In this document: positions 1 to 64,000 of the stretch, one piece after another
Layout: every line of letters starts with the position of its first letter
Numbering within the stretch: position 1 is the stretch's first letter
Assembly: GCA_050013475.1 (NCBI GenBank)
Contig: JBEKFE010000002.1
Location: 221,910-285,909, forward strand
Direction of reading: 5' to 3'
Origin: Bacteroidales bacterium
GTDB lineage: Bacteria; Bacteroidota; Bacteroidia; Bacteroidales; VadinHA17
DNA: 64,000 nucleotides
Notes under the pieces: model-generated
The model's input: only the letters and a program-made list of their open reading frames with translations
What the model was told of the DNA's origin: nothing
Database searches by the model: none
Translations under genes and position numbers: made by a program

Positions 1-710
1 CTTGATTCGGCATCATAAAGGATCGCTGGCTGCCCGAAGCTCGGCGCTTCTGATAATTTAACATTCCGCTGGATTATGGTTTTGAAAACCATCTGCTGGA
101 AATGCTTGTTGACCTCTTCAGCCACCTGATTCGATAACCTCAGCCGTGCATCGTACATTGTAAGTAGAAATCCTTCTATTTCGAGTAAGGGGTTCAGGTT
201 GGCCTGAATAATTTTTATTGTATTAAGCAGCTTGCCCAGACCTTCAAGAGCAAAATATTCACACTGTACCGGTATGATCACCGAGTCTGCAGCTGTAAGG
301 GCATTTACCGTCAGCAACCCCAGAGATGGCGAGCAGTCGATAAGTATGTAGTCATAATCATCTTTCAGTACTGTAATAACTTTTTTAAGCACTTTTTCCC
401 TCTCAGGCATATCGAGCATCTCGATCTCAGCGCCTACCAGGTCGATGTTGGATGGCAGTATCATCAATGTTTCAACTCCGCATTTCATGAGAGCTTCCCT
501 GGGATCCTTTCCTTCGATCAGACAATCATATACCGTAGAACTGATCTGACGGTTGTCAATGCCTATACCGGAAGTTGAATTTGCCTGCGGATCTGCATCA
601 ACGATCAAAACCCTCTTTTCAAGAGCTGCAAGGCTTGCTGCCAGGTTTATCGCAGTCGTTGTCTTCCCTACCCCACCTTTCTGATTCGCAATTGCTATTA
701 TTCTGCCCAT
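1..710 (-). CDS. parA: ParA/Soj-family chromosome/plasmid partitioning ATPase (3' end cut by window edge)
   Basis: Hand translation of the reverse strand from ATG at 710-708 gives [57 protein letters not shown]... This carries the deviant Walker A KGGVGKT. It is absent from the ORF track because the ORF runs off the left edge. Confidence 0.9.
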
Positions 711-942
711 TCGGTTAATTTGATTTCCTGTTAGTAATTTCGAGCTTCAAATTTACTATTTATGCGCCTTTACTCCGGGGAGCCAGGAATGTAATTGTAA
801 ACATTTTTTTTGCGGTTTTCAACACTTTATTAACACCATCGGGAGCGAGTGAAGAACAGATATTCCTTCTCACTTTCTCTTGTTTTTTTTAATTTACATG
901 ATAAATTTCCATCTTTGTCAGGGTGAAATTAAATTTATCCAG

Positions 943-1896
943 ATGTACAACACTCCCAGCAGTCCCGAATGGTATGTGATCGTAAACCCGAATGCCGGAA
1001 GCAGAAAAGGCCAGAAGGACTGGAAAAGGATCTCCGAACTTTTCCGCAGAGAAGAGATCCCAATCGAAACAGCTTTTACAGAGAGAAAATGTCATGCAAT
1101 TGAACTTACCAGGAAGGCCATAGGTGAAGGATTCAGGAAAATAATTGTCGTCGGGGGAGATGGGACGCTTAATGAAACTGTAAACGGTATCTTTACCCAG
1201 GATGATTGCGGAACCTCCGATATTACCCTGGGACTTATCCCGGTCGGGACCGGAAATGACTGGGGCAAAATGTTCGGCATTCCCCTTGTTTATGAAGGCG
1301 CCGTGAAAGTGATCAGGGAAGGAAAAACGCTGCTCCACGATGTGGGACTGATAACCTATCACATAGGAGATGAAATGAAAAAAAGATATTTCCTGAACAT
1401 TGCCGGACTGGGTTTTGAAGCTCTTGTAGTGAGGAAGACAAACATTCAGAAGGATAAGGGACGCAGCAACAGGGCAATATATTTTTACAATCTTCTTGCC
1501 AGCCTTGTATCGTACAGGAAGACTCCTGCACAGATAACAGTAGACGGGACAACAACCTCGGCAAAGGTTTTCTCCATCAATGTAGGAAACGGGAGATATT
1601 GCGGCGGTGGCATGAGACAGACACCGGAAGCTTTGCCTGATGACGGATTGCTTGATGTCACGGTTATCCGCGAAATGGGAAGGCTTGAAATAATCCGCAA
1701 CCTTAAATTACTTTATGACGGAACGATCCTCAGTCATCCTAAAGTGGATGGCTACAGGACAAAAAAGATCAATATTTCAACTGAATCATTATTGTTTGCG
1801 GAAGCTGATGGCGAATTGCTGGGTCACACACCTGCCGAGTTCACGATCATACCAGCTTCACTCTATATAGTTTACGCGACAAGACTCATTCAGTGA
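943..1896 (+). CDS. Diacylglycerol-kinase-family lipid kinase (YegS/BmrU-like)
   Basis: ORF 880..1896 contains the GGDGTLNE and GTGNDW motifs of the DAGK catalytic domain. I moved the start to ATG 943 (MYNTPSSPEWYVIVNPNAG...), which is where family-like sequence begins. Confidence 0.8.
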   Translation: MYNTPSSPEWYVIVNPNAGSRKGQKDWKRISELFRREEIPIETAFTERKCHAIELTRKAIGEGFRKIIVVGGDGTLNETVNGIFTQDDCGTSDITLGLIPVGTGNDWGKMFGIPLVYEGAVKVIREGKTLLHDVGLITYHIGDEMKKRYFLNIAGLGFEALVVRKTNIQKDKGRSNRAIYFYNLLASLVSYRKTPAQITVDGTTTSAKVFSINVGNGRYCGGGMRQTPEALPDDGLLDVTVIREMGRLEIIRNLKLLYDGTILSHPKVDGYRTKKINISTESLLFAEADGELLGHTPAEFTIIPASLYIVYATRLIQ

Positions 1897-3010
1897 TTCT
1901 GATCTCGAAAAGAGAAGGCCAGTTTTTCCCCGTGACAAATATCCTTTTCCCCGACGGATCCCAGGCGATCCCGTTAAGCACATCTACCTTCGTGTCAGTA
2001 GAAGGATCATTAAGTATTCCTTTAAGGTCAATATAGGCTATCACTTTACCGCTTGACGGGTCTATCCTGGCAATCAGGTCAGTCTGCCAGATATTCGCCC
2101 ATATCTCGCCATTTATATATTCAAGCTCGTTCAACTCCGTCACTTTGGCGCTGTTATCATACACATCAAGGGTTGAAAGAGTTGTAAAAGACCCGGGATC
2201 CATGATATAGAGCATGTTCGTGCCATCACTCATAACCAGCCTGTCACCCATTGTAGTAAGCCCCCATCCTTCAGTCTGGTAATAAACCCTGTTGATCAGC
2301 TTGAAAGTTGATTTGTCATACACGAAACCAACCTTTGACTGCCATGTCAGCTGGTAGATCTTTTCACCATATATTGCAATGCCTTCTCCAAAAAACTGAG
2401 AACCCATATCAAGCTGGTTCAGGACCTGTCCCGTTTCAAGCTGAACTTTCCTCAGGCTCGATCTTGTCTCCTGCCCGGTCCCCTCGTAAAGGACTCCATT
2501 TTCATAGACAAGTCCCTGGGTAAACGCCTCCCTGTCGTGAGGATAAGTTTTAATTATTCTGTATCCATTCCTTTTGGGAGGAACGTCGGAATAGACTATC
2601 AGAAACCTGGTAATTGTCTGTAAGGCTTCTCCCGATCTGTAAGCGACCACCTTAAGCGGTTTTCTGCCCGTCATGGATAAAAATGATGACGGAATTGTGT
2701 ACTCGAGCGCTGCCTTTTTTATCGTACCCGCGTTTTTACCGTCAAAATATATTTTCACTGAATCAGGTGAAATGTCACTCTTTGTATTTGAAATACTTAT
2801 CCTGATCGTCCCGCCAAGCTTAAGTCCTTCGTTTTCCGAAGGGGAAACAAGATCTATCAGCCGCGACGACGGTTCTGCCTCTGCTACCTTTCCGGATCGG
2901 CCCGACACCGGGTTGTTGGAATTCCCGGGCTTTCCCGAACATGATATTATCCAGGCAAGAAGCATTGCTGCAGTAAAGAACGTAAAGTATTTCCGACAAT
3001 TAGTTTTCAT
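1886..3010 (-). CDS. Glutaminyl-peptide cyclotransferase (beta-propeller, plant/bacterial type) lipoprotein with N-terminal extra domain
   Basis: 374 aa with a signal peptide and lipobox (LLAWIISC). The C-terminal ~260 aa (YPHDREAFTQGLVYENGVLYEGTGQ...WANIWQTD...) are typical of glutamine cyclotransferases. Confidence 0.75.
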   Translation of the reverse strand: MKTNCRKYFTFFTAAMLLAWIISCSGKPGNSNNPVSGRSGKVAEAEPSSRLIDLVSPSENEGLKLGGTIRISISNTKSDISPDSVKIYFDGKNAGTIKKAALEYTIPSSFLSMTGRKPLKVVAYRSGEALQTITRFLIVYSDVPPKRNGYRIIKTYPHDREAFTQGLVYENGVLYEGTGQETRSSLRKVQLETGQVLNQLDMGSQFFGEGIAIYGEKIYQLTWQSKVGFVYDKSTFKLINRVYYQTEGWGLTTMGDRLVMSDGTNMLYIMDPGSFTTLSTLDVYDNSAKVTELNELEYINGEIWANIWQTDLIARIDPSSGKVIAYIDLKGILNDPSTDTKVDVLNGIAWDPSGKRIFVTGKNWPSLFEIRITE

Positions 3011-3452
3011 TATTTTTCCGTTTTAATCCAAAAATTCTGGAAAACAGGCCTCTGCCCGCTCTCAACACTCTTTTCTCCGCCATCTTTTCCTGCACCTCGT
3101 AGGGGAATATGATCTGCCACACTTCACTCCAACCTGGAAAACCGCCGAGATTTTTATCATCAATATAGATGTCCGCATCGATCTTTCTGCTGACTGTTTC
3201 ATCCACTACCTCTTCGGGGTAGTTTTTGTTTATGGCATAAAACTCCACACCGTTCCGACGGCAGTATTCAACTGCCTCTTCCAGCTCCTTCCCTGTACGG
3301 AATGTCCACAGGATAAGCCTTGCTCCCATCCTGTCAAGTTCCTTCAGAGTCCTGAATGCAAAAAGCTTCTCCCTGCCTATTGCAGGATAAGCATGCTCCA
3401 CTATAGTACCATCAAAATCAATTGCGATCTTGATGTTGATCAACTCATTCAT
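3000..3452 (-). CDS. Small HAD-like hydrolase-fold protein (BT0820-like), function unknown
   Basis: 150 aa with an N-terminal DFDGT motif (IAIDFDGTIVEH) and a late IYIDD motif. It overlaps the upstream gene's end by 11 nt. Confidence 0.55.
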   Translation of the reverse strand: MNELINIKIAIDFDGTIVEHAYPAIGREKLFAFRTLKELDRMGARLILWTFRTGKELEEAVEYCRRNGVEFYAINKNYPEEVVDETVSRKIDADIYIDDKNLGGFPGWSEVWQIIFPYEVQEKMAEKRVLRAGRGLFSRIFGLKRKNNEN

Positions 3453-3546
3453 CGCCCCTGTGATTCAGGAAGTAAATTTAACCAAATTGGGATTATAACT
3501 GAAATTTATCTTAATTTTGACCTCTTTCTAAAAGACTCGCAGGAGT

Positions 3547-4245
3547 ATGCGTCACATTCCTAATATAATTACCTCCCTTAACCTTGCTTCGGGATTTATA
3601 GCAGTTGTTTTTATAATGAATGGAGAACCGGTGACTGCTTCTTGGATCATACTGGCAGCAATGTTATTTGATTTTCTCGACGGTTTTGCATCAAGGCTGC
3701 TGCATGCATATTCCGACATGGGCAGGGAGCTGGACAGCCTAGCTGATGTTGTGAGTTTCGGCGTTGCGCCAGGTTTGATGATCTATTCTCTTCTTTCCGG
3801 AGAAATGGTCTCCTCATCTCTGTCCGGGAAAATACCTGCCATCGCTGCGGCTGCAATTTTTCCCGTTTGCGCGGGACTGAGACTTGCAAAATTCAATACC
3901 GACACCACACAGACCGTATCATTCAAAGGCCTGCCAACCCCGGCAGCTGCACTTGCAGTTGTCACAGTCATTCTTTCGTCGGCATATTCAGATTCTGCAC
4001 TAATCAGATCTTTCACCGCGTCGCCGGTTTCAGTAATTATTTTCTCAGTTGTATTGTCTCTGCTTATGGTTTCCAGGATACCACTTCTTTCACTTAAATT
4101 CCATGATCTTAAAATCAGGGGAAATGAAGGCAGATATCTCCTTGTACTTTTAACTGTAGCGATTGCCGGTATCTTCCGTTTCGACGGGATCCCCTGGATA
4201 ATACCGGTATATGTGGCGGTCTCGCTTCTCTCCCTCTTGTTCTGA
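3547..4245 (+). CDS. pssA: CDP-diacylglycerol--serine O-phosphatidyltransferase
   Basis: 232-aa polytopic protein. It has the CDP-alcohol phosphatidyltransferase motif DFLDGFASRL...GRELDSLADVVSFG. Confidence 0.85.
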   Translation: MRHIPNIITSLNLASGFIAVVFIMNGEPVTASWIILAAMLFDFLDGFASRLLHAYSDMGRELDSLADVVSFGVAPGLMIYSLLSGEMVSSSLSGKIPAIAAAAIFPVCAGLRLAKFNTDTTQTVSFKGLPTPAAALAVVTVILSSAYSDSALIRSFTASPVSVIIFSVVLSLLMVSRIPLLSLKFHDLKIRGNEGRYLLVLLTVAIAGIFRFDGIPWIIPVYVAVSLLSLLF

Positions 4246-4251
4246 ATCCAT

Positions 4252-4383
4252 TCAGCCTTTGGCTTCAGGCTCCTTTGCAGCAAATTTCCTGTCATAAAGA
4301 ACCACCGCGGATTTTATTATTATCCACGAAACCAGTATGAAAACCGGCCATACGAGGTATGTAAGAATCTGATTGATGTACAT
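4252..4383 (-). CDS. Unannotated 43-aa single-TM small protein (candidate cytochrome bd accessory/CydX-like; speculative)
   Basis: Hand translation gives ATG(4383)...TGA(4252) = MYINQILTYLVWPVFILVSWIIIKSAVVLYDRKFAAKEPEAKG. This is one hydrophobic helix plus a charged tail. It is below the ORF-track length cut-off, on the same strand as cydAB and downstream of it. The ATG sits directly after a TGCAAGAC array. Confidence 0.35.
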   Translation of the reverse strand: MYINQILTYLVWPVFILVSWIIIKSAVVLYDRKFAAKEPEAKG

Positions 4384-4392
4384 GGTCTTTTA

Positions 4393-4420
4393 GTCTTGCA
4401 GTCTTGCAGTCTTGCAGTCT
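4393..4420 (-). repeat. Tandem octamer array (TGCAAGAC) x3.5 on the minus strand
   Basis: Plus strand reads gtcttgca gtcttgca gtcttgca gtct. On the minus strand the array is followed by TAAAAGACC and then the ATG of the 43-aa ORF. Confidence 0.95.
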
Positions 4421-4431
4421 AAGAACTAAAT

Positions 4432-4538
4432 CACGGAGTGACACTGTTTCTCAGCGTTCTCTGCGTAAAGGCTCTGCGTTCCCTGCGGTTACTTTTTTTC
4501 TTTAACTTTTATCTTGTGACTTTTATCTTTTGTCTTTA
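4432..4538 (-). repeat. Composite purine-rich (coding-strand) word-repeat spacer downstream of cydB
   Basis: Contains cacggagtgacactgtttctc (also at 12223-12239 and 12265-12285). It also has four C(T/C)C(T/A)GCG words at 4450, 4459, 4472 and 4481. Two acttttatctt(g/t)tg units follow, then the motif atcttttgtcttta (4525-4538), which includes the cydB stop codon. Confidence 0.9.
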
Positions 4539-5666
4539 GTAAGCATGATCTTCACTGTTCATCTCGTCCTCGGTTATTTTATTCATTGTTATTGCTCTCC
4601 AGGCGTACCAGATATAAGCCAGAACAAAGGGTATAAGGAATGAGACAAACATCATTGTTCTGAGAGTGAACATGCTTGATGAGGCATTTCTGATCGTCAG
4701 AGAGTTCTGAAGGCTTAGGGTTGAAGGGTAAAATGCGGTGTTTTTAAATCCTGCCAGCATGAACAATGCAAATACTGCTGCAACCGTACCGGCTCCGGAG
4801 TACCATATTCCCTTTGTGCTTCCTTTAAAAAGTGATATGAAAAGGCCCCAAAGCACTCCAACCACGCCGGCAAGGAATAATATCAGAACAAGCGGCATGC
4901 TGGTCAGGTTATGCAAATATTTGAATTTTTCCAAAGTTATACTTCCGGTGGAAGGATCAACAGCAAATCCTTTTGCAGCAAGTATTGACCCTACAAAATA
5001 AAGGAAGAAAACAAGGAAATATAATGAATTAATTATCAGCTTTCTGCGGGCCCTGCTTACAACCTCTTCATTATCGATAGTATTGATGAGATATAAAAGT
5101 CCGTTAAGCCTGACAAGGAACAGAACTGCAAATCCAAGAGCAAGATTCCTTATGTCCAGAACAGCTTCCAGCCCGTGCCATCCCGCTTCCCACTGAACCT
5201 GGTTCATTGAATTCAGTGTGAACCTGGCTCCGGTGAAAAATGTCGCAACTGCAGTTCCGATCAGCAATGGTCCCACTGAGCCGTTAATGATCAGGAACAT
5301 ATCGAATGTTTTCTGCCCGTAGACATTTGATGGCTTGGCCCTGTATTCATAGGCAATAGCCTGTAGAATGAAGCTGAAGAGAATTGCCATCCAAACCCAG
5401 TAAGCTCCTCCGAAGCTGGTCGAATAGAATAATGGAAATGAAGCAAAGAAAGCCCCGCCGAAGGTGACCAGGGTTGTGAAGGTGAATTCCCATTTCCTTC
5501 CAAGGGTGTTTACTATCATCTTCCTTTGGAGCTCATTTACGGGGATTGAATATATGAATGTCTGACCGCCCTGTACGAACATCAGGAAAACCAGTAAGCT
5601 TGCAAGAATTGAAACAATTATCCACCAGTAATTCTGCAGGAATATATGTGTTATCATGGTCGTCAT
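4536..5666 (-). CDS. cydB: Cytochrome bd ubiquinol/menaquinol oxidase subunit II
   Basis: 376-aa polytopic protein. Its start overlaps the cydA stop by 4 nt, the classic cydAB arrangement. Confidence 0.9.
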   Translation of the reverse strand: MTTMITHIFLQNYWWIIVSILASLLVFLMFVQGGQTFIYSIPVNELQRKMIVNTLGRKWEFTFTTLVTFGGAFFASFPLFYSTSFGGAYWVWMAILFSFILQAIAYEYRAKPSNVYGQKTFDMFLIINGSVGPLLIGTAVATFFTGARFTLNSMNQVQWEAGWHGLEAVLDIRNLALGFAVLFLVRLNGLLYLINTIDNEEVVSRARRKLIINSLYFLVFFLYFVGSILAAKGFAVDPSTGSITLEKFKYLHNLTSMPLVLILFLAGVVGVLWGLFISLFKGSTKGIWYSGAGTVAAVFALFMLAGFKNTAFYPSTLSLQNSLTIRNASSSMFTLRTMMFVSFLIPFVLAYIWYAWRAITMNKITEDEMNSEDHAY

Positions 5667-7234
5667 ATTTTCTCCTCCTGATGTTTTGGTCCATTTTTGA
5701 TCTGCCTGATCATTATTGATACTTCCGCAATCAGCAATCCTGTAAAGAGGAACGCAAAGAGCCAGAATGTCGTTTGAACAGCTCCGGTGGATAAATGCGA
5801 GACTGCAATATTAACCGGCATAAGATCCTGGATGATCCAGGGCTGCCTGCCCATCTCGGCAAGGATCCATCCAAGCTCGCTGGCCAGATAAGGCAGTGCA
5901 ATGGAAAATACCATGATCCGCAGGAACCATCTGTTTTTATCCAGCCTGTCGTTGAACAGTAAAATAACTGCAACCGCAAATATCAGTATAATGAGGAAGC
6001 CCAATATCACCATCATATGAAATGAGTAGAATGCACTATGTACTTCGGGAATGACCTGGTCGGGTGAAGTGATAAAGGCATACCCGAAATATCTGAAATA
6101 GTTATCCCTGAAATCCTTATCCGCAAATTTGCTGCGAAGCTCTGCAAGTTTCTGACCATCTTTTGCATCTTTTGCCTGCTTATAATCGAGCAGGGCCTGC
6201 CGGGCGATCTTTCCTCTCCCGATCTTTTCAGAAACGGACATTATTCCTCTTTCTTGATTACCGTTCACCTGATCGAACAATCCAGGCACATAGGCATCCT
6301 TGCTGCCTGAGGTCATTACTGAAAGGAGGTCGGGAATTTCAATTGAAACCAGGAACTCATTTGCATCTTTATTACCTATCTTCTCACCTGATCTCTTGAG
6401 AATCCCGAAAGCTGTCAGGGGAGCATTTGTCCTGCCTTTGTAAAGAGCTTCGAATGATGCAAATTTAACCGGCTGTACACTGGAGATTGTTCTGGCTGAT
6501 GAATCTCCCGTAAATGCCACCAGAAGGGAAGAAAGGAGTCCGAAGATACCGGCAACAAGCATACTTTTCTTTGCAAATGTTTCTTCCCGTTTTTTCAGCA
6601 GGAACCATGCGCTTATCCCTGCGACGAACATTGATGCAAGCACAAACCCGGATGAGATCGTATGCAGGAATTTATCCACTGCCACGGGATTAAAGAGCAC
6701 CGCCCAGAAGCTCTGCATCTCGTTCCGGACAGTCTCGGGATTGAAGATCATGCCTGTGGGGTTTTCCATCCATGAGTTGGCGACAAGTATCCACAATGCA
6801 GAAAGACTGGCACCTATTGCCACGAGCCAGGTGGATACAAGATGAAATTTCCTGCTGACCTTGTTCCAGCCAAAGAACATTACAGCGACAAAGGTCGATT
6901 CAAGAAAAAAAGCAAGGATCCCCTCAACTGCCAGTGGTGCTCCGAAAATATCACCGACAAACCAGGAGTAGCCCGACCAGTTTGTGCCGAATTCAAATTC
7001 AAGGATTATCCCGGTTGCAATACCTATTGCGAAGTTTATTCCGAAAAGTGTCATCCAGAATTTCGTAATCTTCTTCCACTCATCTCTGCCTGTTCTGACA
7101 TATATTGTCTCCATCATGGCAACAATAAATGATAGTCCCAGGGTTAGCGGAACAAATAACCAGTGGTAGATTGCAGTGAGGGCGAATTGTGCCCTCGACC
7201 AGTCAACGAGGCTCAGGTCAATATACTCGGTCAT
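5663..7234 (-). CDS. cydA: Cytochrome bd oxidase subunit I
   Basis: 523 aa with an N-terminal LSRAQFALTAIYHWLFVPLT-type motif, a Q-loop, and GRQPW (EMGRQPWIIQD). Confidence 0.95.
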   Translation of the reverse strand: MTEYIDLSLVDWSRAQFALTAIYHWLFVPLTLGLSFIVAMMETIYVRTGRDEWKKITKFWMTLFGINFAIGIATGIILEFEFGTNWSGYSWFVGDIFGAPLAVEGILAFFLESTFVAVMFFGWNKVSRKFHLVSTWLVAIGASLSALWILVANSWMENPTGMIFNPETVRNEMQSFWAVLFNPVAVDKFLHTISSGFVLASMFVAGISAWFLLKKREETFAKKSMLVAGIFGLLSSLLVAFTGDSSARTISSVQPVKFASFEALYKGRTNAPLTAFGILKRSGEKIGNKDANEFLVSIEIPDLLSVMTSGSKDAYVPGLFDQVNGNQERGIMSVSEKIGRGKIARQALLDYKQAKDAKDGQKLAELRSKFADKDFRDNYFRYFGYAFITSPDQVIPEVHSAFYSFHMMVILGFLIILIFAVAVILLFNDRLDKNRWFLRIMVFSIALPYLASELGWILAEMGRQPWIIQDLMPVNIAVSHLSTGAVQTTFWLFAFLFTGLLIAEVSIMIRQIKNGPKHQEEKI

Positions 7235-7464
7235 TAGTTATTTATATTTAATATTTGATTTCTCACGAAAGTGCTGCGTTCAGAGTCGCTTCTGAACCCA
7301 GTTTTCAGAAGATCGGGAAAGAAAAACAATTTAAGGACAATAAAGATTATGAAGAGTTTTATCAGAATTATGATCCAGATCCTTTTTCCCAGGGCCGACA
7401 TACTGCTGAAACCGTCATAATAGAACAGGAACAGGTTTCGGAATGCTGAACTGACTTTATGCAT
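7234..7464 (-). CDS. DUF4492-like small membrane protein preceding cydA
   Basis: 76 aa. The IWIIILIKLFIIFIVLKLFFFP helix is typical of the small ORF that precedes cydAB in Bacteroidota. It overlaps the cydA start by 1 nt. Confidence 0.7.
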   Translation of the reverse strand: MHKVSSAFRNLFLFYYDGFSSMSALGKRIWIIILIKLFIIFIVLKLFFFPDLLKTGFRSDSERSTFVRNQILNINN

Positions 7465-7474
7465 TTTTCGACAT

Positions 7475-8650
7475 TCAGTTTTCTTTATCCCTCTCCTCAG
7501 CCCTGTTATTCTCCGATATCTGCAGATCAGTTTTTGCCACCTCCGATTCGAGACTGGAAGTGAGCTTCCTGACAGCCTTGAAATTATTGAAGAATTCCCT
7601 TGCCAGGACGCGGAGAACCGTATATGCGGGAATCCCGAGTATCATACCCGGTACCCCGGCTGCAAATCCTGCTGCAAGAACAACAATGAATATCTCCAGG
7701 GGGTGTGCTTTAACGCTACTTGAAAAAATGATGGGCTGGAATACCACATTATCTATCAGGTGAACTATGGCTTCGACAACGAACATGTAAAAAACAAGCG
7801 GTATTACCACCGTATTGAAATCCTGGTTAATATGAGATGCCACACCCATTATTATAGCTATGAATAATCCAAGCCATGGCCCCACATATGGGATAACATT
7901 GATGATACCCAGGATCAGTCCCATTACAAGAGCCTGCTGCAGTTCAATTCCAACAATTGTCATACCTATCGTGACAAGGATCATAATGCAGGTACTCTGT
8001 ATCACTATACCAATGAAATACCTTGTAAGAAGTCTTTTGATCGAATAAAGAGCCCTTGTGACATTAGTTACATATTTGTCTGGTACCCAGATCAGTATCG
8101 ACTCAAAAAAGAGCTGCTGATCCTTAAGGAAAAAGAATGTTATAAATGAAATGGAGAAAACAGCAATTAATAAGTTACCGAGTATTCCTGCCACTGATCC
8201 GATAAAGTTCTGGATGACGTTTATATTAAGCACACCTGCCACCTTGGCTATAATATATGCGCGGATGGAACCCTCCTGAGTAAAATCCTTGTTGAGCGCT
8301 TTTATTATACTCTCAAGTTTTTTTACCGGGACCTCTATGAACTGAACCAGCTTACTGCTGTCAATGGATGAAAGCTGGTCGATCTGGCCTGCAACGAGAG
8401 GTACGAATATATAAAAGAACATTACTATCAGACCCCATATAATCAGCAGCGTAATTAGAGCGCTGAGTGAACGTGGAAAATGCCATTTCCAGATCCTGAT
8501 GCGACATAAGAGGTCAACCAGTGGTCTGCCCATTATCGACAGCACACCCGATACAAGAATATAGGCAACTATCTCACGAAAGAACCAAATAGCTGACAGG
8601 AGCAGAATAATTCCGGCAAGGATAAGAACGTTCCTTATTACTGAATTCAT
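7475..8650 (-). CDS. AI-2E (PerM/YhhT) family transporter
   Basis: Polytopic ORF 7475..8725. The likely start is ATG 8650 (MNSVIRNVLILAGIILL...). The architecture and length fit the AI-2E family. Confidence 0.75.
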   Translation of the reverse strand: MNSVIRNVLILAGIILLLSAIWFFREIVAYILVSGVLSIMGRPLVDLLCRIRIWKWHFPRSLSALITLLIIWGLIVMFFYIFVPLVAGQIDQLSSIDSSKLVQFIEVPVKKLESIIKALNKDFTQEGSIRAYIIAKVAGVLNINVIQNFIGSVAGILGNLLIAVFSISFITFFFLKDQQLFFESILIWVPDKYVTNVTRALYSIKRLLTRYFIGIVIQSTCIMILVTIGMTIVGIELQQALVMGLILGIINVIPYVGPWLGLFIAIIMGVASHINQDFNTVVIPLVFYMFVVEAIVHLIDNVVFQPIIFSSSVKAHPLEIFIVVLAAGFAAGVPGMILGIPAYTVLRVLAREFFNNFKAVRKLTSSLESEVAKTDLQISENNRAEERDKEN

Positions 8651-8895
8651 CCTTTGGTTGGTTTGGTTATGCAAACCTAACTTAATTTTCTGAAAACTCA
8701 TAAAATCCATGAAGCCCGTTATCAAAAGCTGACTTGATTAAACTGTCAGGAAAAAATCAACCATACTGCCATATTGACATGTATAATTGGTTGCCCTGTG
8801 TCATTTTGGCATTATTTCTTCTCTGGAACGGAAATTGAAAATAGCAGGGTAGAAATTATAAATAATGTTTAACTAAAAAATAGGAGGACAAAGCC

Positions 8896-9321
8896 ATGTT
8901 ACCAATGATTACAAGAAGAAGCTACAAACCATTTTTATGGTCAGGTTTGTTTGATGACGATTTCTTCCCGGTTGTTCCCGGCAGAAGCACCTCAATGCCT
9001 GCTGTTAACATTAAGGAAGATGAAAAGAGATTCACCCTCGACCTGGCAGTTCCGGGAATCGATAAGAAAGATCTGAAAATTGAGATCAACGAGGATGTAA
9101 TTACAGTCTCTTCTGAACACAGTGAAGATAAGAGTGAAAGCCAAGATGATTTCAAGAGAAGGGAGTTCAGCTACTCAAGTTTCTGCAGGAGCTTTTACCT
9201 TCCTGAGAATGTGAACAAGGATAAGATCGAAGCCAATTACAAAGATGGAATTCTTACAGTTGTGCTTCCAAAGGATGAAGAGGAGAAGGCAAAACTCTCC
9301 AGAGAGGTAAAAATTTCATAA
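8896..9321 (+). CDS. Hsp20/alpha-crystallin small heat-shock protein
   Basis: 141 aa with alpha-crystallin domain motifs (PAVNIKEDEKRFTLDLAVPG..., ANYKDGILTVVLPK). A strong AGGAGGA sits 7 nt upstream of the ATG. Confidence 0.9.
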   Translation: MLPMITRRSYKPFLWSGLFDDDFFPVVPGRSTSMPAVNIKEDEKRFTLDLAVPGIDKKDLKIEINEDVITVSSEHSEDKSESQDDFKRREFSYSSFCRSFYLPENVNKDKIEANYKDGILTVVLPKDEEEKAKLSREVKIS

Positions 9322-9351
9322 TTGAGCCTGTATTGGCTTACAAAAAAAGCC

Positions 9352-9380
9352 GGGCGTAGTTTGTAACTACGCCCTTTTTA
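9352..9380. terminator. Bidirectional rho-independent terminator between hsp20 and the flavodiiron gene
   Basis: gggcgtagtt-tgt-aactacgccc forms a 10-bp stem with a 3-nt loop. It is flanked by an A-run (9342-9348) and a T-run (9375-9379). Confidence 0.85.
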
Positions 9381-9382
9381 TT

Positions 9383-10624
9383 TCAGCCGCATTCTGCGAT
9401 CAGAAAATCTGCAAATCTTTTACCAAAGTCTCTCAGGACAATTGATTTTTCCTCATCGGGAGAGAATTTTATCGCAGCGTTATCAACAAACACTCTCATC
9501 TTCAGATTCCTGAGGCTTTCACTTATTATTTTCGGGGCTTCCCCGCTCCAGCCGTACGAGCCGAACGATCCGGCCAGCTTTGAATTATCCCTTAGCGGAT
9601 TGATCACGGAAAAAAGCTTATAGACTGGAAGAAGTGTATTCTGATTTATTGTGGGTGAGCCGACAAGCAGAGCATCGGCAAGAACGATCTCTGATTCCAT
9701 ATCACCAAGTGTCATATTCTCGATATCCCTGATTGTTACCCTGACCGACGGGTTTTTAACTATCCCGACCGCAATTTCTTCAGCCATTTTTTTTGTATAC
9801 CCGTACGCCGAAACATAGGTTATAAGAATATTCTTTGTCTCTTTCACTGCGGTCATTTTCAGATATTTCAATGCATAATCGCTCGTAAAATTAACGACCT
9901 CCTTCAGGTTGGTACCATGAATGGGCCCATGACCCGGACAAATGAATTTCATATCCAGGGGAGCGATCTTGTCAATGGCTCTTAGTGCAAATCTGCTGAA
10001 AGGCCTGAGAATAACGTCAAAATAGTATTTAAACGATTTAAGATAGTCATCCGAGAAATCGCTGAATATATCTTCGAAACAATAATGGGCACCGAAAACA
10101 TCGCAGGTAAAGAGTATCCTGTCTTCCTCGAGCCAGGTAAACATGGTATCGGGCCAGTGCAGATTGGGAGCGCTTATGAACCTCAGAGTTTTGTTGCCGA
10201 GGTCAAGCGTATCGCCATCCTTTACAACAAGTGATTTAAATGGCCTGTTGATAATATCCGAGAGATATCGTATTGCGTTACCGCTCCCAACCACCACTGC
10301 CTCAGGTGCCAGATCAAGCAATTTTGCAGTGTCCCCGCAATGATCAGGCTCGGTATGGTCAAGTATGATATACTCTATTCCGGCAGGGTCGGTAAGTGAT
10401 TTTAATTTAGAGATGTGAACATCACTGAATTTATCCTTGGCTGCTTCGACTATTGTCTTCTTTTCTGCATTAATGAAGTATGAATTGTACGTAGTTCCAT
10501 ATTCAGTCTGCATGACAATGTCAAAAGTGACAATATCGCGGTCAAGTACCCCTATCCACTTTACATCGTCGGTGATATCAAATATACGGTCATCCTTCCT
10601 TTTCATTTTTCCGTCTTTATTCAT
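9383..10624 (-). CDS. FprA-family flavodiiron protein (metallo-beta-lactamase-like + flavodoxin domains)
   Basis: 413 aa with the di-iron ligand motif LDHTEPDH and a C-terminal flavodoxin-like domain (ILITYVSAYGYTKKMAEE). Confidence 0.85.
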   Translation of the reverse strand: MNKDGKMKRKDDRIFDITDDVKWIGVLDRDIVTFDIVMQTEYGTTYNSYFINAEKKTIVEAAKDKFSDVHISKLKSLTDPAGIEYIILDHTEPDHCGDTAKLLDLAPEAVVVGSGNAIRYLSDIINRPFKSLVVKDGDTLDLGNKTLRFISAPNLHWPDTMFTWLEEDRILFTCDVFGAHYCFEDIFSDFSDDYLKSFKYYFDVILRPFSRFALRAIDKIAPLDMKFICPGHGPIHGTNLKEVVNFTSDYALKYLKMTAVKETKNILITYVSAYGYTKKMAEEIAVGIVKNPSVRVTIRDIENMTLGDMESEIVLADALLVGSPTINQNTLLPVYKLFSVINPLRDNSKLAGSFGSYGWSGEAPKIISESLRNLKMRVFVDNAAIKFSPDEEKSIVLRDFGKRFADFLIAECG

Positions 10625-10626
10625 GC

Positions 10627-11283
10627 TCAGATCCTGGCAATGATGCTCTTGTTTGCCCTTACATGCTGGAGAATAGGGATCTCAATTTCAGTACCCAGAG
10701 GAAGAAATACATCGACACGCGAACCAAACTTGATAAATCCCAGTTCATCACCCTGCCTCACCTCCTGATCGACTTTTGAATAAGTTACGATCCTTCTTGC
10801 CACTGCTCCTGCAATTTGTCTGATAAGAATCTCCTTCCCGTCGGGAGTTTCCACCACGATAGTGCTTCTTTCGTTGGATTCTGACGATTTCGGGTGCCAG
10901 GCCACCATGTTCTTTCCGGGATTATGATTTACAAATTTGATCTTCCCTGAAACGGGATATCTGTTTGAATGAACGTTGAAGGGGGACATGAAAATGGAAA
11001 CCTGGAGTCGCATATCCTTGAAGTATTCCTTCTCTTCAGTCTCTTCGATCACAACAACCTTGCCATCGGCAGGTGAATAGACCAGTCCACGATCAGGCTC
11101 CAGGTACCTCACAGGAAGACGAAAGAAAAAGAGAATGAAAATATAGAACAGAACTGAAAGAATCAGGAATATCCACTTAAAGAGGATATGCTCGTGCCAG
11201 ATAATTGAAACGCCTGTATTCAGTGCCAGCAGAACAATAAAGCCAGTCAATAATATCTTATAACCTTCCTTAGAAACTCTCAT
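10627..11283 (-). CDS. psd: Phosphatidylserine decarboxylase proenzyme (short type)
   Basis: 218 aa with an N-terminal membrane anchor and the C-terminal self-cleavage region FIKFGSRVD. Confidence 0.85.
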   Translation of the reverse strand: MRVSKEGYKILLTGFIVLLALNTGVSIIWHEHILFKWIFLILSVLFYIFILFFFRLPVRYLEPDRGLVYSPADGKVVVIEETEEKEYFKDMRLQVSIFMSPFNVHSNRYPVSGKIKFVNHNPGKNMVAWHPKSSESNERSTIVVETPDGKEILIRQIAGAVARRIVTYSKVDQEVRQGDELGFIKFGSRVDVFLPLGTEIEIPILQHVRANKSIIARI

Positions 11284-11322
11284 CCCGGAAATTTTTGCAC
11301 AAAACTAATCAAGTCTTATGAA

Positions 11323-12165
11323 TCATCCAAAAAGTGTGATATAAAGAAATACCATCGGGAAGGAAATAATTGTACTGTCGAAGCGGTCGAGGAAACCCCC
11401 GTGACCCGGCATAATATTCCCGGAATCCTTTACTCCTGTACTGCGTTTAAGCATAGATTCGACAAGATCGCCGTAGGTACCCATAACAGATATGATAACC
11501 GAGATCACGATCCATCCTTTTTTGTCAACCACCCCCATCCATCCCGAAAGGAACCATGCTGCAACGATGGTGAGAATAAATCCTCCGGCAAATCCCTCCC
11601 ACGATTTTTTTGGAGAGATCCTTTCCATCAGATGATGCTTTCCAAAGCTCACACCGGCCAGGTAGGCACCGGAATCATTAATCCAGAGCAGTATGAAAAA
11701 TCCGACAACGATGCCCGGTGAGAAGATCATATTTCCAGTTTTTAATAATGGTTCAAGGCCTGTATGGGAGAATGCTGAAAAAGGGAACATCGAGAATGGA
11801 ACTGCTGAATAAGTTACCGGGAAAAATGTATGAGCCAGAGAGTCGAACGGCTTTTCTGTCTTCCTGTATAGCTCTGCAATCATTATTGCCGCGCTTAGGG
11901 GTATAAGAATAAGGTACCATCTTGGTTTCAGCATACCCGAGGATACAAGAACCGAAATTGCGTAAACTGCTGACCCTGCTATTATGCCGGCTGCGATCTG
12001 AGGTTTTATCCCGGTGCTTCTGATCATATTATAGTATTCGTACTGGGCTCCGGCAAGCAATATATAACCGGTCAGCACGAAAGAGACCGGATGCAGCCAG
12101 AATCCTCCCAGAACGAATAAAACAATGAATACACCTGTAAGCGATCGTCTGATAAGATTATCCAA
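11323..12165 (-). CDS. cdsA: Phosphatidate cytidylyltransferase
   Basis: 280-aa polytopic protein with the CdsA signature SMLKRSTGVKDSGNIMPGHGGFLDRFDS. Confidence 0.9.
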   Translation of the reverse strand: MDNLIRRSLTGVFIVLFVLGGFWLHPVSFVLTGYILLAGAQYEYYNMIRSTGIKPQIAAGIIAGSAVYAISVLVSSGMLKPRWYLILIPLSAAIMIAELYRKTEKPFDSLAHTFFPVTYSAVPFSMFPFSAFSHTGLEPLLKTGNMIFSPGIVVGFFILLWINDSGAYLAGVSFGKHHLMERISPKKSWEGFAGGFILTIVAAWFLSGWMGVVDKKGWIVISVIISVMGTYGDLVESMLKRSTGVKDSGNIMPGHGGFLDRFDSTIISFPMVFLYITLFG

Positions 12166-12222
12166 GATTGAAAACTTTAATGTTCGCAGAAGATTTAAGT
12201 TACAGATTGATGAATAAATTAA

Positions 12223-12325
12223 CCACGGAGTTACACTGGTTTTTTACAGTTTTCCCCGATCTTTCGTGGGAGTAGCACTGTTTTTCTCTGCGTCCCTCTG
12301 TGCCTTCTCTGTGTCTCTCTGTGTA
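12223..12325 (-). repeat. Purine-rich (coding-strand) word-repeat spacer downstream of ftsH
   Basis: Contains ccacggagttacactgg (12223-12239) and cgtgggagtagcactgtttttctc (12265-12288). CTCTG(C/T)G occurs at 12286, 12296, 12307 and 12317, a 10-11 bp phasing. A 47-nt run with no A on the plus strand spans 12278-12324. Confidence 0.9.
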
Positions 12326-12339
12326 ATTTTTCTCTCACT

Positions 12340-14442
12340 TCAGACTTCTTTTTCCCCTTTACCTTTATGGCTCTTCTCCTTCTCGCCTTTCTCCTTTTTA
12401 CTTTTTCCCTTCTCCTTTTTTACCGGTTCGGGGAGAGCCAGTTTTTCAACCTCCTTTACTGCTGGAGCATCTTTCTTTTCAGAAGCTCTTTCCTTATCCT
12501 TATCAGCTTTCCGTTTTCCGAAAACGCGTTCAAGGTCTTCACTGAATATAACCTCTTTTTCGAGAAGAAGCTCTGCAAGTTCTGTCAGTCCTTTAATATT
12601 CTTCTTAAGCACTTCGGTTGCCCTCAGGTATGATTCATCTATTATCGCCTTTACCTCACTGTCGATCAGTTCCGATGTTTTTTCGCTATATGGTTTTGTA
12701 AAGTTGAAATCCATCTGTCCTGTCGAATCATAGAAACTGATATTACCTACCTTTTCACTCATTCCGAAGTATGCAACCATTGCATAGGCCTGCTTGGTCA
12801 CTTTTTCCAGGTCACTCAGAGCACCTGTTGATATTTTCCCAAAGATCAGTTCCTCCGAGGCTCGGCCGCCAAGCGCGTATGCAACTTCATCGAGTATCTG
12901 TTCCTTTGTTGTAAGCTGACGCTCCTCCGGAAGGTACCATGCAGCACCAAGTGCTCTTCCTCTTGGGATTATCGTAACCTTAACAAGCGGGCTGGCATAC
13001 TCAAGCAACCAGCTTACAGTAGCATGACCTGCCTCATGGTAAGCAATGGTCTTCTTCTCCACCAGTGATACAATCTTGTTCTTCTTTTCCATCCCTCCCA
13101 CTATCCTGTCGATGGCATCGAGAAAATCCTGCTTTTCAACAATCGTCTTATTTTTTCTGGCAGCAATAAGTGCTGCTTCATTACATACGTTTGCTATGTC
13201 AGCACCAGAGAATCCGGGGGTCTGTTTGGCAAGAAAACTGACATCAAAATTCTTTTCAAGCTTTATCGGCCTGAGGTGTACCTTGAAGATCTCCTCTCTC
13301 TCCTTCAGATCAGGAAGCTCAACGTGGATCTGCCGGTCGAACCTTCCGGCTCTTAGAAGAGCACGGTCAAGAATATCTGCCCTGTTTGTGGCCGCAAGTA
13401 TGATAACACCCATGTTTGTCCCAAAGCCATCCATCTCGGTAAGCAACTGGTTGAGCGTGTTCTCCCTTTCGTCATTTGCACCGAAATTGGGGTTTCTTCC
13501 CCTTGCCCGGCCTACTGCATCTATCTCATCGATAAACACAATGCATGGAGCTTTTTCCTTTGCCTGCTTGAAAAGGTCTCTCACTCTTGATGCGCCGACC
13601 CCGACAAACATTTCAACAAAATCGGATCCCGAGATCGAGAAGAAGGGTACATTTGCCTCACCTGCAACAGCTTTGGCCAGAAGGGTTTTACCTGTTCCCG
13701 GAGGGCCCACGAGCAACGCTCCCTTTGGTATCTTGCCACCAAGCTGTGTATATTTCTTTGGATTTTTAAGGAAATCGACGATCTCCATCACTTCAGTCTT
13801 GGCCTCTTCAAGGCCTGCAACATCATGAAAATTGATCTTCACATTTGTATCCTTGTCAAATATCTGGGCCCTTGATTTTCCAACGTTGAATATCCCCCCA
13901 GCGCCACCGCCGCCGCCGCTTGTCATTCTCCTCATGAGGAACATCCAAAGCAAAAGGAAGAAAGCCAATGGAAGAATCCATCCAAGAATATCACCAAAAT
14001 AATTTTTCCGTTTTGTGTCTTCGGCATAAATAAGATCTTTATCCGCGTAACCGGCTGCCTTCTGGGTTTCGATCACAAGCGTTTCGAATTTGCTAAGATC
14101 CCCGATGTTGTAAATAAAGATTGGTTTCGCTGTCGACAAGCCGAAGTTACTCCCGCTTTTGGGAAGTTTTGGATATTTTCCAGCCTTTACAGCTTCATCC
14201 TTAATTGTGATCTCAGCAAAATCCCTGTTTACCACAACTATTTCCTGCACATCGTGGTTCACAAGCATCTCCTTCAGCTCACCGGTAGTTATCTTCTCAG
14301 CTGGCTTGCTGTTGAACATGAACTGAAACACCAGTATGGATACCGCAATGATCGCAAAGATCCAGTTGGAATTGAATTTTGGTTTCTGGTTCTTGTCTGT
14401 TTTGTTTTCAGAACCCTGATTTGTATTATTTTCTTCTGCCAT
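12340..14442 (-). CDS. ftsH: ATP-dependent zinc metalloprotease FtsH with Lys/Glu-rich C-terminal tail
   Basis: 700 aa with Walker A GPPGTGKT, the SRH region, and zinc motif HEAGH. The last ~60 aa are a low-complexity K/E tail. Confidence 0.97.
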   Translation of the reverse strand: MAEENNTNQGSENKTDKNQKPKFNSNWIFAIIAVSILVFQFMFNSKPAEKITTGELKEMLVNHDVQEIVVVNRDFAEITIKDEAVKAGKYPKLPKSGSNFGLSTAKPIFIYNIGDLSKFETLVIETQKAAGYADKDLIYAEDTKRKNYFGDILGWILPLAFFLLLWMFLMRRMTSGGGGGAGGIFNVGKSRAQIFDKDTNVKINFHDVAGLEEAKTEVMEIVDFLKNPKKYTQLGGKIPKGALLVGPPGTGKTLLAKAVAGEANVPFFSISGSDFVEMFVGVGASRVRDLFKQAKEKAPCIVFIDEIDAVGRARGRNPNFGANDERENTLNQLLTEMDGFGTNMGVIILAATNRADILDRALLRAGRFDRQIHVELPDLKEREEIFKVHLRPIKLEKNFDVSFLAKQTPGFSGADIANVCNEAALIAARKNKTIVEKQDFLDAIDRIVGGMEKKNKIVSLVEKKTIAYHEAGHATVSWLLEYASPLVKVTIIPRGRALGAAWYLPEERQLTTKEQILDEVAYALGGRASEELIFGKISTGALSDLEKVTKQAYAMVAYFGMSEKVGNISFYDSTGQMDFNFTKPYSEKTSELIDSEVKAIIDESYLRATEVLKKNIKGLTELAELLLEKEVIFSEDLERVFGKRKADKDKERASEKKDAPAVKEVEKLALPEPVKKEKGKSKKEKGEKEKSHKGKGEKEV

Positions 14443-14452
14443 TTAAAATACC

Positions 14453-14827
14453 TTACTTTTTAACATCCTTCAGCCCTGTAATATTTGCATCGGCCCATAA
14501 GGATTCCAGACTGTAGAATTTCCTGTATTCTTCCTGGAAAATATGGACTATCACATTACCATAATCTATAAGAACCCAGAAGCAGTTTTCAAGTCCTTCC
14601 ACGTGAAATGGCTTTTCACCAGCTTCTTTTCTTACAACATCCTCGACTGAATAACTGATTGAATCCACCTGAGTCTTTGAAGAGGCCTGACAGATTATAA
14701 AATAATCTGTAATCCTGTTTTCGAGTTTCCGAAGATCAATTTTAAGAACATCCTCTCCCTTTTTTTCAAAAATCCCCTTTACAATACTTTCTATAAGGAT
14801 CTCTGTTCCATCTGATTTTTTTCTCAT
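14453..14827 (-). CDS. rsfS: Ribosome silencing factor RsfS
   Basis: 124 aa with the DYGNVIVHIF motif and family-typical length. It sits immediately upstream of ftsH. Confidence 0.85.
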   Translation of the reverse strand: MRKKSDGTEILIESIVKGIFEKKGEDVLKIDLRKLENRITDYFIICQASSKTQVDSISYSVEDVVRKEAGEKPFHVEGLENCFWVLIDYGNVIVHIFQEEYRKFYSLESLWADANITGLKDVKK

Positions 14828-14983
14828 TAAAATTCAACCGTTAATATGCAGTCGCAAAAGTACAAACATTTATCTGTATTTTTGCAGGAGCCGGTTACAA
14901 TTAACAATTTGAATGCCAATATCTGTCAGAGTGATAAGATTGTGTGATATTTTTCTCCTGTTTTTTCTAACATACTGGTAATC

Positions 14984-15721
14984 ATGATTATCGGGTCCAA
15001 AAAGATATTCATAGAAAAACTGGCATCCACCAACTCGCACGCTGCAATGCTCCTGAGGAACGGGAACGTCATGGAGGGCACGGTAATTCATGCCGGATTC
15101 CAGACAGCCGGACGCGGCCAGGGAGCCAACAGCTGGGAAAGTGAACCTGGCAAGAATCTGTTATTCAGCATTATAATCTATCCCTTTAAAGTTAAGGCCG
15201 ACAGCCAGTTTTCTATATCCCGGATGATATCACTCGGGGTAAAGGACTTCCTGGGTCACATTGTGAAGGAGGTACATATCAAATGGCCGAATGATATTTA
15301 TGTCAGGAATGACAAAATTGCAGGTATTCTTATAGAAAATGCAATTATGCGGAGTGAAATAGTGCATACGATAGCCGGTATCGGGATCAACATCAACCAG
15401 GTCAGATTTGCAGAAGGTGCCATGAATGCAACTTCATTAAAGATCCTGACAGGAAAGGAGCACCGAATGGAAGATTGCCTCGATGAGATACTAAGGTCGA
15501 TCGATTACAGATATAGTCAGCTGTCTTCAGGAAAAAGATCACAAATAGAGAGCGACTACATCTCCTCGTTGTACCGGTTTGAACAGTGGAGTGAATTCCG
15601 CGACAGCAGGGGGATCTTTGAGGGAAAGATAATTGCTGTCACCGGAACAGGCAGGCTTCAGATCGAAGACAGGGAAAGCCGTATCTTTGAATTTGATCAG
15701 AAGGAAGTTGATTTTCTTTGA
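14984..15721 (+). CDS. birA: Biotin--[acetyl-CoA-carboxylase] ligase (group I, no HTH domain)
   Basis: 245 aa with the GRGRxG-type motif (TAGRGQGANSWES) and KWPNDIY. Confidence 0.85.
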   Translation: MIIGSKKIFIEKLASTNSHAAMLLRNGNVMEGTVIHAGFQTAGRGQGANSWESEPGKNLLFSIIIYPFKVKADSQFSISRMISLGVKDFLGHIVKEVHIKWPNDIYVRNDKIAGILIENAIMRSEIVHTIAGIGININQVRFAEGAMNATSLKILTGKEHRMEDCLDEILRSIDYRYSQLSSGKRSQIESDYISSLYRFEQWSEFRDSRGIFEGKIIAVTGTGRLQIEDRESRIFEFDQKEVDFL

Positions 15722-15728
15722 ATATTGT

Positions 15729-16151
15729 TCAGCGGCGCCAGCCTCTGAAGTTCTCCATTTCCGTAACAAGGATCTCCAGGAATCTCTCGATCGGACCTGA
15801 AGCCATGGCCCGTAGCATTGGATTTAAATCGGACTCCATCAGAAGCGATACTAATGCTTTACCACTCTCCTCCTCCGAAATATATACATGAAGCACAAAT
15901 CCGGTAGTTACAAGTACAGTTCCGGCGAAACTGACTTCAGAACATGGGATCCTGGAGACTATTTCAAGTGAGATCTCCCCCATCGGGTTCATATTGATTC
16001 TGCAGCTGTTCTCATCGGCTTTCCATCCCTCGACTGACTTTCCGGGAATGAACTGCCCGAAATTACGCATGTCAGTAATAAAACTGAAATACTCCTCACC
16101 TGTACAGGTCACTCTTGCCTGCCGGCTCTGAAACTGTGAAGTCATTGCCAT
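15729..16151 (-). CDS. Hypothetical protein (possible SRPBCC-like fold)
   Basis: 140-aa ORF that fills the gap between birA and pyrE. I recognise no motif. Confidence 0.45.
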   Translation of the reverse strand: MAMTSQFQSRQARVTCTGEEYFSFITDMRNFGQFIPGKSVEGWKADENSCRINMNPMGEISLEIVSRIPCSEVSFAGTVLVTTGFVLHVYISEEESGKALVSLLMESDLNPMLRAMASGPIERFLEILVTEMENFRGWRR

Positions 16152-16162
16152 AGTACTTATTT

Positions 16163-16795
16163 TCAGACACCCCAGACAGAAGGATCAACTCTCCATTTCT
16201 TTAAAGTTTCAATATCGGACTGCCCGATGTAACCAGAATTCATTGCACAATCTATCAGAACATTGTAGTTGCTTAAAGTATCCAGCCTGCACTCTTCCGA
16301 GGCAAACCCATCCGAGGCTTTCTGAAAACCGTAGGTAAAAATCGCTACCATGCCTAGGACTTCACATCCCGCCTCACGCAGTGCTTTTACTGCATTCAGA
16401 CTGCTGCCGCCGGTCGAGATCAGATCCTCAATTACAACCACCTTCTGTCCTTTTTCAAAATATCCTTCGATCTGGTTGCCCAGGCCATGGCCTTTTGCCT
16501 CTGACCTTACATATATAAATGGCAACCCCATCTTTTCAGCTACAAGAGCCCCATGGGCAATAGCGCCGGTTGCAACACCAGCTATAAGCTGCGTGTCAGG
16601 GTATAGTTTTGTCACAGTGTATTCGAATGAATCCCTGATGTACGTTCTGACCTCCGGAAATGATAAAGTTTTGCGGTTATCGCAATAGATTGGTGATTTC
16701 CATCCCGAAGCCCATGTAAATGGATTTGACGGTTGCAATTTAATTGCTTTAATTTGTAGCAGATAATCGGCGATTTTCTTAGAAATGTTCTCCAT
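16163..16795 (-). CDS. pyrE: Orotate phosphoribosyltransferase
   Basis: PRPP-binding motif VVVIEDLISTGGS. I chose the start at ATG 16795 (MENISKKIADYLLQIKAIKL...) by comparison with the usual PyrE N-terminus. The ORF track extends to 16864. Confidence 0.9.
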   Translation of the reverse strand: MENISKKIADYLLQIKAIKLQPSNPFTWASGWKSPIYCDNRKTLSFPEVRTYIRDSFEYTVTKLYPDTQLIAGVATGAIAHGALVAEKMGLPFIYVRSEAKGHGLGNQIEGYFEKGQKVVVIEDLISTGGSSLNAVKALREAGCEVLGMVAIFTYGFQKASDGFASEECRLDTLSNYNVLIDCAMNSGYIGQSDIETLKKWRVDPSVWGV

Positions 16796-17413
16796 ATGGA
16801 TCTTATTAAAGTTCATTTTGAAAACAGGTTCATAATAATAAGCCCTGAACCAGATCGTCTGCAAAAATACGGCTTATTCCATAAATTCAATGATACCGTT
16901 GAACTTTACAGGCTAATCGCTGAATTTCAAGAGGATAAAAGTATTCCATCAGTTAATATCTATGGAACCGACATAAAACATTTATGGCGCATATTCCGGA
17001 TCTATTTTACTGAAGTAGGCGCAGCCGGGGGACTGGTGAAGCATTCCGTGGGAAAATATCTTTTTATTGAGAGAAAAGGCAAATGGGATCTTCCAAAGGG
17101 TCATATCGAACAGGGTGAGTCGCCTGAGAATTGTGCTTTAAGGGAGGTGAATGAGGAGTGCGGAATTACAGGTCATACAATTGTTAAACCTCTTCAACCG
17201 AGTTATCATACCTATTCCTGGGAAGGGATATCCTACCTAAAAAAAACGCACTGGTTTCTGATGGAGTATTCCGGGGAAATGATATCTGATCCCCAGACTG
17301 AAGAAGGCATAACCAAAGTTGAATGGATGTCACCGGATGAAATAAGCGTTATAAAGGGCCTGGCCTGGATGTCGCTGGCCGAACTTATAAATACCTCGAT
17401 CCTGAGGGTTTGA
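16796..17413 (+). CDS. NUDIX hydrolase with N-terminal extension
   Basis: 205 aa with Nudix box GHIEQGESPENCALREVNEECGI. Confidence 0.85.
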   Translation: MDLIKVHFENRFIIISPEPDRLQKYGLFHKFNDTVELYRLIAEFQEDKSIPSVNIYGTDIKHLWRIFRIYFTEVGAAGGLVKHSVGKYLFIERKGKWDLPKGHIEQGESPENCALREVNEECGITGHTIVKPLQPSYHTYSWEGISYLKKTHWFLMEYSGEMISDPQTEEGITKVEWMSPDEISVIKGLAWMSLAELINTSILRV

Positions 17414-18820
17414 TCATTTATTTTCGTCAGAAATTTTTTTCCCCAGCACTGCATCGAGATTTTCCGAAGGGAATGGGCATGGTTTTACAGAGATCTTTCC
17501 TTCCCTGTCGATCAGGGTGAACGACGGGTACATCGTTACATCATAAAGATACTCAGTCAGGTCTGCAGCCGAGCCATCGAGTATGATCCAGTTGAACCCC
17601 ATATTATGAAGCCTTTTCACACCGGCTATGAAGTTCCTGTCGCACAGTACTGTAACTACATTCAGGTTATCTTTGTACTTTGAGATCCATCTCCTGATGA
17701 TCCCATATTCAGAAACAGAGAATGCATTATCTGACATAGCAAAACTGAGCAGGATATACCTGCCTTTCAGATCATCAAGGGAGACCAATTTACCTGATTC
17801 ATCCTTAAGCTTTATTTCAGGAGGGATGCTCCCTGCATTGAGAGCTGTCAGTTTCTTCCCGACTGTCCCGGCAAGATCCCTGATCCAGGAAGAGGAACCT
17901 GATGAATTCAGATCTTTAAGTAACTGAATAATCTTATCCCCCGGAATCACCGAATCAAAATATTCATTGAACAGGTTCAGAATAATTATGTATTCAGCCA
18001 ATTGTTCATTTGTGGCCTTGCCGTCGAGAACGACCACCTGCTTCATCTCCGAAAGAGATGAGTATGATATTGCATGGTTGAACTGATCTTTCAGCTTCCC
18101 GTTTGCCAGGTGCCTGAAATATTTTGTGAACATCTGCTCAACAAGGTCGATATAAGCCTGGTTGCCTGCCGGAAACATTGAATTGATCAGCACTGAATCT
18201 TCCATCCTGCCAGGATATTCGCCATTTGCAACCTGATTAAGCATTACCAGCCTGTACCTGACAAATTCCTTGAAATGTTCCGGCGCTCCCGGCAATGCCA
18301 TGCTGTTAAGTTTTTCTATCAGAACAGGGATCTCATTTCGTCTTATATTATACATGACCCTGTCAGCCACACTATTAAATACCGGGTTGTACTCTGTGTC
18401 AAAGGCCCTGATCAGGTTATTCAGGTTGCCTGGATCATTCACAACTTCCGGGATCGCTTTTGTCTCGGCAAAAAAAGAATTCTGCTCCTCCTCCGGACTC
18501 CTGGCAATAAAGTCTGGCAGCTTTAACACGAGGTCAGCAACAGAGTCGATACAGACCGAAAGATTATAGATCCCTGTTTTAATGACAATGAGGTCCGATG
18601 GCCTTACATTAAATTCGCATTCAAAATGGCCTGCAGTATCACAGTAAAGTCTCAGAACAGGGACCAGCGATTTTGTAACTGGGTCTGACTGGTAAAAAAA
18701 CTTTAGTTCTTCTCCGTTGTAGCCTTTCCCCGATCCGCTGATCCTGATTTTTTGTCCCTGAACCGGCTGCAGCAAGAACGACATTATCATCGCAGGGATG
18801 AAGACACTAAAGATCTTCAT
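17414..18820 (-). CDS. Secreted TlpA/ResA-like thioredoxin-fold protein lacking the CxxC active site
   Basis: 468 aa with a signal peptide. The C-terminal domain matches the TlpA pattern (GRYILLSF..., YDVTMYPSFTLIDREGKI), but the WCxPC position reads AMSDNAFS. Confidence 0.65.
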   Translation of the reverse strand: MKIFSVFIPAMIMSFLLQPVQGQKIRISGSGKGYNGEELKFFYQSDPVTKSLVPVLRLYCDTAGHFECEFNVRPSDLIVIKTGIYNLSVCIDSVADLVLKLPDFIARSPEEEQNSFFAETKAIPEVVNDPGNLNNLIRAFDTEYNPVFNSVADRVMYNIRRNEIPVLIEKLNSMALPGAPEHFKEFVRYRLVMLNQVANGEYPGRMEDSVLINSMFPAGNQAYIDLVEQMFTKYFRHLANGKLKDQFNHAISYSSLSEMKQVVVLDGKATNEQLAEYIIILNLFNEYFDSVIPGDKIIQLLKDLNSSGSSSWIRDLAGTVGKKLTALNAGSIPPEIKLKDESGKLVSLDDLKGRYILLSFAMSDNAFSVSEYGIIRRWISKYKDNLNVVTVLCDRNFIAGVKRLHNMGFNWIILDGSAADLTEYLYDVTMYPSFTLIDREGKISVKPCPFPSENLDAVLGKKISDENK

Positions 18821-19292
18821 CTCCCTTGTAATCTTTTAGATTGATTGAGGCAGGGACGAATTTTGAAGCATCCCCGCCACTTCTGATAATATCGCGGACG
18901 ATAGTCGAATTTATAAAAGAATGGTCCGGAATGGTAAGAATAAAAACTGATTCCAGCCAGGGCGCCATTGCCTGGTTCACCTGGGCAATTGCTCTTTCAA
19001 ATTCAAAATCGGCTGCAGTACGAAGCCCCCTTAATATAAAATGTGCGCCATGCTTTTCGCAGTAATCAACTGTAAGTCCCTCATAGTGGTCGACTTTCAC
19101 CCGCGGTTCATTACTGAAGACTTTTGAGATCATTGCTTTCCGTGTATCGACGGAATAAACGCTTTTCTTGAGAGCGTTTGCACCAACAGCGATTATAATT
19201 TCGTCGAACATTGAAAGAGCCCTCCTGACAATACTCTCATGACCTATGGTAAAAGGGTCAAATGAACCTGGGAAAACAGCTGTTTTTTTCAT
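18807..19292 (-). CDS. coaD: Pantetheine-phosphate adenylyltransferase
   Basis: 161 aa with FPGSFDPFTIGHESIV (the nucleotidyltransferase HxGH motif). Confidence 0.92.
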   Translation of the reverse strand: MKKTAVFPGSFDPFTIGHESIVRRALSMFDEIIIAVGANALKKSVYSVDTRKAMISKVFSNEPRVKVDHYEGLTVDYCEKHGAHFILRGLRTAADFEFERAIAQVNQAMAPWLESVFILTIPDHSFINSTIVRDIIRSGGDASKFVPASINLKDYKGDEDL

Positions 19293-21751
19293 TCAAATGA
19301 TATTTTTTTCGGATTTTTCACTTTTTGTTTCAGCAAAGAGAGGTTGAGCACATCCATAATGGTAGAAACATATTGGAACTTAAGTCCTTTTATGTAGATA
19401 CTGCTTATATTCTCCACATCTTTCCTGTTCTCCTCTGAAAGGATGATCTCCCTGATACTGGCCCTTTTAGCTGCAAGTATTTTTTCCTTTATACCTCCCA
19501 CTGGCAGCACTCTGCCTCTGAGGGTAATTTCACCTGTCATGGCTATGAATTTCTTCACTTTGCGCTGGGTGAAGCCTGATGCAATTGAAGCAGCCATTGT
19601 GATACCTGCCGAGGGACCGTCCTTTGGTATGGCTCCTTCCGGCACGTGGATATGAATATTCCATTTTTCTGAAAAGTTATCGGGAAGGTCCAGAAGGCCG
19701 GTATTTGCCTTAAGATACTCAAGTGCAATGACTGCCGATTCCTTCATTACATCGCCAAGGTTTCCCGTGAGGGTCAGCTTGCCTGAACCGGGACTGATGC
19801 TTGTCTCGACGAATAGTATCTCCCCTCCTGCAGCAGTCCAGGCCAGTCCGGTCACAACTCCTGCCTGATCATTTCCCGTGTAAAGATCCCTTGTATATTT
19901 TGCAGGCCCCAGGATGGTCGTCAGCACTTTTTCATCCGGTTCGCTCTTGAACTTCGCTCCCGAGGCAATGTCCTTTGCCCTTACCCTTACGATCTTGGCC
20001 AGCCTTTTATCAAGTTCCCTGACACCTGATTCCCGGGTATATTTATCAATCACGAATTCAAGCTGTTTCTTTCCTAAAACAAGCTCACTGCTTTTTACTC
20101 CGTGGTTCTCAAGCTGACGCGGGAGCAGATGCTTCAGTGCAATCTCTCTCTTTTCCTCCAGCAGATAGCCTGTTATTTCGATGAGTTCCATCCTGTCGCG
20201 CAGGGCAGGGCTTATAGTCGACAGAGTATTGGCAGTTGCAATGAACATCACCTTGGAAAGATCGTACTCCATTTCGAGAAAATTGTCGAAGAAAGTACTG
20301 TTCTGCTCAGGATCAAGAACCTCAAGAAGTGCGGAGGAGGGATCACCCCTGAAATCCTGTCCGACCTTGTCTATCTCATCAAGTATAAAAACCGGGTTTG
20401 ATGAACCTGCACGTTTTATATTCTGAACTATTCGTCCCGGCATCGCCCCGATGTAAGTTTTCCTGTGACCTCGTATTTCCGCCTCATCGTGCAGACCACC
20501 GAGTGACATTCTGACATACTTTCTGCCAAGAGCTTTTGCCACGGATCTGCCAAGGGATGTTTTTCCCACTCCGGGAGGGCCGTAAAGGCATAGAATAGGT
20601 GATTTAAGATCGCCCTTGAGTTTCAGTACAGCAAGATGCTCCAGTATTCTCTCCTTAACCTCCTCCAGTCCGAAATGATCGTCATCAAGCACCTGTCTTG
20701 CATTTTTCAGATCGAGGTTATCCTTTGTATATTCACCCCAGGGCAGGTCGAGAAGCGTCTGGATATAATTAACCTGTACAGAATATTCGGCAGCAGCGGG
20801 GTTAAGACGCTGAAGCTTTTCCAGCTCCTTCTCAAAGGTCTTTTTGACCTCGGGGATCCATTTTTTCACATCTCCCTTGAGCCTGTATTCTTCTATCTCC
20901 TTTTCAAGCGGATTCCCTCCCAGCTCGTTCTGTATTGTTTTCATCTGCTGGTGCAGGAGGAATTCTCTCTGTTGCTGTTCAAGATCGCTTTTGACCTTCA
21001 GCTGAAGCTCGCTTTTGAGTTCAAGTATCTGGATCTCCTGAACCAGGTACTCAAGGAGCATATACCCTCTGTCGCGCACACTGCTGACCTCAAGGAGCCT
21101 CTGCTTGTCCTGGACTTTAATATCGGTATTCGAACAGATGAAATTAATAAGGTAAACGCTGTTCTCAATATTCTTTATTGCAAAAGAGGCTTCGGGGCTA
21201 ATGTTCGGATTGAGCTTAATTATTTTGAGCGACAGGTCCTTAAGTGATCCAACGATCGTCTCGAAATCCTTGCTTGAAGTATCAGGCCTCACTTCGGGGA
21301 GAGAGGTGACCTTTGCCAGTAAGTAGGGATCGTCTGATACCAGCTCATTGAGGATCATTCTTTTTCTTCCCTGGATAATAGCTGTCGTGGATCCATCAGG
21401 CATCTCCAGAAGCTTCACGATCTGGCCTATAGTGCCTATCCCATGAAGGTCGGCAAATCGCGGATCCTCTATCTCAGGATCTTTTTGAGCAACAGTACCG
21501 ACTATCTTGTCCGTGCGATAAACATCTTTTATCAGCTGGATCGATTTAGGTCTTGCAATTGATATCGGCAGGACAACTCCAGGGAACAGGACAGTATTTC
21601 TTAACGATAATACCGGAATTACCTCAGGTACTTCCATATCCTCAAGCTCTCCATCATCACCGTCTGTGATTATAGGTATGATATCCCCGTCGCCGTCCAT
21701 AATATCAGGCAATAAGAATCCGTTAGCTGGTCTTCTGAATTTTTTATCCAT
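19289..21751 (-). CDS. lon: ATP-dependent Lon protease (LonA)
   Basis: Walker A GPPGVGKTS and catalytic-Ser region KDGPSAGITMA. I prefer the start at ATG 21751 (MDKKFRRPANG...). The first 30 codons of the track ORF (to 21841) overlap a promoter-like element and abut the L31 terminator. Confidence 0.95.
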   Translation of the reverse strand: MDKKFRRPANGFLLPDIMDGDGDIIPIITDGDDGELEDMEVPEVIPVLSLRNTVLFPGVVLPISIARPKSIQLIKDVYRTDKIVGTVAQKDPEIEDPRFADLHGIGTIGQIVKLLEMPDGSTTAIIQGRKRMILNELVSDDPYLLAKVTSLPEVRPDTSSKDFETIVGSLKDLSLKIIKLNPNISPEASFAIKNIENSVYLINFICSNTDIKVQDKQRLLEVSSVRDRGYMLLEYLVQEIQILELKSELQLKVKSDLEQQQREFLLHQQMKTIQNELGGNPLEKEIEEYRLKGDVKKWIPEVKKTFEKELEKLQRLNPAAAEYSVQVNYIQTLLDLPWGEYTKDNLDLKNARQVLDDDHFGLEEVKERILEHLAVLKLKGDLKSPILCLYGPPGVGKTSLGRSVAKALGRKYVRMSLGGLHDEAEIRGHRKTYIGAMPGRIVQNIKRAGSSNPVFILDEIDKVGQDFRGDPSSALLEVLDPEQNSTFFDNFLEMEYDLSKVMFIATANTLSTISPALRDRMELIEITGYLLEEKREIALKHLLPRQLENHGVKSSELVLGKKQLEFVIDKYTRESGVRELDKRLAKIVRVRAKDIASGAKFKSEPDEKVLTTILGPAKYTRDLYTGNDQAGVVTGLAWTAAGGEILFVETSISPGSGKLTLTGNLGDVMKESAVIALEYLKANTGLLDLPDNFSEKWNIHIHVPEGAIPKDGPSAGITMAASIASGFTQRKVKKFIAMTGEITLRGRVLPVGGIKEKILAAKRASIREIILSEENRKDVENISSIYIKGLKFQYVSTIMDVLNLSLLKQKVKNPKKISFE

Positions 21752-21820
21752 TCTCGGTTTAACCAGGTTAAAATTACATATTATTTTAAAATCTCTTCCA
21801 TTTGTCAGTTGTGGCAGGAT

Positions 21821-21836
21821 TGCAATAGTTATGCCA
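21821..21836 (-). promoter_or_regulatory. Sigma-54 (-24/-12) promoter-like element upstream of lon
   Basis: The minus strand reads TGGCATAACTATTGCA, which is TGGCA(T)-N5-TTGCA with the exact GG-N10-GC spacing. It lies 70 nt upstream of the ATG at 21751 and directly downstream of the L31 terminator. Confidence 0.5.
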
Positions 21837-21856
21837 GACATTTATTTATAAAAAAA

Positions 21857-21888
21857 TTGTAGGGCCGTAGCATGCTACGGCCCTACAA
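21857..21888 (-). terminator. Rho-independent terminator of the L31 gene
   Basis: Perfect palindrome ttgtagggccgtagca|tgctacggccctacaa with 16-nt arms. On the minus strand it is followed by TTTTTTTAT. Confidence 0.9.
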
Positions 21889-21916
21889 CCCTACAAATTT
21901 TATTAAGTACAATTTC

Positions 21917-22180
21917 CTATTTTTTCTTTCCGAGATGGTTCTTATACCTTGTATTGAATTTATCAACACGTCCTGCAGTATCAACAAGTTTCATCTTACC
22001 TGTATAGAACGGATGGGAGGTATTCGAGATCTCAAGCTTGATAAGAGGATATTCGTTACCGTCTTCCCACTTGATATTCTCTTTCGACGGAGCTGTGGTC
22101 TTGCTCAGGAAGGAGTATCCGTTCGACATATCCTGAAACACTACCAGCCTGTAATTGTTCGGATGTATTCCCTTTTTCAT
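21917..22180 (-). CDS. rpmE: 50S ribosomal protein L31, type B (no Cys zinc ribbon)
   Basis: 87 aa: [29 protein letters not shown]...[24 protein letters not shown]. It contains no cysteines. Confidence 0.95.
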
Positions 22181-22204
22181 TGCCTGTTTCGTTTAAATCA
22201 AATC

Positions 22205-22227
22205 TAAAAAATATCCCTGAATCAGGG
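22205..22227 (-). terminator. Probable terminator after the 400-aa GNAT-like gene
   Basis: The minus strand reads ccctgattcaggg (5-bp stem) followed by ATATTTTTT. A TAGATTTG (TAnnTTTG-type -7 box, 22199-22206) follows, upstream of the L31 gene. Confidence 0.5.
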
Positions 22228-22298
22228 TTTGCAAAATTAATCAACATTTTTGAAATAGCAAATCGTACCGCAAAATTATTGCATCAGGCTTGCAATCA

Positions 22299-23501
22299 TT
22301 ATCTGTGGCGATGTTTTCCTGACATTTCTTCCATGTATTTCATGAAAGGAAGATCCCTGTTGATCATGTATCGGTATGTATAATGCGTTTTGGCTTTCTT
22401 TGCTTCCAGGGCTTCATAGATCGCGATCATCCTTGGATTAAAATCACCGACCCACGAAAGTTCAAGCTCCTTGTACCATCTTTTGCGCTTGAAAACCTCG
22501 TAAAGATGAATAAAAATGGAGGATTCGATCCCGGAATTCTGGTGCGAAGGATGAACTCCGCCCACGATCGCTCTCATCCTTGACATTTCATGAGTAGCCC
22601 TGTAATAAAAGAATCTGATGATGTTCCAGAGGTGCAGTTTCCCCCTGAAGTGCCTTAATATCTGGTTAAGATCGGGGTACAGGATAAAAAATGCCACAGG
22701 CTTGTCGTTATAATAGGCAAACCATATCAGCTCCTCATCAATGAATGATTTCATTTTTCTTACAGTAGCTTCAAGGAATGCGGGATCCATAGGTGTAAAA
22801 TCTTCCTTGAAAAGCGACCATGTCTCATTGTATACCTCAACAAGGTCGTTAATGAATTTATTGCTTTTTCTGTATTCAAAATGCTTAAATGAATATCCCG
22901 GCCTTTTCATCAGCCATTCAGCTATTTTTACAAGCCGCGGGGGAAACATGACGATCTTGTTGTCATCTCCCCTTACTATTCTGTGGTACGAATACTGTTC
23001 AAAGTATTTGACAAACCCGTATTCCTCGAAGAATGCCCTGTAATACTCTTTATTATAAGGCATCCCAAATCCCTGCTGCATGAATCCTTCGACCAGAAGG
23101 CCCCAGTTTACATCATTCTCACCGAAATTGATCGGACCATCCATTGCCTGCATACCTCTCGCCGAAAGCCATTCCTTTGCTGTATCAAAAAGCATGAATG
23201 CCGCATCAATGTTCTCGATAACCTCAAAATATCCAATTCCGCCTGTAGGCTGCCTGTTTGCCCTGCTTCTGATATTATCAATAAAAGCTGCGATACGGCC
23301 AATCGTTTTTCCATCAATATCCTTCAGTATCCATCGTGTTGCCTCACCATGTCTGAATGAGGGGTTCAGGGCAGGATCAAAAGTCGATTGGATCTCTGAA
23401 TCGAGAGGACATATCCATCCCGGATCATTCCTGTAAAGGATTTTGGGAAAACGGATAAACTCGTTCCTTTCACTCCTGCTTTTTACCTCAACTGCATACA
23501 T
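22299..23501 (-). CDS. Conserved hypothetical protein, probable GNAT-fold acyltransferase
   Basis: 400 aa. The N-terminus FIRFPKILYRNDPGWICPLD and GRIAAFID resemble a GNAT-like family common in Bacteroidota. I could not verify this without an HMM search. Confidence 0.5.
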   Translation of the reverse strand: MYAVEVKSRSERNEFIRFPKILYRNDPGWICPLDSEIQSTFDPALNPSFRHGEATRWILKDIDGKTIGRIAAFIDNIRSRANRQPTGGIGYFEVIENIDAAFMLFDTAKEWLSARGMQAMDGPINFGENDVNWGLLVEGFMQQGFGMPYNKEYYRAFFEEYGFVKYFEQYSYHRIVRGDDNKIVMFPPRLVKIAEWLMKRPGYSFKHFEYRKSNKFINDLVEVYNETWSLFKEDFTPMDPAFLEATVRKMKSFIDEELIWFAYYNDKPVAFFILYPDLNQILRHFRGKLHLWNIIRFFYYRATHEMSRMRAIVGGVHPSHQNSGIESSIFIHLYEVFKRKRWYKELELSWVGDFNPRMIAIYEALEAKKAKTHYTYRYMINRDLPFMKYMEEMSGKHRHR

Positions 23502-23526
23502 AATTCATTTGCATCTTTTACTGAAA

Positions 23527-24909
23527 CTAATGTATATCGATCACCCTGTGGTCGATCAGAACAAAAAGAACTATAATCATGGTTGAATAAGCTGCATATA
23601 TCTTAAGCGGGATGTATTCCGATGGCTTTATTTTCATTTTTATCCAGACATATGCCATCAAAAATGCTTTCTCCACAATGTATACAACCAGGGTTGCTAA
23701 AGCCACACCTACAGTTCCGTAATCCTGTATCAGGTAAAGGCTCAGCGGGATGTTCAGCGACAGCTCAAGGATAGCCGCGAACAGGGCTATTCTCGTACGT
23801 TTTCTTCCGATCACGATTGTTTGGGGAAAAACCAGACGCGGGATGATCAGAAGGAGATATATCAGGAAGATATCTGCGCTCCTTACATACTCGGGGTTAA
23901 AAACCCTGGGGAAAAGCCACCTTGTAAAGAGCATCATAACCATTGAGGAGGGAAAAAGAAAATGCATCAGCCTCCCGGATTTAGCCTTGATCTTTGCAAG
24001 AGACTCCTTCATCCTGCTTCGGGTCGAAAACTCCGGTAGCATCGCATTGCTCAGGCCGTTTGCAAGCATAAGCACAAGAGGAAATTCCTTTGCTCCATAG
24101 CGGAAGTGTGCAAAAGTTTCAGGGTTATTGTAGAATGCTGAAATGATAATGCCATCTGTATACTGGGCTGACCCGCTTATCAGCGAGGTAAGGATCAGAG
24201 GCAGTCCCAGGTAAAGGTGCTCCTTCATGAATTCATACGAGATTTTCATCTCGGTGTATCTTCTGAGAAGGATTATAAGCCATACCCATCTTACTGCGGT
24301 TATGATGAGCAGGCCATAAAAGGACCACATAATGCCCCTGCCTGCAATAACCGGAACTATGACAAGAAGCAACTGGGCGGAAAAAGTATAAATGCCATAT
24401 TGCAATATCCTGTACGACCTGTTGTTAAGCAGATAGATATATTCAATGAGGCAAACCGGGTTACTGAGAAGAATGTACAGGAGTAAAAGGTTGATATACG
24501 GCACATCTCCCGAAAAGTTGAAAATTGAGATGCTCCCCTTTATGGACTGCCCTATCACAAATACCAGCACACTGAAAAAACTCAGTAACAGGAAAGCATT
24601 GAATATTTCTGGTGACTTGCCTTTTTCGCCAGCTCCCATTTTCCAGTATGTCCTGTTCCGGTGATAGAGGGGAAGCAATGACTGGATTATACCTGTGACC
24701 CAGAAAAAGCTGAGGAGACTTGATATGAACAGGAACATCTCCCAGTTGCCGATATCAACTTTCTTGAGGTGGCTTTTGGTAAAAACTATGCTTATTATCA
24801 GGAAGATGCCAAATCGCAGCAGCTGGAAAAGCTGTAACCCGGAAATGTTATCTATGAATTTTATTTTTTTCAATCCGGTCCCCTGAATCTTATGTTTAAA
24901 CCTGACCAA
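23527..24909 (-). CDS. Polysaccharide/oligosaccharide flippase (MOP/Wzx-like) family membrane protein
   Basis: 460 aa with roughly 12-14 predicted TM helices and MOP-superfamily-like composition. Confidence 0.6.
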   Translation of the reverse strand: MVRFKHKIQGTGLKKIKFIDNISGLQLFQLLRFGIFLIISIVFTKSHLKKVDIGNWEMFLFISSLLSFFWVTGIIQSLLPLYHRNRTYWKMGAGEKGKSPEIFNAFLLLSFFSVLVFVIGQSIKGSISIFNFSGDVPYINLLLLYILLSNPVCLIEYIYLLNNRSYRILQYGIYTFSAQLLLVIVPVIAGRGIMWSFYGLLIITAVRWVWLIILLRRYTEMKISYEFMKEHLYLGLPLILTSLISGSAQYTDGIIISAFYNNPETFAHFRYGAKEFPLVLMLANGLSNAMLPEFSTRSRMKESLAKIKAKSGRLMHFLFPSSMVMMLFTRWLFPRVFNPEYVRSADIFLIYLLLIIPRLVFPQTIVIGRKRTRIALFAAILELSLNIPLSLYLIQDYGTVGVALATLVVYIVEKAFLMAYVWIKMKIKPSEYIPLKIYAAYSTMIIVLFVLIDHRVIDIH

Positions 24910-25049
24910 TAATTTAACCGGAACATGATTAAATCAGGTCGGTTCAATTTCTTATGAGCCGTAAATATAGTTATTGCAGTAATTATGAGAAAATAAAATT
25001 AAAATTTTGCATTATGAAATTTTTGGGCTTAATTTGCAACCCGTAAAAC

Positions 25050-25124
25050 GGTGGTTGTAGCTCAGTTGGTTAGAGCGCCAGATTGTGGCTCTGGAGGTCG
25101 CCGGTTCGACCCCGGTCTTCCACC
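25050..25124 (+). tRNA. tRNA-His (anticodon GTG) with encoded G-1; no encoded CCA
   Basis: Hand-folded cloverleaf: G-1, acceptor gtggttg/cttccac, D arm gctc-agttggtta-gagc, anticodon arm ccaga-ttGTGgc-tctgg, T arm gccgg-ttcgacc-ccggt, discriminator C. Positions 5:68 and 6:67 are U:U mismatches. Confidence 0.85.
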
Positions 25125-25135
25125 CGTCAAAAAAG

Positions 25136-25168
25136 AGGCTATCCCGAAAGGGACAGCCTTTTTTATTG
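25136..25168. terminator. Bidirectional terminator between tRNA-His and ccsBA
   Basis: aggctatccc-gaaa-gggacagcct forms a 10-bp stem with one A/C mismatch. It is flanked by an A-run (25129-25134) and a T-run (25159-25165). Confidence 0.8.
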
Positions 25169-25179
25169 CTGCAACTTGG

Positions 25180-25214
25180 CTTTTGTCTTTTATCTTTTGT
25201 CTTTTATCTTTGTT
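25180..25214 (-). repeat. Tandem 14-mer (CTTTTGTCTTTTAT) x2.5 overlapping the ccsBA stop codon
   Basis: Units lie at 25180-25193 and 25194-25207, with a partial unit at 25208-25214. The ccsBA TAA (25204-25206) lies inside the second unit. Confidence 0.95.
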
Positions 25215-28200
25215 CAACCTTCCTCCATCTGTCATATTTAAGGTATGCCAGGAATGAAGCTGCAACAAGCAATATTACTGTAACATAAACGAACGACGGT
25301 ACGGGAACGGGGTCACCCGATGCATATGAATGCAGCCCCGAGAGGTAATAATTAACTCCAAAATAAGTCATCAGCACCGACGAGAGGGCGAAAAGCGAAA
25401 GGAGATTGAAAGTGAAGATATCCTTCAGTCCCGGTATCATCTTTGAATGAATGACAATGCTGTATATGATGATCGTTATAAGCGACCATGTCTCTTTGGG
25501 ATCCCATCCCCAGTACCTCCCCCACGATTCGTTTGCCCAGATAGCACCAAGGAAAGTCCCTATTGTCAGAAAATAGAGGCCAAGTGTCAGAGTCCTGTAA
25601 TTGATAATTGTAAGTTCATCAATTGTAGTAGAGATCCTGTCAATATTCTTCCTGTTTGAAAATATAAGTAAAATCAGGTTGATAAGACCAAGAATGGCAC
25701 CAAGTCCAAGGAATCCATAGCTTCCGGTTATTACCGACACATGAATTGTGAGCAGGTACGACTTAAGTACCGGGACCAGGTTTGTAATCTCGGGATCCAT
25801 GAAACTGAGATGAGCTACCATCAGTGTCATTGACCCCAGTACGGCGGTAGCTGAAAGAGCAAATGGCGACTGCCTGCTGAAAATAAATCCTGCAAGCAGC
25901 GTTACCCAGGATATAAAGATCATCGATTCGTACCCGTTACTCATCGGTGCATGACCTGCTATGTACCATCTCATTCCAAGACCTAGGGTATGGAACAGGA
26001 ATCCGGCGAATAGCAGCCAGCTTAAAGTCTTGACAAAAAGTGAATTGCTTTTTGCACCTTTTATTACCATTACTATCAGTCCGATAAGCATAACTATTCC
26101 AAGGGTGGCATAAAAGGGGAACAGACGTTCAAATATTTTTGCCTTATAGTAAAATATCTCAACATTTGTCTTCGCGTTCGAGGGCAAAGCATACCCTGCA
26201 AACCTTGCCTGGTAATCGCTTACTGACCTGGCGATCCTTTCCGCATCGGAGAGCGCGTTGTTTTTTAACGCCTCCGCAAACATCGGCATTACATTTTTGA
26301 GATAAAGTGAATCCTCGCTGCTGATGGCATTTTTCAGGGCTTCATCAGGGGGTCCCCAGCTATTGATCTTATTCTTAAGCGGGAAAAGCTTCATGAACTC
26401 ACCCGTATTGATCATATATACAATATTCACCCTCTCATCTATCTTCATCACCTCCTTATCAAATTTATTTCTTTCTCCTGGTGATTTGGCATAGGCTTTC
26501 TGAACATACTCTGAAAGCTTATATCCGCCGCCACCGTGCATATCCACAATATCACCAAATGAAGCATAACTGCTGCTGATGCCGATAAGCTTCTGGATCT
26601 CGCTGTTTGCTATCCTGATCATCCGGACATTTTGCCAGTTTTCAAAATCAAAGTACACACCGAGGAAGACCTGCATTGATGAAAGACCTTCAAACTCATT
26701 CTTGTGAGTAACCTTTCTGAGTATGTCATTGCTAAGAGTGTACAATGGCTTGGTCCTGCCCTTCTGATCCTGCACCAGCACCCTGCCAAACTCTTCTGCT
26801 GCTTTCCTGTCGGGAACAAGCTTCTGGGCATTAACAGCAGATAAACCCGAAAGGATCAGCAGTATGGATATAACTGTTACTGATCTTCTGAAAGGGGATC
26901 TCCAGTAACCCGGATTGATATTCCTGAAGATTGATCTCCTGTTGAATATTGACAGGATAATAAACAGGAACATAATGGCATATCCTGTATATGTCACAGA
27001 CATACCAATAGTGTCGTGATTAATTGAAAGTATTGTACCATGTTCATCCTGATCGAATGATGACTGGTAAAACCGGTAGCCTTTGTACTTTAGAATGTTA
27101 TTCATGAATATCATAAAGCTTTTTTGCGTTCCGGATACTTTATCAATTAATACCACGTCACTCTTGTAGCCTGAAGGACTGTTTGATCCGGGATATCTTT
27201 CAAAAATGAACTTGTTAAGCTTCAGTGTAAAAGGCAGGCTCATTATCCTTGACCCGTAGAACATCTCAACGATTTTGCCGTTCACATGTGCTGTACCTGT
27301 TGTCTGATATTCATTCTTTTTATCCCAGAGGGTAATCGCTACTGGTTTGTCTCCCGCAAAGACATGGAATATCATAGCATTCTGATCAGTCTCCTGCTGT
27401 TTAGGATCAACCGGAACAGGTTTTACAAATCCACTTAAAGACATTTCCTGCGGAATCAATTTCATCCCTTTGAAGGCATAAATCTGCATTGCCTTCATGA
27501 CAACTTTTTCCCTAGCCTCAACAGGTATGCTGTCGCCGTGCATCATACCCATCTGCGCAAAGTCTGAGGCCGACGAGATATGAAATCCGGCTGAATCAGA
27601 GGAAACTGAAATATCAGCAGGTTCCTTGCTGTTGAACCCAATGCTGAAGCCGGAAGCAGTTACCTTTTCACCGCCTTTTATAATAAGATCCTCCATTTCC
27701 ATATGACCCGTCATCACGATTAGTGAAACTATTGGTACTCCTGATGGGGAATCGATTATTCCTTCTGTTGCGTTCTTTATAACCTCTGAAAGTTCAATCT
27801 CGTAATTCTCACCCCCTGCAGAAAATCTTCTAAGATATTTTCCTGACGATACTGAGCTCATCGTGAATCCTGTCATCTTTTCAGCCAGAACATCTCCTTT
27901 TTCATCCTTAACAGAATAGCCAATAAATTTATCTGATGAAAAACATCTGTTTTCTTCCGCTCTTTCTCGTATATGTATTGACCCTTCATATCCAAAATAC
28001 CTTGTTATTGCTGCACCTGTAAGGATAATAATAAATGCTCCATGAAAAAGAAATACTGTGAGCTTTGCCCTTCTGTAAAGCTTAAGTTCAATGATCTGAC
28101 CGATAAGATTCGCTGCAAGCAGCAGCATGATCAGACCAAACCACCACGATCCATATACCAGATTATAGGCTGAGGCAGAGCCGAAATCATTCTCAAGAAA

Positions 28201-28284
28201 CGTAGCGACAGCCATAGCCAGTGCAAAACATACTAACAAAACTCCCATCATAATGGGAGAAAAAAGGAATCTTACAACTTTCAT
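25204..28284 (-). CDS. ccsBA: Fused system II cytochrome c synthase CcsBA (ResB-like + CcsA/ResC)
   Basis: 1026 aa. The N-terminal part is ResB-like with a large periplasmic region. The C-terminal polytopic part carries the tryptophan-rich WWD motif WGRYWGWDPKETWSL. Confidence 0.9.
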   Translation of the reverse strand: MKVVRFLFSPIMMGVLLVCFALAMAVATFLENDFGSASAYNLVYGSWWFGLIMLLLAANLIGQIIELKLYRRAKLTVFLFHGAFIIILTGAAITRYFGYEGSIHIRERAEENRCFSSDKFIGYSVKDEKGDVLAEKMTGFTMSSVSSGKYLRRFSAGGENYEIELSEVIKNATEGIIDSPSGVPIVSLIVMTGHMEMEDLIIKGGEKVTASGFSIGFNSKEPADISVSSDSAGFHISSASDFAQMGMMHGDSIPVEAREKVVMKAMQIYAFKGMKLIPQEMSLSGFVKPVPVDPKQQETDQNAMIFHVFAGDKPVAITLWDKKNEYQTTGTAHVNGKIVEMFYGSRIMSLPFTLKLNKFIFERYPGSNSPSGYKSDVVLIDKVSGTQKSFMIFMNNILKYKGYRFYQSSFDQDEHGTILSINHDTIGMSVTYTGYAIMFLFIILSIFNRRSIFRNINPGYWRSPFRRSVTVISILLILSGLSAVNAQKLVPDRKAAEEFGRVLVQDQKGRTKPLYTLSNDILRKVTHKNEFEGLSSMQVFLGVYFDFENWQNVRMIRIANSEIQKLIGISSSYASFGDIVDMHGGGGYKLSEYVQKAYAKSPGERNKFDKEVMKIDERVNIVYMINTGEFMKLFPLKNKINSWGPPDEALKNAISSEDSLYLKNVMPMFAEALKNNALSDAERIARSVSDYQARFAGYALPSNAKTNVEIFYYKAKIFERLFPFYATLGIVMLIGLIVMVIKGAKSNSLFVKTLSWLLFAGFLFHTLGLGMRWYIAGHAPMSNGYESMIFISWVTLLAGFIFSRQSPFALSATAVLGSMTLMVAHLSFMDPEITNLVPVLKSYLLTIHVSVITGSYGFLGLGAILGLINLILLIFSNRKNIDRISTTIDELTIINYRTLTLGLYFLTIGTFLGAIWANESWGRYWGWDPKETWSLITIIIYSIVIHSKMIPGLKDIFTFNLLSLFALSSVLMTYFGVNYYLSGLHSYASGDPVPVPSFVYVTVILLVAASFLAYLKYDRWRKVEQR

Positions 28285-28323
28285 GGTTTAATATTTATCC
28301 AGGAATAATAATTATTTAAATAA

Positions 28324-29034
28324 TTAACAAACTGAAACTGATCCTCTATCGGAAATTATTCTCAATTTTTCCTTATCAAGTATCTCGATCCTGGAATATC
28401 CCGCTTTAATGACCCCTGTCCCTTCCAGTTCTTTTAAAATTCTGACAACACTCTCTTTTGCCATATTTGTCATCTCTCCAAGCTCCTGACGAGAAAGGAT
28501 CATATCAAATTCGTCCGACTTGAATATTGTATCGGATAACAGCAGTAATGCCTCCGCGATCCTTCCAGTCATTTTTTTCTGTGTAAGCGATACAAGTTTA
28601 TTATGGACATTATATGATTTCAGGCTTATATCTTCCATCATACCCATGGCAAATGCAGGATTTTGCTTTATGAGCTGGTTTATCAGGTCGAAGCTGATGA
28701 AACATGTCTGTACGACTGTAAGTGCGGCTACCGAATAGGAGTGCCGGTGCATTACATGAACGCCCGGTCCGAGAATTAGATTTGTAGGCAGGGCAAGACC
28801 CAGTATGAAATTTTTTGAATCAAGTCCTTCAATGTAAATCTTGGCTATTCCCGATGCAAGAAATACAGCACTCGTGGCGGGAGAACCCTGTTTTAATATT
28901 ATTTCCCCGGGTTTGAAGGTAGCCTCATACCTGTTTTCATTCATGAGTTTTAATTCCTCTTTTGTGAGGTTGCTAAAATTCTTCCAGGCGAACAGACAGG
29001 TTTCACAACTATGTGTAAGTTTCTGACCAACCAT
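28324..29034 (-). CDS. Crp/Fnr-family transcriptional regulator (N-terminal CxxC)
   Basis: 236 aa with a cNMP-binding-like beta-roll and a C-terminal HTH (SRQELGEMTNMAKESVVRILKELE). Cysteines are at 10, 13, about 111, and the C-terminus. Only 39 nt separate it from ccsBA downstream. Confidence 0.85.
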   Translation of the reverse strand: MVGQKLTHSCETCLFAWKNFSNLTKEELKLMNENRYEATFKPGEIILKQGSPATSAVFLASGIAKIYIEGLDSKNFILGLALPTNLILGPGVHVMHRHSYSVAALTVVQTCFISFDLINQLIKQNPAFAMGMMEDISLKSYNVHNKLVSLTQKKMTGRIAEALLLLSDTIFKSDEFDMILSRQELGEMTNMAKESVVRILKELEGTGVIKAGYSRIEILDKEKLRIISDRGSVSVC

Positions 29035-29088
29035 CTCTTTGGATAAAAGGTGACAAAAATAAATTTCAAATGTAAAAATAATTAAAAT

Positions 29089-29102
29089 GTGACTAATATC
29101 AT
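29089..29102. promoter_or_regulatory. Candidate Crp/Fnr-type box GTGAC-N4-ATCAT
   Basis: Palindrome-like site in the divergent crp/fnr-hexahaem promoter region, centred about 62 nt upstream of the regulator's ATG. Confidence 0.35.
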
Positions 29103-29110
29103 TTATTTAA

Positions 29111-29124
29111 TTGATATATATCAT
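29111..29124. promoter_or_regulatory. Candidate FNR-type box TTGAT-N4-ATCAT
   Basis: Matches the TTGAT-N4-ATCAA consensus at 9/10 positions. It is centred about 84 nt from the regulator's ATG and about 123 nt from the hexahaem gene's ATG. Confidence 0.5.
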
Positions 29125-29240
29125 CGTCAGGATGCATATCAATCAATTTACGATATTGTATATATCACAGAATGTGTTATCTGATTAACAGAAGTTATTT
29201 GTACTTTGCAACCGGAAAATAATACCTAAAAATCATAAAA

Positions 29241-30557
29241 ATGAAGAACCTGATCAAACTATTTTCTGCTGCAATTGCTGGTTGTTTTTTTCTGGCATCA
29301 TGCGAAGGTCCTATGGGTCCGGCAGGCCAGAATGGTGTAGATGCCAATCAAACCTGCAAGGAGTGCCACAACAGTACAGTTGTTGAAGAAAAGGCTACGG
29401 AATATGAATTCGCCAAACACAGTTACGGTACAGCAGCATTTAATGAATCCGGCAATACATCTTGCGCTCCATGCCATACCTCTGAAGGATTTCAATATGT
29501 TTGTAATAATAATGTCCCGGTAACTTTCACACTCAATACCACTACCGGAAAATATTCTAATGATTATGCAACTGATGCAGGTCACGCGTATGGAGAACTG
29601 GTTTGTGCTACATGCCACCAGAATCTTCACACAACTTACACGGAGGCTGATTTTTTTCCTCTTACAACCACTGCAGCAGTACCAATGACCATGTGGGCAG
29701 GAACCAAAACAATCAATCTTACCCAGGACGACAGCAAATCAAACCTTTGTATTAAATGCCATCAGCCAAGGCCCTTTAGCGCTTCAAACACCGATGGCAA
29801 TGTTATAGATTACGCTTCCCTTGCCTCAAACCCTACAGCCGTATTCTACGATTCAACTGCTGCCAATATGGCCAACAACAAGATAAAAGTTACATACAGA
29901 ACCCATACCCACTACGGAACAGTTGGAGCAATTGTAGCAGGAATGGGCGGAGTAGAATTTTCAGGTTCGCTTCCTATTCAGAGCTCAGCTCATGCTACCG
30001 TCGCTTCCTGCCAGGATTGCCACATGGCAGATATGACAGGCAAAGCAGGTGGGCACACTTTCTCAGCAATTGGTAATTTCAATGGTTGCAATGTAACAGG
30101 ATGTCACGCTGTTTCCCCGATCTCAGCAACCTCATCAGATGCGTGGCTCACGCCGAGGAGTGCAACTAAAACTCTGCTGAATACACTGGCAGGCAAGCTT
30201 AAGCAGGGAGGTATCGATATTTTAAACAGGAACGGGGATGCAACTTCTAACCTGTGGTACGGTCTTACTACCAACAACTATGACGGTTATCTTAATGTTT
30301 ATGATCCGGTTAACAACCCTACAGGCACTACATATAATACCTCATCGTTCAAAAATCCAAGTACAACTGGATTTACCGCTGCCCAGATTGCAACAAATAA
30401 CACCCTTCCTAAACTGAACCTGAAGAATGTACAGTTTGGCGCACTCATTAACTTCCAGCTATGCCTCAGGGAATATAGTCTGGGAATACATAACTTCAAC
30501 TATTCAACCGCTCTGCTTCAAAATTCACTTGATGCACTGACAGCTGCCGGATTCTAG
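29241..30557 (+). CDS. Multihaem c-type cytochrome lipoprotein (5 CxxCH + 1 Cx4CH)
   Basis: 438 aa with a lipobox at FLASC (Cys21). Haem motifs are CKECH(39), CAPCH(75), CATCH(122), CIKCH(170), CQDCH(257) and CNVTGCH(283-289). The C-terminal ~140 aa are Asn/Thr-rich and haem-free. Confidence 0.85.
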   Translation: MKNLIKLFSAAIAGCFFLASCEGPMGPAGQNGVDANQTCKECHNSTVVEEKATEYEFAKHSYGTAAFNESGNTSCAPCHTSEGFQYVCNNNVPVTFTLNTTTGKYSNDYATDAGHAYGELVCATCHQNLHTTYTEADFFPLTTTAAVPMTMWAGTKTINLTQDDSKSNLCIKCHQPRPFSASNTDGNVIDYASLASNPTAVFYDSTAANMANNKIKVTYRTHTHYGTVGAIVAGMGGVEFSGSLPIQSSAHATVASCQDCHMADMTGKAGGHTFSAIGNFNGCNVTGCHAVSPISATSSDAWLTPRSATKTLLNTLAGKLKQGGIDILNRNGDATSNLWYGLTTNNYDGYLNVYDPVNNPTGTTYNTSSFKNPSTTGFTAAQIATNNTLPKLNLKNVQFGALINFQLCLREYSLGIHNFNYSTALLQNSLDALTAAGF

Positions 30558-30581
30558 ACTCAACAGATTAATCATAACTGA

Positions 30582-30616
30582 AGAGGGTGTCTCAAAAGGG
30601 CACCCTCTTTTATTTT
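30582..30616. terminator. Terminator between convergent hexahaem gene and cytochrome b gene
   Basis: agagggtg-(10-nt loop)-caccctct forms an 8-bp stem, followed by TTTATTTT. Confidence 0.7.
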
Positions 30617-30662
30617 AAGGATTATGTTCGTACTTTTTCCGGTTCGCCGGCCCACACCTGGT

Positions 30663-31280
30663 TCACTCCTGCTCAGACTCATGGTAACCTGTGATCATCC
30701 CTATGAAGAGTGACCAGGGCTTCCTGCCAAGTGTGCAGGTATAAACATGAATGATCATAAAGAGAGACAGGATGAAACCCATCGAAATATGAAGGATATC
30801 TGTCAGAACCTGTCCACTTATGCCAAAAATCTTTGTCACTGTAATCTCCGGAAAAAGTAATCCGATTCCTGAGATAATCAGAAGGGGCATTCCAGCATAC
30901 ATTGCCAGGATATAAGAAAATTTCTGAAGGGGATTGAATTTCCTTTCAAGTGTAATGGGGAATGGATGTTTCTCTCCTTTGAACATACCCCATGCGTAGT
31001 ACTTCGTCTGAGTTATCAGATCCCTGAAAAAATTCTTTCTTTCGATCCTGTAATAATCTCCATTGGCAGTAAATGCGTTTCCCAATATATAAAAAACATA
31101 ATTGGCAGTAAGAAGGACAGCAGCAAAATTATGCCATTTTACCGCCTTTGCAAATCCAACCATATAGGCTGGATTGCTCTTGCCGGTATATTGCATGCTT
31201 AATCCTGTCACGATAAGAACAAGAAAAAGAAGAGCATTTAGTACATGCCATAGTCTGACCCACTTAGGATATAGATACAT
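30663..31280 (-). CDS. Dihaem b-type cytochrome, FdnI/HydC/PhsC (PF01292-like) membrane subunit
   Basis: 205 aa with four TM helices. His12 is in TM1, His50 in TM2, and His164/His178 in TM4. This is the 1+1+2 bis-His pattern of the family. Confidence 0.75.
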   Translation of the reverse strand: MYLYPKWVRLWHVLNALLFLVLIVTGLSMQYTGKSNPAYMVGFAKAVKWHNFAAVLLTANYVFYILGNAFTANGDYYRIERKNFFRDLITQTKYYAWGMFKGEKHPFPITLERKFNPLQKFSYILAMYAGMPLLIISGIGLLFPEITVTKIFGISGQVLTDILHISMGFILSLFMIIHVYTCTLGRKPWSLFIGMITGYHESEQE

Positions 31281-31293
31281 CCTTACCTCCCAT

Positions 31294-32292
31294 TTATTTT
31301 TTTGATTTCCGGATCCTAAAAATAATATGAATAATTATAAAAGTTATTACAGCGAAGAAAATTATGAGACTAAGTACATTAAGATATTGGTTCCTGTTCG
31401 CTCCGATGACATAAGACTCATTAAGAATAATGGCATTTACAAAACCATTGCGGTGCCTGAGTTCTATTGACCTGAATTTATAGAGTGATGACATAAGAAG
31501 AGAGTTTTGTGAATGACATTCATTGCATTTCTTCACGGCTATATCCTTGGATCTGATCTCATGAGAGACAAGAATACTGTCATTGACCTTGGCATGACAT
31601 TCGATACACCTGACGCTCCTGAAGTGGGCGGCCTGATTCGGAAGCCAGTCGTGTTCCTTTACGATATTGATCTCTTCCCTTTCGGTCAGGATCCTGAAGT
31701 TATCAAAGTTCGCATGGCAGTTCAGGCAGATCGAATTTGAAAAGAGAATAGTGGCTTTCAGATCACTCGAGTTACGGATACTGGTCTTGTAAGTATGAGG
31801 ATTATGGCATTTCCAGCATGAAAAACCGTCCTGCTCATGCTTGAAATGGACACTTCCTGTATATTCCTTTACAATTTCCTCAAAATGGTACTTGGCAAAT
31901 CTCTCGTCGCCGCCATGGCAGTCAATACAGCTTAATTTAGGTTCCATCCTCAGCTCTCCGGAGTGCGGGAACTTCAGGTAACCTTCCGAATGGCAGTCGG
32001 TGCAGCTGAAGCCTTTATGGTTCGACAGGTAAAAAAGATCCCTTCTGACGATCCTCTGTGAACACATGAGTGCTTTAACCTGCCTGCCCTGAGATTCGTT
32101 GGGATATTCATATTTTTCCTGCCCATGACATTTAAGGCAGCGCTCATTGTCTTCCTGATAAGGAGAAATGAATTTTGAAGTATCCTGTACTGTCGCAGCG
32201 GGTATGATGGATCTGAACGGAGCGGCATATCCCTCAGCAATACAACAAAACATCACAATTAAAGCCGCGACCCGGAATCTTTTCAACTTCAT
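31294..32292 (-). CDS. Heptahaem c-type cytochrome with C-terminal membrane anchor
   Basis: 332 aa with a signal peptide and seven CxxCH sites (CLKCH, CTDCH, CIDCH, CWKCH, CLNCH, CIECH, CNECH). The C-terminal TM helix is LSLIIFFAVITFIIIHIIF followed by RIRKSKK. Confidence 0.85.
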   Translation of the reverse strand: MKLKRFRVAALIVMFCCIAEGYAAPFRSIIPAATVQDTSKFISPYQEDNERCLKCHGQEKYEYPNESQGRQVKALMCSQRIVRRDLFYLSNHKGFSCTDCHSEGYLKFPHSGELRMEPKLSCIDCHGGDERFAKYHFEEIVKEYTGSVHFKHEQDGFSCWKCHNPHTYKTSIRNSSDLKATILFSNSICLNCHANFDNFRILTEREEINIVKEHDWLPNQAAHFRSVRCIECHAKVNDSILVSHEIRSKDIAVKKCNECHSQNSLLMSSLYKFRSIELRHRNGFVNAIILNESYVIGANRNQYLNVLSLIIFFAVITFIIIHIIFRIRKSKK

Positions 32293-32312
32293 CCCAGTTC
32301 CAGATTATCCCT

Positions 32313-33176
32313 TTAGAACCGCACTGTTATATTAAAACCGAACAGGTATTGCCATTTGGCAAAATCGTTCGTATTGTAAACCAGGTTTCTCTGATTTATT
32401 ATCTGGTCATAGTTTGCTACAAATACCCTGAAAGTGTGGGTAGGCGTATCAATCTCCCACCCGATCGAAAGATTTGGTTTGGTGGATTCTATCTTAGGCT
32501 GTTTTGTAAGAAGCTGGTCGTACTCGACAACTATTGAGTGGTTGCCGAAAAGTTTTGCCTTGCCGCCAACGGATAAGCCAAAATTGAGGTTCTTATAGGT
32601 TGAATCAGCACTGTACTGAGGCACGGAATTGAAATAGGCTATTGAAGGAGCTACCTGCACCGAAAACCTCTCATTGATTTTGCGGGCAACTATAAACTGT
32701 GTGAAATAGTAAAACCTGTGGATGAACCTGTACGATTCTGTAGGGCCAAATGCATTATCAGGCCTTGCATCCAGAACCACATTGCCATAATAGGAAAGGG
32801 AAACAGGCATTTTATCATCCTCTGTCTGTCTCAGTATAAGGTATTTCCACTCAACATCCTGTAATTGATAGTTTTTGGTTGTTCCAAGTCCGACCATAAG
32901 TCTGTCTGTAATGCCATAATTAAAACCGATCCTTGTATTTGCCGAAGCATAAATCCCATAAAGGTCCTTTACTGTGCTGATAAGCCCGAAGCGATGCTGG
33001 ATTTCAAGTTCAAGCTTCCCTTTCCCGGGGGTCGAGACTGTCTGGTTATCTATCAGGATAGCGGCCATGAAGGTATTGGTCACCGGGTCTGAACTCTTCT
33101 GGTTGATGGTATCATTCTGGGCAAATACGGGTGCCAGAAATGCTGAAAGCATTAATACAAGTAAAACCTTTTTCAT
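32313..33176 (-). CDS. Outer-membrane beta-barrel protein (unknown family)
   Basis: 287 aa with signal peptide MKKVLLVLMLSAFLAPVFAQ. It shows alternating amphipathic strands and a C-terminal aromatic signature ...FGFNITVRF. Confidence 0.7.
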   Translation of the reverse strand: MKKVLLVLMLSAFLAPVFAQNDTINQKSSDPVTNTFMAAILIDNQTVSTPGKGKLELEIQHRFGLISTVKDLYGIYASANTRIGFNYGITDRLMVGLGTTKNYQLQDVEWKYLILRQTEDDKMPVSLSYYGNVVLDARPDNAFGPTESYRFIHRFYYFTQFIVARKINERFSVQVAPSIAYFNSVPQYSADSTYKNLNFGLSVGGKAKLFGNHSIVVEYDQLLTKQPKIESTKPNLSIGWEIDTPTHTFRVFVANYDQIINQRNLVYNTNDFAKWQYLFGFNITVRF

Positions 33177-33205
33177 ATTGTCAATTTTAATTTGTTTATG
33201 GTTGA

Positions 33206-33586
33206 TTAGTTATTAAGGGCTCCCTGTTCAATCCAGACAAGTATCTGCTGTTTCTGGAGATCTGTTGTTCTGGGAATATGTTGAGAGTTTGTAGTTATAT
33301 GGGTGTAAAGGATGCTTGTTTCAGCCGGAAGATTCACAAACCCACCCGTTGTGAGTGAATTATATGATTTACCGTCTCTCAGATCGGGACTCTGTCCCCC
33401 ATTGTGGCAATTAATGCATATCCCGTTAAAGATAGGTTGTATCTGAGCCTCAAAATGTACAGTATCAGCAATATTCAGCACCGGAGGCGTGTAAGTATAT
33501 TTCTCACATGAAGAGATGGCTCCCAGTACTGCGAGCGCAATCATTATGCTCAGCAAAACTCTTGCTTTTTTTATTTTCTGATTCAT
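33206..33586 (-). CDS. Monohaem c-type cytochrome lipoprotein (PSCyt1-like motif)
   Basis: 126 aa with a lipobox at AISSC and a single CINCH within IQPIFNGICINCHNGGQSPDLRDG. Confidence 0.7.
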   Translation of the reverse strand: MNQKIKKARVLLSIMIALAVLGAISSCEKYTYTPPVLNIADTVHFEAQIQPIFNGICINCHNGGQSPDLRDGKSYNSLTTGGFVNLPAETSILYTHITTNSQHIPRTTDLQKQQILVWIEQGALNN

Positions 33587-33695
33587 TTTTCAGTAATTGT
33601 TAATTTGTTCACAAATATATCTGATATTACTGATTAGTAATTTATTACTTGTCCTTAATTTTGATGCCGCTCCATGCTCTTTATCATAACGGAAA

Positions 33696-33709
33696 TTGAC
33701 ATTTATCAT
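33696..33709. promoter_or_regulatory. Candidate FNR-type box TTGAC-N4-ATCAT upstream of the cytochrome operon
   Basis: Matches TTGAT-N4-ATCAA at 8/10 positions. It lies about 115 nt upstream of the ATG at 33586. A TATATTTG (TAnnTTTG-type -7 box) lies on the minus strand at 33612-33619. Confidence 0.4.
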
Positions 33710-33865
33710 CACTGTTGTTGATATATGTTGTACCAGATGAATAATGTCCTCTGCGAGTAATTTAATCGACTTATCAATAAGCCATTGTGTTATCAGAGGT
33801 CTGATTATATTCAAAAAAAACGGCCCTGAAAATCCAGAGCCGGCATATGTCAGAAGAATAATTTT

Positions 33866-35644
33866 TCAGAATTTGTACTGATTATCTTCAATCAGTTTAT
33901 CGGCGATGCGTCTTCTTGCCTCCTTGAAATTTACCCCGGCAACATTTGTAAGAGTATCTGCGGCTGTCACAAGTTGTCTGGCATCATTTCCCAGTGCAAA
34001 TGAATTGACAGCATCTGTCGCTGATTTTCGTATCCTTGAGGCAGCTTCATAAAAACTGACATCGAGAATGTCATGATAGACAGGTACAGCTCCTTTCAGA
34101 GCTTCTCTCTTTTCGATCCTGAGAAGAAGAGATTCTGAAAGATAGACATCTATCATCATGTCGGCAATATTATTTAGCACCTCCTGTTCATTCACAAGAT
34201 TCTTTTCAAATTTTTTCACCGCACCATGGATACATAAAAGTATTACTTTTTTGAAGTTCCTTATGTAGCGCATTTTTTCAGAGAAATAGCTCTCATTCTG
34301 CGATTTGCCATCGGTGACACTACCTGCGGAGTTATAAATTGACTCAGCCTCGGGTAATAGTGAGAATTCACCTTTCATGGCCCTCTTCATGGCCGTATCC
34401 ACAACAAGTATCCTGTTTATTTCATTTGTCCCTTCAAAGATCCTGTTGATCCTTGAATCACGGTAACCTCTTTCTACGGCCATCTCGGCAGAGTACCCCA
34501 TCCCGCCGTGTATCTGCACCGCCTCATCTGCAATATAATCCAGCATTTCTGACCCTGCCACCTTAAGAATAGCAGCCTCAACTGCATAATGGCTTATTGC
34601 CTCGATTGATGCCCTTCCCTTATCGCCGCAATCGACCTTTAACGTGTCCATCAGGTCATCAATATCCATGCTCACGCGATAAACAGCTGACTCAGCGGCA
34701 AATTGTCTGATTACCTGTTCGGCCAGCTTGTATTTTATAGCTCCGAAAGATGATATAAGAACTCCGAACTGCTTGCGCTCATTTGCATACTTTACCGAAT
34801 CCGTGATCGTCTTTTTCGCAGCGCCAAGTACGTTGGCTCCAAGCTTGAGCCTTCCCATATGAAGTATGGTGAGGGCAATCCGGAATCCCTCGCCCCTTTT
34901 TCCCAGCAGGTTCTCAACTGGCACCTTCACATCGTTGAAATAGATCTGGGCTGTGGAGGAACCCTTAATACCCATTTTATGCTCGTCAGGACCAATAACA
35001 ACTCCCGGATATTTCGTTTCGACTATAAAAGCACTCAGGACCCTGTCGTTGTCGATCTTTGCAAACACGACAAGTGTATCGGCAAATCCGGCATTGGTGA
35101 TCCACATCTTCTGCCCGTTCAGAATATAATGTTTCCCGTCTTCATCAAGCTTTGCATTTGTCTTGCCGGAATTGGCATCACTTCCAGCACCCGGTTCTGT
35201 AAGACAGTAAGCTCCCAGAAGTTCTCCCGTCGCAAGCTTTGTAACATACCTTTGCCTCTGGTCCTCATTTCCATAATACATTATCGGCAATGTTCCTATT
35301 CCGCAATGCGCCATGTATGCCACTGAAAAGGAATACCCGGCACCGGTTGTTTCTGCAACCAGCATCTGGGTTACAAATGACTGCCCGAAGCCACCATATT
35401 CTTCAGGGATGGAGATTCCCATCAGGCCCAGCTCGCCGGATTTCTTCAGGATGCTTTTCATCAGCTCCCTGTCGCTCTTCTCAACCTTCTCAAGATTAGG
35501 ATATACCTCAGTATCAAGGAAATCCCGACAGGTTTGGGCAATCATCTGCTGCTCCTCAGTAAACTCTTCCGGGATAAATACGTCCTTAGCTTCAACTTCG
35601 CTTACGAGAAATTCACCGCTTCTCAAAACTTTTCTGTTTTCCAT
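33866..35644 (-). CDS. Acyl-CoA dehydrogenase (long, ~590-aa type)
   Basis: 592 aa with the three ACAD domains (e.g. YCLTEPGAGSD, the GMGY region) plus a C-terminal extension. It is the last gene of the etfBA cluster. Confidence 0.88.
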   Translation of the reverse strand: MENRKVLRSGEFLVSEVEAKDVFIPEEFTEEQQMIAQTCRDFLDTEVYPNLEKVEKSDRELMKSILKKSGELGLMGISIPEEYGGFGQSFVTQMLVAETTGAGYSFSVAYMAHCGIGTLPIMYYGNEDQRQRYVTKLATGELLGAYCLTEPGAGSDANSGKTNAKLDEDGKHYILNGQKMWITNAGFADTLVVFAKIDNDRVLSAFIVETKYPGVVIGPDEHKMGIKGSSTAQIYFNDVKVPVENLLGKRGEGFRIALTILHMGRLKLGANVLGAAKKTITDSVKYANERKQFGVLISSFGAIKYKLAEQVIRQFAAESAVYRVSMDIDDLMDTLKVDCGDKGRASIEAISHYAVEAAILKVAGSEMLDYIADEAVQIHGGMGYSAEMAVERGYRDSRINRIFEGTNEINRILVVDTAMKRAMKGEFSLLPEAESIYNSAGSVTDGKSQNESYFSEKMRYIRNFKKVILLCIHGAVKKFEKNLVNEQEVLNNIADMMIDVYLSESLLLRIEKREALKGAVPVYHDILDVSFYEAASRIRKSATDAVNSFALGNDARQLVTAADTLTNVAGVNFKEARRRIADKLIEDNQYKF

Positions 35645-35671
35645 TTACTATTGATTATTTTTGAGTTCTAT

Positions 35672-37750
35672 TTACAAATCAAGAGATTTTACAACCAGCT
35701 CGGCTATATCAAAATTTTTAATTTCTTCTTCCCTGTTCTTGTACTTGAGCCCGTCGGTCATCATCGTCATGCAGAATGGGCATGAAGTGGCAATGATCCC
35801 CGCTCCTGTCTTAAGGGCATCTTCAGTTCGTTCTAAAAAAACATCCTTGTCACCCTTCTCAGCCTCCTTGAACATCTGGGCGCCTCCTGCCCCGCAGCAG
35901 AGTGAAAAGCTCCTGTTCCTCTCCATTTCAACCAGGTTATCAGTAAAAGTGCGGATCACTGAACGAGGCTCATCATACAGGTCATTTGCTCTTCCCAGGT
36001 AACATGGATCATGGTATGTAACCCTGACATCCTTCAATGCATCCTTTCCCGGCTTCAGCCTGCCCTCCTTAATATATCTGTCAATCAGCTGAATATAATT
36101 GGTCACCTCATAGTTCCCGCCAAGATCGGGATATTCATTTTTAAAGATATTGTAGCAGTGGGGACAGATCGTTATGATCTTCTTAACATCATACATCCTG
36201 AGAATCTCTATCACCTGGAGTGCCTGCATCTGGTACAGCATCTCATTCCCGGCTCGCCTGGCAGGGTCACCGTTGCATGTCTCTTCCTTCCCAAGCACTG
36301 CATAACTCACATTGAGGTGGGTCAGAATTTTTATGAAAGCTTTTACCACCTTTTTATACCTGTCATCAAATGCACCTGCGCAGCCGACCCAGAAAAGGTA
36401 CTCGGGTTTTTCCCCTTTAGCAAAAAGATCTGCAATCACAGGTACGGGTCCTGATGCCCAGTTAAGGCGGTCTTCAGCCGAGTACTGCCAGGGGGCACCA
36501 TTATTTTCAATATTATTAAAAACAGCTTTGAGCTCACCGGGAGCTGAAGCCTCCTCCATCACAAGGTATCTTCTGATATCAACGATAAGTGTCGGGTGAT
36601 TAATGTTGATAGGGCACTCTTTGGCGCAGGCATTGCATGTTGTGCATGCCCATATCTCTTCCTCTGAGATATAATCCCGCAAAAGTGATCTGTTGTCATT
36701 AAAATCCCTTCCGTTCTTTACCATCAGAGGACCCTTTTCCTTCATCCTGGCCCGAAGGTCCATCATTATTTTCCTTGGTGAAAGTTTCTTGCCGGTTATG
36801 TTTGCTGGACAGACAGATGTACATCTGCCGCATTCGGTGCAGGAAAGAGAATCTAAATAGTTCTTCCACGAAGCATCCTCAGCATCCTTCACCCCGAATC
36901 TCTCAGGTGGTCCAGCCTCCTCCGGGGAAGCAGCAAAGGCGGTTTCAGGGTTCATCATAAGCCTTACCTCCTTCGTAATATTGTCCATATTGGCCAGTTT
37001 ACCAAGCGGGTCAAGCCTGGAAAGGAAAACATTTGGAACCGACATGAAGACGTGAAAATGCTTTGAATAAGGCAGAATATTTGCAAAAATGAATATCAGC
37101 ACTATATGTGTCCACCAGGATATTTCATGCTGAAGCTTAAGGGCTTCGGCTGATGATCCTGAAAATAATCCTGATAAAAGTGAGCTTACCGGGTAGAGAC
37201 CGTAGATCTCCCCTCCTCCAATTTTTCTGTAATAAAGGTAACCGGTATTCATCCCGAGCAACGAGATCATAAGCAGCAGAATTATCGACAGGGCAATATT
37301 TGCGTCAATGTGTGAGATCTTTTTCATCTCGATTCCTTCAAACCTTTTTATATGAAAGAACAGTCGTCTTGAAAGGAAGATCAGTATTGAAATGCCTACA
37401 AGCAACGCAAAAATATCACCTGAGGCCATTATGAAATCATACACCGGACCAAGAAATTTCAGTACTTTTTCGGTTCCTGTCAGACCGTCGATAACTATTT
37501 CAATACTGCCCAGAAGGATCACGCAGAATCCCCAGAAAACAAGGGCATGAAAAAAACCTATAACAGGTCTTCTGAATATCTTTGTCTGCCCGAAAGCCAC
37601 CTCCAGCATTATGCCAATGCGCCTGCCGATATTCCTGACCGGAAAAGCCGGCCTGGTAAGCTTAAAGAAGCGGACAATACGGTTTATTGTAAAACAGAAC
37701 GCTCCCAGGGTTATCAGAAGCACTATAGCAAATACAATCTGTCTGGTCAT
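35672..37750 (-). CDS. Membrane-bound Fe-S oxidoreductase: NarI/DsrM-like N-terminal membrane domain fused to HdrD/GlpC-like 2x[4Fe-4S] + 2xCCG domains (probable ETF:quinone oxidoreductase)
   Basis: 692 aa with about 6 TM helices carrying conserved His. Ferredoxin motifs are CTECGRCTSVCP and CTTCNACAKECP. Cys-rich CCG-type motifs include CPHC, CCGAGG and CPFC. Confidence 0.75.
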   Translation of the reverse strand: MTRQIVFAIVLLITLGAFCFTINRIVRFFKLTRPAFPVRNIGRRIGIMLEVAFGQTKIFRRPVIGFFHALVFWGFCVILLGSIEIVIDGLTGTEKVLKFLGPVYDFIMASGDIFALLVGISILIFLSRRLFFHIKRFEGIEMKKISHIDANIALSIILLLMISLLGMNTGYLYYRKIGGGEIYGLYPVSSLLSGLFSGSSAEALKLQHEISWWTHIVLIFIFANILPYSKHFHVFMSVPNVFLSRLDPLGKLANMDNITKEVRLMMNPETAFAASPEEAGPPERFGVKDAEDASWKNYLDSLSCTECGRCTSVCPANITGKKLSPRKIMMDLRARMKEKGPLMVKNGRDFNDNRSLLRDYISEEEIWACTTCNACAKECPININHPTLIVDIRRYLVMEEASAPGELKAVFNNIENNGAPWQYSAEDRLNWASGPVPVIADLFAKGEKPEYLFWVGCAGAFDDRYKKVVKAFIKILTHLNVSYAVLGKEETCNGDPARRAGNEMLYQMQALQVIEILRMYDVKKIITICPHCYNIFKNEYPDLGGNYEVTNYIQLIDRYIKEGRLKPGKDALKDVRVTYHDPCYLGRANDLYDEPRSVIRTFTDNLVEMERNRSFSLCCGAGGAQMFKEAEKGDKDVFLERTEDALKTGAGIIATSCPFCMTMMTDGLKYKNREEEIKNFDIAELVVKSLDL

Positions 37751-37792
37751 AGTTGTCAGGTTATCCTTTTAAAGACCACATTGTCAGTAACT

Positions 37793-37853
37793 CCTTTGTG
37801 AAACTTTGTGCTTTCCTTAGTGTTCCTTTGTGGTTAAATCTTTTACCACAAAG
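37793..37853. repeat. Phased CTTTGTG word array plus hairpin in the etfA / Fe-S gene spacer
   Basis: cctttgtg (37793), actttgtg (37803), ccttagtg (37815) and cctttgtg (37825) are spaced 10-12 bp apart. ctttgtgg (37826-33) pairs with ccacaaag (37846-53). gtaactcc (37788-95) is related to the GGAGTTAC word at 12228-12235. Confidence 0.85.
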
Positions 37854-37915
37854 CCCGCCCGGCTGACACCGGTCGGACGGGGTCTCGAAGGTTTTCTCAA
37901 AGGGCCGCAAAGGTA

Positions 37916-38884
37916 TTATTTCTTGATATCCTTTACTGCTTCTATCAGTTTTGGCAATATTTTCAGGGCATCTCCGACAATTCCGTACTGGGCTGCCTCG
38001 AAGATCGGTGCATCCTTATCGGAATTGATCGCAACTATATACTTGGAAGAACTTATCCCGGCCAGGTGCTGTGTAGCCCCTGAAATGCCCACGGCGATAT
38101 ATAGATTCGGGGCGATTATTTTGCCGGTCTGACCGGTGTGCTCTTCATGGGGTCTCCATCCTTCATCAGAGACAGGACGTGAGCATGCCGTGGCTCCTCC
38201 AAGCAGAGATGCAAGCTCAACAACAGGGCCCCAGTTATCGGGTGATTTCATCCCCCTTCCGCCCGATACAACAATATCGGCATCGGTAAGAAGGATCTTC
38301 CCGGTCTGCTTCTGAACATCTTTTACTTCAGTTTTAAGAAGCGAACCATCTACAGCTATATTGATGTTTTCAATGGCTGCATTATTCGGGGTTGTGGAAA
38401 TATCAAAAGAATTCTGAGCCAGGGTAAGTATTTTAACATCCGATCTGATGACCACGTGGGCGTATGCATTTCCCGAATAGCTCTTTTTGTAAATTGTGAA
38501 TGGATCGAGGTTAAGAGGGAGTTTTGAGACCCCTGAACCCACACCGGCTTTAAGCCTGACAGAAAGTCGGGGAGCAATGGCTTTGCCTGTATTATTATTT
38601 GAAAGGATAATAATTTTTGCTCCCTCTTTTGCTGCAGCTTCTGATATTACATAGGTATATGTCTGGTTGTCAAGATTTTTAAGATGCGCTCCTGAAGTAC
38701 TAAGTATCTTTGAAGCGCCATAATTGCCGAGCGCCCTAAGCTCCTCGCCGGTCACATCGCCGACAGACAAGGCGGTTACGGTCGTACCAAGCATCCTGGC
38801 CACAGATGCGGCATAGGATACCAGCTCATATGATGATTTCTTGAACTTTCCATCCCAATTCTCGGTGAATACTAAAACTGACAT
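37916..38884 (-). CDS. etfA: Electron transfer flavoprotein subunit alpha
   Basis: 322 aa with the C-terminal FAD-binding region ([19 protein letters not shown]: [18 protein letters not shown]). Confidence 0.92.
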
Positions 38885-38912
38885 ATTAGATTGTTATTTA
38901 AACAGTTTGACT

Positions 38913-39662
38913 TCAGATCACTTTTGCCTCATTTTGCAATAACCCGATAAGTAACCCCGGGTTATCGGGATCAACAAATTTGCATGCTGCCCTGGGGCTC
39001 GGTTTTTCGAAGACCAGGATCTGTGTGAGGGGATCAACTGGGACCGGCTCAACTACTTTAACAGGTTTTGTCCTTGCAAGCATTATCCCGCGCATAGCAG
39101 CTATTCTTGGCTCCTTTGCAATTCCCTTCTGAACTATGGCAACAAATGGCACCGGAACTGAAACTGTCTCTTTCCCGCCATCTATTTCCCTGGTGATTAA
39201 CGGTTTGCCGTTCTCCAGATTCAGTGATGATACAGCTGAAACAGAAGGCACACTTAAAAATTCCGAGAGCATTCCTCCAACTGTCGAGCCGTTGAAATCG
39301 CTTGATTCTATTCCGCACATTATGATGTCAAATTGCTCCTTCCTTACGATTTCAGCCAGCTGAGCAGCAACATAATATGCGTCTGCCGGTTCTGCATTTA
39401 TCCTGATGGCATCATCGGCTCCGATTGCAAGAGCTTTGCGGATCGTTGGTTCAGTTGCTGCCAGTCCCACATGAGCTACAGTCACTGATTTTATGCCTGA
39501 AGCAGGATCGTCCTTAAGTTCAAGGGCTCTTGTAAGTGAAAGTTCATCCCAGGGATTTATTACCCACTGTATTCCAGTGGTATCGAGCCTGGTGTTACCG
39601 TCTACAAATTTGATCTTGGTGGTTGTGTCCGGAACATTGCTTATACAAACCAGAATCTTCAT
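38913..39662 (-). CDS. etfB: Electron transfer flavoprotein subunit beta
   Basis: 249 aa. MKILVCISNVPDTTTKIKF... is a typical EtfB N-terminus. It lies directly upstream of etfA. Confidence 0.92.
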   Translation of the reverse strand: MKILVCISNVPDTTTKIKFVDGNTRLDTTGIQWVINPWDELSLTRALELKDDPASGIKSVTVAHVGLAATEPTIRKALAIGADDAIRINAEPADAYYVAAQLAEIVRKEQFDIIMCGIESSDFNGSTVGGMLSEFLSVPSVSAVSSLNLENGKPLITREIDGGKETVSVPVPFVAIVQKGIAKEPRIAAMRGIMLARTKPVKVVEPVPVDPLTQILVFEKPSPRAACKFVDPDNPGLLIGLLQNEAKVI

Positions 39663-39968
39663 TTAAAATACAATTAGACTGTTGATATTTAAACCTTTTC
39701 TCCGAGAATATGCCCTGTTAAATCTCTCAGAGGCGGCAAATATAATAATTTAAGATTCACAATCAAATCCGGATCGTATCATTTTTGCAACCTGTTAGAA
39801 ACTAATATCTTATATAAAAAGCTGTCTTACTGCATCTTTAAATGAGAATATCAGCTGCTATCCATCAGTGGTCGAAACCGTTTCCAAAAACATTAATCAA
39901 ATCTGAGATTTCAGGAATTTAAGATTTAAATTCGCTGCGCAATCAAGTATTAAATTATCCATCAATAA

Positions 39969-40889
39969 TTGAACAAGATCAGGATATATGGCGCTGTAAT
40001 GCTTTCAATGATCTTCTGGTCATTTTCGTTCATATGGTTCAAAATCGCAAACCTGTCATTCAGCCCGATAACCATAATATTCTTTCGCCTGCTCCTGGCA
40101 GTCATGATACTCACGGCTTATCTTTCTGTCAAAGGCAAGTTCCAGAAAATAAAGAAAGAAGACAGAAAGCTTTTTCTCATGCTGGCTCTCTTCGAACCGT
40201 TCTTTTACTTTCTCGGGGAAAGCAACGGGCTCACATATGTCTCATCAACAACGTGTTCGATCATAATTTCAACGATACCGGTAATTGCGGCATTGGGCGC
40301 CTGGCTCATTTTTAGAGAAAAGCTGAAAGCACTGAATTATGCCGGAATTTTACTTTCATTCATTGGAATTATCATTTTTGTGATCACTCCTTCAGGAACC
40401 CTCACAATAAATGTTAAAGGGCTTCTGCTTCTTGGTCTTGCCGTAATATCGGCGGTTGGTTATAACCTGACATTGAGCAGGCTTGTCGGGTCGTACACAC
40501 CCGTGTATATTGTCAATGTTCAGAACATAATAGGCGCTCTGCTTTTCCTTCCAGTATTTATATTCACTGACCTTGGGAACTTTCATTTTAAGGCCCATGA
40601 CCTGAGATCATTTATTCCCATTTTTGAACTTTCGCTTTTTGCCTCATGCGGGGCCTTTATTCTTTTTGCATATTCTGTGAGAAATATGGGAATATCGAGA
40701 GCCAACGTATTCACCAATTGTATCCCGGTCTTCACGGCGGTTTTCTCTTTCATTATCTTAGGCGAAAAACTTACCTTACAGAATCTTGCAGGAATGGCTA
40801 TTGTCATTACGGGTCTATTCCTTTCCCAGTCTGACAAAAGAAAAAAGAACCTGAATGATGCCCTTCTCCTTACGGGAAAGACAGCCTGA
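39969..40889 (+). CDS. DMT-superfamily (EamA-like) transporter
   Basis: 306 aa with about 10 TM helices in two repeats. The track start is TTG; the alternative is ATG at 39999. Confidence 0.75.
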   Translation: MNKIRIYGAVMLSMIFWSFSFIWFKIANLSFSPITIIFFRLLLAVMILTAYLSVKGKFQKIKKEDRKLFLMLALFEPFFYFLGESNGLTYVSSTTCSIIISTIPVIAALGAWLIFREKLKALNYAGILLSFIGIIIFVITPSGTLTINVKGLLLLGLAVISAVGYNLTLSRLVGSYTPVYIVNVQNIIGALLFLPVFIFTDLGNFHFKAHDLRSFIPIFELSLFASCGAFILFAYSVRNMGISRANVFTNCIPVFTAVFSFIILGEKLTLQNLAGMAIVITGLFLSQSDKRKKNLNDALLLTGKTA

Positions 40890-40933
40890 ACCCGGATCGT
40901 TATAATAGATATACGGTTTATCCCGTTTATTAA

Positions 40934-41995
40934 ATGTTATCTTTACCATCATTACCCGTGGCAAGAAAAGCATTTTATATAATTTTGCTTGGATTTACAG
41001 GGTCTCCCCTTTTTTCACAAACTGGCGGAGATCATGTCTATGACTTCCTTGATCTTACGCATTCCAGCCTGGTCACTTCGCTAGGCGGAACAAATGTCTC
41101 CCTGTTAAATGACGACCTCAACATGGCATACCTTAACCCTGCCCTGCTTAGCAGCAGCATGGATAACAGCCTTGCAATCAACTATGTCAATTATTTTGCA
41201 GGCATTAATTACGGGATGACCATGTATTCGAAGTCTTATGCCGGTATTGGAAGCTTTGCAGCGGGGATTACATATCTCAATTACGGTACCTTTCAGGAGA
41301 CAGATGAATCGGGGAATATTACAGGTACGTTTACGGCAGCCGAATATGCACTTTCATTGATATATTCCAGGACCATCGATTCACTTTTCTCCTTTGGGGT
41401 TGATCTCAAGCCAGTTCTCTCGAACCTTGAAAAATACACTTCATTCGGTTTTGCAGTAGATGCCGGTGCAGCCTACCATAGCAGGAATGGTCTGTTTTCA
41501 GCAGGTTTAGCGTTTAAGAATATAGGGATGCAGATCACCACGTACACGGGAGGGGCCAGGGAAAGCCTGCCATTTGAGATCCAGGCCGGAGTTTCCCAGA
41601 AACTAGGCCATGCTCCATTCAGGTTCTCCCTCACCCTGAGGCACCTGGAGAAATTTGACCTCACCTATAATTACACCTCCGCCACCAACCCTTCAAGTAC
41701 TCAGTCGTTCAAGGATGGCTTCGGAGAGAACCTGCTTCGTCATGTGATAATCGGAGCTGAAATTATCCCGCAAAAAAATTTCTATTTCTCTGCAGGCTAT
41801 AATTACCAGCGCAGGGAAGAGTTGCAGGTCGAATCAAAAGTTTCGACCGTCGGCTTTTCATGGGGATTTGGAATAAATACATCCTTTATGAGCATTGGTT
41901 TCGGCAGGGCTACATATCACCTGGCCGGATCCTCGAATAATATTTCACTGATAATAAGGCCCGATAAGCTTTACAAGAAGCTAAGCAGGGTATGA
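40934..41995 (+). CDS. porQ: PorQ-like type IX secretion outer-membrane beta-barrel protein
   Basis: 353 aa with a signal peptide. The N-terminal region reads GGDHVYDFLDLTHSSLVTSLGGTNVSLLNDDLNMAYLNPALL, as in PorQ/PorV-family barrels. I recognised the family from memory only. Confidence 0.55.
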   Translation: MLSLPSLPVARKAFYIILLGFTGSPLFSQTGGDHVYDFLDLTHSSLVTSLGGTNVSLLNDDLNMAYLNPALLSSSMDNSLAINYVNYFAGINYGMTMYSKSYAGIGSFAAGITYLNYGTFQETDESGNITGTFTAAEYALSLIYSRTIDSLFSFGVDLKPVLSNLEKYTSFGFAVDAGAAYHSRNGLFSAGLAFKNIGMQITTYTGGARESLPFEIQAGVSQKLGHAPFRFSLTLRHLEKFDLTYNYTSATNPSSTQSFKDGFGENLLRHVIIGAEIIPQKNFYFSAGYNYQRREELQVESKVSTVGFSWGFGINTSFMSIGFGRATYHLAGSSNNISLIIRPDKLYKKLSRV

Positions 41996-42073
41996 TCATT
42001 TTGTTTTACCTGTATTTATTTAAATCTTTGCACCTTGAAGTGGTCATGAACCACAACTGGTTGAAATTAATTT

Positions 42074-42769
42074 ATGAAAAAGAGACTTATTATAGCTATC
42101 GACGGCTACTCATCCTGCGGGAAGAGCACCTTTGCAAAGGCAATAGCCAGGGAGCTTAACTATATCTACATCGATAGCGGGGCTATGTATCGGTCCGTTA
42201 CTCTCTGGTGCATCAGGAAGGGCTTTGCCGGTAACGAAAGGACCAGCCTTAATGGCATAATTTCTACTATAAAGGATATAAGCATAAATTTCATTTATAA
42301 TCCTGATATAAATGAATATGAGACCTTTCTCAATTCAGAGAATGTTGAAAGGGAGATAAGGGGAATTGAGGTATCGTCCAATGTCAGCCGGATAAGCCAG
42401 ATACCTGAGGTAAGGGCCAGGATGGTAGAACTTCAGAGGGAGATAGGAGTCTTAAAGGGCATTGTGATGGATGGAAGGGATATAGGAACCGTTGTCTTTC
42501 CTGACGCAGAGGTAAAGATCTTCATGACAGCCTCTGTCGACATAAGGGCAAAAAGAAGATTTGATGAAATTACATCCAGGGGAGATAACATCAGCCTTGA
42601 GGAGGTGAAAAGGAATATTGTTGCCCGCGATATTGCCGACGAAAACAGGGACATCAGCCCACTGAGAAGAGCCGAGGATGCAATTGTCCTGGATAACAGC
42701 AGGATGACTGTTGATCAGCAGATGATCTGGATAATGGGAATAATTGGAAAAAGGATAAATGCAGGTTGA
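42074..42769 (+). CDS. cmk: (d)CMP kinase
   Basis: 231 aa with P-loop IAIDGYSSCGKST and the DSGAMYR motif. Confidence 0.92.
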   Translation: MKKRLIIAIDGYSSCGKSTFAKAIARELNYIYIDSGAMYRSVTLWCIRKGFAGNERTSLNGIISTIKDISINFIYNPDINEYETFLNSENVEREIRGIEVSSNVSRISQIPEVRARMVELQREIGVLKGIVMDGRDIGTVVFPDAEVKIFMTASVDIRAKRRFDEITSRGDNISLEEVKRNIVARDIADENRDISPLRRAEDAIVLDNSRMTVDQQMIWIMGIIGKRINAG

Positions 42770-43634
42770 CGTTGATGAAAGATCGGGTTTTTGCTTCGGC
42801 GTCCAGAATGCAGTTGAGATCGCGGAAGAAGCTCTTTCAAGGGGAGAAAAAGTCTTTTGCCTGGGGCCTATTGTACACAACGATATTGAGGTTGAACGCC
42901 TTCTTTCCCTTGGACTTGAGACAGTTGATCATGCACAATACCTGGAGCTCAGGAATTGCAAAGTTCTGATCAGGGCGCACGGTGAACCTCCTGAAACATA
43001 CTACATTGCCGAAAAGAACAACATAACGATCATTGAAGCGACTTGCCCTATTGTTAAAAAGCTGCAGTCGAAAATTAAGAAAACCTGGTTCAAAACTGCT
43101 ATGAAAGGCGGACAGGTAGTGATCTTCGGGAAAGCCGGACATGCAGAAGTGATAGGACTGATGGGGCAGACAAACGATCAGGCAATACTAACAAACGGAG
43201 AGGAAGACCTTGACAGGATAGACTATTCCAGGGAGATACATCTGTTTTCTCAGACAACGATGAGCAACTCCGATTATAACCGTCTTGCCGAAAAGATTAG
43301 GACCAGGATCATTGAAAATGGCACAATTGATCCTGAAAGATATCTTCACGTGAACAGGACGATCTGCGGACAGGTCTCGAACAGGCAGCCGGGATTGAGA
43401 GCCTTTTCCAGGAAGCATGATATAATAATTTTTGTAAGCGGCAGGGAGAGCTCAAATGGTAAAATGCTCTTCGAGATATGCAGAAGCGAAAATTCAAACA
43501 GCTGGTTCATTTCCACTCCCGGGGAGATAAGGAAAGAATGGTTCAAAGGGATGAACTCTGTAGGCGTTTGCGGGGCAACCTCTACTCCCAAATGGCTGAT
43601 TGACAAGGTTCGCGACACTATTCTTTCACTTTGA
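42759..43634 (+). CDS. ispH: 4-hydroxy-3-methylbut-2-enyl diphosphate reductase
   Basis: 291 aa with SGFCFGVQNAV and conserved Cys/His positions. It overlaps cmk by 11 nt. Confidence 0.9.
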   Translation: MQVDVDERSGFCFGVQNAVEIAEEALSRGEKVFCLGPIVHNDIEVERLLSLGLETVDHAQYLELRNCKVLIRAHGEPPETYYIAEKNNITIIEATCPIVKKLQSKIKKTWFKTAMKGGQVVIFGKAGHAEVIGLMGQTNDQAILTNGEEDLDRIDYSREIHLFSQTTMSNSDYNRLAEKIRTRIIENGTIDPERYLHVNRTICGQVSNRQPGLRAFSRKHDIIIFVSGRESSNGKMLFEICRSENSNSWFISTPGEIRKEWFKGMNSVGVCGATSTPKWLIDKVRDTILSL

Positions 43635-43710
43635 ATTTCAGTGGGTACCGCTATTGGTCTACCAAAAAAATATATTATTTTTGCGGGCTGAAAGAAACAA
43701 AACAATTATT

Positions 43711-44688
43711 ATGGGTAAGATTAAAAAAATCGGCGTCCTTACTTCAGGTGGAGATGCTCCGGGGATGAATGCAGCAATAAGGGCTGTTGTGAGGACAGCT
43801 GTATATGAAAAGCTTGAAGTGATGGGGATCCGCCAAGGTTACCAGGGAATGATTAACTCCAACTTCCAGCCACTTGATGCGTTCAGCGTAAGTGGAATGA
43901 TCCAGCGAGGCGGAACAATGCTTAAAACAGCAAGATGCGAGGAGTTCAGGACTCCCGAGGGAAGAAACAAGGCATACAATAATCTTCGTGAGGCTGGTAT
44001 CGACGGCGTAGTTGTCATCGGAGGGGATGGATCGTTCACCGGAGCAAGGCTTTTTAATGAGGAATACGATATCCCCTTCGTAGGGGTTCCGGGCACGATC
44101 GATAATGATATCTATGGGACAGATTATACAATTGGTTACGATACTGCTCTTAATACAGTTGTAGAGGCTGTAGATAAGATAAGGGATACTGCAAGCGCTC
44201 ATAACCGGATGTTCTTTGTCGAGGTAATGGGCGCTGAAGCTGGATTCATTGCCCTTTTTAGCGGAATTGCAACCGGGGCAGAGGCTATCATAATCCCGGA
44301 GATCAAAGGACAGGCTGCCAGTCTGAAAAGCATTATCGAATCGGACGGCAAAAGGAAGAAATCAAGCAATATTGTTATTGTGGCCGAAGGAGAAGAGGGC
44401 GGTGCCTTCGGTCTGGCCGAAAAGGTTAAGGATGACTTCAAGGACTACGACATAAGAGTCTCGGTTCTTGGACATCTTCAGCGCGGCGGATCACCATCAG
44501 CAATTGACAGGGTCAATGCATCCCGGCTGGGACACGCAGCTGTGGAGGCGTTGCTCGATGATCAGAAAAGTGTTATGGTTGGACTCCAGAATGGTGAAAT
44601 AGTTCTTGTTCCGTTCAGGAAGGCTGTCAAGCTTCATAAGGATGTTAATCATACACTTGTAAGTCTGTCAAGGATACTTTCAGTCTAG
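43711..44688 (+). CDS. pfkA: ATP-dependent 6-phosphofructokinase
   Basis: Motifs GVLTSGGDAPGMNA, IGGDGS and PGTIDND. I set the start at ATG 43711 (MGKIKKIGVL...). The track ORF begins upstream, inside ispH. Confidence 0.93.
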   Translation: MGKIKKIGVLTSGGDAPGMNAAIRAVVRTAVYEKLEVMGIRQGYQGMINSNFQPLDAFSVSGMIQRGGTMLKTARCEEFRTPEGRNKAYNNLREAGIDGVVVIGGDGSFTGARLFNEEYDIPFVGVPGTIDNDIYGTDYTIGYDTALNTVVEAVDKIRDTASAHNRMFFVEVMGAEAGFIALFSGIATGAEAIIIPEIKGQAASLKSIIESDGKRKKSSNIVIVAEGEEGGAFGLAEKVKDDFKDYDIRVSVLGHLQRGGSPSAIDRVNASRLGHAAVEALLDDQKSVMVGLQNGEIVLVPFRKAVKLHKDVNHTLVSLSRILSV

Positions 44689-44699
44689 CTAATAATATT

Positions 44700-45818
44700 A
44701 TGAATCTTTCCAGAGTCTATTTTACAGATCTGAAATCGAAACCGACCGCCAGTCTGCTGAAAAAGCTCGACACCCTGGTAAGAAAAGCGGGTATCGATAC
44801 CATTGATTTTGATCATAAGATCACTGCCATAAAGATCCATTTCGGCGAGCCGGGTAACCTTGCCTACCTTAGGCCAAATTTCGCTCTTCAGATAGTCAAG
44901 ATACTGAAGAGTAAAAATGCCATTCCTTTCCTTACAGACTGCAACACCCTCTATCATGGCCGCAGATCAAATGCACCAGATCATATTGAAGCTGCCTTTG
45001 AGAATGGCTACAGCCCCCTCTCAACCGGTTGCCAGGTAATTATTGGCGACGGGATAAAAGGGATTGATTACCGCGAGATAGAACTTAATATGGAGTATTG
45101 CAAAACTGCCTTGATCGGCTCTGCAATAGCCGATGCAGATGTTCTTGTTTCGATGAATCATTTCAAGGGACATGAACTTACCGGATTCGGAGGAGCACTG
45201 AAGAACCTGGGAATGGGTGCTGCTTCAGTTGGCGGGAAATTGTTCCTTCACTCCGGATCATCTCCCGAAATATATGAGGAAAACTGTACCGGCTGCCGCA
45301 TTTGCGAAAAATTCTGTAATTACGGCGCCATCAGAGTCGGAAAGGACAAAATAGCTCATATTGATTATGACAAATGTACCGGATGCGGGCAGTGTATAGC
45401 GGTATGTCAGTACGACTCGGCCAGGGTGGTTTGGCAGAACTCTTCCGAGATCGTAAGCCGGAAGATAGCCGAATACGCTTATGCAGCACTGAAGGACAAG
45501 CCATCATTCCATATCAATTTCATCATTGACGTTTCTCCCGACTGCGATTGCTGGGGTTTTAACGATGTCCCAATTGTACCGGGAATTGGAATGGCTGCTT
45601 CATTCGACCCTGTGGCACTCGACCAGGCATGTGCTGATATGGTAGTTGCAGCGCCGGCAATTAAGGGAAGCAGGATCTGCAAGGAGGGTCAGAATGTTGA
45701 TCTTGAGGGAAAGGACAAATTTAAGATGGCACATCCTGAAACTTTCTGGCAGACCGGCCTTGAGCATGCAGAGAAGATAGGCCTCGGAAGCCGGAAATAC
45801 CAGCTGGTTGAAGTCTGA
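44700..45818 (+). CDS. DUF362-domain protein with 2x[4Fe-4S] ferredoxin insert
   Basis: 372 aa with CTGCRICEKFCNYGAI and CTGCGQCIAVCQYDS. The flanking sequence is typical of DUF362. Confidence 0.7.
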   Translation: MNLSRVYFTDLKSKPTASLLKKLDTLVRKAGIDTIDFDHKITAIKIHFGEPGNLAYLRPNFALQIVKILKSKNAIPFLTDCNTLYHGRRSNAPDHIEAAFENGYSPLSTGCQVIIGDGIKGIDYREIELNMEYCKTALIGSAIADADVLVSMNHFKGHELTGFGGALKNLGMGAASVGGKLFLHSGSSPEIYEENCTGCRICEKFCNYGAIRVGKDKIAHIDYDKCTGCGQCIAVCQYDSARVVWQNSSEIVSRKIAEYAYAALKDKPSFHINFIIDVSPDCDCWGFNDVPIVPGIGMAASFDPVALDQACADMVVAAPAIKGSRICKEGQNVDLEGKDKFKMAHPETFWQTGLEHAEKIGLGSRKYQLVEV

Positions 45819-45894
45819 AAGGAAGTTATCAATATTTTTTTACCAGATCCAGGGAAAGAATAATATTCAGTAACTTTGTTACTATCAGCCTAAA

Positions 45895-46746
45895 ATGATG
45901 AATCGCAAAGTAAAAATTGCGCGGCTTTCTATTCTATCCAACTCCTTGCTTATTGTAATGAAGGTTGGCGTGGGGGTAATAAGCGGCTCCGTAAGTATAA
46001 TTTCCGAAGCTATCCACTCCTCAATGGACCTGATGGCCGCAGTAATTGCTTTCTTTGCTGTCAGGATCTCTGATAATCCACCCGATTCCAGGCATCCCTA
46101 CGGACATGGAAAGATTGAAAACATTTCAGGTGTCATAGAGGCGATTTTTATTCTCATTGCTGCTATATGGATCATAGTCGAAGCTGTCAGGAAACTGACC
46201 GGCGAGCCATTCGAACTCCGGTCAATAGGTATAGGTTCACTGGTAATGCTTGTTTCGGCGCTGATTAATATGATTGTCTCCCAGGCTCTCTATAAAGTGG
46301 CAAAAGAGACAAGATCAATTGCACTCGAGGCAGATGCGCTTCATCTTAAAACAGATGTCTATACTTCCATGGGTGTTGCCGCCGGACTTGGTCTTATTTT
46401 AGTTACTGATATTCACTGGCTCGATCCGATCGTGGCTATAATGGTCGCTTTATTAATAATAAAGGAATCTTATTCATTGCTCAGGAAGGCCTTCCTTCCA
46501 CTGATGGATGAAGCCTGGGAAGATAATGATATTAAAGATCTCGAACAGGCGCTTAATAATATGAAGGTGAGCTATCATGAACTCCGGACAAGGATAGCCG
46601 GCAACTACAGGTTCATCGACCTGCATGTTGAAATACCTAAAGATCAATCTGTGGAAAGTGCTCATCAGTATTGCGACAGGATCGAAGAGGTCCTTACAAA
46701 AAAGTTCGAGAGGCTGAATGTGACGATTCATGTAGAGCCAAGTTGA
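45895..46746 (+). CDS. Cation diffusion facilitator (CDF) family metal efflux transporter
   Basis: 283 aa with six TM helices and metal-site motifs (SEAIHSSMDL, HLKTDVYTS), plus a C-terminal cytoplasmic domain. Confidence 0.85.
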   Translation: MMNRKVKIARLSILSNSLLIVMKVGVGVISGSVSIISEAIHSSMDLMAAVIAFFAVRISDNPPDSRHPYGHGKIENISGVIEAIFILIAAIWIIVEAVRKLTGEPFELRSIGIGSLVMLVSALINMIVSQALYKVAKETRSIALEADALHLKTDVYTSMGVAAGLGLILVTDIHWLDPIVAIMVALLIIKESYSLLRKAFLPLMDEAWEDNDIKDLEQALNNMKVSYHELRTRIAGNYRFIDLHVEIPKDQSVESAHQYCDRIEEVLTKKFERLNVTIHVEPS

Positions 46747-46786
46747 AAGACCGTCTCAAATGTCAGATTAGACTTTAAATAAATTC

Positions 46787-46802
46787 TGGCATACTCTTTG
46801 CA
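46787..46802 (+). promoter_or_regulatory. Sigma-54 (-24/-12) promoter-like element
   Basis: TGGCATACTCTTTGCA has exact GG-N10-GC spacing and matches TGGCA..N..TTGCA. It lies 71 nt upstream of the ATG at 46873 and 41 nt after the CDF stop. Confidence 0.6.
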
Positions 46803-46872
46803 AAAAGAACTATCATGGTTAAACCAATACAAAGTTTTAGGGTCTATAAGATTAAAATAACTTAATTACAAA

Positions 46873-49089
46873 ATGAAAAGATTACTTATTATTTCCGGAA
46901 TACTTTTTTTGACTATCTCAACCAGCCTCAAGGCACAGTCTGAATGGCCAAAAGATGTCACCCTCAGCAACGGGTACATTGCTACTATTTTTCAGCCCCA
47001 ACCAGAGAATCTTAACGGTAACAGGCTTGAGTCAAGGGCGGTTGTCTCCATCAGGAAGACAAAATCCGATGATCCTGTTTTCGGCGTGATCTGGGCTGAA
47101 GCGGCCCTTCTGACCGATAAGGATACAAGGATGGCAACAATGGAAAACATTAAGGTCACCCAGGTCAGGTTTCCTGATCTCCAGGATAAAGCCAAGGTTG
47201 ATGCTCTGACGAAACAGCTTGAGGATGAGATACCAAACTGGGATATGGAGATACCACTCGACGAGATAGTGGCAACCATCGAACAGGATCAGGGAACATC
47301 TTCCGACAAACTTAATACCGATGCTCCTCTGATTTATTATAAAAATGAGCCGACGACCCTCGTAGTAATTGACGGGAATCCAATAATTAAAACTGATGAT
47401 CAGCTGAAGATGGAGAGAGTTATGAATACTCCTTTCCTGATCGTAAAATGTCCGGAGGACAGGAGATTTTACCTGTATGCCGGCAACATATGGTATGTTT
47501 CCTCAAATGTTGAGACAGGATGGATGCAGGCAAGATCCTTCCCATCTTCAATCAGAGCACTCGATACCCAGGTTAAAAGTCAGGATAATCAGAAACAGCA
47601 GGGACAATCGGGCCAGACTCCTGTTGTCACCTCTATACTTGTCAGTACCACACCCGCCGAACTTATCCAGACGGATGGCGAACCGTCGTGGTCTTCGGTG
47701 GCAGGCACCAACCTTCTTTATGTTTCCAACAGCAATGATGAGATCTTCAGGAATTTAAGCGATCAGCAGATCTATATATTGTTGTCGGGAAGATGGTATT
47801 CTTCTCCGGGGTTCAGAGGTCCCTGGTCATATATTGCTCCGGACAGGCTTCCTGCCGATTTTGCGAAGATACCTGAAGGATCTGACAAGGATGGCGTTCT
47901 TTCGAGCGTTGCCGGGACAGATGCCTCCCGCGAAGCAGTGATGGATGCAGAGATACCTCAGACTGCCAAAGTTGACAGGAGCTCGACAATAAATGTGACC
48001 TACGATGGCGCACCTGTTTTTGAACCTATCGAAGGTACAGGATTAGCCATGGCAGTAAATGCATCATTGTCGGTAATCAGGTCAGATAACAGGTATTTTG
48101 CGGTTGATAATGGTGTCTGGTATGTAGCAGATCAGCCTTTGGGACCCTGGATGGTTTCGACTGAGAGACCGGCAGATATTGATAAGGTACCCGCAACAAG
48201 CCCGGTGTACAATACAAAGTATGTCTATATCTATGATTCCACACCCGACTATGTCTATGTAGGTTATACACCTGGATACATGGGTTGCTACATTTACGGA
48301 CCTACTGTGGTGTACGGTACAGGTTTCTATTATCACCCTTGGTACCGGGCTTATTATTATCCAAGGCCTTATACATGGGGGTTTGGAATGCATTATAATC
48401 CGTGGAGCGGATGGTGCATGAACTTCAATTACAGCTTCGGATGGTTCAATTTCTCATGGGGCTTCGGGTACAGAGGCGGATGGTGGGGACCCCCGGTCTA
48501 CAGGCCTGCATATTATCCTGCATTCCACCCGGGATATGGCGGATTCTACGGGAGAAATGTACCACATTATAATGCTGCTTTTAATGTAAGCCATAACAAC
48601 ATTTATACAAACCGCAGGGATGTTGTTACAAGAGATGTCTACAGAAATACTGGCACCTCACCAAATACAAGACCGTCAACCAGTACAAATTATGCCAGCA
48701 ATACACATGTTACAGGTGAGACAAACAGAAGGACCACCACAACAACCGGAGTAAATAACAATATAAACCAGCCCCAGCATCAGAATCAAAATCAGACCCA
48801 TTACCTGACAGGTCCCCAGGCAGGTAATATCAACCGGGTAACTCCAAAGCCCAACACAAAGGTGCCGAACAATGTCTATTCTGACAAGGCAGGAAATGTT
48901 TATAAAAAAGAATCGGGCGGGAACTGGCAGCAGAGGCAGAATAATGGCTGGCAGTCTACCGCAGCAAATAAACAACCTGTCACCAGGCCGCTTGACAAAT
49001 CAAGCTACATGAGGGATCGCGGTGATATGAGAAAGACTCATACCACGCCTTCAAAGGGTCATCATAGCGGTGGTTCAAAGAGGCGCTAA
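46873..49089 (+). CDS. Secreted hypothetical protein with WY...G(P)W repeats and a Tyr/Gly/Trp/Pro/Asn-rich C-terminal third
   Basis: 738 aa with a signal peptide. Three repeats are present: NIWYVSSNVETGW, GRWYSSPGFRGPW and NGVWYVADQPLGPW. An extremely aromatic stretch follows (YYHPWYRAYYYPRPYTWGFGMHYNPWSGW...), then an N/T/Q/R-rich tail. Confidence 0.6.
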   Translation: MKRLLIISGILFLTISTSLKAQSEWPKDVTLSNGYIATIFQPQPENLNGNRLESRAVVSIRKTKSDDPVFGVIWAEAALLTDKDTRMATMENIKVTQVRFPDLQDKAKVDALTKQLEDEIPNWDMEIPLDEIVATIEQDQGTSSDKLNTDAPLIYYKNEPTTLVVIDGNPIIKTDDQLKMERVMNTPFLIVKCPEDRRFYLYAGNIWYVSSNVETGWMQARSFPSSIRALDTQVKSQDNQKQQGQSGQTPVVTSILVSTTPAELIQTDGEPSWSSVAGTNLLYVSNSNDEIFRNLSDQQIYILLSGRWYSSPGFRGPWSYIAPDRLPADFAKIPEGSDKDGVLSSVAGTDASREAVMDAEIPQTAKVDRSSTINVTYDGAPVFEPIEGTGLAMAVNASLSVIRSDNRYFAVDNGVWYVADQPLGPWMVSTERPADIDKVPATSPVYNTKYVYIYDSTPDYVYVGYTPGYMGCYIYGPTVVYGTGFYYHPWYRAYYYPRPYTWGFGMHYNPWSGWCMNFNYSFGWFNFSWGFGYRGGWWGPPVYRPAYYPAFHPGYGGFYGRNVPHYNAAFNVSHNNIYTNRRDVVTRDVYRNTGTSPNTRPSTSTNYASNTHVTGETNRRTTTTTGVNNNINQPQHQNQNQTHYLTGPQAGNINRVTPKPNTKVPNNVYSDKAGNVYKKESGGNWQQRQNNGWQSTAANKQPVTRPLDKSSYMRDRGDMRKTHTTPSKGHHSGGSKRR

Positions 49090-49147
49090 AAAACATTGTG
49101 TTTTGCGTTTGAGGATCAGAACGGATACCCTGAGGCAAGGTTAAATA

Positions 49148-49205
49148 CTGTGCCATCGAAAGAACCTTGGTGCTGCCGATCAGGTTGGAGCCTTCGGTGG
49201 CACAG
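49148..49205 (+). other. Long imperfect hairpin in the 235-nt spacer (possible sRNA/attenuator/REP-like element)
   Basis: ctgtgccatcgaaag (49148-62) pairs with ccttcggtggcacag (49191-205), giving 13 WC pairs, 1 GU and 1 mismatch. An inner stem is aacct/aggtt. A second small hairpin, tcgga-caggaaa-tccga, follows. Confidence 0.5.
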
Positions 49206-49324
49206 GCTCTTCGGACAGGAAATCCGAAATCTAATCCATTTACTCATTACCTGGTAAGCTTTTTAATCATTATCTTTGAATAGGCTTAAATAGAGTCAGA
49301 AATTGTTTATTCATTAATATTATT

Positions 49325-49936
49325 ATGAAAAAAACAACCTCATTTTTACTATCCCTGCTCTTGTTATTTTTTTATCTGGCCCCGGTTAATGCTCAAAATT
49401 TTGAGCTGATACCATTCGCAGGGTATGAGACCAGTTCAAAAATACAAAGTTGGGAAGGGGTCTTTCACATAAAAGGAGGGATGGATTTTGGAGCAGCACT
49501 GGACATTGGAAGTCATTCTTATAAGATCGAATTGTCGTACAGTCGTATGGCATCGGATCTTAACTATACCTATAATAATGCTACAACCGCAATCTGCAAC
49601 CTGGCAACAACTTATGCTTCAATTGGAGGTATAGCAGCCATTTACAGGGGTGATGTTGTCGTACCTTATGCAAAGATAGCCCTCGGCGGGACGTTTTATA
49701 ACCCGCTGAACAAAGATATTACAAGCGAATATGTTATGCATTTCGATATCTCCGGCGGGGTGAAATTTAAAATATCAGATCACTTCGGATTCAGGGTCCA
49801 GGCAAGTCTGCTGCTTCCGATCTTTTCTCAGGGAATGTACTTTCAGGAAACTACAACTCCTCCGGGCGAGGGCATGAAGACAAAGATAAGTGGTGTGCAG
49901 GGTAACTTTACCGGAGGGCTTATTATCAGATTTTAA
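49325..49936 (+). CDS. Small outer-membrane beta-barrel protein (8-10 strands, OmpA-barrel/OmpW-like size)
   Basis: 203 aa with signal peptide ...LAPVNAQ, alternating strands, and a C-terminal ...GGLIIRF. Confidence 0.65.
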   Translation: MKKTTSFLLSLLLLFFYLAPVNAQNFELIPFAGYETSSKIQSWEGVFHIKGGMDFGAALDIGSHSYKIELSYSRMASDLNYTYNNATTAICNLATTYASIGGIAAIYRGDVVVPYAKIALGGTFYNPLNKDITSEYVMHFDISGGVKFKISDHFGFRVQASLLLPIFSQGMYFQETTTPPGEGMKTKISGVQGNFTGGLIIRF

Positions 49937-49945
49937 AGATGGCCA

Positions 49946-51304
49946 TTACTGAAATCTTAAGGTAAACTCAGATCCCTTATCCGGAGCAGAATTTACTGAA
50001 ATTGTGCCATCATGATTTTGCATTATTTGCTTTGAAAGGCTTAATCCTATGCCTGAACCATTTTCCCTGGTTGTATAAAATGGCACAAAAATATCTTCAA
50101 TGATATCACCGGATATTCCAGCTCCATTATCCTCAACCTGAATTGTTGTACCTTCTTCACCAGAGAATGCTTTCAGTTGAATAACTCCATCTTTCTTATC
50201 GGATATGGCCTCAGAAGCATTTTTTATTAAATTGATAATAATCTGTTCAACCTGGGCATAGTCTGCTATTATTGCAATATCATCAGGATAAACATTTGAA
50301 ATTATTTTTATGTTATCTGAAATATTTGATTCCATCAGTATTCTGCATCTCCGGAACAGGCTGTCAATAGTGAACTTGCTTAAATTGGGTTTTGGCAATG
50401 ATGTCAGGCTTCTGTATTTATCGACAAAATCCAGGAGTCCTTTTCCTGTTTCTGCAATGGTATCCAATCCGGAAAGTGTTTTGGAAATAATTTGACCATC
50501 TATTTCTTCGGGCTGGACCGGGCTTTCATCGTCCTTCTTTTTAAAATATCCTGAGATCACTGCAGTAAGAGAGGTAATCGGACTTATGGAATTCATGATC
50601 TCATGAGTTAACACCCGGATTAATCTTTGCCAGGAATCCATCTCTTTTTTATCGAGTTCATTGGTTATATCCTGAAATGAAACCAATTTTATTAAATTGC
50701 TTTCAAATTTCAGTTCAGTGGTCTTTACCAGAATATTTAGCAAAAGATTGTCTGTTTTCATTTTATGCAATACCTCCTGCCCCGGTTTAATAGTATCTAT
50801 AATCTTAAATATTTCATCATTCATGGTTTTTAAAGATGATAAATGCCCTGGCTGAACGTTTAAGTACCTTTTTGCTTCCCTGTTATAAATTTCTATCCTG
50901 CCATTCATATCAAATGATAACAGTCCGACATCGACATGGTCAACCACAATTTGTAAGAACTGGCTTGTTCTCTCATTTTCAATCTTAATATTCTGAATGA
51001 TCGTAGTTAAATTATTCATTCTGTCATGCAATTTCCTGAATGAATTACTCTTTGTGCTTTCAGGAAACCGGATGGATGAGTCATGATCCTGAACCGATGA
51101 AAAGAATTTTTCCAGATCTTCATTTGTTTTATTAACCTGATCTACAAGCATCCAGGCTTGAAATACAATCAGGAAAATCATACCTGTCAGGGTATAATAG
51201 TATCCATGGTCAAGATGCTGTAACACTATTCCTAATACTACGCTTGATAAAATAATAAAAATTACTCGAATGAGTACATTGATGAAGAATCTGTTTAATA
51301 CCAT
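49946..51304 (-). CDS. Sensor histidine kinase (NtrB/NtrY-like)
   Basis: 452 aa with two N-terminal TM helices, a PAS-like region, H-box LTHEIMNSISPI, and HATPase N/G boxes (NLIKNASEA, DNGAGI, GSGIGLS). Confidence 0.88.
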   Translation of the reverse strand: MVLNRFFINVLIRVIFIILSSVVLGIVLQHLDHGYYYTLTGMIFLIVFQAWMLVDQVNKTNEDLEKFFSSVQDHDSSIRFPESTKSNSFRKLHDRMNNLTTIIQNIKIENERTSQFLQIVVDHVDVGLLSFDMNGRIEIYNREAKRYLNVQPGHLSSLKTMNDEIFKIIDTIKPGQEVLHKMKTDNLLLNILVKTTELKFESNLIKLVSFQDITNELDKKEMDSWQRLIRVLTHEIMNSISPITSLTAVISGYFKKKDDESPVQPEEIDGQIISKTLSGLDTIAETGKGLLDFVDKYRSLTSLPKPNLSKFTIDSLFRRCRILMESNISDNIKIISNVYPDDIAIIADYAQVEQIIINLIKNASEAISDKKDGVIQLKAFSGEEGTTIQVEDNGAGISGDIIEDIFVPFYTTRENGSGIGLSLSKQIMQNHDGTISVNSAPDKGSEFTLRFQ

Positions 51305-51316
51305 GGTTATAGCTTT

Positions 51317-52681
51317 CTACAGGTTATACTTTTGCATTTTATTGTACATTGTTTGTCTTGCTAATCCCAACTCTTTTGAAGCTTTCAGAACACTTCCATT
51401 ATTATTCCTGAGGGCAATCTGCAAGGCTTGTTTTTCTATCTCGGCAAATGTCGATGGCTTTTGCCGGAGAGGTGTTTCTTGAGATGAATGTGAGACTATA
51501 AGATCTTCCGGTGTCAAAATATCAGATTCACTTAATATCACCGCCTTTTCTATAGTATGACGTAACTCTCTTACATTTCCCGGCCAGTTATATTTCATTA
51601 GCTTGTCGAGGGTTTTGCTGCTGAACTTCAAATGGAATTTCTCATATTTGCCTGCGTACTCCTTTAAGAAGTGTTCTGCAAGCATAACAATATCTTCACC
51701 CCGGTCACGCAAAGGAGGGACTTCAATCACGATCGTGTTGATCCGGTAGTATAGATCCTCGCGGAAAAGATTCTTTGAGACCATTTCCTCAGGGTTTTTA
51801 TTTGTGGCGCAGATAAGTCGTATATCAAAAGGGATCGGAGTTTTTGAGCCGACCTTGTATATTACACGGTTTTGAATTGCCGTAAGCAGTTTAGATTGCA
51901 TTGAAAGGGAAAGATTGCCTATTTCATCCAGAAACAATGTGCCTCCTGAAGCCGTCTCGAACCACCCGGTTTTATCTTCCCTGGCATCAGTAAATGCCCC
52001 TTTAATATGCCCGAACATCTCACTTTCAAATATAGTTTCAGTAATCGTGCCTATGTCAATGCTGATAAAGGCTTCATCGGCCCTCCGCGAAACATTATGT
52101 ATCTCTTTTACAATTAATTCTTTCCCGGTTCCATTCTCACCAACGACTAAAACATTCGCATCTGTTCTGGCTACCTTTTTAATTACCTGCAGTACATTTT
52201 CCATTACCTGTGACTTCCCGACCAGGGGACCATCCTGTTTAATAATCCCTTTGTTCATCTGCTTCTGCCTGTCGCGGAGCTTCTTATTCTCAATCTTTGA
52301 TTGTCTGAGTTTAAATGCTGCCTGCAGTGAAGTAATAAGCTTACTATTGTCCCATGGCTTTACAACAAAATCAGTGGCTCCTTCCTTTATTGCCCTGACA
52401 GCCAGATCAACATCGGAATAAGCAGTTATCATCACCACAACGGCCAGCGGATCCGATTTCAAAATACGATTGAGCCAGTATAGACCTTCATTGCCCGTAT
52501 TAACGCCAGCCGAAAAGTTCATGTCCAGCAGGATGACATCAAACTCCTCCTTGTTTATGCAGCTGATGATCTGATTAGGATTTGTTATACCTGTAATACC
52601 GCCAAATTCAGGTTCAAGCAACTGGATCAATGCTTTTAAAACCTGTTTATGATCGTCAACGATCAGCAATTTGCCATCCAT
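51317..52681 (-). CDS. Sigma-54-dependent response regulator (NtrC family)
   Basis: 454 aa with a receiver domain (LLIVDD..., ILLDMNF), an AAA+ domain (GENGTGKE, GAFTDA, ESEMFGH), and a C-terminal Fis-type HTH. Confidence 0.92.
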   Translation of the reverse strand: MDGKLLIVDDHKQVLKALIQLLEPEFGGITGITNPNQIISCINKEEFDVILLDMNFSAGVNTGNEGLYWLNRILKSDPLAVVVMITAYSDVDLAVRAIKEGATDFVVKPWDNSKLITSLQAAFKLRQSKIENKKLRDRQKQMNKGIIKQDGPLVGKSQVMENVLQVIKKVARTDANVLVVGENGTGKELIVKEIHNVSRRADEAFISIDIGTITETIFESEMFGHIKGAFTDAREDKTGWFETASGGTLFLDEIGNLSLSMQSKLLTAIQNRVIYKVGSKTPIPFDIRLICATNKNPEEMVSKNLFREDLYYRINTIVIEVPPLRDRGEDIVMLAEHFLKEYAGKYEKFHLKFSSKTLDKLMKYNWPGNVRELRHTIEKAVILSESDILTPEDLIVSHSSQETPLRQKPSTFAEIEKQALQIALRNNNGSVLKASKELGLARQTMYNKMQKYNL

Positions 52682-52868
52682 TTTGTATACTTAAATTTTA
52701 TATAATGTCCATATTATGGGCATTTATTGCCCCTATATTAGACAAATATATATAATAATCTTTTGATCCTATTACTTAAATAACTAATTTTCAGAGTGTA
52801 AAAAATAGCGGTATGGTAATTGAAACATAGGGAAAAGTGCTTAGGGCACAGAACAAAGACCTAAAGAC

Positions 52869-52916
52869 TGCAAGATTGCAAGATTGCAAGACTGCAAGAC
52901 TGCAAGACTGCAAGAC
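52869..52916 (+). repeat. Tandem octamer array (TGCAAGAT)x2-(TGCAAGAC)x4
   Basis: Six exact head-to-tail 8-mers. The array is preceded by cTAAAGAC and followed by TTCAGACAAAGAGACAACAT, then the ATG of the permease gene (52937). Confidence 0.97.
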
Positions 52917-52936
52917 TTCAGACAAAGAGACAACAT

Positions 52937-55276
52937 ATGATAAAGAACTACTTTAAAATAGCCCTTCGGAATATCAAAAGGTATTCTACATATTCAATTC
53001 TGAATATTACTGGTATGGCCATAGGCATGGCTTCTGCAATTCTAATTTTATTATGGGTTCAGTTTGAATGGAGTTATGACAGATATTTCAAAAACGCGGA
53101 TGATCTGTACCGTGTGACTGAAAACCAGTATTTTTCCGGAGGTGAAGTCTCTTCGATGGCGGCAACTCCGGGTGCATTGTCCTCTGCTCTGAAAAAGGAA
53201 TATCCTGAAATAATAAGATCTTCGAGATACTCAAATCCCCCTTTCGCACTACATAAAGGAGATATATTTATAAATGAAAAGATTGCCATGGTTGACAAGG
53301 ACTTTCTTAAAATGTTTGATATCAAATTTATTCGTGGAGACATAAACAACGCTTTAAATGAACCTCACAATATTGTTATCACAGAAGTAATGGCAAACAA
53401 ATACTTCAGTAACGAAGATCCGCTTGGCAAAACTTTGACGGCAATAGATATGGTATTCACAGTCAGTGGTGTTGTAAAGAGTTTGCCGCGTAATAGTCAC
53501 CTCCAGTTTGATATATTGTTTTCTTTTGAAGGGTTAGGAGTACCCATTGATGACTGGAGGGTCCGATGTTATAATTATCTTGAACTGAAAAAAGGAACTG
53601 AGAGCAAAACAGTTGATAATAAAATCAGGGATTTTCTCAAGAACAATAAAAGAGAATCTAATTCGGAGATATTCCTTCAAAATATCAAAAAAATCCATCT
53701 GTTTTCTTCCAGGAAATATGTTTACGATATTAGCGGCCATGGTGATATTACATACGTGAGGATTTTGAGCCTTGTTGCCGTATTTATTCTCATAATTGCC
53801 TGTATTAACTTTATGAACCTTTCGACCGCTCAATCAGCCAGGAGATCGAGGGAAATTGGTATACGTAAAATGGCAGGGGCAAACAAACGTAAAATAATAG
53901 TTCAGTTTTTAGGAGAATCTTTGTTGATTGTACTGATGGCCCATCTTATTGCAATGATTCTGGTTGAATTGCTGTTGCCCGGCTTTAATAATCTTACCGG
54001 CAAGCATCTGGATGTTGACTATCGCAGTGCCGGTTTGTATATTGGTTTAATCACTGTTATATTGTTTTGCGGTTTACTGGCAGGTAGTTATCCGGCATTA
54101 TATTTATCTTCTTTAAAGCCACTGGATACAATTAAAGGCATTTTTACCAAAAACCCCGGTAACACCCGATTCAGAAAAATTCTGGTCATTTTCCAGTTTT
54201 CACTGTCTATCATACTTATTATTTGCACACTGATTGTAGGAAACCAGCTTAACTACCTGCAAAATAAGAACCTTGGCTTTAATAAAGACGACATCGGTTA
54301 TTTTCAGTTCCCAATACGTCCCGGAGATCCGCTACTGGGAACTATAAAACAAGAGCTCGGTAATAATCAGGATATCGAGAGTATAACAATGGGCGATTCT
54401 CCAATTAATACTGAATGGACTACGAACGGGTATAACTGGACAGGGGAAAAAATGGGAGATGATGTTTTATTTCATCGTCTTGGTGTTGATGAGAATTATG
54501 CCAGGACCTTTCAGCTCATGATTAAGGAGGGGCGTTTCTTTTCCTCTGAATTTTCAACAGATGCGAATGCAATAGTAATAAATGAACAGGCAGCAAGAAT
54601 CATGGGTTTTAAAGAACCCGTAGGAGAATTATTAACAACTGCTCAGGGAGCTAAATTAACTATAATTGGAGTAGTGCAAGATTTTCATTTTCAATCGTTA
54701 CATTATAAAATCGGACCCCTCATCATGCATATTGGAGCATCTAACGTTTTGTTTGTCAGAATAAAGCCTGATAAAATAACCTCAACTGTTGATTATATTG
54801 AGAAAACTTATAAATCGTTTAATCCTTCCAGTCCCCTCGATTTTCATTTTCTTGATGATGATTTTGACAACCTGTACCGTACTGAACAACGAATAGGTAA
54901 AATATTTGGTTCTTTCTCTTTTTTGGCAATAATAATTTCATGTCTCGGGCTTATAGGATTATCTTCATTTATGACAGAGCGCAGGACAAAAGAGATAGGG
55001 ATAAGGAAAATAAATGGGGCAAAGTCTATCGAAATATTTTCCTTGCTTTCAAGAGAATATTTAATATGGGTGATGATCTCAATTATAATTGCCTGTCCGA
55101 TTGCCTGGTATGCCATGTACAAATGGCTGCAAAACTTTGCATACGGAATAAGTATAGGTTGGTGGACATTTGCTCTGGCAGGTGTCGTTGCTTTGCTTAT
55201 TGCACTGCTCACCGTGAGCATTCAATCATACAGGGCAGCAAGCAAGAATCCTGTCGAAGCTCTGCGCTATGAATAG
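52937..55276 (+). CDS. MacB/FtsX-type ABC transporter permease (duplicated FtsX domains)
   Basis: 779 aa with an N-terminal TM plus a large periplasmic domain. Two FtsX 4-TM/3-TM blocks are present (RSREIGIRKMAGANKRKI and RTKEIGIRKINGAKSIEI). Confidence 0.88.
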   Translation: MIKNYFKIALRNIKRYSTYSILNITGMAIGMASAILILLWVQFEWSYDRYFKNADDLYRVTENQYFSGGEVSSMAATPGALSSALKKEYPEIIRSSRYSNPPFALHKGDIFINEKIAMVDKDFLKMFDIKFIRGDINNALNEPHNIVITEVMANKYFSNEDPLGKTLTAIDMVFTVSGVVKSLPRNSHLQFDILFSFEGLGVPIDDWRVRCYNYLELKKGTESKTVDNKIRDFLKNNKRESNSEIFLQNIKKIHLFSSRKYVYDISGHGDITYVRILSLVAVFILIIACINFMNLSTAQSARRSREIGIRKMAGANKRKIIVQFLGESLLIVLMAHLIAMILVELLLPGFNNLTGKHLDVDYRSAGLYIGLITVILFCGLLAGSYPALYLSSLKPLDTIKGIFTKNPGNTRFRKILVIFQFSLSIILIICTLIVGNQLNYLQNKNLGFNKDDIGYFQFPIRPGDPLLGTIKQELGNNQDIESITMGDSPINTEWTTNGYNWTGEKMGDDVLFHRLGVDENYARTFQLMIKEGRFFSSEFSTDANAIVINEQAARIMGFKEPVGELLTTAQGAKLTIIGVVQDFHFQSLHYKIGPLIMHIGASNVLFVRIKPDKITSTVDYIEKTYKSFNPSSPLDFHFLDDDFDNLYRTEQRIGKIFGSFSFLAIIISCLGLIGLSSFMTERRTKEIGIRKINGAKSIEIFSLLSREYLIWVMISIIIACPIAWYAMYKWLQNFAYGISIGWWTFALAGVVALLIALLTVSIQSYRAASKNPVEALRYE

Positions 55277-55304
55277 TCAATTTTGTTTCACTAGCATATT
55301 CCAA

Positions 55305-56585
55305 TTACTCAAAATCTATATATGCATACTTGAAACACATTGTAATTGATTTATATTGATTTACAAAATCTTTACCAATATTACCGTACAAACTGGGGTT
55401 TAAAATATTTTTTTCAAGGGCAATAAAAGTATTATTTAAAATAAAACTTTTTGAACCGCACTCCAACTTAATTTCGGGCAGTAATTTAGCCTTTTCAGTA
55501 AGAGTACCTCCCACGCTTGAATATGATAAAACAGTATCTTTCAGTGTTTTGAAATTCATCGAATCCAGATCGTACATGTTTTTATAAAAACTTGTATTTG
55601 AATTCCCTGTATCAAAGAAAAACGGAAGTTTTATATTTTTATAGGCAACATCTATAATATAATCATCGCCTTTGATAAACAGGTTCGGATTATTGGTTTT
55701 AGCAGCTGGATTTTTAGAAATGTATATAATTGAGTCGGTAAAGCGAACAGATTCGAAGCGCATGATAATAGGAAAACCGATAACCCCATGAATCTTGTAT
55801 CTCCCATTGGCAAAGGTCAACAGGCTATCGGGAAAAACAATGAATTCTGCATTTTTAAATTCAATATTTTCGATAGATCCCTGATCGGCAATAGCAATTT
55901 TAGAAGCATTTCGGATACCTGTTGAGCCCATTACGTATACAACTGCTTTTGGCAGTATCCTGAGATTTAACTTTTTAGCAGTTGATTCACTTACAACATT
56001 TACATTAGCTCCTGTGTCGAAGATCATATTAACGGTCGAATCGTTTTTACTTTTCACGCGAAGTAAATCATAGCCTGCCAGATCTTTTATAACTTTAATT
56101 TTAGTATCTGTATTCTTTATAACCGTAGTAGGTAATTGATTCTCTAAGAACCCAAATGCAACATTATCATCTTTCAGTTCGACAAAATCGGTGGAATCAA
56201 TAAATCGTTTATAATTCTCAATTAAATTCTTACTTAATTCTTTCAATTTTTTATAATTAAGTAGCTTCTGGTTATTGTAATATTCAGTTTGAACCAAATT
56301 ATAATTTACAGTGTCACTGAATTTGTTAAATTGTTCGCGAAATTCTTGAATCAAAGCGTTTGATTCCTCAGGTTGGTTCAAAACCGACTTCAAAATAAGA
56401 TCATAATAAATCAAGCTTTTATCATTATAAATATTCCTGTTGGCAAACAGCTCGGTGTACAGTTCGCCGAATTTTTTACTATCAGCAAGATCATTCAATT
56501 TTTTAATTGGCTGAAATACTTTTGTACATGCTATTCCAGTACATAAAACCATGAAAACGAGGCATATCCTAATTATTTTTTCCAT
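55305..56585 (-). CDS. Secreted/lipoprotein aspartic protease with two retropepsin-like DTG domains
   Basis: 426 aa with a signal/lipobox (LCTGIAC). Active-site-like motifs are MIFDTGANVNVV and FFFDTGNSNTSF. GC is far lower than in neighbouring genes; three hand-counted 60-nt lines gave 18-37%. Confidence 0.7.
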   Translation of the reverse strand: MEKIIRICLVFMVLCTGIACTKVFQPIKKLNDLADSKKFGELYTELFANRNIYNDKSLIYYDLILKSVLNQPEESNALIQEFREQFNKFSDTVNYNLVQTEYYNNQKLLNYKKLKELSKNLIENYKRFIDSTDFVELKDDNVAFGFLENQLPTTVIKNTDTKIKVIKDLAGYDLLRVKSKNDSTVNMIFDTGANVNVVSESTAKKLNLRILPKAVVYVMGSTGIRNASKIAIADQGSIENIEFKNAEFIVFPDSLLTFANGRYKIHGVIGFPIIMRFESVRFTDSIIYISKNPAAKTNNPNLFIKGDDYIIDVAYKNIKLPFFFDTGNSNTSFYKNMYDLDSMNFKTLKDTVLSYSSVGGTLTEKAKLLPEIKLECGSKSFILNNTFIALEKNILNPSLYGNIGKDFVNQYKSITMCFKYAYIDFE

Positions 56586-56758
56586 AGTTTAATTTTTCTA
56601 GTTAAAGATCTGAAAAAAGTCCTTCTAATTATTAATTTTTCTGAAAGGTATTAAAATAGAGGGAATAAGAGATATCAAACTACTCTTTTTACATCATTTT
56701 CAGTGCAAAAATGATACGGGCAAAGAATAACTATTTGAGATTCTGTCACTCCTTTTCG

Positions 56759-56944
56759 AAGTGAGAAGATTGCCCTGACACTCACTTCGTTCGGTCAGGG
56801 AGGGCGGACTTCCAATAAGCGACTTAAAAGAAAAAGCCTATCATTCTCTGCGCAAGTGAGAAGATTGCCCTGACGCTCACTTCGTTCGGTCAGGGCGGAC
56901 TTCCAGGAAGTCACCTCAAAGAAAAAGCCTATAATTCGCTGCGC
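56759..56944. repeat. Two tandem ~93-nt repeats, each with interleaved inverted repeats (pseudoknot topology)
   Basis: Unit 1 is 56759-56853 and unit 2 is 56854-56944. The shared core is aagtgagaagattgccctgac(a/g)ctcacttcgttcggtcaggg..cggacttcca...aaagaaaaagcctat.att..ctgcgc. Confidence 0.9.
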
Positions 56945-56952
56945 TCATTCAC

Positions 56953-57013
56953 GGGCTTTATTGTTTGCTCCAAACCTCAGGCTAGCCTGGGTTTGTTTCA
57001 AACAATAAAGCCC
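56953..57013. other. 61-nt extended hairpin
   Basis: gggctttattgtttg (56953-67) pairs perfectly with caaacaataaagccc (56999-57013). An inner imperfect stem is ccaaacctcagg/cctgggtttg. Confidence 0.8.
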
Positions 57014-57039
57014 GGCACTTTCGTGCCAGGCTTTTTCTT
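57011..57039 (-). terminator. Terminator hairpin immediately 3' of tRNA-Pro (T-runs on both strands)
   Basis: agcccggcac-tttc-gtgccaggct forms a 10-bp stem with one mismatch. It is followed by CTTTATTGTTT on the minus strand and CTTTTTCTTT on the plus strand. Confidence 0.75.
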
Positions 57040-57115
57040 TGGTCGGGGTGAGAAGACTCGAACTTCCGGCCCCCACGTCCCGAACGTGGTACGCTACCAA
57101 CTGCGCTACACCCCG
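57040..57115 (-). tRNA. tRNA-Pro (anticodon CGG), CCA encoded
   Basis: Hand fold of the reverse strand gives cggggtg-ta-gcgc-agttggta-gcgt-a-ccacg-ttCGGga-cgtgg-gggcc-ggaag-ttcgagt-cttct-caccccg-a-cca. The acceptor stem pairs perfectly. Confidence 0.92.
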
Positions 57116-57290
57116 TAGTATCCACCGAAGCCTTGGCGAAGGTGGACTGCCTTTAAAGTAATCCCAGTTAATATCGAGATGGGAGGACTTTTATAAGGAT
57201 TACAAAAGTAATTATTCTTCTTTCAATACAAAAGATTTTATGATCTTTGTCTCCTGCTACCGGCCACTGTATTTATATTATCCGGAAACC

Positions 57291-58481
57291 ATGACCAACT
57301 ATAACAGGATCTCATCTATCGATATTATGCGGGGCCTTACGATCCTGCTTATGCTCTTCGTAAACGATCTTAATATGGCCAAAGTCCCTGCATGGCTGGG
57401 ACACATGGAGGCTGATCTTGACGGGATGGGCCTTGCTGACTGGGTATTCCCGGGCTTCCTGTTCATCGTCGGTCTGGCAATCCCATTATCAATTTCCAAA
57501 AGGTTGTCTGCAGGTGATGGCACAAAACAGATCAGCAGGCATATCCTTATCCGCACGATCAGTCTTATCATCATCGGAGTACTTATGCTTAACTCTGAAA
57601 GGGTCAATCCTGAATTTACCGGTATGAGCAGAAACCTGTGGACCCTGCTGACGTACATTGGCGTCTTTCTCACCTGGAATGATTATGCCGATAAGGAGAA
57701 CAGATTCTTTACAGTTACCGGATTCAGGCTTTTTGGAATAGCCATTCTTTGCTTCCTGGTTCTTAAATTCAGATCCGGACACCTGGAAAACAACGGGTCA
57801 TTGATCACAGGCTGGTGGGGAATTCTGGGACTGATCGGCTGGGGTTACCTTGTATCAGCCTTTGCCTACCTTTTCTTCCGGGATTCGATACTTAAAACTT
57901 CGCTGCTGGCAATGCTATTTCTTATCCTGAATATTCTCACCGGATCGAATATCCTGAAGATAAAGGGTGTATTTGATATGGTATTTGGTATTGTCATCCA
58001 GGGGAATGTTCCCTTCCTTGTTCTGACAGGAATGGTGGCCGGACTTATCCTTCGAAAAGCTCAGGAAGAAGGATCGAGAAAACTCATCCTGTTTTTTATT
58101 CCCATCGGGATAATCTTTGTGCTGGGAGGATTTATTCTCAGGCACTGGTTCATTATTTCCAGGATCAAAGCTACCCCGAGCTGGGGATTGATCTGCAGCG
58201 GGATAAGCTTTATTGTTTTTATTATTATTTATTTTATCTCCGATGTGAAAAAGCTGACTGCCTGGGCTGCATTTATGAGACCCGCAGGCGAAAATGCACT
58301 TACGACATCCCTTTCCCCGGAAATAATATATTACCTCATCTGGATATCCGGTATACCGGTGCTGATATACAAGGAAGCATCAAATGCCCTTTTTGTCATA
58401 GCGGGTTCAATCGTATGGGCTCTGCTGATGGCAGGACTTACAGCAATCCTGGTACGGCTGAATATAAAACTGAAACTCTGA
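57291..58481 (+). CDS. Polytopic acyltransferase-like membrane protein (DUF5009 / heparan-alpha-glucosaminide N-acetyltransferase-like)
   Basis: N-terminus RISSIDIMRGLTILLMLFVND, followed by about 10 more TM helices. I moved the start to ATG 57291. Confidence 0.6.
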   Translation: MTNYNRISSIDIMRGLTILLMLFVNDLNMAKVPAWLGHMEADLDGMGLADWVFPGFLFIVGLAIPLSISKRLSAGDGTKQISRHILIRTISLIIIGVLMLNSERVNPEFTGMSRNLWTLLTYIGVFLTWNDYADKENRFFTVTGFRLFGIAILCFLVLKFRSGHLENNGSLITGWWGILGLIGWGYLVSAFAYLFFRDSILKTSLLAMLFLILNILTGSNILKIKGVFDMVFGIVIQGNVPFLVLTGMVAGLILRKAQEEGSRKLILFFIPIGIIFVLGGFILRHWFIISRIKATPSWGLICSGISFIVFIIIYFISDVKKLTAWAAFMRPAGENALTTSLSPEIIYYLIWISGIPVLIYKEASNALFVIAGSIVWALLMAGLTAILVRLNIKLKL

Positions 58482-58510
58482 CTTTGCCCCCCGTGATTAA
58501 CAAAATAAAT

Positions 58511-60862
58511 TCATTTCCCTGAGGTGCTCATTGAGAACGGAGCGGCAGAATCTGTTGTTCCTCTTGATCGTGATGGATCCTTATCCATGTAAAAGATCAA
58601 TCTTCCCCCGCTTTTCAGCTCATGGTGCTCAATATAATTCCTGCTTACAATTTTACCTTCGAGACTGATCTTTTTTACATAAACATTTTCATCGCTGTTC
58701 CCCTGTGCTATGATCTTCAGCTTCCTGCCGTTTTCAAAGGTCAGGGTTGCCTTTCTGAATAGCGGTGAGCCGATCACATACTGATCCGTTCCGGGAGTGA
58801 CCGGATAGAACCCGAGGGCTGAGAACACGTACCAGGCTGAGGTCTGACCATTATCCTCATCACCACAATAGCCATCCGGTGTGTAATTGTAAAGTTTTTT
58901 CATAATATCCCTGACGTGAAATTGTGCTTTCCAGGGTTCACCCGAATAGTTATGGAGATAGATCATATGCTGGACAGGTTCATTCCCATGTGCATAATTA
59001 CCCAGATTCATGATCTGCATCTCCCTGATCTCATGAATTACAATCCCATAGTAGGATGTATCAAAAACGGGGGGAACGGTAAAGACAGAGTCCAGTTTTG
59101 CATTGAAAGCCTCCTTACCTCCCATGAGATCCATTAGCCCGGCAATGTCCTGAAAGACACACCATGTATAATGCCAGCTATTTCCCTCAGTGAATGCGTC
59201 ACCCCACTTATAAGGGTTGAAGGGGGACTGGAATGTCCCATCCTTGTTCCTTCCACGCATAAGCTTTCTTCCGGGATCAAATACATTTTTATAGTTCATC
59301 GCCCGTTTTCTGTACAGATCAATTTCAGCCCCTGATCTTTTGAGTTTTGCACCAAGGCGGCTTATGCAGAAATCGGCATAGGCATATTCAAGAGTCCTGG
59401 CTGCATTTTCATTTATACCGACATCATAGGGTACATAGCCCAGGGTATTATAATAATCCGCTCCAAGCCTGCCAACAGAACTTACTGGCCCCGGACCAAA
59501 GGTATTCTTGATGATCGCCCTGTACAAAGTATCGATATCATAACCCCTGATACCCTTTAAGTACGCATCAGTAATGAGGGAAGCCGAATTGGAACCTATC
59601 ATGCAGTCGCGATGACCCGGACTGGCCCACTCAGGGAGCCATCCGCTTTCCCTGTATGTATTGACAAGCCCTGCCATGATCTTGCTGGTCAGGTCGGGGT
59701 ACATCAGTGTAAAGAAAGGGAACACCGCCCTGAAAGTATCCCAGAATCCGTTGTCAGTAAACATATAGCCGGGCAGGACCTTCCCATTATATGGGCTGTA
59801 GTGCACTATCTGGTTCTTTTCATCGATCTCATAAAACTGTCTGGGAAACAACAACATCCTGTACAGGCATGAATAAAATGTTCTTGTCTGATCTTCCGTT
59901 CCCCCAGCGACCATGATCCTTCCCATTTGTCTGTTCCATTCTGCCCTGGACTCTTCTTTCTGCTGGTCAAACTGTTTACCACCGATCTCCCGTTTGAGGT
60001 TAAGTTCAGCCTGGGCAGGACTGATGAATGATGAAGCGACCCTTACCTGTATCTTCTCCCCTCTTTTTGTTTTGAATCTGACAATGGCACCTGTGTGATC
60101 ACCTTCCGCTTCACCGACATTCCTGTTAAGAGTATCTCCATGCCATGTATCAGCTGACTCGAATGCCCTGTCAAATACTGCAACAAAATAGTTATGGAAA
60201 TTATCAGGAACTCCGCCATGGTTGTTACGGCAATAGCCTACAATTTTCTTCTCCGATGGTATAACTCTTACCATTGATCCCTTGTTGAAAGCATCAAGGA
60301 TAATATATGAGGAATCACTTTGCGGAAATGTGAACCTGAAGATCGCCGCACGTTCAGATGGAGTTACCTCTGCCGTAACATCATAATCGGCCAGGTAAAC
60401 ACTGTAATAATATGGTTTTGCAACTTCAGCCTTATGCGAGAACCACGATGCTCTGTCGCTTTCTTTGTAAACTTCACGGCCGGTGACAGCCATGAATGAG
60501 AAAGCAGCATAATCGTTGATCCACGGACTTGGCTGATGAGTCTGCTTTATTCCTACTATTTTTTTATCACTATAGGCATATAGCCATCCGCTTGTCATTT
60601 TCCCGGTCTGAGGTGACCAGAAATTCATACCCCAGGGCATTGCGACGGCAGGATAGGTATTCCCGTTCGAAAGGCTGAAATCAGAATCAGTGCCCATGAG
60701 CGGATTGACAAGATCGGCGGGATTGGTTTCATTGCTTTCTGTTTCGGTGGAGCAGCCTCCTCCCGGAATAAAGAGTGCGGCGCAGAGTGCCAGGGACAGG
60801 AATGTCTTGCTGATATATTTATCCAGCCCTCGGGAAAGTTTATAATGATTCTCGGTATCCAT
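58511..60862 (-). CDS. Glycoside hydrolase family 92 alpha-mannosidase (lipoprotein/secreted)
   Basis: 783 aa with GH92-typical blocks: VNPLMGTDSDFSLSNGNTYPAVAMPWGMNFWSPQT, ...GNEP..H..YL, and DEDNGQTSAWYVFSALGFYPV. Confidence 0.88.
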   Translation of the reverse strand: MDTENHYKLSRGLDKYISKTFLSLALCAALFIPGGGCSTETESNETNPADLVNPLMGTDSDFSLSNGNTYPAVAMPWGMNFWSPQTGKMTSGWLYAYSDKKIVGIKQTHQPSPWINDYAAFSFMAVTGREVYKESDRASWFSHKAEVAKPYYYSVYLADYDVTAEVTPSERAAIFRFTFPQSDSSYIILDAFNKGSMVRVIPSEKKIVGYCRNNHGGVPDNFHNYFVAVFDRAFESADTWHGDTLNRNVGEAEGDHTGAIVRFKTKRGEKIQVRVASSFISPAQAELNLKREIGGKQFDQQKEESRAEWNRQMGRIMVAGGTEDQTRTFYSCLYRMLLFPRQFYEIDEKNQIVHYSPYNGKVLPGYMFTDNGFWDTFRAVFPFFTLMYPDLTSKIMAGLVNTYRESGWLPEWASPGHRDCMIGSNSASLITDAYLKGIRGYDIDTLYRAIIKNTFGPGPVSSVGRLGADYYNTLGYVPYDVGINENAARTLEYAYADFCISRLGAKLKRSGAEIDLYRKRAMNYKNVFDPGRKLMRGRNKDGTFQSPFNPYKWGDAFTEGNSWHYTWCVFQDIAGLMDLMGGKEAFNAKLDSVFTVPPVFDTSYYGIVIHEIREMQIMNLGNYAHGNEPVQHMIYLHNYSGEPWKAQFHVRDIMKKLYNYTPDGYCGDEDNGQTSAWYVFSALGFYPVTPGTDQYVIGSPLFRKATLTFENGRKLKIIAQGNSDENVYVKKISLEGKIVSRNYIEHHELKSGGRLIFYMDKDPSRSRGTTDSAAPFSMSTSGK

Positions 60863-60875
60863 ATGTTGAAGGAGT

Positions 60876-61910
60876 TTATTTCAGTAGAATATTCAGTTTT
60901 GTGATCTGCTGATATACCATTTCAGGGGTAAGCCAGTTCATACATGCCAGGTCTCCCCTCCTGCAAATTCCTTTGCCATAAACAGTGCATGGCCGGCATG
61001 TCAGCTCATCTACAGGAATCCTGATCGAGTATTCCTGCGGCTGATTCCATGCACCAAATCCGTTAAACGGATCAGTTCCGCCCCATATTGAAACAACTTT
61101 TATTCCGCAGAGTGCAGCCATATGCATATTCGATGAATCCATTGCGATCATCATGTCAAGCCTGCTTATTATGGCAAGTTCCTCTTCAAGAGAGAGTTTT
61201 CCGCAAAGATTCATTGAACCGGGATTCTTTGAAGCCAGGGAATTGATCTGCTCAATTTCGTCATTACCACCGAAAAACCAGAAACGTACCTGATGATTTG
61301 ATGAAAGAATATTGATAAGCTCCTGCATATATTTTTCAGGCCACATTTTAAGAGGATGTTTTGCGAATGGTGCTATCCCGATATTTTTGACTGCTGAATC
61401 CCCGATTAATTTCTGTGCAATTTCCTCTGCCACATGTGAAACATAAATTGACTTGCCTTTTGAAGGCAGAATTTTCAGACCTGCTGAGGCAAATGTATCG
61501 CAGTACCTTTCGACAGTGTGCTTAAGCTGAACTTTTCGTCGTCCTTTGATAAGGTCGTGCTTCTCTTTTCTTCCCTTATCCACCACACTAACTTGTACTC
61601 CTTTTAGCCTGAATAATAGAGCGAGGATTTTTGTTCTCAGGACGTCGTGAATATCAATGACATGATCTATCTTTCCTATGGCATTAAGATCATTAAAGAG
61701 CCTTATGATCCCCCATAGTCCTTTATGTCTTTCCCTGAAATCGGGATTGAATAGTATTAAGGATCTGTCCTGCCTGAAAAAGGCATTGAACGTTTTCCGT
61801 GTCACAAGGATCGTTTCAACGTCAGGATACTGAGCTTTCAAGGCGTTCAGAACGGGAACCAAGAGGGCAACGTCTCCCATAGCCGATGTGCGGATGACCA
61901 CAATACGCAT
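60876..61910 (-). CDS. Glycosyltransferase family 9 (heptosyltransferase-like)
   Basis: 344 aa. The N-terminus is MRIVVIRTSAMGDVALLVPVLNALK and the C-terminal region contains DSSNMHMAA. Confidence 0.8.
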   Translation of the reverse strand: MRIVVIRTSAMGDVALLVPVLNALKAQYPDVETILVTRKTFNAFFRQDRSLILFNPDFRERHKGLWGIIRLFNDLNAIGKIDHVIDIHDVLRTKILALLFRLKGVQVSVVDKGRKEKHDLIKGRRKVQLKHTVERYCDTFASAGLKILPSKGKSIYVSHVAEEIAQKLIGDSAVKNIGIAPFAKHPLKMWPEKYMQELINILSSNHQVRFWFFGGNDEIEQINSLASKNPGSMNLCGKLSLEEELAIISRLDMMIAMDSSNMHMAALCGIKVVSIWGGTDPFNGFGAWNQPQEYSIRIPVDELTCRPCTVYGKGICRRGDLACMNWLTPEMVYQQITKLNILLK

Positions 61911-61911
61911 T

Positions 61912-62283
61912 TCAGTATTTTTCGTATGATTTTTCCTCGATAAGACCCGAGAGAGTCTTCAGATTGATCTCGCGCTTGATTCCGGACCTTTTATCGTTCA
62001 TGATATAAACCGATCTGGCAGTCTGGATGAAATCCTCTCCAAAATTCTTATTCCGCTCAAGATCGCGGATATGATCCTCAATATCCCACAGTTTGCAGTT
62101 AACTTCATAAAGTGCCTGGTAAAGAGGATCGCTCATTTTCAGTATCGATTTGGCTGCACCTTGCAGAACATCAAATTCCTTTCTCAGGTTGACAAGCTTA
62201 GCTTCGTCTGTTATCCTTTCGAGCTTTATCTGAATTATAGTAAGCTTATCGATTATCTCGCCGCTGGATACATCTATCTTCAT
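61912..62283 (-). CDS. Small helical hypothetical protein coupled to the GT9 gene
   Basis: 123 aa with a 1-nt gap to the GT9 start. The GEIIDKLTIIQIKLERI motif is possibly DUF6165-like; I could not verify this. Confidence 0.5.
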   Translation of the reverse strand: MKIDVSSGEIIDKLTIIQIKLERITDEAKLVNLRKEFDVLQGAAKSILKMSDPLYQALYEVNCKLWDIEDHIRDLERNKNFGEDFIQTARSVYIMNDKRSGIKREINLKTLSGLIEEKSYEKY

Positions 62284-62389
62284 ATATTCTTTGAATAATA
62301 ATCAAATTTATAACTTTTACTTTTATCCCGCAATCCGGGATTTGGCTTCGCCGAGCTCCGCTTCGCTACGGTTCGTAGCTTTGCCCTCA

Positions 62390-62403
62390 ATCTTTTGTCT
62401 TTA
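62390..62403 (-). repeat. Copy of the 3'-end motif TAAAGACAAAAGAT
   Basis: atcttttgtcttta is identical to 4525-4538. It abuts the priA TAG (62404-62406) and provides an in-frame second stop, TAA (62401-62403). Confidence 0.9.
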
Positions 62404-64000
62404 CTAGTACGGATCAACATCAATATTTATCCTCAGGGAAGCTGCCCCTGATATCTTCTCAACCTTATTTACAGCCACAGTTATCAGTTCCCTGGCTCTT
62501 GCCATCGGTTTATCCTTCTCTACTTTTATTAAGATATTTTTGATGTACCAGGATTGAATTCTTGATACAGGAGGGAATTCCGGTCCAAGTACCCGCGCAC
62601 CGAATATTTTTTTCAGGTCATCACCCAGGACGGAGCAAAATTCATTAAGCTTCGATTTGTCCCTGTGTTTCAGTACGATCCTCACGAGGCGGCAGAAGGG
62701 TGGGTAAATGAAAAGTTTCCTTTCTTCAAGCTGTGATTCGTACATTCCCATAAAATCATTATTAAGAACACGCTGTATGACCTTGTTGGCCGGATCGGAG
62801 GTCTGTATTATCACCCTTCCATGCTTCTGTCTTCTTCCTGCCCTTCCGCTCACCTGCGACATCATCTGGAAGGCTCTTTCGTGGGCTCTGAAATCAGGGT
62901 AGTTAAGCATCCCGTCTGCATTAAGTACTCCGACCACTGTCAGGTTTTCGAAATCGAGTCCTTTTGATATCATCTGGGTCCCGATAAGAATATCTGTCTG
63001 ACCATTTTCAAATGCAGAGATGATCTTCTCAACCGAATTTTTATTCCTGGTGGTATCCTGGTCCATCCTTGCAACCTTTGCTTCAGGGAAAACAATCTTT
63101 ATCTCATCCTCGATTTTTTCAGTACCAAAGCCTTTTGTGACAAGGGATATATTCCCGCAGCTTCCGCATTTCGAAGGCATTATGGAAGCCGATCCGCAAT
63201 AGTGGCAGACGAGTCTGTTGATCTCCTTATGGTAAGTAAGGTTCACGGCACACCTGTTGCAGGTTGGTATCCATCCGCACTCCGAACACTCGATGTAGGG
63301 AGAAAACCCTCTTCTGTTTCTGAAAAGAATTATCTGTTCACCCTTTCCAAGCGCTTCATCCATTACATTAAGAAGCTGAGGAGAAAAATGTGAAACCATC
63401 TGTTTCTTCCGGTAGGCTTCCCTGGTATTGGCAATGATAATTTCCGGAAGATTAATTTTCCCGTATCTCTCACCCAGCCAGACATAACCATACCTGCCCG
63501 AAAAGGCGTTATACATGGTTTCAACTGAAGGAGTGGCTGAACCCAGGATCGTCTTCGCTTTCCACATCGAAGCCATCATAATGGCAGAATCCCTGGCATT
63601 GTATCTTGGCGCAGGGTCATGCTGCTTATATGAACTGTCATGCTCTTCATCAATAATGATCAGGCCGGGATCGTGGAATGGAAGGAACAGTGACGACCTG
63701 GCTCCGATAATAAGCCTGATTCCGTTTCCGTTACCAGGTTGTGCCAAGCTGTTCCATATCCCTATCCTTTCTGCATCTGTCAGCCTCGAATGGAAAACAG
63801 CTGTTAATTTTCCGAAATGCCTTCTCAACCGTGTAATTATCTGTGCAGTCAGTGCGATCTCAGGAAGCAGATAAAGAACCTGCTTCCCATTTTTCAGCTG
63901 TTCGTCAATAAGCCTTATGTACAACTCTGTTTTACCGCTGGATGTAACTCCATGAAGCAGAATTATTTCCTTCTCCTTTAATTGTGAGATAATTGACTGA
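62404..64000 (-). CDS. priA: Primosomal protein N' (PriA helicase), 5' end beyond window edge
   Basis: Zinc-binding CxxC pairs are present (CSECGWIPTCNRC, CHYCGS, CGSCG). Hand translation upstream of the track's TTG start continues as ...LLHGVTSSGKTELYIRLIDEQ (Walker A), so the ORF runs to the window edge. Confidence 0.93.
   Translation of the reverse strand, partial: QSIISQLKEKEIILLHGVTSSGKTELYIRLIDEQLKNGKQVLYLLPEIALTAQIITRLRRHFGKLTAVFHSRLTDAERIGIWNSLAQPGNGNGIRLIIGARSSLFLPFHDPGLIIIDEEHDSSYKQHDPAPRYNARDSAIMMASMWKAKTILGSATPSVETMYNAFSGRYGYVWLGERYGKINLPEIIIANTREAYRKKQMVSHFSPQLLNVMDEALGKGEQIILFRNRRGFSPYIECSECGWIPTCNRCAVNLTYHKEINRLVCHYCGSASIMPSKCGSCGNISLVTKGFGTEKIEDEIKIVFPEAKVARMDQDTTRNKNSVEKIISAFENGQTDILIGTQMISKGLDFENLTVVGVLNADGMLNYPDFRAHERAFQMMSQVSGRAGRRQKHGRVIIQTSDPANKVIQRVLNNDFMGMYESQLEERKLFIYPPFCRLVRIVLKHRDKSKLNEFCSVLGDDLKKIFGARVLGPEFPPVSRIQSWYIKNILIKVEKDKPMARARELITVAVNKVEKISGAASLRINIDVDPY

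Follow-up and report, generated by a model that had tools for sequence, protein, structure and literature searches.

A dispersed A-rich heptad element that begins at stop codons in a Bacteroidales genome

Introduction

Why should one short A-rich word adjoin the stop codons of three unrelated genes? The question is raised by the window, the whole 64,000-nt stretch of DNA that was analysed, which lies on contig 2 of a genome of 3.46 Mb (30 contigs, GC 0.43) whose DNA is found in 19 runs, all from peat or wetland metagenomes. The initial annotation had described a 14-mer that touches the ends of cydB, ccsBA and priA on the minus strand, and had proposed a 3'-UTR or termination-related RNA signal, a protein-binding site, or the end of an insertion-prone repeat that prefers or creates gene ends. 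The present analysis indicates that the 14-mer, there treated as the repeat unit, is in fact the first two heptads of a heptad tract of ~32 nt. This A-rich element is present in many copies in this genome and is common to other species of the genus; its A-rich strand is the mRNA-sense strand, and the tract starts either at the stop codon or within it, behind genes that are unrelated and intact. Within the literature covered, which did not extend to subscription journals, no publication was found that describes either this A-rich family or arrays from this clade.

Results

The window search returned exact plus-strand matches of the 14-mer ATCTTTTGTCTTTA at 4525-4538 and 62390-62403, as well as a third copy with one mismatch at 25192-25205 which, with one extra T, reads ATCTTTTGTCTTTTA at 25192-25206; these are the sites at which the motif had originally been placed. 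The names given to the three genes agree with Pfam (Cyt_bd_oxida_II for cydB; ResB and Cytochrom_C_asm for ccsBA; PriA_C, Zn_ribbon_PriA and helicase domains for priA), and the minus-strand reading frames end as had been claimed, with TAA at 4536-4538, TAA at 25204-25206, and TAG at 62404-62406 followed by an in-frame TAA at 62401-62403. Specifically, the AA of the cydB stop codon is supplied by the first bases of the heptad element, and the array at the ccsBA end overlaps the last two codons of that gene together with its stop. The tandem 14-mer reported at this second site is likewise recovered, as a TRF repeat of period 14 with 2.3 copies and 100% matches at 25180-25211. Two copies of the 12-mer TAAAGACAAAAG lie in the window, where 100 shuffles predict 0.04, and a pattern of five AAG words with a period of 7 occurs twice against 0.00 expected. 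The features at the three gene ends are collected in Table 1.

Table 1. Features at the three gene ends in the window (C2 and C4, contig coordinates)
Feature	Position	Strand	Evidence and remarks
A-rich five-heptad element, cydB end	4503..4538	-	reads T followed by AAAGACAAAAGATAAAAGTCACAAGATAAAAGTTA; regex array C2:226412-226446 = window 4503-4537; five AAG, period 7, 0 expected
cydB, cytochrome bd oxidase subunit II	4536..5666	-	PF02322, 1.1e-63; C-terminal ..EDHAY* aligned to ..H[AKVIL]Y* of relatives
Second array in cydB spacer, AAGACTGC x3.6	4392..4420	-	TRF, 100% matches; ends 8 nt ahead of the ATG of the 43-aa ORF
Conserved 43-aa hydrophobic ORF, MYINQILTYLVWP...	4252..4383	-	downstream of cydB
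A-rich heptad array, ccsBA end	25177..25211	-	reads CAAAGATAAAAGACAAAAGATAAAAGACAAAAGCC; C2:247086-247120; TRF period 14 x2.3
ccsBA, ResB-CcsA fusion, cytochrome c biogenesis	25204..28284	-	ORF and Pfam ResB, Cytochrom_C_asm
Intrinsic terminator hairpin, A and U tracts on flanks	25128..25168	-	-20.6 kcal/mol, z -3.31, 1/200 shuffles as good
tRNA, convergent to ccsBA	25051-25124	+	Rfam
Left half of priA-end array	62390..62403	-	reads TAAAGACAAAAGAT; its TAA is the second in-frame stop, right after priA TAG 62404-62406
GC-rich 63-nt hairpin element, long variant of TGAGGAGCGAAGYGACGAAATCCCGC..GCGGGA type	62327..62389	-	splits the A-rich array; stems predicted; similar junctions at C4:194957, C2:105340
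Right half of split A-rich array	62310..62326	-	reads ATAAAAGTAAAAGTTAT; just upstream of TAAATTTG box and DUF6165 gene
priA, primosomal helicase	62404..64000	-	Pfam; extends beyond window end

The repeated element itself measures ~32 nt, or 4.5 heptads, and reads AAGAYAAAAGAYAAAAGTMAMAAGAYAAAAGT, of which the 14-mer is the 5' end. This consensus has 27 copies in the genome at up to 6 substitutions and 6 copies at up to 2, and none in the shuffled genome; the cydB copy departs from it by 1 substitution and the ccsBA copy by 6. Inspection of all 45 genomic copies of AAAGACAAAAG places the 14-mer within tracts of 7-nt units such as AAAGACA, AAAGATA, AAAGTCA, CAAGACA and AAAGTAA, and the regular expression ([AC]AAGNNN)x3+ detects 52 arrays in the genome against 5-7 in three shuffles, with 17 of the 52 lying inside ORFs, where several, judged by eye, are Leu/Phe-rich signal-peptide codons on the T-rich strand. 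The units are unlike one another and stand in a fixed order (GAY, GAY, GTCAC, GAY, GT), and the same multi-unit order recurs at no fewer than eight loci. As such, the A-rich tracts are not free-running microsatellites. Within AAAAGNN, variation amounts to 17.5% and 27% at the two N positions against 0.4-7.8% across AAAAG, a count that may be biased by the registration of columns.

The genome-wide tabulation of copies against stop codons reveals both a stop bias and a strand bias. Genes were called as greedy, non-overlapping ORFs of at least 80 aa (2768 ORFs, 90% of the genome), and an array was scored as flush when its start fell in the range -15..+5 nt, counted from the final base of a stop codon in the same orientation. 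The 33 intergenic tracts were then placed at random positions and in random orientation within their own spacers in 5000 simulation runs, the other 19 of the 52 arrays having been dropped for lying inside ORFs or for having fewer than two flanking genes. The A-rich strand is flush with a stop in 14 of the 33 tracts against a simulated mean of 3.3, and none of the 5000 runs reaches 14; for the T-rich strand the count is 1, again against 3.3. Together with the shuffling result for the 12-mer, this bears out the initial judgement that the association is not chance. At start codons no enrichment is seen, either for the 3' end of the A-rich strand (4 observed, 2.6 simulated) or for the T-rich strand (4 and 2.6), with the proviso that the ORF calls are exact for stops and not for starts, so that a pile-up before starts would be blurred. 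Both biases are repeated in a second, related species (G036), in which 20 loci picked by sequence pattern alone yielded 22 tracts, 8 of them flush in the A-sense with the stop of an ORF of at least 100 codons and none in the T-sense. No such polarity attaches to the non-flush copies in co-directional spacers of the first genome (~4 A-sense against 7 T-sense by hand count).

Flush tracts begin in or directly after any of the three stop codons (TAA/AGACA, TGA/AAAGATA, TAG/CAAGACA), and 5 of the 14 flush copies face a convergent gene. The genes upstream are intact: all 15 upstream ORFs carry Pfam domains, several of which extend to the last residues. They encode CydB, CcsBA, PriA, PPK2, NuoC, OTCase, FolB, Pol IV, a sulfatase, M14 and M20 peptidases, a LytTR regulator, a TonB_C protein, a DUF456 protein and an HTH protein, and no common functional theme was found among these 15. 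Past stop codons that lack arrays, the sequence is only slightly A-rich, with A at 0.39 and T at 0.28 at position +1. Translation could pass through the T-rich strand only in part, because TGTGAC yields a TGA.

The A-rich family belongs to a wider class of short arrays in this genome. TRF with a minimum score of 30 returned 1624 rows, which merge into 1421 loci, mostly of period 6-12, and of the 351 kb of intergenic DNA 5.0% is taken up by arrays of period 6-16, against 0.63% of coding DNA. The coverage by these arrays reaches a maximum of ~10% at 20-30 nt past stop codons against ~4% at equal distance before starts. Array starts at positions -2..+3 relative to the end of the stop number 16, 14, 9, 11, 11 and 10, the remaining 19 positions of -12..+12 have 1-10 apiece, and the profile at start codons is flat. 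Among 84 arrays that start at -3..+5 of a stop, 58 have a period of 7 or 8 and 13 a period of 14 or 16; their unit families include GTTGAAGN, GTCTTGCR, GCGTAGA, CCGGTAR, AGGCGCAR, GGTGCTN, GAGGTGA and GTAGTAA, and the first triplet of the first unit is often the stop codon itself. The orientation at stops is 9:1 for AAAGAYA, 8:0 for GTCTTGCR, 6:3 for GTTGAAGN, 4:0 for GGTGCTN and 3:0 for GTCTGGGR; the labels were drawn from the stop-flush list, so that the direction is partly circular and the consistency within families is not. Head-to-tail arrangement of three or more units of 6-11 nt (TRF period 7/14 at 4494-4537 and 25180-25211; the five AAG words spaced at 7 nt), a much higher coverage of intergenic than of coding DNA, several unit families and a stop-proximal bias of the coding strand are all features of a known class, the heptameric and octameric intergenic simple-sequence repeats (LSSR, STRR-like), and the A-rich heptad family is a local family of this short-tandem-repeat class.

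How common such arrays are at gene ends in general was measured with a detector that is neutral to unit sequence (three units of period 7-8 with at least 70% identity, starting no more than 8 nt from the stop). It scores 129 of 2741 gene ends (4.7%), 175 of 5000 random intergenic positions (3.5%) and 59 of 2763 start-anchored positions (2.1%); control rates for its use on orthologues are at most 0.5% in coding sequence and at most 2.4% in shuffles.

Within the GTDB genus, 29 of the 36 other genomes contain the degenerate 18-mer AAAGAYAAAAGAYAAAAG, with up to 67 matches; of the other families of the order, 2 of 24 have it. A reversed-pattern control gives 0-1 across 61 genomes. The exact 19-mer AAAAGTCACAAGAYAAAAG occurs in 11 of 40 other genomes of the genus against none for its control, and in nearly all of the 24 copies inspected it is preceded by two GAY heptads.

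The species that share the 19-mer are only ~52-75% identical to this genome in the C-terminal region of CydB and ~65-77% in PriA; the PriA relatives are all uncultured Bacteroidales or Bacteroidota MAGs. By the neutral detector, an array stands at the cydB stop in 16 of 29 relatives and is missing in 13, and its units vary by species (AAAGGCG, CAGGCGA, CAGGGCA, GGAGAGC, AAGACGG, AGGCATC and others). At the priA stop, arrays are present in 28 of 79 relatives and missing in 51; at least three AAG heptads are found in 14 of the 79, and AAGAYAAAAG within 6 nt of the stop in 11. At ccsBA, an array is present in 1 of 29 relatives and missing in 28, and the C-terminal tail of CcsBA varies among the 30 loci. 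Unit number and type at gene ends thus differ between species. The gene ends themselves hold steady: CydB closes with ..H[AKVIL]Y* in relatives with and without arrays, and ..DVDPY* is preserved in nearly all PriA relatives whether arrays are present or not. Of the proposed repeat that prefers or creates gene ends, the preference therefore stands, in one orientation, and the creating or remodelling of ends does not; the arrays do not remodel the position of the stop. Much of the genus has arrays at the cydB and priA ends, well in excess of the 4.7% baseline, and ccsBA has gained one in this lineage only; the three loci were chosen for their arrays in this genome, so that the excess over the baseline is partly ascertainment and the contrast of cydB and priA with ccsBA is not.

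Each of the three ends has its own surroundings. Behind cydB, the start of the small hydrophobic ORF (ATGTATAT..) was found in most of the 30 loci; this 43-aa ORF has no Pfam match and no credible NCBIfam match. The unit of the second array in this spacer, AAGACTGC, lies elsewhere in the genome flush before start codons. Three metagenome contigs, assembled from reads of four runs, bridge the cydB array with 0 differences, at low depth and with variants dropped by contig assembly, and a search with the exact 34-nt pattern across the cydB end matched 0 metagenome contigs. The remaining pieces retrieved from metagenome reads of this locus are paralogous arrays with loose ends. In the three low-depth bridging contigs, then, no slippage is seen. 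At the ccsBA end, the terminator hairpin is a separate feature ~15 nt past the array and is common to the convergent tRNA; the heptad tract itself is unpaired in the predicted fold. Neither the cydB nor the priA spacer folds better than shuffles do (z 0.12 and -1.03), with the tract again predicted to be unpaired, and Rfam 15 at gathering score finds two tRNAs only in the window and no match for the tract. The A-rich element is thus predicted to be single-stranded and, by these folds and the Rfam search, is neither a terminator nor a structured RNA.

The priA copy is distinguished by the GC-rich hairpin element that splits it, and relatives carry the unsplit form TAAAGACAAAAGATAAAAGATAAAAGTAAAAAG after the priA stop. 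A shorter hairpin form of ~44 nt (TGAGGAGCGAAGYGACGAAATCCCGC..GCGGGA) has 12 copies in the genome, nearly all of them located exactly between two units of 7/8-nt arrays, some with just one array unit to the left and one to the right, as in ACTGCAAG at C19:41405. The box TAnnTTTG is the Bacteroidetes promoter consensus, and the TAAATTTG box before the DUF6165 gene is one that we take to resemble it.

Several simpler devices were considered and rejected. A three-frame stop would require all frames to be closed, and only 14 of the 84 stop-flush arrays do so; in 35 the sense strand lacks stop triplets altogether. A purine-rich sense strand is not a common rule (52 against 30 only) and is violated by GTCTTGCR. 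A hairpin between a stop arm and a start arm, for translational coupling, is contradicted by the sequences, since the stop-side and start-side arrays of a spacer belong to non-complementary families. A Bacteroidetes promoter on the T-rich strand was judged by eye: TATCTTTTG is one T short of the box and would fire antisense into the gene. Lastly, genes of the 23S_rRNA_IVP family (PF05635) are not linked to the motif, since they occur in 53 of 61 relatives, including families that lack the motif, and since one genome (G027) has 33 matches and 0 such genes and another (G014) 0 matches and 6 genes.

Discussion

The available data are compatible with a model that we favour tentatively, with confidence somewhat short of even, in which a dispersed, non-coding element of A-rich heptads, (AAAAGNN)x4.5 and ~32 nt long, has the motif as its first two units and belongs to a lineage-wide class of 7/8-nt repeats that was born by slippage, copied, and tolerated 3' of the stop. 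Slipped-strand replication in a 7-nt register would give rise to tracts and renew them, and recombination would copy or homogenise them between loci. They would persist in the sole stretch of spacer without another signal, which runs from the stop codon to the terminator or to the promoter that follows, and a tract confined to this signal-free stretch would come to lie with its proximal edge flush with the stop. Once transcribed, it would form the first ~30 nt of the 3' UTR, an unstructured spacer and not a dedicated termination signal. The turnover of arrays at a fixed place behind cydB, with differing units and at a frequency of 16/29 against the 4.7% baseline, suggests slippage and filler of this kind. 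The element is not, however, a plain microsatellite: the fixed order of unlike units and the exact 19-mer in 11 of 40 species are not predicted by pure slippage and drift. Neither is the polarity of the stop-flush copies, 14:1 here and 8:0 in the second species, explained by neutral filler, and the variation concentrated at the two N positions would fit selection on an AAAAG core. The strict polarity implies, therefore, that some agent of the sense strand also shapes the tracts, which could be the mRNA or the terminating ribosome. Polarity, unit order and N-position variation together keep alive a strand-specific role of the RNA and, less so, an origin from a mobile element.

Could the tract instead be a selected, strand-specific RNA signal of the 3' UTR? 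Five AAG/AAAAG words spaced at 7 nt would then be bound by an oligomeric or multi-OB-fold protein, acting after termination on mRNA stability, ribosome release or re-initiation, a possibility that we take seriously and nonetheless doubt. Its logic would be comparable to that of HutP on (UAGNNNN)x3, or of one cold-shock or S1 domain per heptamer. The sense polarity of the flush copies in both species points this way, as do the unit order and exact 19-mer, which are kept across 11 of 40 species at many non-orthologous loci, and the near-identical TAAAGAYAAAAGAY at the priA stop of 11 of 79 relatives. Judged from the sequence, an invariant AAAAG with variable NN has a spacing that may suit the site of a multimeric protein, and the tract is predicted to be single-stranded. 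For heptamer repeats, binding by S1, Csp or CsrA is proposed in the accessible part of MacGregor (2015; PMC4679880). Against this stands the finding that unrelated units (GTCTTGCR, GTTGAAGN, GGTGCTN, GCGTAGA and others) are equally flush, so that the position needs no AAAAGNN sequence. The element is also missing at the same ends in many relatives (ccsBA 28/29, priA 51/79, cydB 13/29), the 5 of 14 flush copies that face a convergent gene speak against a general role for a downstream cistron, and no candidate binding protein was found. A bolder version, which we regard as unlikely, holds that the AAAAGNN tract, and perhaps all stop-locked 7/8-nt arrays, are a strand-specific mRNA signal at translation termination, a periodic, single-stranded platform for an oligomeric RNA-binding protein or the S1 of the ribosome, and that it would decide what becomes of the message or the ribosome past the stop codon. 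This lineage does not use Shine-Dalgarno pairing. If the bolder version were true, polarity, unit order and persistence at the same ends would reflect selection, not slippage.

The hairpins at the array junctions raise a different prospect, namely that small MITE- or REP-like hairpin elements with AAG-ending targets produce the arrays as a by-product or land in them, the array units being target duplications of 7-8 bp piled up by repeated insertion and excision, or that the 32-nt element is itself mobilised in trans. All 12 copies of the ~44-nt hairpin bear on this by their placement, nearly always exactly between two array units, and at priA a hairpin insertion has the motif as its left flank. 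The A-rich element has near-identical copies at non-homologous loci, as a mobile element would, and one multi-unit order at eight or more loci implies copying between them. We nevertheless consider this origin distinctly unlikely, given 12 hairpins for hundreds of arrays, an A-rich element in which neither terminal inverted repeats nor a hairpin were found, and no linked transposase; moreover, transposition would not predict polarity relative to genes. Target duplications are unreadable in such a context, as within a periodic array a duplication looks the same as an insertion between existing units.

It is very improbable that the tract is a transcription terminator or part of one. Its place directly behind stop codons would suit a terminator, and between convergent genes pairs of tracts occur as inverted repeats (C11:80360/80406, C15:32422/32460, C3:135136/135187) that could pair as an A/U-rich stem. 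Single copies, on the other hand, are predicted to be unpaired, with spacer folds at cydB and priA like those of shuffles; ccsBA has a separate canonical hairpin and U tract after its array; and at the ends of cydB and the NuoC gene the next cistron is co-directional. Chance recurrence of low-complexity A-rich sequence can be practically dismissed, for even though the genome is AT-rich (GC 0.43) and 4 of 100 shuffles equal the window count of the 14-mer at up to 2 mismatches, it is refuted by the controls on the 12-mer (2 against 0.04), the five-AAG pattern (2 against 0.00), the consensus (27 copies against 0) and the reversed pattern (0-1 in 61 genomes).

Repeats of 7/8 nt that crowd stop codons span cyanobacteria, Xanthomonas, Beggiatoaceae and many uncultured Bacteroidales, and raise the question whether they are junk or signal. 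The present family offers clean handles on it, specifically a defined 32-nt sequence, near-absolute polarity in two species, an exact 19-mer across species, and persistence at cydB and priA despite a change of units. If the polarity reflects function, it would point, in Bacteroidota, to a step not yet recognised, either where translation ends or at the 3' ends of mRNA; otherwise the arrays would mark slippage and truly unconstrained spacer DNA. For annotation, they account for tandem stops and for some odd C-terminal tails.

Comparison with known repeat systems

The heptameric STRR of heterocystous cyanobacteria and the LSSR are tandem units with several families per genome, intergenic, lineage-specific and ascribed to slippage; the latter, the long simple sequence repeats, were reportedly described by Mrazek et al. 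in 2007. To our knowledge, the definitions of STRR and LSSR do not include locking to stop codons or a conserved order of several units. The REP/BIME of enterobacteria are dispersed, GC-rich extragenic hairpins that crowd the first nucleotides past stops and are mobilised by RAYT transposases, and REPs within 15 nt of a stop are said, in work of 2015 by Liang, Rudd and Deutscher, to affect the terminating ribosome. Unlike these, the present element is A-rich, is predicted to be unstructured and has no linked enzyme.

The TAACTGA heptamers occur, according to the accessible part of MacGregor (2015; PMC4679880), in marine Beggiatoaceae, some Cyanobacteria and five Bacteroidetes, and most sets lie a few nucleotides upstream of starts, with some overlapping an upstream stop. 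As far as that part goes, they share with the present family the form of intergenic heptamer direct repeats (2-6 copies there), a single orientation to genes, and the presence of other heptamers in the same spacers. They differ in their position, since the present family has no enrichment at starts (4 against 2.6) and a strong enrichment at stops.

The closest likeness is to the G-rich heptamers GGGAATC of Xanthomonas and GGGGAYT of Nostoc, which, in the accessible part of Rehm et al. (2015; PMC4692102), lie preferentially on the coding strand at less than 50 bp from the stop; some extend into the ORF or its stop, most are transcribed, and convergent inverted pairs occur. Within that account, the two systems have in common short arrays of 7-nt units, a preferred small copy number and convergent inverted pairs. 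The present family, by comparison, is A-rich and hence has no G-quadruplex potential, keeps a fixed order of unlike units, and resides in a Bacteroidales host. Relative to what the same part of that report gives for Xanthomonas and Nostoc, the flush position is here resolved to -2..+3 nt, and the polarity, at 14:1 and 8:0, is near absolute.

The intergenic 7- and 8-nt repeat arrays, to which the A-rich heptad tract at stop codons belongs, host a small GC-rich hairpin element of about 44 nt (TGAGGAGCGAAGYGACGAAATCCCGC-NNNN-GCGGGA), of which the genome contains 12 copies, with a 63-nt long form at priA within the window. Nearly all copies lie exactly at a boundary between adjacent units of a 7- or 8-nt array, and the host arrays differ in family (ACTGCAAG, GTCGGAAG or AYAAAAG). 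Either the hairpin targets arrays, or its own insertions contribute to array building.

Start codons directly abut the ends of AAGACTGC octamer arrays (..GCAAGACC ATG; ..GCAAGAC ATG), and a tRNA leader also carries such an array, whereas the form lying flush after stop codons is the reverse complement, GTCTTGCR (8:0). This one family therefore has opposite polarity at the two gene ends. At the priA end, arrays are inserted between the stop codon and a conserved AAAGATGCTAnnTTTGAA box, which lies about 20-60 nt upstream of the DUF6165 start (priA loci L043-L122) and, in some species, directly 3' of the priA stop. Within this box, AAAGAT is similar to the repeat unit and could have been its seed.

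Locations of repeat-associated features (C, contigs of the window's own genome, G000; L, numbered loci; G036, a related species)
Feature	Location	Strand
AAGACTGC octamer arrays	window 4392-4420, 52864-52917; C1:42796, C6:198656, C24:8697	
GC-rich hairpin, long form (63 nt), priA	window 62327-62389	-
GC-rich hairpin, other copies	C1:293289, C4:122232, C17:30977, C24:22655, C6:168799, C19:42898, C19:35581, C19:41405, C20:26407, C4:194969, C2:105288	
CCCCTCC(N2-4)GGAGGGG element	L154, L175, L177, L182, L184 (G036); L008, L009; C3:244363	
Repeat-built palindrome and ORF 3' end	window 12165-12340 (-) and 12340-12420	
CTTTTGY tracts within ORFs	C3:152052, C1:284167, C3:159247, C6:216847	
43-aa ORF (MYINQILTYLVWP...)	window 4252-4383	-

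A second dispersed element consists of CCCCTCC(N2-4)GGAGGGG with ..GGGGTGGGTTTT after it. It is often located 9-13 nt past an A-rich tract or immediately ahead of one, and probably represents a clade-specific family of terminator-like hairpins. Another palindrome, downstream of the ORF whose end is at window position 12340, is itself built of repeats and combines decamer units of CACAGAG with a CCCACGAAAGATCGGGG hairpin and with CTCCGTG units in inverted orientation. The final ~25 codons of that ORF encode a K/E/G-rich tail, KKEKGKSKKEKGEKEKSHKGKGEKEV, which resembles the translation product of a heptad array rich in A and G. The T-rich, heptad-like CTTTTGY tracts within ORFs belong to the coding sequence of N-terminal signal peptides (MKTKLLLLSLL.F.F..), where they encode the Leu/Phe core, and some 'coding' motif matches are therefore ordinary signal-peptide codons.

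Finally, a repeat-filled spacer separates cydB from a hydrophobic 43-aa ORF downstream of it. Of the 30 loci inspected, most carry this ORF 3' of cydB; Pfam gave no match to it and NCBIfam no credible one. The ORF may encode a small, CydX-like subunit of cytochrome bd that has escaped annotation.
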